26,598 bases of DNA from the IMG/VR virus record IMGVR_UViG_3300035135_001960, positions 1 to 26,598 of that record; one strand, written 5' to 3'. The notes beneath the pieces were generated by a model that was not told where the DNA came from, ran no database searches, and saw nothing but the letters and a program-made list of their open reading frames with translations. This document shows positions 1 to 26,598 of this stretch, in pieces. The translations under genes were made by a program, and so were the position numbers. This DNA comes from a virus. Lineage: Duplodnaviria > Caudoviricetes. Position 1 is the first letter of the stretch; every line of letters starts with the position of its first letter.

Positions 1-3000
1 AAAATAATTTTAAGGACAGCCTTTAGACAACTTTCACAGGATGGAACTCCTACTTTAGGCGGACCTTTAAACGCAGATGGATTTGCTATTGCTAATGTTG
101 CAGTATCGGAAGCGGCGGCAATAGATTACAATAATAGACAGCCGGGCACAGGTGTAACTATAGACGATCTTGTGATAACCAAAGGCTATGCAGACGCAAG
201 ATATATTGCAGGCGACCTACCGATTAGAATTAAAGACGAACCTGTAGATGCTTCATCATACATTTTAAATATAGATAGTTACAATAACGGTAACCTAGTA
301 GTAAATTCACATGGGTTTGATAGAACTGTTAATGGTTCTGAATATGTGTTTAACGCAGAAGACACCACACCTGGTGTACTTACAAACAATGCAAAATATT
401 ATCTAAGATTTGTAAACAGTAATCAATTAGCTGTATATGACACAGAAGCTAAAGCAAAAGAGACAGACGAAGCAGTAGCAGAAGCACAAAAAATTTACAT
501 ATCTGCTACAATAGCCGCTGATGATAGTCATACAATGACTGATGCAGGATATGATTCTAATTTAGAAGGATTCTTCCTAGCTAATGAAGCAGTACCACGT
601 AAACATTTAGTTAGACGTCAAGGCGACAGTATGACTGGTGCGTTAAAACTACATGATCATCCAGGAGACCTTGCAGGACTATCGCAAACAGCAGAAGATT
701 TACAAGCAGCTACAAAGTATTATGTAGATAATACATCTTATTCTGCACCATTTAACCTGTATGTAAGCACTGCGGGCGACAATACAATGACTGGAGTTCC
801 GCCAGGAAAAGAAGGTACTTCTTGGACATATGCATTCAGCACTATTAATGCAGCCGCACAAAGAGCAGAAGAAATGATCAAGGCATCAGAAGCAGAGCCT
901 GGACCATATATGCAAACTATTACTATAGACGAAGGCGCAGAAAATGCAACTGTTATTTCATCCGGAATAGATAATCCAAACTACGGTCAAGCCGCTACTC
1001 TTATTGATCTTAACAGAGAATATATCATAAGAGAGATAACAGGTTATTTACAATTTACATATCCAGATTTCGATTATAATATAAAAACATGCGAAAGAGA
1101 TCTAGGCCTAATTTTAGACTCAATCGCTACAGATATAAAGAAAAGTTTAAGTACAGATCCGTCACAAAATAACGCAAACAGTCTTACAAGAAAAGCGGCG
1201 GAAAGATATTACGCAAATGCAAGTGGTAGAATCGCAATTACCAAACAATATACAGAAACTATCGATGCTATCAATACTGCAAAAGACATTGTTGCATCTA
1301 TACTTTTAAATAGAGTATTTAGACAAACAGCAATTGGTAATATTGTTATTGGATCTATCACAAAAGTTACATCTGCTACACCACACGGTTTGCAAAACGG
1401 TAATATTGTGGTATTCAAAAATACCACAGACTTAGGAACAATACTTAACGACAACTATTTTTATGTTAAAGTTATTAATGCTAATGACTTTGAACTATTC
1501 ACTGATGCAGAATTAACATTAGCTGTAGATACTGCTGCAGAAAATCCATGGTTATCTAATGATGGTGTATTTGGTACTGTATATCAAACAGATGAAAAAC
1601 AAGTTACTGACACAACAGATGCAGCTGAAAATGCTAGGAACGGCATTAACGATAAATTTGATCTTGTTGTTAACATCCTAACAAACGGTATAGATGCTGG
1701 TCAGGCTGTGAACTTTGGTAAAACATATCTAATTGAAGTTACCAACGGAAGTTCAACAAATACAGATCAAGGTGATCCTACAAATAGAGATGTACTACCA
1801 GGAAAAGTGCTAGTAGGTAAAATTTCAGGGGCACAAGGCAGAATAGTAAGTTATACAACAGGAGCAGATTCTTCATCAGGAAATGATGTTATTGAAGTAC
1901 ACTTGTTAAAACCAATTGACTTTATTGTTAACGAGGATTTAGAATTTGGTAATTTTGTTAACAGAAGTCAAATTACAATTATGGTTGAATCAGGACAGTA
2001 TGAAGAAGACTATCCGATTAAAGTAGCGGCAAACGTATCTATTAAAGGTGACGAATTTAGACGTGTAATTATTCGTCCAAAAAATCGTGTATCACAATCT
2101 AAATATGCAAACTCCTACATTTATAGAGATAGAGAGTTTGATGGAATGACCATTGCCGATGCTGGTTCAAGATTCTATAATCAAACAGGCGAATTCCAAG
2201 GTCATTTTGGATATCATTATTTAAGTAATCCTGAATTACCTGCAAACGTTGGCCCAGCAGTTGTTAATGGCGGTGGTTATGCAAACACGGCACGTATTTT
2301 AGAAGAAAACAAAAAATTTATACAAAAAGAAGTTATAAATTATATCAATAGTAACTATCAAACATTATTATTTGATCACACACAATTTCAAACCTATTTA
2401 GAAGAATTAGTTAATGACCTTTTAGTTGATATGTGTGTAAACAGTAACTTCAATAGTAGAAAAAGAGGTTTGCAATTCCAAAGACCAGGCGATTACTATG
2501 CAGATACATATCTAAGATCGCTTGTTAAAATTGGATTCAATGCTATCAAAGCAGACATTCTTGCACTTGCATCATTCCAAGCAAGTGCTGATGCACAAAC
2601 TAGAATCACAGCAGGTTTCGATGATATCATTGATATCATGGACAATGGAAGTTTTGATACAGAAACAGCTGCTGATGCACTCCTACTTACACCCGAAACA
2701 CCAGGTAATGATAACGACAAAGCACGACTTAGCTTACAAGCAAACAGAGAATTTATTGCGGCAGAGGCTCTTGCTAAATTAAAAGAACTTGCTCCTAGAA
2801 AATATTTTAACGAATCTCGTAGATTGCATCAATTTAGATTATTAGTAGATGCTTTGAGCTTTGACTTATTGTATGGCGGGAATATGGGAACCTACGACTT
2901 TACATTATCTATGTTCCCGTTCGATGTATTAGATGTAGAAATTACAACTAGAGAAAATACTGTAGCGGCAATTACACATATAAGACAGGTGTTTTTAGAT

Positions 3001-6000
3001 GTATTAGAAAATGTTGCTATCAATAGTGGTGGCGGAAATACTAGCGGAAACAACGAGTCACAATCAATTGATCCTGCTAGAACTCTTGCAAACAATTCAG
3101 CACCTGGCACAGCATTACAAGAATTAATAGATGACATATTTTTAAGTGCAGTAAGCAATAATAACACTGTTGTAATAGCAGGGCAAAGAAATGAACCAAC
3201 TCTAACAAACTTTCCAGTGCCTTTGACTGATGCTAGAAGCGATGTACAAGGCGACTTTAATAGTTTAGCACAAGATGCAATAGCTGATATGGATTCAGCG
3301 GCTGTTTACACTTACAATGAATTAAAGTGTGAAAGAGATGTTGGCTTAATTGTTGATGGATTGATACATGATGTTGTTGCTGGCGGCGATGAAATGGCCT
3401 TAGAAACGCAAGGCGAATATTTTCAAAGTTACATTTCACAGTACAATAACAACGGCTTCGGCGGACAAGAACTTGTAACAAAAGGTGCAATAGAATATAT
3501 TGCAGATATTGCAGATCGATTAATAGATGGCGCATACGACCCAGCTCTTATTTTACAAAATGTAAACGATGCAAGTTATGTACCACCAGATTTTAAATTT
3601 GGTACAGGTGAAACTTTTTCAGATGTTGCTATTACAAACTTAATTAATAAAATTGTGTTTGCATTTAACACAAATTACAATCCTCCTTTACGTAACGATC
3701 AAATGGATTGCTTCTTAATGAACGATGCAACTATTTTAAGAAATATTACAGTTCAAGGACATGGAGGATTTTTATGTACACTAGATCCAGAAGGACAAAT
3801 TTTAACTAAATCTCCATATGTACAAACAGGTTCATCTTTCAGTAAAAGTATTAATGCTAAAACATTCTCAGGAGGAATGTTTGTTGATGCTTATGTTGGT
3901 AACTTGCCTATGTACATTCCTGATACAATCGAATATGAATTAGGCACGCCAGCAGTAAGCGGTAAAGAAAATAATTTTACACTTTGGGTAAGATCAGAAG
4001 AAGGTCAAGGTTTGTTTATAAGACCTCCAGAACTTCCATGTCCGTTCTATATTGAAGGTAGACGTTTCCAAGTAAATGCTATTTCTAATTATAGTAAATC
4101 AGGAGGCTTCTGTAAAATATTCCTAGATGCATCATCTAATGATGGTAACGGTTATGACGAAAACCTATTCGACGAAAGACCAGGAGAAATAAGTAGAGAA
4201 CTTTACCTACAAACTGCTGGTAACAGATCAATGTTAGGTAACGACTTTACACAGATTAACGACTTAGGTTATGCTCTTGTAACTAACAACGGCGCATTTT
4301 CTGAGATGGTATCTATGTTTACATACTACTGTCATGCAGCTTACTATGCTAAGAATGGTTCAGAAATACGTTCATTAAACGGTTCTAATGGTTATGGTAA
4401 TTTTGGACTAGTTGCTGAAGGTGCTGATCCAAACGAGATTCCGGATCAAATTACTTATGAAGATCCTATGACCTTTAGTGCAAAATCTTTTGTATTTTTA
4501 AACGGTGCAAACAATAGTAACATACAAGACGAAACATCTCTTTTCATAACTGATTGTATAAGTCCGCCACTTAGCGGGTCACTTATTACAATTGATCACG
4601 GCGGCACAGTAGGTACGTTAGATTATCGAGTAGGTGCTGTTACAGAATCAACTGCGGCTACGCCAACTGGTGGTGAATACAATAACACATTATACAGATT
4701 ACAAATCACTGGTTCTCCAGATGGAGAAAATGGTAATTTCTTTAGTGCATTACAAGCTGATGTTACTCAGGGAGAATTAATACAGTACAGATCTGCAGAC
4801 ACACACAAATTACAAAGTATACGTGACTTAGAAGATTTAAAAACTAGACCTTCAACTGCAATTAACTTTGACGAAAGTGATTTGACTACTTACAGATCAA
4901 TTAGTTTTTCTAGTTCTTATTTAAGTGATAGCGGAGATAGTGATAGTACATATGTAACTTTTGATGTTCCTTACGCACATATAGAATTACCAATTGACAA
5001 TGATAACTTAACAGGCGGCAAAGGTTCTACGGCAGGCGATACACAGATTGCTATTAGAACAGACGCAAATGGTAGCCAAAAAATAACTGATGATGAATTA
5101 ACAAGACTCACTTACGACCTGAACGGAAATCAACCACCAGCAAGTTTAGTATATCCTAACGCAGGTACAAGGGTAGCAAACAACATTAGATATGTTGCCG
5201 CAGAAACAGTGGCATATATTAACACAACTTATCCTTCACTTGTGTACAATGAAGATAAGTGTTACAGAGATGTTACTCTTATATTACACGGTATAGTGAA
5301 CGACTTGTTGCACGATGGTAACGCAAGAACAGTTCATACAGCAAGACAATATTATGAACAAACAACGGTTGCACAAGTACCCCCAGATCAACTTGCAGAA
5401 ACAGTTGACGGAATTAATTTTGCAAGAGACTTAGTAATTAACTTTATTTTACCAGGCACTACTCATACTGGAAACAATAATAGAGGTATTGTACAAAGCA
5501 CAGCAGGCGGAGCGGCAGAAGGCGGCACAGGCGCAAAAGTTACTGATTTAATGGGAATTGTTACATCCGCATTAAACACAGGATTCAGTGCAATTCCTGC
5601 TCCAACAGGTTATGCAGGTGGTATGATTTTTGCGTACGGTGGTAAAACGCATCAAATTATTGGAGTAGACCAAGATACTACAGATATAGATCCTGTAGAT
5701 TTTGTTGCAAATAGAACTTATGAAATTACTGCAACAGGAACAACAAACTGGAACGATATTGCAGGTACTACTGGCGTAACATATCAAGTTGGCGATACAT
5801 TTACAGCGTCTGCAACTGGCCTTCCTGGGTCCGGCACAGGTACAGCAATAGATGTAAGTTCTAAACTATTACAACTTAATCCAGGTGCATTGCATGATAT
5901 CTCAGCTCATTACACATCTGGTATGGCAGTTGGTATGATACAAGACAAAGTTTTACAAGCTGGTCTTGTTGACGGTACAACTGGCGAAATAACTATTAAA

Positions 6001-9000
6001 ATTTCATTGTGTAGAGCTACAGGACACGACTTTACACAGATTGGTACTGGATCGTTCAACGATTCAAACTATCCAAATGTTTTGTTAGGACCACCAGAAG
6101 ATTTAACGCTTGCTCCATCTTATGATAACAATCCTAATGCTACTAGAGCACAAGTTTGGGAAAGACGTAAAGGGCGTGTGTTCTGGATGTCAACTGACCA
6201 ATATGGTTTCTTCCGCGTAGGTAAATTCTTTAGTGTAGACCAAGCTCAAGGTTCAATTGAATTCTCAGGCGAAATTGGTATTTCAAATGCTAATGCAATT
6301 GGATTTAAGAAAGGTGTTACAGTTGACGAATTTTCCGTTGACGATACAATGGGCGATAATTCAGAAAATGCTGTACCTACAGAAAGTGCGGTAGTTGGAT
6401 ATATTAACAAACGCTTAGGTAGAGATAAAAACGGTAGTATAGTTTCTGATCCAATTGGTCCAGGCTATCTAGACTTAGATGGTCAAAGTTCAATGAACGG
6501 TGACTTAAAGTTAGGTACTAACAAAGTTATTAACATGGGTACACCAACTAATCCTGCAGATGCAACTACAAAAGCATATGTTGATGCTCTTGCAGGATCA
6601 AGCGATAATATATCAGCACTTAAAAATATTTCAGAAAACGAGCCAGCCGGAGGAGACATATTTGCTTACTCAGGTGCTAAGAAATTGTTTATTGACCTTC
6701 CAGTTGATTCTGGCGGTAATGGAAATGATTTTGAAATTGGTGATGTCATCGAAGATACATCAGGTGGTATATTTAAAGAGGGCACTATTGTAGATATTAC
6801 TACAGGTATTGTAGATACTATCGACGGAGATCCTTCATTAGGTTATGTAACATATGAGGTTGTTTATGAACCTGCTGCAAACTCTGTAGATTTTAATGCT
6901 GGTGAAGTCGTAAGACTTAAAACTAATAATGCTGTTACTTCAACTATCATTAAAGGTCCATTTGATGAAATTGCAAATACAAGACTAGATCCAGGCAGTG
7001 ATATTAGTTTTACTGTAACAAGAAATACAGATACCGTTGCACAAAATGAACCAATAGCAGATATTGACATACAGATTAATGCAGGTGCTATAGAAAATGC
7101 AGATGTTAATGCAAGTGCTAGTATACAGCAGAGCAAGTTATTACTAGAAAGAGCAAAAGTAGCCAACACAAGTACAGGTTTATATGGCACAAATGATGAC
7201 ACTGGACAGTCTGACAGAGGGTCTGCAATATTTGATGACGCATCTTTTGCAACAGAAGTAAAACTAACATTGTCAGGACCTATTACAGCAAGTGCAGGTT
7301 GGATAATTTATCAAGGAGTCAGTGTCAAAGGTACAGTAGTTACTGCTACTTCAGCAAGTGCAGAACTAATTGTAAGAACATCAGATACTTTTGGTGTTGG
7401 CAATCCATTGTTAGAATATGCAGAAATAGACAGCAATGGTGTAGAACTAGCAAAACAAAATTTAGGTGTAACTGTAACTGACGCAGAGGAAAGTGGATAT
7501 ATAGCTATTAAAGATCGTTCAATAGAACTAAACAAATTAGCAACTATTGACACTGACACTGTGCTTGGTAGGTCAGCAGATGGGTCAGGTGAAGTACAAA
7601 CTGTCAGCTTTGACGAAATAATTGATCAAGGATTTGCACTTCAAGATAAAGACTTTGATAGTTCAGAGATAACATCAACTATTGTGCAAAGAGTAAGATT
7701 TACTAGTGAAGTTACTGTTGCTGATGGAACAACGATAACTCAACCATCAACAGGATTCACAGGAGAAGTACAGGGCTCTGTTTTTTCAGAAGACATTGTA
7801 TACTTTGTAAATGTAATTGACCCTAGTAATAACAATAATCCTGTAACGTTTAACACAGGTAATGTTAATTTACCAAACGGTGATTTACTAGGAAGTATTC
7901 AAACAGCAACTCCAAACTTTAGTATAGCTGGCGGAGCACTAGTAAAAACTGAAGAGGGAGTATATGGAACTGTTACAGTAAGTACTGGTACTGCAAGTGA
8001 TAGTATGGCAAGAAGAACTAATGGTGGATCTTTACACGCATCATCGTTCATTGTAGGAGGTTCATCTACTAATGAAGTGCTTAGTGAAAATGGCGGCGTT
8101 CTATCATTGAAAACTCCGGGACAAGGTATAATACTTACTTCTGTAGGAAACGCAAATACTGATCCACTTGTTAAGATTCCTGGTAAACTTACAGTAGGTG
8201 AAGACATAACAACGAATCCTACATGGGGTGCAAGAGAAAGTGAATCAACTCTACAAACAAACTCAAACGATAATGCAACACCAACACCAAACGCTACATT
8301 CGGCGGTAAAGGTTTTGTATCTGCACCTTGGATGTATACTCCGTTTATTGAGGCGCCTTTTGAAGGTGATTCAACAGGTACAGGTATAGGTTTAGGTGCT
8401 GGTACTGGATTCACAGATGCTGGCGATGATGTTGTTCAGGTAATTACAAATGGCGATGTAATGTTGCAAATTACACAGACAGATGTGTTATCAAAAGGCA
8501 CACTTGCATCTGAAGGTGCATTATCATCAGGAGGAGATTTTAGTGTAGGTCTTAACACGTTTACTGTAGCGGCAACAAATGGTAATACGCTAGTAGGCGG
8601 CACATTAGATGTTACAGGCTTAGTAAATCTTAATGATACTACTAATAGTACAAACACAACATCAGGTGCTTTAGTTGTAGATGGCGGACTAGGAATAGGT
8701 CTTAACCTAAATGTAGGTGGAGATTTGTCTGTAAACGGTTCAACAGAACTAGGAAATGATCCAAGTGACACGTTGTCAATAGGTGCATTAGTTAACTCGA
8801 ATATTATTCCAACTGGAACTAGAGATTTAGGATCAGGACCACAACCTTGGAACTTTGTATATGGTAACACATTCTCCGGTACAGCAACAACAGCAAAATA
8901 CGCTGACCTAGCAGAAAATTATATCGCTGATAAAAACTATGCTCCTGGCACTGTTTTAGTTTTAGGCGGGACACAAGAAGTAACAACAACCACAACAAAA

Positions 9001-9273
9001 GGTGATACAAGAGTGGCAGGTGTTGTTACAACTAATCCAGCACACTTAATGAATAGTGCATTAGAAGGTGAAAATGTTGTAGGTGTAGCACTTGCAGGTA
9101 GAGTTCCAGTAAAAGTATTAGGTAAAGTTGAAAAAGGCGACATACTTGTTGCTAGTGCTATTGCTGGGTTTGCTTGTGTAGACAATAATGCTAAAGCCGG
9201 TGCTATTATCGGTAAAGCAATTAATTCAAAATCAGATGCCGACAAAGGTATTATTGAAGTACTAGTAGGTTAA
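1..9273 (+). CDS. Giant virion structural protein (tail/baseplate-associated fibre or spike), 5'-truncated. Contains an interrupted pectin-lyase-like beta-helix, helical 'KCxRD' repeats and a C-terminal autocleaving-chaperone-like domain
   Basis: The frame of the 172..9273 ORF is open from base 1 (KIILRTAFRQLSQDGTPTLGGPLNADG...), so the true start is upstream of the window. Motifs include AATKYYVD/DATTKAYVD fibre repeats, LYVSTAGDN..AFSTINAA, VESGQYEEDYPI..VSIKGDEFRRVIIRP and a C-terminal KYADLAENY...GRVPVKVLGKVEKGDILV...IIGKAI. Confidence 0.85.
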   Translation, partial: KIILRTAFRQLSQDGTPTLGGPLNADGFAIANVAVSEAAAIDYNNRQPGTGVTIDDLVITKGYADARYIAGDLPIRIKDEPVDASSYILNIDSYNNGNLVVNSHGFDRTVNGSEYVFNAEDTTPGVLTNNAKYYLRFVNSNQLAVYDTEAKAKETDEAVAEAQKIYISATIAADDSHTMTDAGYDSNLEGFFLANEAVPRKHLVRRQGDSMTGALKLHDHPGDLAGLSQTAEDLQAATKYYVDNTSYSAPFNLYVSTAGDNTMTGVPPGKEGTSWTYAFSTINAAAQRAEEMIKASEAEPGPYMQTITIDEGAENATVISSGIDNPNYGQAATLIDLNREYIIREITGYLQFTYPDFDYNIKTCERDLGLILDSIATDIKKSLSTDPSQNNANSLTRKAAERYYANASGRIAITKQYTETIDAINTAKDIVASILLNRVFRQTAIGNIVIGSITKVTSATPHGLQNGNIVVFKNTTDLGTILNDNYFYVKVINANDFELFTDAELTLAVDTAAENPWLSNDGVFGTVYQTDEKQVTDTTDAAENARNGINDKFDLVVNILTNGIDAGQAVNFGKTYLIEVTNGSSTNTDQGDPTNRDVLPGKVLVGKISGAQGRIVSYTTGADSSSGNDVIEVHLLKPIDFIVNEDLEFGNFVNRSQITIMVESGQYEEDYPIKVAANVSIKGDEFRRVIIRPKNRVSQSKYANSYIYRDREFDGMTIADAGSRFYNQTGEFQGHFGYHYLSNPELPANVGPAVVNGGGYANTARILEENKKFIQKEVINYINSNYQTLLFDHTQFQTYLEELVNDLLVDMCVNSNFNSRKRGLQFQRPGDYYADTYLRSLVKIGFNAIKADILALASFQASADAQTRITAGFDDIIDIMDNGSFDTETAADALLLTPETPGNDNDKARLSLQANREFIAAEALAKLKELAPRKYFNESRRLHQFRLLVDALSFDLLYGGNMGTYDFTLSMFPFDVLDVEITTRENTVAAITHIRQVFLDVLENVAINSGGGNTSGNNESQSIDPARTLANNSAPGTALQELIDDIFLSAVSNNNTVVIAGQRNEPTLTNFPVPLTDARSDVQGDFNSLAQDAIADMDSAAVYTYNELKCERDVGLIVDGLIHDVVAGGDEMALETQGEYFQSYISQYNNNGFGGQELVTKGAIEYIADIADRLIDGAYDPALILQNVNDASYVPPDFKFGTGETFSDVAITNLINKIVFAFNTNYNPPLRNDQMDCFLMNDATILRNITVQGHGGFLCTLDPEGQILTKSPYVQTGSSFSKSINAKTFSGGMFVDAYVGNLPMYIPDTIEYELGTPAVSGKENNFTLWVRSEEGQGLFIRPPELPCPFYIEGRRFQVNAISNYSKSGGFCKIFLDASSNDGNGYDENLFDERPGEISRELYLQTAGNRSMLGNDFTQINDLGYALVTNNGAFSEMVSMFTYYCHAAYYAKNGSEIRSLNGSNGYGNFGLVAEGADPNEIPDQITYEDPMTFSAKSFVFLNGANNSNIQDETSLFITDCISPPLSGSLITIDHGGTVGTLDYRVGAVTESTAATPTGGEYNNTLYRLQITGSPDGENGNFFSALQADVTQGELIQYRSADTHKLQSIRDLEDLKTRPSTAINFDESDLTTYRSISFSSSYLSDSGDSDSTYVTFDVPYAHIELPIDNDNLTGGKGSTAGDTQIAIRTDANGSQKITDDELTRLTYDLNGNQPPASLVYPNAGTRVANNIRYVAAETVAYINTTYPSLVYNEDKCYRDVTLILHGIVNDLLHDGNARTVHTARQYYEQTTVAQVPPDQLAETVDGINFARDLVINFILPGTTHTGNNNRGIVQSTAGGAAEGGTGAKVTDLMGIVTSALNTGFSAIPAPTGYAGGMIFAYGGKTHQIIGVDQDTTDIDPVDFVANRTYEITATGTTNWNDIAGTTGVTYQVGDTFTASATGLPGSGTGTAIDVSSKLLQLNPGALHDISAHYTSGMAVGMIQDKVLQAGLVDGTTGEITIKISLCRATGHDFTQIGTGSFNDSNYPNVLLGPPEDLTLAPSYDNNPNATRAQVWERRKGRVFWMSTDQYGFFRVGKFFSVDQAQGSIEFSGEIGISNANAIGFKKGVTVDEFSVDDTMGDNSENAVPTESAVVGYINKRLGRDKNGSIVSDPIGPGYLDLDGQSSMNGDLKLGTNKVINMGTPTNPADATTKAYVDALAGSSDNISALKNISENEPAGGDIFAYSGAKKLFIDLPVDSGGNGNDFEIGDVIEDTSGGIFKEGTIVDITTGIVDTIDGDPSLGYVTYEVVYEPAANSVDFNAGEVVRLKTNNAVTSTIIKGPFDEIANTRLDPGSDISFTVTRNTDTVAQNEPIADIDIQINAGAIENADVNASASIQQSKLLLERAKVANTSTGLYGTNDDTGQSDRGSAIFDDASFATEVKLTLSGPITASAGWIIYQGVSVKGTVVTATSASAELIVRTSDTFGVGNPLLEYAEIDSNGVELAKQNLGVTVTDAEESGYIAIKDRSIELNKLATIDTDTVLGRSADGSGEVQTVSFDEIIDQGFALQDKDFDSSEITSTIVQRVRFTSEVTVADGTTITQPSTGFTGEVQGSVFSEDIVYFVNVIDPSNNNNPVTFNTGNVNLPNGDLLGSIQTATPNFSIAGGALVKTEEGVYGTVTVSTGTASDSMARRTNGGSLHASSFIVGGSSTNEVLSENGGVLSLKTPGQGIILTSVGNANTDPLVKIPGKLTVGEDITTNPTWGARESESTLQTNSNDNATPTPNATFGGKGFVSAPWMYTPFIEAPFEGDSTGTGIGLGAGTGFTDAGDDVVQVITNGDVMLQITQTDVLSKGTLASEGALSSGGDFSVGLNTFTVAATNGNTLVGGTLDVTGLVNLNDTTNSTNTTSGALVVDGGLGIGLNLNVGGDLSVNGSTELGNDPSDTLSIGALVNSNIIPTGTRDLGSGPQPWNFVYGNTFSGTATTAKYADLAENYIADKNYAPGTVLVLGGTQEVTTTTTKGDTRVAGVVTTNPAHLMNSALEGENVVGVALAGRVPVKVLGKVEKGDILVASAIAGFACVDNNAKAGAIIGKAINSKSDADKGIIEVLVG

Positions 9274-9282
9274 ATTGAATAA

Positions 9283-9291
9283 CGATAAATA
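9283..9291 (+). promoter_or_regulatory. Putative late promoter (CGATAAATA; T4 late TATAAATA-like)
   Basis: Intergenic, about 22 nt before ATG 9313, followed by an AGGA RBS. The same motif recurs before other structural genes. Confidence 0.7.
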
Positions 9292-9312
9292 TGTTAAATA
9301 GGATAAAAGATA

Positions 9313-11181
9313 ATGGCAAATAGATTTCCTTTAGTTTTTGATGCACAGACATCAGGTACAATGAAAGAATTACCCTCAGGGGATAATTTAAACTTAGCAG
9401 GTTCTAGTATTATTGATGCTGTAAACATAACAGCTACGGGAACACTTACAGTACCTACACTAAATGTAACAACCTTAAATATCCAAGGAGCAGGAGGCGG
9501 CTCAATTGCTCCTGTTGCTATATCCAATGATTACAATGACCTTACAAATTTACCAGTGCTTTTTAGCGGAAGCTATAATGATCTTCAAGACTTACCTACA
9601 GGAGTAGACTGGGCAACTGTTACAAACGCACCTACTATTCCTACAAAATTAAGTGAGCTAGAAAATGATACAAATTTTGCTAATGAACAAAGTCTAAACA
9701 TTGCGGCAAGTCAAATTACAGGATTAGGTGCAGTAGCAGTTAGTAATTCATTTACTGACCTTGTAGACGCAAATGAAATTGTAACGCAAAGTCAACTTGT
9801 AGGAGACACACTTACTGTAGAAGTTACTAATACAGGTGATTTGGTAGGTAGTGTTTTTGGTGCAGATAGTACACTGTTAGTTGATCACCTTAATAATAAA
9901 ATACTAGCAGATTTAAGTACAAATGTAATTACAACGCCGGGCGGTGATTTAGATATTACAACAGGCGGTGTAGATTTAATTGAAAATATTAATATAGATG
10001 TAAATGGTGTAGGTAATATTACACTTGACGGAGACGAAATATTCTTAAAAGGAAGAGTGACAGCAGATAGACTTTATGGAACTTTTACAGGATTTGTTTA
10101 TTCTAATGACTCAACTCTAGTTGTAAATCCAGACACAGGTGATTTGAACGGTATTTTGAACGGTGACGTAAATGGTGATATTGATAAAAGGACACAAGGT
10201 TCTATACTAGCAGTAAAAAGTTTAGCAGGTATAGAATTTACACCTAATGGTATTTTCAACGTACCAAATGCTACAAATGTAACTTTGAATGCAACAAATG
10301 AAATGACGCTTTCTTCAACAGGAGATTTAAAACTCGAATCTTCTTCTGGTAATGTTAAGTTTGAATTAGGAACTACTGTAGATTTTGGCGGTAGTATTGT
10401 AGATTTTAATAATGCAAGTGTATCTGGATTAGATGTTCAACTTACAGGAGATCTTACAGGTAGTGTATTTGCAGACAATAGTACAATATTAGTAGATGCT
10501 GTGAGCGGCTCTATACCTGCAGAAAATTTAACTGGAGTAATGCCTGCACTTGACGCTAGTGGAATGCTGTTTGCAGGTATCAGTAATCCTGTATCAATTA
10601 CAAGTAGTTTAGCAGTTGATAATATTAACATACAAGGAAACATTATAAGTTCGACAACAGGCGATATTACACTTCAAGCAAACTCGGGTAATGTTATTGC
10701 ACAAACTATTACAACAGCAAATAATGATTCTCTTGTGTTGACAACAACTACTGGCACAAGAAGTATTACAATTAATAATTTAGGTAATATTGATGTAATT
10801 GGACAATTAACTTCTACAGAAAATAATCACATTCTAAGATATTACTATGCAGATCAAGTCAGTTTTCCTGATCCAACAACTTATCATGGTGCTATTGCAC
10901 ATAGTCATGCAGACGGTGCAATGTATTTTGCACATGGTGGTCAATGGGTAGCATTGGCAAATGAAGACGGTGTAGTGCGTTCAGGTACAACAGCTAATAT
11001 AAACATTACTGGTAATGTTGATGGTGATGTAAACGGATCTATATTTGCTGATGATAGCTCATTACTTGTAGATGCAGTAAATGGAACAATCCCAGGCTAT
11101 ATAAGCCTCGCAACTTTGAAGACAGAAGTAGCTGCAAGTGCAGATTTTGCTGATTTTCAATCACGTATAGCGGCATTATAA
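9313..11181 (+). CDS. Tail fibre-like structural protein with GDLxGSVFADDSxLLVD repeats
   Basis: 622 aa, rich in G/T/N/D. Has YNDLTNLP/SGSYNDLQDLP and PTKLSELEND fibre motifs, four GxxxGSVFxxDSxxLVD-type repeats and a His-rich module TYHGAIAHSHADGAMYFAH. Confidence 0.75.
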   Translation: MANRFPLVFDAQTSGTMKELPSGDNLNLAGSSIIDAVNITATGTLTVPTLNVTTLNIQGAGGGSIAPVAISNDYNDLTNLPVLFSGSYNDLQDLPTGVDWATVTNAPTIPTKLSELENDTNFANEQSLNIAASQITGLGAVAVSNSFTDLVDANEIVTQSQLVGDTLTVEVTNTGDLVGSVFGADSTLLVDHLNNKILADLSTNVITTPGGDLDITTGGVDLIENINIDVNGVGNITLDGDEIFLKGRVTADRLYGTFTGFVYSNDSTLVVNPDTGDLNGILNGDVNGDIDKRTQGSILAVKSLAGIEFTPNGIFNVPNATNVTLNATNEMTLSSTGDLKLESSSGNVKFELGTTVDFGGSIVDFNNASVSGLDVQLTGDLTGSVFADNSTILVDAVSGSIPAENLTGVMPALDASGMLFAGISNPVSITSSLAVDNINIQGNIISSTTGDITLQANSGNVIAQTITTANNDSLVLTTTTGTRSITINNLGNIDVIGQLTSTENNHILRYYYADQVSFPDPTTYHGAIAHSHADGAMYFAHGGQWVALANEDGVVRSGTTANINITGNVDGDVNGSIFADDSSLLVDAVNGTIPGYISLATLKTEVAASADFADFQSRIAAL

Positions 11182-11192
11182 CGGAGACATAA

Positions 11193-11891
11193 ATGGCAAT
11201 TGAATATATAAATGTAGGAACAATAGCAAACGACGGCACAGGTGACGATCTTCGTGAAGCATTTGTTAAAATTAATAATAACTTTGAAGAATTAGACCTC
11301 AAAGCGGCTGCTGACATACCAATTGAAAATGTGGGTAGCTTAGGAACAGCAGTATATGCCGGCTTAGTTGACGGAGTACATAGTTTCAAAAGATTAATAA
11401 ATGGTCAAAATATATCTATTTCTAGTAATGAAACTTCAATAACAATTGAAGGCACAGAAGCACTAGAACAACTAATAGTAGCATCAGAAAACGGAACTAT
11501 CAGCGTAAGTAACGGAGAAAGTATTACTATTGTTGGAGGTCAAGGACTTAACACAAGTACAAACGGGCAAACATTAAACATAGATTTAGCTTCGACAGGT
11601 ATTGTATCTAGTGATACAGCACCTGCATTATCTGGAACATTGTCTGCAAATAACAATGATATTGTGAGTGCAAACAATATTATTGCAAATTCTTTTAATG
11701 GAGAATTATACGGTAATGTTTGGGGCGTCGATATTAGAACTTTAGGACCATTCTTAGAAGGTTTTGACTTTGGTCAAGCAAGAGAAGTTTATTCAAATGC
11801 ACTTGAATTTATTCTAGCACAAGTAGATGTAGAATTCGGTTTTATAGACCCAGAAGCGGGAGAGGCTGTAGATTTTGGTTATATATCCTAA
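11193..11891 (+). CDS. Baseplate/tail-fibre connector-like protein (T4 gp9/gp10 N-terminal motif)
   Basis: The N-terminus INVGTIANDGTGDDLREAFVKINNNFEEL matches the gp9/gp10-type 'NDGTGDxLR..KIN.NF.EL' motif. GGAG RBS upstream. Confidence 0.75.
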   Translation: MAIEYINVGTIANDGTGDDLREAFVKINNNFEELDLKAAADIPIENVGSLGTAVYAGLVDGVHSFKRLINGQNISISSNETSITIEGTEALEQLIVASENGTISVSNGESITIVGGQGLNTSTNGQTLNIDLASTGIVSSDTAPALSGTLSANNNDIVSANNIIANSFNGELYGNVWGVDIRTLGPFLEGFDFGQAREVYSNALEFILAQVDVEFGFIDPEAGEAVDFGYIS

Positions 11892-11892
11892 G

Positions 11893-11901
11893 CGATAAAT
11901 A
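11893..11901 (+). promoter_or_regulatory. Putative late promoter (CGATAAATA)
   Basis: Intergenic, about 23 nt before ATG 11924, followed by TAGGA. Confidence 0.7.
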
Positions 11902-11923
11902 CGTTATATAGGATTTTTAATCA

Positions 11924-14755
11924 ATGCAAAGTTTATGGTCACAGCAATCTAACACATCATTAGGAACGTTTGAGGAAGAAAAAACTTTAACAATTTCATT
12001 GCCTGTTTTAAATAGAGCAAGCACTTCCTTAATAAGCGGTAACCTTCCTGGCGGACTTAGATTAGATAACAATTTAATCGTAGGTACACCATATGAAATT
12101 GCTAGAGATACTGATTATAGATTTGTAATCAGAGCAGACTATGCTAATTTAACTGAAGATAGAACTTTTACAATAAAAATATTAGGACAAGATGATCCTT
12201 TCTGGATAACTCCTGAAGGCGATCTACCTGTAGGTAATAATAATACATATTACATTTTAGACAGTAGTCCTATAGACTTTCAATTAGTTGCAGACGATGA
12301 TATAATAGAATTAGGCGGAAAACTTAATTATTATATAGCAGAAGGCGACGGGCAACTACCTCCCGGAACATCCTTAACAGAAGATGGACGTATAGTAGGT
12401 ATTGTTGATCCATTACTTGCAATAGAAAGAGGGGAAATATATGCCTCTGGGTCATATGATACATCACCATATGATTTATCGTCCGGCGGATTTGATTTTG
12501 GTGTAAGAAATTCAAACGGATTTGATAGTTTTTATTACGATACAACTGTTTGGGATTTCAGCTATTCTGAACTCCCCCCAAAAAAGTTAAACAGGTATTA
12601 TGAATTTATTGTTTCGGTTACAGATGGCAATAGTGTATCTAGACGTGTTTTTAAAATTTTTGTAGTTGGTGATGATTTCTTTAGAGCAGATAACACTGTA
12701 TTACAAGTAAGTAATGGAGTATTTACAGCAGATAATAGTAATTTAAGAACTCCTATTTGGATTACTCCTGCAGATCTAGGTATTAAACGTGCAAACAATT
12801 ATATTACAATACCTTTAGATGTTATTGACACTAACGCAGCGATAGGATTTATAAATTATAATCTTGAAACAACTAATTTCGGCACCTACAGATTAATTTC
12901 AACTGGAGAAACAATCTATAACGGACAATATGAAATAAGTGGAATACTGCCTAATTTTATAGATAGTGGTAGAGGACCTAATTCTTTTACTGGATTAGTT
13001 GCTGATCCAATACAACCTTCGGAATGGGAAGTCATAGTGCCTGAAACTGCTAGTGAGATTCCTACAGGTATGGATTTAGATACCTCTACAGGTGATATAG
13101 CAGGAAGGGTTCCCTATCAAGCTGAAGTAGTACGATCATTTTCATTTACAATAAAAGCAACTAGATTTACACCTGATCAAATAGAGGAACAGGCTTCATC
13201 ATACAAAACATTTACACTTAGAATATTAGGGGAAATTGATTCACAAACAAGTTGGATTACTGAAAGTAATCTAGGCACTCTTGCTTCAAATGCGTTAAGT
13301 GTACTAAGGGTAGAAGCAACAACAAATGTACCAGGAGCAAATGTTCTATACAGCCTTAGCAAAGGAAGATTACCACCAGGATTAGAATTAAATTTTGATG
13401 GCGAAATTGTAGGAACAGTTAGTGCATTCGGCGAAGGTATATATAAAAGCATTTGGAAAACAGGTAGATCATATAAAGTAAACGATATTGTAAGATACAA
13501 TAATTTTTATTACAAAGCAGTAAGCGATCATACAAGTTCGAATATTTTTACAAATGATACAGCCCTTTGGGTAGAATTTCAATTTACTCAAACTGGACTT
13601 ACAGTATTTGATAAAGACACCTTTTTATTAGATGCGGCAGAAACAAGCATCGACAGAGAATATAAATTTACTGTTGCGGCAGAAGACCAGTACAAATACA
13701 GCATTGTTAAACGAGAGTTTGTACTTAAAGTATTAGATCCAGAAATAACAAAATATAGTAATTTGCACCTAAAGCCATTAATAAAGCAAGATGTGAAACA
13801 AAATTTTGTTAACTTTTTATCCGATCCTGAAGTCTTTATTCCTGAAACAATATATAGACCTGGTGATCCTAATTTTGGCATTCAAAAAGATTTAAAAATA
13901 CCTTTGTACTACGGTATTGAAACAAAAGAATTGAATGAATTTATCGCGGCAATGTCAAAGAACCATAAGAAGAAAAAATATATTGTAGGAGATTTAAAAA
14001 CAGCAGTAGCAAAAACTCCTGGCACTAATGATGTGATATACGAAGTTGTATATTTAGATATCAAAGACCCTGCCAGACCTGATAACGGAAGGACAAAAAA
14101 ATCTTTTCGATTTATAACTGAAAATAAAGTAACAACTGATATTGTTTCTTTTAATCCTAAAAATCAATTTTATGACTATGAAACATTACCATCGTTTGTG
14201 ATCGCGACAAGAAACAAAGGTATACAAAATGTAACACTTGGTGAAAGTTTCACAATAGAAACAAGAGGAGAAGGCATAGTAGATATAAATTGGATAAGCG
14301 GATTAGAAGTAGACGGCAGAACTGAAGATAACTTAATAAAAATTATCCAAGGTTTAGCAAATATTAATCAGTATAGGCCACAATACGCAAATGTTGTAAG
14401 TGCGGATAGTGATGCAATAAAGGTTTCCGGTTCAAATGACAATATTAGGTATATTAGTAATATAGATAACATGAGAGATAATATTAGATCTATGGGTCTA
14501 ACTAATAGAAGTTTTGTTCCTTTATGGATGCGTACCACACAAGCTGACAGCGTCAACGAATTAGGATATACACCTAGCATCGTTTTGTGTTATTGTAAGC
14601 CTGGCACAAGTGCAAGAGTAAAAGCTGCGATTGATGCAAGTGGATACGATTTTTCTAACTTTAATTTAGAAATTGATAGATACACTATTGATAGTTCTAC
14701 GAATACAAGCGATACACAATACTTATTGTTCGCAAATTACAGATACAACATATAA
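11924..14755 (+). CDS. Virion/baseplate protein with putative Ig-like (He_PIG-type) repeats and a CBM5/12-like module
   Basis: 943 aa with repeated 'GxLPxGLxL..G.I.G' units (SGNLPGGLRL, GQLPPGTSLTEDGRIVG, IPTGMDLDTSTGDIAG, GRLPPGLELNFDGEIVG). WKTGRSYKVNDIVRYNNFYYKA resembles a CBM5/12 module. Confidence 0.7.
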   Translation: MQSLWSQQSNTSLGTFEEEKTLTISLPVLNRASTSLISGNLPGGLRLDNNLIVGTPYEIARDTDYRFVIRADYANLTEDRTFTIKILGQDDPFWITPEGDLPVGNNNTYYILDSSPIDFQLVADDDIIELGGKLNYYIAEGDGQLPPGTSLTEDGRIVGIVDPLLAIERGEIYASGSYDTSPYDLSSGGFDFGVRNSNGFDSFYYDTTVWDFSYSELPPKKLNRYYEFIVSVTDGNSVSRRVFKIFVVGDDFFRADNTVLQVSNGVFTADNSNLRTPIWITPADLGIKRANNYITIPLDVIDTNAAIGFINYNLETTNFGTYRLISTGETIYNGQYEISGILPNFIDSGRGPNSFTGLVADPIQPSEWEVIVPETASEIPTGMDLDTSTGDIAGRVPYQAEVVRSFSFTIKATRFTPDQIEEQASSYKTFTLRILGEIDSQTSWITESNLGTLASNALSVLRVEATTNVPGANVLYSLSKGRLPPGLELNFDGEIVGTVSAFGEGIYKSIWKTGRSYKVNDIVRYNNFYYKAVSDHTSSNIFTNDTALWVEFQFTQTGLTVFDKDTFLLDAAETSIDREYKFTVAAEDQYKYSIVKREFVLKVLDPEITKYSNLHLKPLIKQDVKQNFVNFLSDPEVFIPETIYRPGDPNFGIQKDLKIPLYYGIETKELNEFIAAMSKNHKKKKYIVGDLKTAVAKTPGTNDVIYEVVYLDIKDPARPDNGRTKKSFRFITENKVTTDIVSFNPKNQFYDYETLPSFVIATRNKGIQNVTLGESFTIETRGEGIVDINWISGLEVDGRTEDNLIKIIQGLANINQYRPQYANVVSADSDAIKVSGSNDNIRYISNIDNMRDNIRSMGLTNRSFVPLWMRTTQADSVNELGYTPSIVLCYCKPGTSARVKAAIDASGYDFSNFNLEIDRYTIDSSTNTSDTQYLLFANYRYNI

Positions 14756-14759
14756 TAAA

Positions 14760-14767
14760 GATAAATA
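14760..14767 (+). promoter_or_regulatory. Putative late promoter (GATAAATA)
   Basis: Intergenic, about 19 nt before ATG 14786, followed by an AGGAG RBS. Confidence 0.65.
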
Positions 14768-14785
14768 TGTTTAGGAGATATAAAA

Positions 14786-15358
14786 ATGGCAAATAGCACA
14801 GTACAATATGAAAATTTAGACGAAGAATTTCCTATAGCCGGACAGGATAATGATTCCCAGGGTTTTAGAGATAATTTTTCAATAACAAAAACAGCATTAC
14901 AAAATGCAGCATTAGAGTTAACAGATCTGCTTACAAATGGTGCTCGTAAAGATGTAGATAACAACTTTAACAACATTCTAATTTCCAATGCTAAAACAAA
15001 TCAAATATCTCAAACTGTGTACAATACAGGAAATTTAGAAGTTGACAGCAACATCGAATGGACAGATGGAGCGTATCAAAATATTACAGTTGGTATTGAT
15101 CCTATAACACTAATTTTAGGTGCTTGGCCCGAAAACGGTACTTACGGAAAAATTCGAATGGCATTAAGAAGTAATGTAAATATTCAAAGAGACATAACGT
15201 TGCTTGCGGCAAACACAGGAATTATTAGAACAAGTCCAAACTGGCCAGCAACCTTAAGAGTAACTTCATCAAGTACACCTGTATTTGTAGATGCTTGGAC
15301 GTCTGATGGTGGGTCAACAGTCTTTTTAGAATATTTAGGTGAATACAGTACAGTATAA
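14786..15358 (+). CDS. Hypothetical phage structural protein
   Basis: 190 aa with a strong AGGAG RBS. An N-terminal FPIAGQDNDSQGFRDNF and a helical segment precede a beta-rich C-domain. It follows a late-promoter motif. Confidence 0.65.
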   Translation: MANSTVQYENLDEEFPIAGQDNDSQGFRDNFSITKTALQNAALELTDLLTNGARKDVDNNFNNILISNAKTNQISQTVYNTGNLEVDSNIEWTDGAYQNITVGIDPITLILGAWPENGTYGKIRMALRSNVNIQRDITLLAANTGIIRTSPNWPATLRVTSSSTPVFVDAWTSDGGSTVFLEYLGEYSTV

Positions 15359-15361
15359 CAA

Positions 15362-15595
15362 ATGTTCAACCCATTAGTAGATAGCTTTGATGATTTAACA
15401 GACTCTGAAGTTGATGACAAAATACAAGAGTTATCACGTAAATATTGGCAAACTAAAAATCCTTCTTTACAACAACAAATTTCAACAGTTTTAGAAATGT
15501 TTAAAGCAGAAGCGGCCACCCGTAGAGCAAAGCAACTGCAAAAAAGTCAAACTGATAGTGAATCAGGACTTGACAATCTAATAAATGTATCGTAA
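15362..15595 (+). CDS. Hypothetical protein (77 aa, helical/coiled)
   Basis: Fills the gap exactly between neighbouring genes on the same strand. No recognisable motif. Confidence 0.65.
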   Translation: MFNPLVDSFDDLTDSEVDDKIQELSRKYWQTKNPSLQQQISTVLEMFKAEAATRRAKQLQKSQTDSESGLDNLINVS

Positions 15596-15598
15596 AAT
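15570..15598 (+). promoter_or_regulatory. Sigma70-type promoter TTGACA-N17-TAAAAT
   Basis: TTGACA at 15570-15575, a 17-nt spacer and TAAAAT at 15593-15598, lying 6 nt before ATG 15605. Confidence 0.8.
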
Positions 15599-15604
15599 AC
15601 ATAT

Positions 15605-16162
15605 ATGCTTATGAAAACAGACGAACTAGGTATACCGAGATTCTCTAATCGCGATTTAATCGATATGATCTATTCAGGTCATGCTGATAAAGTCCATGTG
15701 GTGTTATGTGATTCTAGTGATGATGTAGATAAATTTAATACAGCAATGGAAGAGCAAGGTATGAATCCATTGCAAAAATATATTCCATTAGATGTAGACC
15801 AAAAGACGTTTGACGGTGTGTGTCAAAGTGAATGGTTTATGCCAGATGAATACAAAGCACTTGCTATAGGAGAATGGCTATTCGCAAAAGTGATTGAAGA
15901 AAAACAAAACTTTGGAGTTGATTTTATATATAACTCTCCAGAATGGATGCGAGTAGAAGAAGAACTAGAAGCGTTTAAAGAACGTGGTATGTTTGACCTA
16001 TTACGCTATATGATTTATCTAGTGGACTTTATGCGTGAGAACAACATCGTATGGGGTGTAGGACGTGGATCTAGTGTTGCTAGTTATGTGTTATATTTGA
16101 TCGGTGTACATCGTATAAATTCAATCCAATATGGCCTGGACTGGCGAGAGTTCCTGAGATAA
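15605..16162 (+). CDS. dnaE: DNA polymerase III alpha (DnaE)-like fragment: N-terminal palm portion only
   Basis: RVEEELEAFKERGMFDLLRYMIYLVDFMRENNIVWGVGRGSSVASYVLYLIGVHRINSIQYGLDWREFLR aligns by eye with the DnaE segment RLxxELxVIxxMGFxxYFLIVxDFIxWAKxNGIxVGPGRGSxAGSLVAYxLxITxIDPLxYxLLFERFL. It ends before PDxDxD. Confidence 0.85.
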   Translation: MLMKTDELGIPRFSNRDLIDMIYSGHADKVHVVLCDSSDDVDKFNTAMEEQGMNPLQKYIPLDVDQKTFDGVCQSEWFMPDEYKALAIGEWLFAKVIEEKQNFGVDFIYNSPEWMRVEEELEAFKERGMFDLLRYMIYLVDFMRENNIVWGVGRGSSVASYVLYLIGVHRINSIQYGLDWREFLR

Positions 16163-16165
16163 GTA
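16158..16165 (+). promoter_or_regulatory. Putative late promoter variant (GATAAGTA)
   Basis: One mismatch to GATAAATA, at the same spacing (about 22 nt) before ATG 16187, with an AGGAGG RBS. Confidence 0.5.
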
Positions 16166-16186
16166 AGCATACAATAGGAGGTTTTT

Positions 16187-16564
16187 ATGGTACAAAAACA
16201 AACTGGACAAAAAGTCTATAGAACAATGCAAGGCAAATCTGTTAATATGGATATGTTACGCAAAAGAAATGAGCTAACACCAGCAGTTGGTAATGTTTCT
16301 GTAAACGCAAGAGGCGACGAACTAGGACCTGGCGGACAAATTATTCGTAAACGTGAAGAAATTGTTAAAGAATATTATGATAACAGCAATGGTGTAAAAA
16401 CACAAAAAGCAGTTCGTAGAGATGAATTTCAACCACCTGTAGAAGCAGTTGAAAAAGATCTTACAGACGATTTCGTTGATCCTGATTTAGATACAAGTAA
16501 TTGGGTAGAAGACGAAGAAGGAAATTTTGTAAAAAAAGAAACTACAACTAAAAAGGGTAAGTAA
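16187..16564 (+). CDS. Hypothetical phage protein with acidic C-terminal tail
   Basis: 125 aa with an AGGAGG RBS and a PAVGNVSVNARGDELGPGGQII core. Its TAA overlaps the next ATG. Confidence 0.75.
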   Translation: MVQKQTGQKVYRTMQGKSVNMDMLRKRNELTPAVGNVSVNARGDELGPGGQIIRKREEIVKEYYDNSNGVKTQKAVRRDEFQPPVEAVEKDLTDDFVDPDLDTSNWVEDEEGNFVKKETTTKKGK

Positions 16565-16962
16565 TGGCTATTAACCTTAATGCAATTAAAGGAACACCAA
16601 GAGCAGTAGGAAATAGAGTTCTTGTAACTGATATGCACTTTGGTGAACAAACTACAAAAGGCGGCATTATTCTCACAGATGATAATGCTACAACAAGAGG
16701 AATATATCCTCGTTGGGGTAGAGTTTATTCAAAAGGTCCCCTTAATAAAGACCCATATGAAGTAGGAGATTGGATATTAATTGAACATGGCCGTTGGACA
16801 CGGGCTATGAATATTGACACTCCTGAACAAGAAGGTTTAATTGTACGTATGGTAGAATCTGAAGCAGTTCTTGCTTCTTCAAAAGAAAAGCCAAACGATG
16901 CACAAATCGGCGCAGAATATAGTGACGGTCAAGGTGCATGGGTTGGCGATGTAGCATCTTAA
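16564..16962 (+). CDS. groES: GroES/Cpn10-like co-chaperonin
   Basis: PRAVGNRVLV...EQTTKGGIIL (mobile loop)...GRVYSKGP...YEVGDWILI matches the Cpn10 pattern PLxDRVLV..E.KT.GGIIL..G.VVAVG...VKVGD.V. Confidence 0.8.
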   Translation: MAINLNAIKGTPRAVGNRVLVTDMHFGEQTTKGGIILTDDNATTRGIYPRWGRVYSKGPLNKDPYEVGDWILIEHGRWTRAMNIDTPEQEGLIVRMVESEAVLASSKEKPNDAQIGAEYSDGQGAWVGDVAS

Positions 16963-16974
16963 AGGTAAAAAATT

Positions 16975-17328
16975 ATGACTAACCCGTTTGCAGATATTGA
17001 ACGTTTCGGTTCGGCTTGTGATCAACCGCCGAGCGAAGAAAACTATAAAATGTATCTTAGCCTAATTGATGAAGAAGTAGGCGAACTTAATGATGCTGTA
17101 AATTCAAATGATAAATTAGAACAACTTGATGCACTTGTTGATATTCTTGTTGTTACAATGGGTGCTATACGTGCCGCAGGTTGGGACGGACAAGGTGCCT
17201 GGAAAGAAGTAATGGATACAAACTTTGCAAAGATTGATCCAGACACTGGTAAAGTCCGTAAGCGTGAAGATGGCAAGGTTTTGAAGCCAGAAGGATGGAA
17301 AGCGCCACAACTTGAGAAGTTTTTATAA
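16975..17328 (+). CDS. MazG-like all-alpha NTP pyrophosphohydrolase (probable dUTPase-type)
   Basis: LIDEEVGEL...EQLDALVDILVV gives the EExxE...ExxD metal motif. The C-terminus is NFAK...KREDGKVLKPEGWKAP. Confidence 0.8.
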   Translation: MTNPFADIERFGSACDQPPSEENYKMYLSLIDEEVGELNDAVNSNDKLEQLDALVDILVVTMGAIRAAGWDGQGAWKEVMDTNFAKIDPDTGKVRKREDGKVLKPEGWKAPQLEKFL

Positions 17329-18047
17329 TGTTATGGTGCTTCGGTTGTAGTTTTTCTGTTGGTTTAGATGCCCACTACACAGCATTATACAACGAGTATC
17401 CTGTTATAGAGAACAACTATCAAACAGCTCTTGCAGATAAATTAAAACAAGATTTAACGGTGCAGGCTCAGTTTGGAGTAGGCAATGATTGGATCTGGCG
17501 AAGATTTTCAAGTAATTTTGAAAACTATGCAAACGGCGATTATATAATTGTACAAACTACAAGCCTTAGCAGGTATTGGTTAACTGAAAAATACCCAGAA
17601 TGTAGTAATTTTATGATGTGTCCTGTTGAAAAAGATTGGTTCACCAAAGATGAACTAAAAGCAATAGAACTTCATAAGAGACATCTGTGGCACAATACTG
17701 TACTAGAATCAAACTATGATATGTTTGTGTGTGCATTGCTTTACATAGCAAACATGAGGCCTGACCTTAAGATATTATTCTTACCAGGATTTCACGATAT
17801 TGCAGGTGTGGGCGGAAGATTAAATGACATATGTATGGGCGAATTCACATCACAAGATGTTGCTGACAAATACTATGCAACAGGTGAGGCAGACTTCAGA
17901 ATAAACCATATGAGCGAAAAAAATCATCTTATTCTGGCTGATAAAATATATGAATTTTTTGAAAATGATCAAGCATTAGACTTGAAAACTGGCTTTGAAA
18001 CAGGCCTAATCACAGATAAAAATTACTTGACATATCCTAAATCTTAA
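17328..18047 (+). CDS. SGNH/GDSL-hydrolase-like protein
   Basis: Has an N-terminal LWCFGCSFS (GDS-like block I), AQFGVGND (block II-like) and a C-terminal NHMSEKNHLILADKIY (block V-like). Confidence 0.55.
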   Translation: MLWCFGCSFSVGLDAHYTALYNEYPVIENNYQTALADKLKQDLTVQAQFGVGNDWIWRRFSSNFENYANGDYIIVQTTSLSRYWLTEKYPECSNFMMCPVEKDWFTKDELKAIELHKRHLWHNTVLESNYDMFVCALLYIANMRPDLKILFLPGFHDIAGVGGRLNDICMGEFTSQDVADKYYATGEADFRINHMSEKNHLILADKIYEFFENDQALDLKTGFETGLITDKNYLTYPKS

Positions 18048-18055
18048 GCTATAAT
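18027..18055 (+). promoter_or_regulatory. Perfect sigma70 consensus promoter TTGACA-N17-TATAAT
   Basis: TTGACA at 18027-18032, a 17-nt spacer and TATAAT at 18050-18055. An AGGGG RBS and GTG 18086 follow. Confidence 0.9.
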
Positions 18056-18085
18056 ATACTAAAATATTAATTTTAGGGGTATATA

Positions 18086-18631
18086 GTGGCTACACACGGC
18101 ATGATAGATTTAGAAACATTAGGTGTTGAACCAGATAGTGTTATTATGACACTAGGTGCAATAAAGTTTGACCCATTCAATGATTCAGAACCCCATAGTC
18201 CTCTTTATCTTAGAGGTGATGTAGAAGAGCAGACTGAATTTCCTTATGAACGAAGTATAGACGACAACACTCTTGCATGGTGGAGTAAACAACCACAAGC
18301 GATACAAGACGAAGCATTCGGTGATGAACACAAAAGAGTAAGTGTACAAGAAATGTTACGTCAACTTAACAAATGGTGTGTTGGACTAGACTATATTTGG
18401 TGTCAAGGTCCAACATTTGATTTTGTTATACTACAGCATTTGTATAAACAGGCAGAAAAACCTGCACCTTGGAACTATTGGCAAATTAGAGATAGTAGAA
18501 CATTATTTGCAATGATGCCAAGCGATCCTCGCAAGGCAATACAGGAAAGTTTGCATAACGCACTAGCAGACTGTTACTATCAAGCAAAGTGTGTACAACA
18601 ATCATATAAACACTTTGGAGTAACTAAATGA
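18086..18631 (+). CDS. DEDDh 3'-5' exonuclease (Rv2179c/DUF5051-like)
   Basis: ExoI motif MIDLETLG, ExoII motif GPTFDFVIL and ExoIII motif HNALADC, plus WQIRDSRT. Confidence 0.85.
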   Translation: MATHGMIDLETLGVEPDSVIMTLGAIKFDPFNDSEPHSPLYLRGDVEEQTEFPYERSIDDNTLAWWSKQPQAIQDEAFGDEHKRVSVQEMLRQLNKWCVGLDYIWCQGPTFDFVILQHLYKQAEKPAPWNYWQIRDSRTLFAMMPSDPRKAIQESLHNALADCYYQAKCVQQSYKHFGVTK

Positions 18632-18789
18632 TTAGATGGTATGATATTCCTGCGGCATTAGTATTTGCGTATTTTATGATGCTAAATTTTTTTACAGTTC
18701 CTGGTTTTGGTGCATTATTGGCTTATGTTGTTTATGAAGTTTGGGTGAATTGGTATTGTAAGTTAAGATTACAACAGGAGAATACATGA
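18628..18789 (+). CDS. Small membrane protein (53 aa), not in ORF track
   Basis: MIRWYDIPAALVFAYFMMLNFFTVPGFGALLAYVVYEVWVNWYCKLRLQQENT. It has a GGAG RBS and ATGA overlaps at both ends. Confidence 0.75.
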   Translation: MIRWYDIPAALVFAYFMMLNFFTVPGFGALLAYVVYEVWVNWYCKLRLQQENT

Positions 18790-19112
18790 GTATAGAACCA
18801 ATTCAAGAAAAACTAGATGATAAGATTAAAAAACTTAACTCCAGTCGTGTATATAAAGCGGTAACTCCTAAAGGAGATTTATCTTGGTATATAAAATGGA
18901 TAGCCAGTGCTTTTATACTTGTCGCAGTAATGTGTAGAAGTGTAGACGAAGTTCCGAAAATTTATGATGTTGTATTAAGTTTTGTAGGAACAATTGGTTG
19001 GGCTTGGGTTGGTTATTTATGGCATGATAGAGCTTTGCTCTTGCTCAATGCTGTTTTATGTGTTATACTAGGTACTAGTATGTTAAGATATTTTGCAGGA
19101 GGTATGTTTTGA
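18786..19112 (+). CDS. Small multi-pass membrane protein (DUF6552-like)
   Basis: 108 aa with three hydrophobic segments: SWYIKWIASAFIL...GWAWVGYLWHDRALLLLN. AGGAG RBS. Confidence 0.65.
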   Translation: MSIEPIQEKLDDKIKKLNSSRVYKAVTPKGDLSWYIKWIASAFILVAVMCRSVDEVPKIYDVVLSFVGTIGWAWVGYLWHDRALLLLNAVLCVILGTSMLRYFAGGMF

Positions 19113-20023
19113 AGGAACTTTGGGTAGAAAAATATAGACCGAAGACAGTAGATGGTTATGTGTTTCGCGATGAAGCACAAAAGACACAGGTAAAAACGTG
19201 GATAAAAGACAAAACAATTCCACACTTGCTTTTTTCAGGCAATGCTGGAATAGGAAAAACAACGTTGGCAAAATTGTTGTTCAACGAGTTAGACGTCAAC
19301 GATTTAGACGTACTAGAAATTAACGCATCTCGGACAAATAGTGTAGACGATGTTCGAGATAAAATTGTAAACTTTGTACAAATGATCCCATTTGGGGACT
19401 TTAAGGTTGTATTACTAGATGAGGCAGATTACTTATCTCCAAACGCACAGGCCGCACTACGTGGTGTTATGGAAGAATATCATACAACGGCCCGTTTTAT
19501 ACTTACTTGTAACTATCCTAACAGAATTATTCCAGCTATTCACAGCAGGTGCCAAGGCTTCCATATTGCCAAAATTGATCAGACAGAGTTTACTGCTCGT
19601 GTCGCTGAAATTCTTATCACTGAAAGCGTCACTCCTGATCTTGATGTACTAGATACATATGTAAAGGCAACTTATCCAGACTTGCGTAAGTGTATCAATA
19701 TGGTACAGATGAATTCATCAGACGGACAATTACTTGCACCACACGAAGGTGATACAGGAGAAAGTGATTGGAAGTTAGATATGGTCGAACTTTTCAAGGC
19801 TGGTAAAATACAAGAAGCACGTAAGTTACTGTGTGGTACTATTCGTCCAGAAGAAATGGAAGAAGTTTATCGTTGGTTATATGACAACATTGAATTGTTC
19901 GGAAATGAAGAACAACAAGATCAAGCAGTGCTAATTATTAAGCAAGGATTGGTTGATCATACACTTGTTGTTGATCCTGAAATTAACTTAGCGGCAACGC
20001 TGATTAGATTAGCGAGGTTATAG
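19109..20023 (+). CDS. Clamp loader AAA+ subunit (RFC small subunit / T4 gp44-like)
   Basis: RFC box LWVEKYRP, Walker [15 protein letters not shown], Walker [20 protein letters not shown] motif (IHSRC) and DLRKCIN. AGGAGG RBS with a TTG start. Confidence 0.92.
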
Positions 20024-20376
20024 TGACATATCTAGTTACAGATAATTGTATAAAATGTAAGCATATGGATTGTGTAGAAGTATGCCCTGTTGATTGTTTT
20101 TACGAAGGTGAAAACATGTTAGTAATTAACCCTGATGAATGTATTGACTGCGGGGTGTGTGAACCTGAATGCCCTGCTGACGCAATACTACCTGACAGTG
20201 CATTAGGTGATGAACGTGATAAATGGCATGATATAAATTTAAAGTACAGTTTACAGTGGCCATTAATTACAACCGTAAGGATAGAAGATGTGCCATCAGA
20301 CGCAGACGAATGGAATGGTGTACCTAACAAGTTCGAAGAACACTTTTCTTCTAATCCTGGAAAAGGTGATGAATGA
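20023..20376 (+). CDS. fdxA: 7Fe/8Fe dicluster ferredoxin (FdxA/FdI type)
   Basis: [55 protein letters not shown] closely matches proteobacterial FdxA N-termini. Confidence 0.92.
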
Positions 20377-20978
20377 CATATGTGGCAAACTTTCCTAACT
20401 GTGGATATGTTGGGCATGAATACAATGTCCAAGACCTTATTCCAATACGTCAAGAAATAAAAGATATACAAAACAATTGGTCAACAAAAGAACAAACTGA
20501 TCATACATTTACCAGTACAGTAAAAAAAGAATATAAAATACAAGACAGTTTAGAGCATTTAGAGAAACTCGTCTGTCCACTTGTTGGTTTGTATTACGAA
20601 AACTTTCACATAGATCAAGCGGAAGGAAAACCTTACTTGCATAGTGCGTGGGTTAACTTCCAAGAAAAAGGAGAGTTTTTTGCACCTCACACACATGTAG
20701 GAGAATTTAGTTTTGCTCTTTATTTACAAGTTCCTTTTACATATGAACAAGAAAGAAAATATCATAGTACAAAAGACAAAAAAATAGATACTGCATCAGG
20801 TTTTGTTTTTTACTATACCGATATTCTTGGTAACATTATACCTAGTTATTTGCCTGTTGATAAAACTTGGGAAAACAAAATTATATTTTTTCCAGGACAA
20901 CTGTTACATTCTGTACAACCGTTTTTTACTTCTGATGATTATAGAATTACGATTTCAGGAAATGTGAGGTTTAAATGA
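20373..20978 (+). CDS. Putative 2OG-Fe(II) oxygenase (phage HxH type)
   Basis: [17 protein letters not shown]...SFALYL...[15 protein letters not shown]...RITISGN gives a double-stranded beta-helix pattern with HxH...H...RxxxS. Confidence 0.75.
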
Positions 20979-21067
20979 TTTGGATTATATTAGAAACAGT
21001 GCTATGGATGATTGCTATGTACACCATTCCAGTAGGCTTATTAATTATGTGGAATAATGAAAAATGA
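20975..21067 (+). CDS. Single-TM microprotein (30 aa), not in ORF track
   Basis: [30 protein letters not shown]. It has a GAGG RBS and ATGA overlaps with both neighbours. Confidence 0.65.
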   Translation: MIWIILETVLWMIAMYTIPVGLLIMWNNEK

Positions 21068-21558
21068 TAAAAGCTATATTAGCATGTGATGATGAAGGCG
21101 GTGTGAGTAAAGACGGAACGTTACCGTGGCCTCACAACTCAAAAGATTTACAATGGTTTAAGGACAATACAGCAGGACATGTTGTTGTAATGGGATCTAC
21201 TACTTGGGAAGATCCTCATATGCCAAGGCCGTTACCTAGACGTACAAATGTACTAGTAACTACACGCAAAGAAGATTATCCAGGAGCAGATGGATATATC
21301 AGTGGCGACTTAAATATAGAACTAAAAGAGCTTGAAGCAACTTGTCCTGGAATTATTATTTGGAATATAGGAGGTCCAAATATAATTGAACAATCTCTAG
21401 GAGTAATTGACGAATTTTATATAAGTCGGATACCAGGAACATACGACTGCGACACATTCCTTCCACTAAAGAAAATTGAATCATTATTTGAATTAGATTT
21501 TGAAGAAGCACATGATAAAGTAACATTTCAAATTTGGAAAAAAAGGAAATACCTGTGA
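21064..21558 (+). CDS. folA: Dihydrofolate reductase
   Basis: Motifs include ILACDDEGGVSKDGTLPWP..DLQWFK..T.GHVVVMGSTTWE, RPLPRRTNVLVT, IGGPNI and CDTFLP. Confidence 0.93.
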   Translation: MIKAILACDDEGGVSKDGTLPWPHNSKDLQWFKDNTAGHVVVMGSTTWEDPHMPRPLPRRTNVLVTTRKEDYPGADGYISGDLNIELKELEATCPGIIIWNIGGPNIIEQSLGVIDEFYISRIPGTYDCDTFLPLKKIESLFELDFEEAHDKVTFQIWKKRKYL

Positions 21559-22409
21559 AACAATATCTAGAAGCACTAAATTACATACTAGAAAACGGTA
21601 AGGACCGCGATGACAGAACTGGCGTAGGAACCAGAGGTGTGTTTGGTTATCAAATGCGTTTCGATTTAAGAGAAACATTTCCAGCAGTAACTACAAAAAA
21701 ACTTGCTTGGAAAAGTGTAGTAAGTGAACTGTTGTGGTTTTTAGAAGGTTCGTCTGATGAACGTAGACTTGCAGAAATACATTACGGTAAACCCCGTGAA
21801 GAACTTGTAGGAAAAACAACGATCTGGACAGCAAACGCTGACAAGCAAGGTAAGGCACTAGGTTATGCAGACGGCGAGCTAGGACCTGTCTATGGTGTCC
21901 AATGGCGTAATTGGAACGCTAGAGGTCATCATGTAGATCAAATAGTTAATATTATTAAACAAATTTATGAAGATCCGTTGAGTCGTAGGCACATAGTAAG
22001 TGCTTGGAATGCAGGAGAAGTAGATCGTATGGCACTTCCTCCTTGTCATACAATGTTTCAATTTCATGTACAAGACAATGAATTAAGTTGTCAACTTTAT
22101 CAACGTTCTGCAGATATGTTTTTAGGTGTACCATTTAACATTGCAAGTTATAGTTTACTAACACATATTGTTGCAAAATTATTAAATTTAAAGGTTGGTG
22201 ATTTTGTTTGGACAGGCGGAGATTGTCATATCTATCTTAATCATTTAGATCAAGTAAAAGAGCAAATAAGTAGACAGCCTAGAAAAGGTCCTACTCTTTG
22301 GATGCCAGAATTTATGACTCTAGCAGAGGTAAACGAAGCAAAACCAGATATGTTTAAGTTAATGAATTATGATCCAATGGAAAGTATAAAAGCACCCATG
22401 GCTGTATGA
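21555..22409 (+). CDS. thyA: Thymidylate synthase (T4 td-like)
   Basis: Motifs include DDRTGVGT, ELLWFL, LGPVYGVQWR, SRRHIVSAWN, MALPPCH and YQRSADMFLGVPFNIASY. The start is probably GTG 21555 (GTGA overlap with the folA stop, AGGA RBS) rather than 21534. Confidence 0.95.
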   Translation: MKQYLEALNYILENGKDRDDRTGVGTRGVFGYQMRFDLRETFPAVTTKKLAWKSVVSELLWFLEGSSDERRLAEIHYGKPREELVGKTTIWTANADKQGKALGYADGELGPVYGVQWRNWNARGHHVDQIVNIIKQIYEDPLSRRHIVSAWNAGEVDRMALPPCHTMFQFHVQDNELSCQLYQRSADMFLGVPFNIASYSLLTHIVAKLLNLKVGDFVWTGGDCHIYLNHLDQVKEQISRQPRKGPTLWMPEFMTLAEVNEAKPDMFKLMNYDPMESIKAPMAV

Positions 22410-23527
22410 TAAAAGAATTATATAATATTTGGAATATAAAAGATGAACATATATCAGGAGATAAATTTACTGGTTATGAATCTGTGTATGACCAATTAGA
22501 CATTACAAAAGAAGATTATGAAAAAGATCCAGAAGGAATTATTGATAGGGTTTTCACCATTTATCGTAGTATTAATCTTGTACCTATCGTATATTACACC
22601 GAACAAGGACTCATCACAGCAATTAAAGAGTTTGGAACCAAGTCATATACAGGTGTTAGAGCTGGAGCCATTGGACTCGGTAATAACGCAGGACAAACCA
22701 TAAATAGATTTTTGTTTCCTAATATGATGACAGCTGAGCCAAAAGGTCGAGGCTCAAATAGTTTAAAGGATAGATTTTACAATGACGCTAAACTTCGTCG
22801 TGCAATCAGAATATGCTTTGAGTTTCGTGATGGTAATAATCTTGTACATCCTACTGCGATGCGTAGGGCACTTGAACTTGTTACGGGTGAGAACGTTACA
22901 AATTTCAAAGCACAAAACGCCAAAGCAATAGTAGAACACCTTTGTCCTGTGCTATGGGGCAACATATATGATTATAGTGCAGGATACGGTGGAAGATTAT
23001 TAGGAATAACCTCCAGTAATATGCGTTACAATTATGTAGGAATTGATCCTAACACAGAAACAATAAAATACTTAAATTATTTACAACAACTTATAGAAGA
23101 ATCTATAGGGATTACTAGCGAAATCTTTTGTTCAACAAGTGAAGAATATGAACCTGAGAATATAGATTTGGCATTTAGTAGTCCACCTTATTTTAACTTG
23201 GAGAAATATTCAGATGAAGATACGCAATGCATGGTTAGGTATAAAACGTTGGATGATTGGTTTGATGGCTACGTTACTCCGACCATTAAACAAATATTTA
23301 ACGGACTCAATAGAGAAGGACTTTTCGCTACTAACATCGCAGACTACAAAACCTACGGGAACAAAGAATTTAAAGTGGTCGAGACATGGAAAGAAGTATC
23401 TAAAAGAATAGGCTTTGAACATGTTGGTACAATAAAAATGATGCTTAACACACGACCGGGTGTAGGCAACGACAAAACACAAGGGAGGGAAAAATATGAA
23501 GGTGTTTATGTTTTTCGTAAAAAATGA
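22406..23527 (+). CDS. SAM-dependent DNA amino-methyltransferase (N4-C or N6-A)
   Basis: Motif I YDYSAGYGGRLLG, then YVGIDPN, then motif IV DLAFSSPPYFNLEKY. Confidence 0.8.
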   Translation: MIKELYNIWNIKDEHISGDKFTGYESVYDQLDITKEDYEKDPEGIIDRVFTIYRSINLVPIVYYTEQGLITAIKEFGTKSYTGVRAGAIGLGNNAGQTINRFLFPNMMTAEPKGRGSNSLKDRFYNDAKLRRAIRICFEFRDGNNLVHPTAMRRALELVTGENVTNFKAQNAKAIVEHLCPVLWGNIYDYSAGYGGRLLGITSSNMRYNYVGIDPNTETIKYLNYLQQLIEESIGITSEIFCSTSEEYEPENIDLAFSSPPYFNLEKYSDEDTQCMVRYKTLDDWFDGYVTPTIKQIFNGLNREGLFATNIADYKTYGNKEFKVVETWKEVSKRIGFEHVGTIKMMLNTRPGVGNDKTQGREKYEGVYVFRKK

Positions 23528-23763
23528 AGCCAACTAGCGTACACTATGGTTCACCTAAAGAAACTACTACTGAAAAATTTGCTTGGTGGCCAGTAAGGAG
23601 TAGTTTCAGTAAGAAACGTATCTGGTTTAAAAAATATGTAGAGTTAGAAAGTTACTATGATGGTGAATGGTCACATCCAATTAGATCTAACACCTTTAAA
23701 TTTATATATTCAGAAAAAGAGTATATTTTATATTTGTTAAGGAAAAATGAGGCACTGCATTAA
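23524..23763 (+). CDS. Hypothetical protein (79 aa, Trp/basic rich)
   Basis: ATGA overlap with the MTase stop; contains KFAWWPVRSSFSKKRIWFKKY. Confidence 0.6.
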   Translation: MKPTSVHYGSPKETTTEKFAWWPVRSSFSKKRIWFKKYVELESYYDGEWSHPIRSNTFKFIYSEKEYILYLLRKNEALH

Positions 23764-23770
23764 CAGTGCC
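23751..23770. terminator. Probable bidirectional intrinsic terminator between convergent genes
   Basis: A GGCACTG-cattaa-CAGTGCC 7-bp stem, with an A-run on the left (U-tract for the minus strand) and CCTTT on the right. Confidence 0.65.
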
Positions 23771-23778
23771 CCTTTAAG

Positions 23779-24498
23779 TTAAGCATCTCCGTATACTTGA
23801 AGCACTTCCTTTACGGCCTCGTGGCGTTCAATATCTCCTTGTGCAAAATGGACTACATCCAATCTTTCTGTCTGTTTTGATTCTAACAGTTTTGTAAAAT
23901 CTATTAAACCGTTATCTTTGAGCCTATCAGCTTGTGCTAAGTCGCCTGTAACAGCCATCATTGATCCTTCTCCTAAACGTGTTAGTAGCATCTTCATTTG
24001 GTTTGCCGTTGCGTTTTGCATTTCATCTGCAAGTATAAAAGAATGTTTAAATGTTCGCCCTCTCATATAAGCTAGTGGAGCGATTTCTATTATGCCTTCT
24101 TCTATCATGCCTTCTATTTGTCTAGCATCAAAATACTCGCGTAAAACATCAAAAATAGGTCTTGTCCAAGGAGCCATTTTTTGTTCTAATGTTCCTGGTA
24201 AAAATCCTAAATCCTCGTCAACCGATACAGCGGGTCTTGTAACGATTATTTTGTCTATTTTTCCTTCCTTAAATAGTTTCACCGCTACTTGTACTGCAAG
24301 TAATGTTTTACCCGTACCTGCTGGTCCAATACCAAAAACTATATCTTTAGTATCGTCTAGTAGTTTGAGTACATATGTCTCTTGGTTTCTATTTCTGGGA
24401 ATTATTGTGACTTGTTGTTTTTTTTGAAATGGTTTAAAATCCACTACGTTTGCGTAGTTTTTTGTTTGCTGACGTGCAGCCTTACGTTTTGCACCCAT
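23779..24498 (-). CDS. phoH: PhoH-like ATPase
   Basis: Walker A GPAGTGKT, plus IIVTRPAV, LGFLPG, APLAYMRGRTF, ADEMQN and VTGDLAQAD. AAAGGAGG RBS. Confidence 0.95.
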   Translation of the reverse strand: MGAKRKAARQQTKNYANVVDFKPFQKKQQVTIIPRNRNQETYVLKLLDDTKDIVFGIGPAGTGKTLLAVQVAVKLFKEGKIDKIIVTRPAVSVDEDLGFLPGTLEQKMAPWTRPIFDVLREYFDARQIEGMIEEGIIEIAPLAYMRGRTFKHSFILADEMQNATANQMKMLLTRLGEGSMMAVTGDLAQADRLKDNGLIDFTKLLESKQTERLDVVHFAQGDIERHEAVKEVLQVYGDA

Positions 24499-24524
24499 TA
24501 AGCATCCTCCTTTGAGTGAATGGA

Positions 24525-24556
24525 GTAGGGTATTTGCGTAGAACGCATTGCCCTAC
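24525..24556 (-). promoter_or_regulatory. Stem-loop in phoH 5' leader
   Basis: The minus-strand RNA GUAGGG-CAA-UGCGU-UCU-ACGCA-AAUA-CCCUAC forms 6-bp and 5-bp helices with an internal loop. Confidence 0.55.
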
Positions 24557-24561
24557 AAAAG

Positions 24562-24569
24562 TATTTACC
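24562..24569 (-). promoter_or_regulatory. Putative late-type promoter for phoH (GGTAAATA)
   Basis: TAAATA core on the minus strand immediately 5' of the leader hairpin. Confidence 0.4.
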
Positions 24570-24612
24570 ACAGAGGTTTAACCAAAAAAACTATTTGTTA
24601 TCTGTTTAGATA

Positions 24613-24621
24613 CGATAAATA
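24613..24621 (+). promoter_or_regulatory. Putative late promoter (CGATAAATA)
   Basis: Intergenic and identical to the copies at 9283 and 11893. Confidence 0.7.
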
Positions 24622-24647
24622 AGTATGCAGCACAATTGGAAGATTAC

Positions 24648-25193
24648 ATGGAAGACACATACGACTTAGTAAAAAACATTGAACGCATTTATGATAGCAA
24701 CACAGCATTTCAAGTATTAAAGGACTTTGAAAGAGTTTTAGATGAACTTGATATGTATGTTTATAAAAATTGGTCTGACGGAGAACTCTTAGCAGGTCCC
24801 GATATTGATAGACACTGGATTACATGTAAATTTATGTGGGATCGTGCAAATATGCCTGATCCTATGGGTGCTAAAAGATTAACAGAATACGATTGTAAGA
24901 TAGGCTATAAAAAAGATTATGTTATTGTACCAAGAAAAATTAAAGTACCTGGTGATATTAGACCTGGTACTAAAAAAGGTAAATTAGATAAAAAGCCTAT
25001 TTGGATAGTAGAAATAGAAATGCCTAAGAAATTGATAGCTGACATATACACAAGTTATGCAGAAAACAAAGGACTTAATTCAGATCCAGCAACTGTACAA
25101 AATGCTCCACCATTAGAAACACAACAGGCAGATGAATTAGATAATGCTACAGATCTTACACCAGATGAACAAAACGAATTAGGAATAGTATAA
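24648..25193 (+). CDS. Hypothetical phage protein
   Basis: ORF 24636..25193; ATG 24648 is the preferred start (GGAAG upstream). The core is DFERVLDELDMYVYKNW..GEL..GP...RHW...FMW....PDPMGAKRL, followed by an acidic tail. Confidence 0.75.
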   Translation: MEDTYDLVKNIERIYDSNTAFQVLKDFERVLDELDMYVYKNWSDGELLAGPDIDRHWITCKFMWDRANMPDPMGAKRLTEYDCKIGYKKDYVIVPRKIKVPGDIRPGTKKGKLDKKPIWIVEIEMPKKLIADIYTSYAENKGLNSDPATVQNAPPLETQQADELDNATDLTPDEQNELGIV

Positions 25194-25909
25194 TGACACT
25201 AAAAGCTGGAGACCTAAGACATTTAGTAGATGATATTTTTGAAATTGATTCTTTTCAGTCTAAAATGGGAGACGATAAAAATATTGTAACCTTAAGTTTT
25301 AGTGTTGTAGATAAACAACCTGCAGATGATTTAATGAATTTTCTTGAAAAGGGATATGATTTTATTTTAGATGCCGATGTTACTCCTGGAGAGCAAAACG
25401 ATGGCAAGTATAAAGTTTTTGTAGAACTACAAAGACAAAGAGGAATCGACAGCCAAATTAACGAAATATTAGATGGCGTTTATAAACTTACAGAATTAGA
25501 AAAAATGAAATTTAGATACTATAAGGATTTTCAAAGTAAAGATGCAACTTTAGAAGAACTTGCAACTATACCAAATGATCCTAATAGCTATTCACAAATT
25601 GCTAACGAATCAAATATGCGTAATTTTAAAAACTTTTTCAACAAAAGTTATGTTGATACAATAGAAATGCACGAAGACATTATAACTATTAAAAAGAAAT
25701 ACGCAGATCCTGTGCATTTTAAATATATAGATTTTGGGCCTACACAACAAACATTAGACTCAATTACAGAATCCTTCAATCCTTGGGATTTTGCAGAAAT
25801 TATATTCCTATCTAAGTATATTGGTGATTATAATATTACCAAATACGGTAACAAACTTACTTTCGAAAACAACGGACATACATTAGTTACCGAAAGAATT
25901 GCTGTATGA
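25193..25909 (+). CDS. Hypothetical phage protein
   Basis: 238 aa with a TAATG overlap with the previous gene and an AGGA RBS. No function recognised. Confidence 0.75.
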   Translation: MTLKAGDLRHLVDDIFEIDSFQSKMGDDKNIVTLSFSVVDKQPADDLMNFLEKGYDFILDADVTPGEQNDGKYKVFVELQRQRGIDSQINEILDGVYKLTELEKMKFRYYKDFQSKDATLEELATIPNDPNSYSQIANESNMRNFKNFFNKSYVDTIEMHEDIITIKKKYADPVHFKYIDFGPTQQTLDSITESFNPWDFAEIIFLSKYIGDYNITKYGNKLTFENNGHTLVTERIAV

Positions 25910-26073
25910 CATACTGCCAAAATTGTGGACATGAATCGCATTGCGGTGTGAACCGAGAAATGCAGGTGAATGGTCACGATTTAGGTATATATAGTATCGT
26001 GGTGTGTAAACACTGTAGATGTAAAAACTGCAATAAACCGAAGGAAGATATAGATGGCAGCAGAAGACTTTAA
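25906..26073 (+). CDS. Cys/His-rich putative Zn-binding microprotein (55 aa), not in ORF track
   Basis: MTYCQNCGHESHCGVNREMQVNGHDLGIYSIVVCKHCRCKNCNKPKEDIDGSRRL, with an ATGA overlap upstream. Confidence 0.7.
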   Translation: MTYCQNCGHESHCGVNREMQVNGHDLGIYSIVVCKHCRCKNCNKPKEDIDGSRRL

Positions 26074-26598
26074 ATTTGAATTTACTGAAGAAATGGCTTT
26101 AGAATTACTTAGAGGTAATGAAGAAGCTGAAGATTGGTACGATGCTATTTGTGAAATACTTCCGCTTTGGGAAATAGACACAGCAGAAAGAGTAGCTATG
26201 TTTATTGCTCAGTGCGGGCATGAAAGTAATAATTTCAGAGTACTAAGTGAAAACCTAAACTACAGCGCCAAAGGATTAAACGCTGTATTTCCTAAATATT
26301 TTGAAAGAGCAGGAAGAGATGCTAACGAGTATCATAGACAACCTCGCAAAATTGCGAATGTTATTTACGCAAATAGAATGGACAATGGCGATACAGATTC
26401 CGGTGATGGCTGGCGCTTTAGAGGCGGCGGAATACTGCAACTTACAGGTCGCTATAACTATACAAAGTTTGGCGCAGAAGTAGATATGTCGCCAGAAGAA
26501 GCAGTAGATTATGTGCGTACAAAAAAAGGCGCACTAGATTCAGCATGTTGGTTCTGGGATACTAACGGTTTGAATAAATACTGCGATGCACGAGATGT
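26054..26598 (+). CDS. Glycoside hydrolase family 19 (chitinase-like) endolysin, 3'-truncated; not in ORF track
   Basis: The frame from ATG 26054 is open to the window end: ...RVAMFIAQCGHESNNFRVLSENLNYSAKGL...IANVIYANRMDNGDTDSGDGWRFRGGGILQLTGRYNY...SACWFW. These are GH19 phage lysin motifs (HES, ENLNYS, RGxGxxQLTGRxNY). Confidence 0.92.
   Translation, partial: MAAEDFKFEFTEEMALELLRGNEEAEDWYDAICEILPLWEIDTAERVAMFIAQCGHESNNFRVLSENLNYSAKGLNAVFPKYFERAGRDANEYHRQPRKIANVIYANRMDNGDTDSGDGWRFRGGGILQLTGRYNYTKFGAEVDMSPEEAVDYVRTKKGALDSACWFWDTNGLNKYCDARD

Follow-up and report, generated by a model that had tools for sequence, protein, structure and literature searches.

The N-terminal unit of a split minimal DNA polymerase III alpha in an uncultured phage and its predicted partner chain

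The window analysed here, an entire virus contig of 26,598 bases, carries the gene for an N-terminal unit (N unit) of the split minimal Pol III alpha known from jumbo phages of group 2.2 (RaK2/PA5oct-like), a system already described from sequence by Iyer et al. 2021 (Viruses 13:63, PMC7824862, section 3.4.1), and hence real, not new. On the basis of sequence comparison and structure models, the N unit and a partner of about 185 residues, encoded by a distant gene in related phages, are likely (probability about 0.8) to bind each other non-covalently and to form a predicted accessory polymerase-like heterodimer of ~370 residues. It had been proposed from the window alone that a family C polymerase is assembled non-covalently from separately encoded chains. 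Comparative genomics and single-chain folds support the intein-free split through the active site that this reading contained, which is not new. The features referred to below are collected in Table 1.

Table 1. Features of the window and of related genomes (window coordinates unless a genome is named)
Feature	Position	Strand	Remarks
Upstream ORF	15362..15595	+	77 aa, phrog_15348 (function not assigned); conserved neighbour, 72/79 loci
Sigma-70-type promoter TTGACA-17-TAAAAT	15570..15598	+	11/12 matches; -35 inside upstream gene
N-unit gene (N-terminal unit, split minimal Pol III alpha)	15605..16162	+	185 aa, phrog_11127
N unit residues 1-74			Family-specific extension
N unit residues 75-185			N-terminal palm region, E. 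coli 278-393 (structure superposition)
R154-G155-S156 codons	16064..16072	+	E. coli R362-G363-S364, dNTP-contacting GS motif
Conserved C-terminus E182-F-L-R185-stop	16148..16162	+	E182 at E. coli R390 position
ATAAGTA overlapping N-unit stop codon	16159..16165	+	Same offset in 44/50 distinct downstream sequences
Downstream ORF	16187..16564	+	125 aa, phrog_14844, unrelated to DnaE; own RBS; neighbour in 71/76 loci
GroES-like co-chaperonin	16564..16962	+	Conserved neighbour, 61/63 loci
RFC-type clamp-loader ATPase (gp44-like)	19109..20023	+	T4-like group 2 replisome marker, 40/43 loci
Partner gene, G001	G001:232628-233185		185 aa, phrog_11778
Partner gene, G002	G002:237753-238313		186 aa, phrog_11778
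Sigma-70/short-spacing site	G001:C1:234757	+	
Sigma-70/short-spacing site	G002:C1:236580	-	
Sigma-70/short-spacing site	G002:C1:244683	-	
Sigma-70/short-spacing site	G002:C1:240565	-	
Split Pol III alpha pair (PHROG 11127 + 11778), RaK2			YP_007007317.1 + YP_007007279.1
Split Pol III alpha pair (PHROG 11127 + 11778), PA5oct			QCG76169.1 + QCG76101.1

The N-unit reading frame is intact and terminates in ...GLDWREFLR. PF07733 matches residues 114-184 (E 1.2e-10; 41.9 bits, cut-off 23.9), the 171-position family phrog_11127 covers almost the whole protein, and a profile of 134 relatives aligns with residues 319-392 of E. coli DnaE. The last residue corresponds to the position of N393, and M399-P400-D401 of the E. 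coli enzyme begins six residues on, as expected of a frame that had been read as stopping just before the catalytic aspartates. Within the 134 aligned rows R154-G155-S156 is invariant, and the position of R390 is occupied by an acid throughout (Glu in 123, Asp in 11). The terminal xEFL[RK] of the N unit is explained by descent from the FERFL segment of DnaE, as opposed to the idea of a clamp-binding peptide. The stop codon directly ends the DnaE-like segment with no intein-like tail, as had been noted, and no intein family in Pfam matches the N unit or its partner; since neither chain carries intein sequence, splicing is not involved.

The fold of the N unit was predicted as a single chain with AlphaFold2 (pLDDT 92.6) and compared with 48,161 solved chains. 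The top seven matches are all C-family polymerases (Z 8.3-12.3; next 3.6), and residues 75-185 superpose on E. coli alpha with Z of 10.4-10.6 and rmsd of 2.9-3.3. The sequence-only reading had placed the likeness to DnaE in the last ~70 residues and had left the N-terminal ~110 residues outside it; the structural match is longer (about 110 residues), so that only ~75 residues lack an assignment. For this extension, no polymerase aligned with residues 1-74 in the structure search, Atlas matches reached only 0.84 and came without a family, and a local profile gave no significant match between residues 1-95 and E. coli DnaE. A remnant of the PHP C-terminal tail in residues 1-75 was suggested by a forced global alignment only and was rejected, as both the local profile and the structure search speak against it.

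The complementary chain was sought in two relatives whose complete sequences were examined, G001 (236 kb), whose N unit is 90% identical, and G002 (275 kb), where the identity is 82%. A motif scan of their 1734 ORFs gave five matches, among them, once in each genome, the expected gene with MPDIDIDF at its start; the same gene was detected with PHROGs and with PF17657 at a loose threshold. PF07733 alone does not detect the partner, and there was no Pfam match to it above the cut-off. The expectation that the GRGS loop resides on the N unit and the catalytic aspartates on another chain, encoded by an ORF that starts with (M)PDIDIDF, is thus supported by relatives, which do carry a complementary PDxDxD fragment. 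The gene is absent from the window's contig, 15.6 kb of which lie upstream of the N-unit gene. As the window is a whole contig lacking the partner, its presence in this exact phage is deduced from relatives. In G002 the partner lies ~120 kb upstream of the N-unit gene, and in cultured phages the two genes are 5-182 kb apart.

The single-chain model of the partner (pLDDT 93.8) has as its top seven matches the same C-family polymerases as the N unit (Z 6.5-9.9; next 4.7). Between 181 and 183 of its 185 residues align over E. coli residues 400-781, with a start at M399/P400; since so short a chain spans this region, it has lost the thumb and much of the fingers through internal deletions. Residues D3, D5, D7, K63, D65, R132, P133 and H165, which are equivalent to E. 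coli D401, D403, D405, K553, D555, R639, P640 and H760, are invariant in 238 of 238 rows, a count that is in part circular, as the motifs entered both the locus searches and the extraction pattern (159 of the 160 loci were extracted by motif pattern, 120 proteins were not motif-filtered, and one row is a duplicate). All eight hold in four distant cultured phages as well. Furthermore, the positions of Y754, F756 and H760 are retained, and that of N757 is an invariant Lys.

These positions can be related to what has been published on the E. coli enzyme and on family C. The conserved acids of the family are D401/D403/D555 and D405 (PMC3919608), and dGTP is contacted by R362-G363-S364, D401/D403, Y754/F756/N757/H760, R390, R709, K714 and K715 (10.64898/2026.06.29.735100). 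Residues R639 and P640 contact the templating base, K553 the primer phosphate and H760 the deoxyribose (PMC8485763; 10.64898/2026.06.29.735100), and a steric gate has been proposed at H760 (PMC8485763). Substitutions R362A and K553A abolish activity, and R390A cuts efficiency 27-fold, R390 being within 4 A of dGTP; the thumb holds DNA in DnaE (10.64898/2026.06.29.735100). According to the same source, a cryo-EM preprint of 2026, palm residues 271-393 are largely unchanged on DNA binding, whereas the part bearing D401/D403 moves (10.64898/2026.06.29.735100), and the phage break coincides with this boundary between rigid and mobile palm. Of the family C hallmarks, the phage pair has the GS motif on the N unit and the Asp triad together with the DnaE-type D405 on the partner; it lacks the palm arginine R390 and the single-chain architecture with PHP and thumb.

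Several of these features speak against a canonical polymerase: the acid at the R390 position in all 134 rows, the location of the R396 position in the gap between the two chains, the apparent deletion of the index-finger segment with R709/K714/K715, the invariant Lys in place of N757, and the absence of a thumb. It is therefore conceivable that the assembled pair is an active nucleotidyltransferase of the Pol-beta fold which does something other than ordinary templated synthesis, for instance adding nucleotides without a template, using a modified nucleotide or marking DNA ends. The missing thumb and most of the fingers, the lost palm arginine and the complete family B replicase already present would all suit such an enzyme. 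On the other hand, the equivalents of R639, P640, K553 and H760 are invariant in the partner, and K135 and K162, which are invariant or nearly so, could replace the lost basic residues. Taken together, we regard this explanation as improbable, though as the best of the alternatives to a polymerase-like heterodimer.

The distribution of the two genes bears on whether they act together. The partner gene is found in 96 cultured-phage records, and the per-genus counts of records with N unit and partner are 34 and 34 for Escherichia, 11 and 11 for Pseudomonas, 8 and 8 for Erwinia, 8 and 8 for Salmonella, and 10 and 11 for Klebsiella. Both halves are present in all four cultured phages tested. Among long contigs picked by the partner, the N unit was also found in four of five, including both complete ones; the fifth, G008, has the partner without the N unit, but at 73% completeness this carries no information. 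The location of the N-unit gene among structural genes, far from the partner in cultured phages, counts against a heterodimer, and the fragment had alternatively been suggested to be a modulator of the host Pol III. A decoy or modulator acting alone would fit a gene that has its own sigma-70-type promoter, is not adjacent to the partner and encodes a chain predicted to fold confidently by itself. It is nevertheless disfavoured, and we consider it very unlikely, because the N unit co-occurs, with matching per-genus record counts, with a complementary chain starting where it ends, and because its GS motif, needless for a decoy, is invariant.

A full-length DnaE profile (phrog_405, 1190 positions) was used to search the genomes of five relatives, among them RaK2 and two that are rated complete. 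Only the N unit and the partner were found in each of the five, the N unit at profile positions 337-440 and the partner at 441-453, 578-686 and 773-809, so that the two abut at about 429-440 and 441. PHP was found in none of the five genomes, as compared with 14 of 14 controls, and profile searches of the same genomes gave no thumb, HhH, OB or third DnaE piece; the separate finger and thumb fragments that had been anticipated do not appear. A family B polymerase occurs in all five relatives' genomes and in all four cultured phages, and its motifs are intact in G001 and G002. Therefore the idea of separately encoded subunits does not hold if read as the rebuilding of a full Pol III. Equally improbable as the decoy is the related possibility that a full-size replicative Pol III is divided over several genes, the N unit being one part and the PHP, thumb and remaining domains being encoded elsewhere. 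In its favour, parts that have diverged might be missed by profiles, and residues 1-74 have no assigned homologue; against it, the thumb and finger segments are deleted inside the partner and not left for another chain, no PHP accompanies the two pieces, and the family B polymerase and a T4-type clamp loader are present.

The N-unit gene is intact, conserved and under purifying selection. It has at least 8000 homologues of similar length (8000 of 8000 scored candidates in a search limited to 101-324 aa), the best 120 of which are 75-99% identical and 173-186 aa long, and orthologues are found in RaK2, GAP32, PBECO4, 121Q, PA5oct, Paride, XacN1 and Atu_ph07. Across 80 related loci the protein stops at the same residue in 73 and one residue later in six, the remaining one being cut by a contig end; the break point is thus kept within one residue in 79. 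GRGS occurs in 135 of the 150 distant representatives listed. The protein ends 33 residues from the G of this motif in 108 of the 135 and 34-43 residues from it in a further 26, and in no case does DxDxD follow. Pairwise dN/dS has a median of 0.19 and a maximum of 0.41 (56 distinct sequences; 1313 of 1540 pairs retained with 0.05<dS<1.5), and is 0.19 in both gene halves (residues 1-110 and 111-185). The stop codon is crossed with no differences by contigs of two other runs, X3 (15991-16600; study P3) and X5 (16106-16600; study P5), neither study being flagged as a source, so there is no assembly break or frameshift near 16160; contig X10, with fewer than 31 letters to the left of the stop, was left out of the count. 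A search for longer proteins, which is weak evidence, gave four matches among 479 candidates and no full-length DnaE: the four look like fusions or chimeras that include unrelated domains; three of them lie on one contig, and P0124 ends at the usual place. In protein P0123 (666 aa, one contig), probably a chimera, the N unit runs in frame into a ribonucleotide reductase domain. A decaying or mis-assembled dnaE fragment, for which there is the short length and nothing more, is already refuted by the independent contigs, the shared end, the selection on both gene halves and, weakly, the longer-protein search.

The promoter that had been noted for the gene is kept in 78 of 80 related loci. In the window alone the site is unremarkable, as a scan found five sites against 4.6 expected by chance. 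In the 50 distinct upstream sequences, for which the site nearest an in-frame ATG was taken at each locus, all 50 have a spacer of 17, 49 have TTGACA as the -35 box, and 48 have the ATG 6 nt past the -10 box, with no room for a Shine-Dalgarno site; this geometry would imply a leaderless mRNA for the N unit. The -35 box overlaps Leu-Asp codons of the upstream gene, which read CTT-GAC in all 25 loci listed. As CTT-GAC accounts for only 70 of the 879 Leu-Asp pairs in ORFs of G001 and G002, its constancy here points to selection on the DNA. The same 6-nt spacing precedes the primase gene in 42 of 47 distinct sequences, and among 57 promoter-like sites before ORFs of at least 50 aa, seven have it, three before the N-unit gene and two before the primase. 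The N-unit gene sits among structural genes, but its promoter may therefore group it with the replication genes. Sigma-70 sites with the ATG 6-7 nt past the -10 box recur before the primase gene and a few others in the replication cluster (Table 1). Contigs of RNA run X15 cover parts of the N-unit gene; such contigs show neither strand, start nor level.

Downstream, the next gene is unrelated, as had been stated, and has its own ribosome-binding site (AGGAGG at 16176-16181, ATG at 16187). The ATAAGTA sequence at the N-unit stop codon, which we take to resemble a T4-type late promoter in its general form ATAA[AG]TA, likely serves the downstream genes. Copies on the plus strand, this one included, are intergenic just before genes, several of them structural (9285, 11895, 14761, 16159, 24615 and 26574), and three more are inside genes (4189, 22266 and 22700). 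When window positions 15362-16962 are compared with G001:5674-7289, the N unit is 90% identical and its neighbours 34%, 48% and 57%, an excess that could reflect either stronger constraint or recent exchange. Elsewhere in the window there are a 3033-aa tail-fibre-like protein at 172-9273 (+), genes for MazG, exonuclease, ferredoxin, 2OG-Fe(II) oxygenase, DHFR and thymidylate synthase at 16975-22409, and a 373-aa ORF at 22406-23527 (+), between thymidylate synthase and phoH, which has a weak DNA-methyltransferase PHROG match (E 1.7e-5) and no match among the ORFs of G001 or G002.

The surroundings of the partner gene are conserved as well. It lies no more than 3 kb upstream of the primase in 55 of 61 loci, and likewise in RaK2 and PA5oct. 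An antisense ORF of ~120 aa (phrog_11637) directly follows the partner at L100:5182-5550 (-) and L118:10776-11132 (-) in G001 and G002; RaK2, PA5oct, Atu_ph07, Vibrio 2.275.O and Slickus01 have an antisense ORF in a comparable position. In 58 of 60 loci a C2H2-like zinc-finger ORF (phrog_11058) is located within 3 kb upstream of the partner. From its position, either the phrog_11637 ORF or the zinc-finger ORF could be a cofactor.

The traits of group 2.2 are found in the stand-alone N unit and the clamp loader of the window, in the separate, distant C unit of G001 and G002, and in the lack of other Pol III domains and the T4-like family B polymerase of relatives. The RaK2/PA5oct system is alike in having two units on distant genes, the same break and a family B polymerase alongside, and also in its neighbours, namely a small upstream ORF, a ~120-aa ORF and GroES. 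In contrast, the N unit of the window belongs to an uncultured aquatic lineage, is 35-42% identical over most of its length to the PA5oct/XacN1-type orthologues, has about 12 extra residues around 99-110 compared with the RaK2/PA5oct type, and has a conserved leaderless-type promoter. In RaK2 and PA5oct the N-unit gene overlaps the one before it, and the stretches compared contain no such site. E. coli DnaE (Pol III alpha, 1160 aa; PDB 5m1s, 5fku) shares with the phage pair the palm fold, the GS motif and, across the two chains, the positions of D401/D403/D405/D555, K553, R639-P640 and Y754/F756/K758/H760. The pair differs from it in being two chains of ~370 aa in total, with an acid at the R390 position and Lys at that of N757, and in having no PHP, thumb, clamp-binding fingers, HhH, OB or tau-binding domain. 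Cyanobacterial DnaE is likewise encoded by two genes (PMC3919608). Its halves are joined by a trans-splicing intein, whereas the phage pieces are minimal and have no intein halves at the break. Beyond the 2021 account, the present analysis adds the rigid/mobile break, the acidic R390 position, the conserved promoter geometry common to the N-unit and primase genes and the place of the partner gene beside the primase, although the R390 change, the accessions and the neighbourhoods may already stand in the figures or supplement of PMC7824862. Among Creative Commons PMC and bioRxiv articles, judged by listed records and the openings of their abstracts, no experimental follow-up of the split minimal Pol III alpha was found; these collections gave no PA5oct expression paper either, and the passages of PMC12926913 consulted do not mention the split system.

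Two side observations concern the distribution of these polymerases. The family B polymerase match lies in two open frames in PA5oct (W01; 217618-221395, 825 + 379 aa) and in Atu_ph07 (W03; 212336-213688, 578 + 418 aa). Alishewanella phage Slickus01 (OQ508957.1, 141,644 bp; L302/L306), which is well below jumbo size, has both halves with catalytic motifs and also a family B polymerase in two frames.

In the heterodimer proposed here, the two chains would associate without splicing and rebuild one active site, to which the N unit would contribute the rigid palm base and the GS loop, while the partner would bring in the metal ligands and the finger helix that caps the nucleotide. Because the thumb and the clamp-binding region are missing, we infer that the enzyme would be distributive and accessory; its low processivity, the formation of the heterodimer and its activity are predictions from sequence and models. 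It would work beside the family B polymerase, which is likely the replicase. Bacillus subtilis DnaE3 and eukaryotic Pol alpha have a role in primer extension, and the phage pair resembles them, by functional analogy only, as a second polymerase beside the main replicase. By this analogy, it can be tentatively suggested that the pair extends primase-made primers with a short DNA tract, or fills short gaps at the fork, before handing over to family B; synthesis in repair or recombination is about as likely. Slightly more doubtful is the specific proposal that this thumb-less, very small family C polymerase, an enzyme of bacterial type, is a dedicated extender of primase primers, which it would pass on to a T4-type family B replicase in the manner of Pol alpha. 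In such a scheme the split at the rigid/mobile boundary of the palm might allow activity to be switched on by the supply of the N unit, whose leaderless-type promoter would mirror that of the primase.

The N-unit gene is one of thousands in a family described from sequence in 2021 and hence no discovery. Since both genes are found in cultured laboratory phages that infect E. coli and other hosts, the system is directly testable, and the primase linkage, the common promoter geometry and the acidic R390 position are concrete points to test. A two-chain family of this kind would mark the minimal catalytic core to which the bacterial family of replicative polymerases can be reduced.
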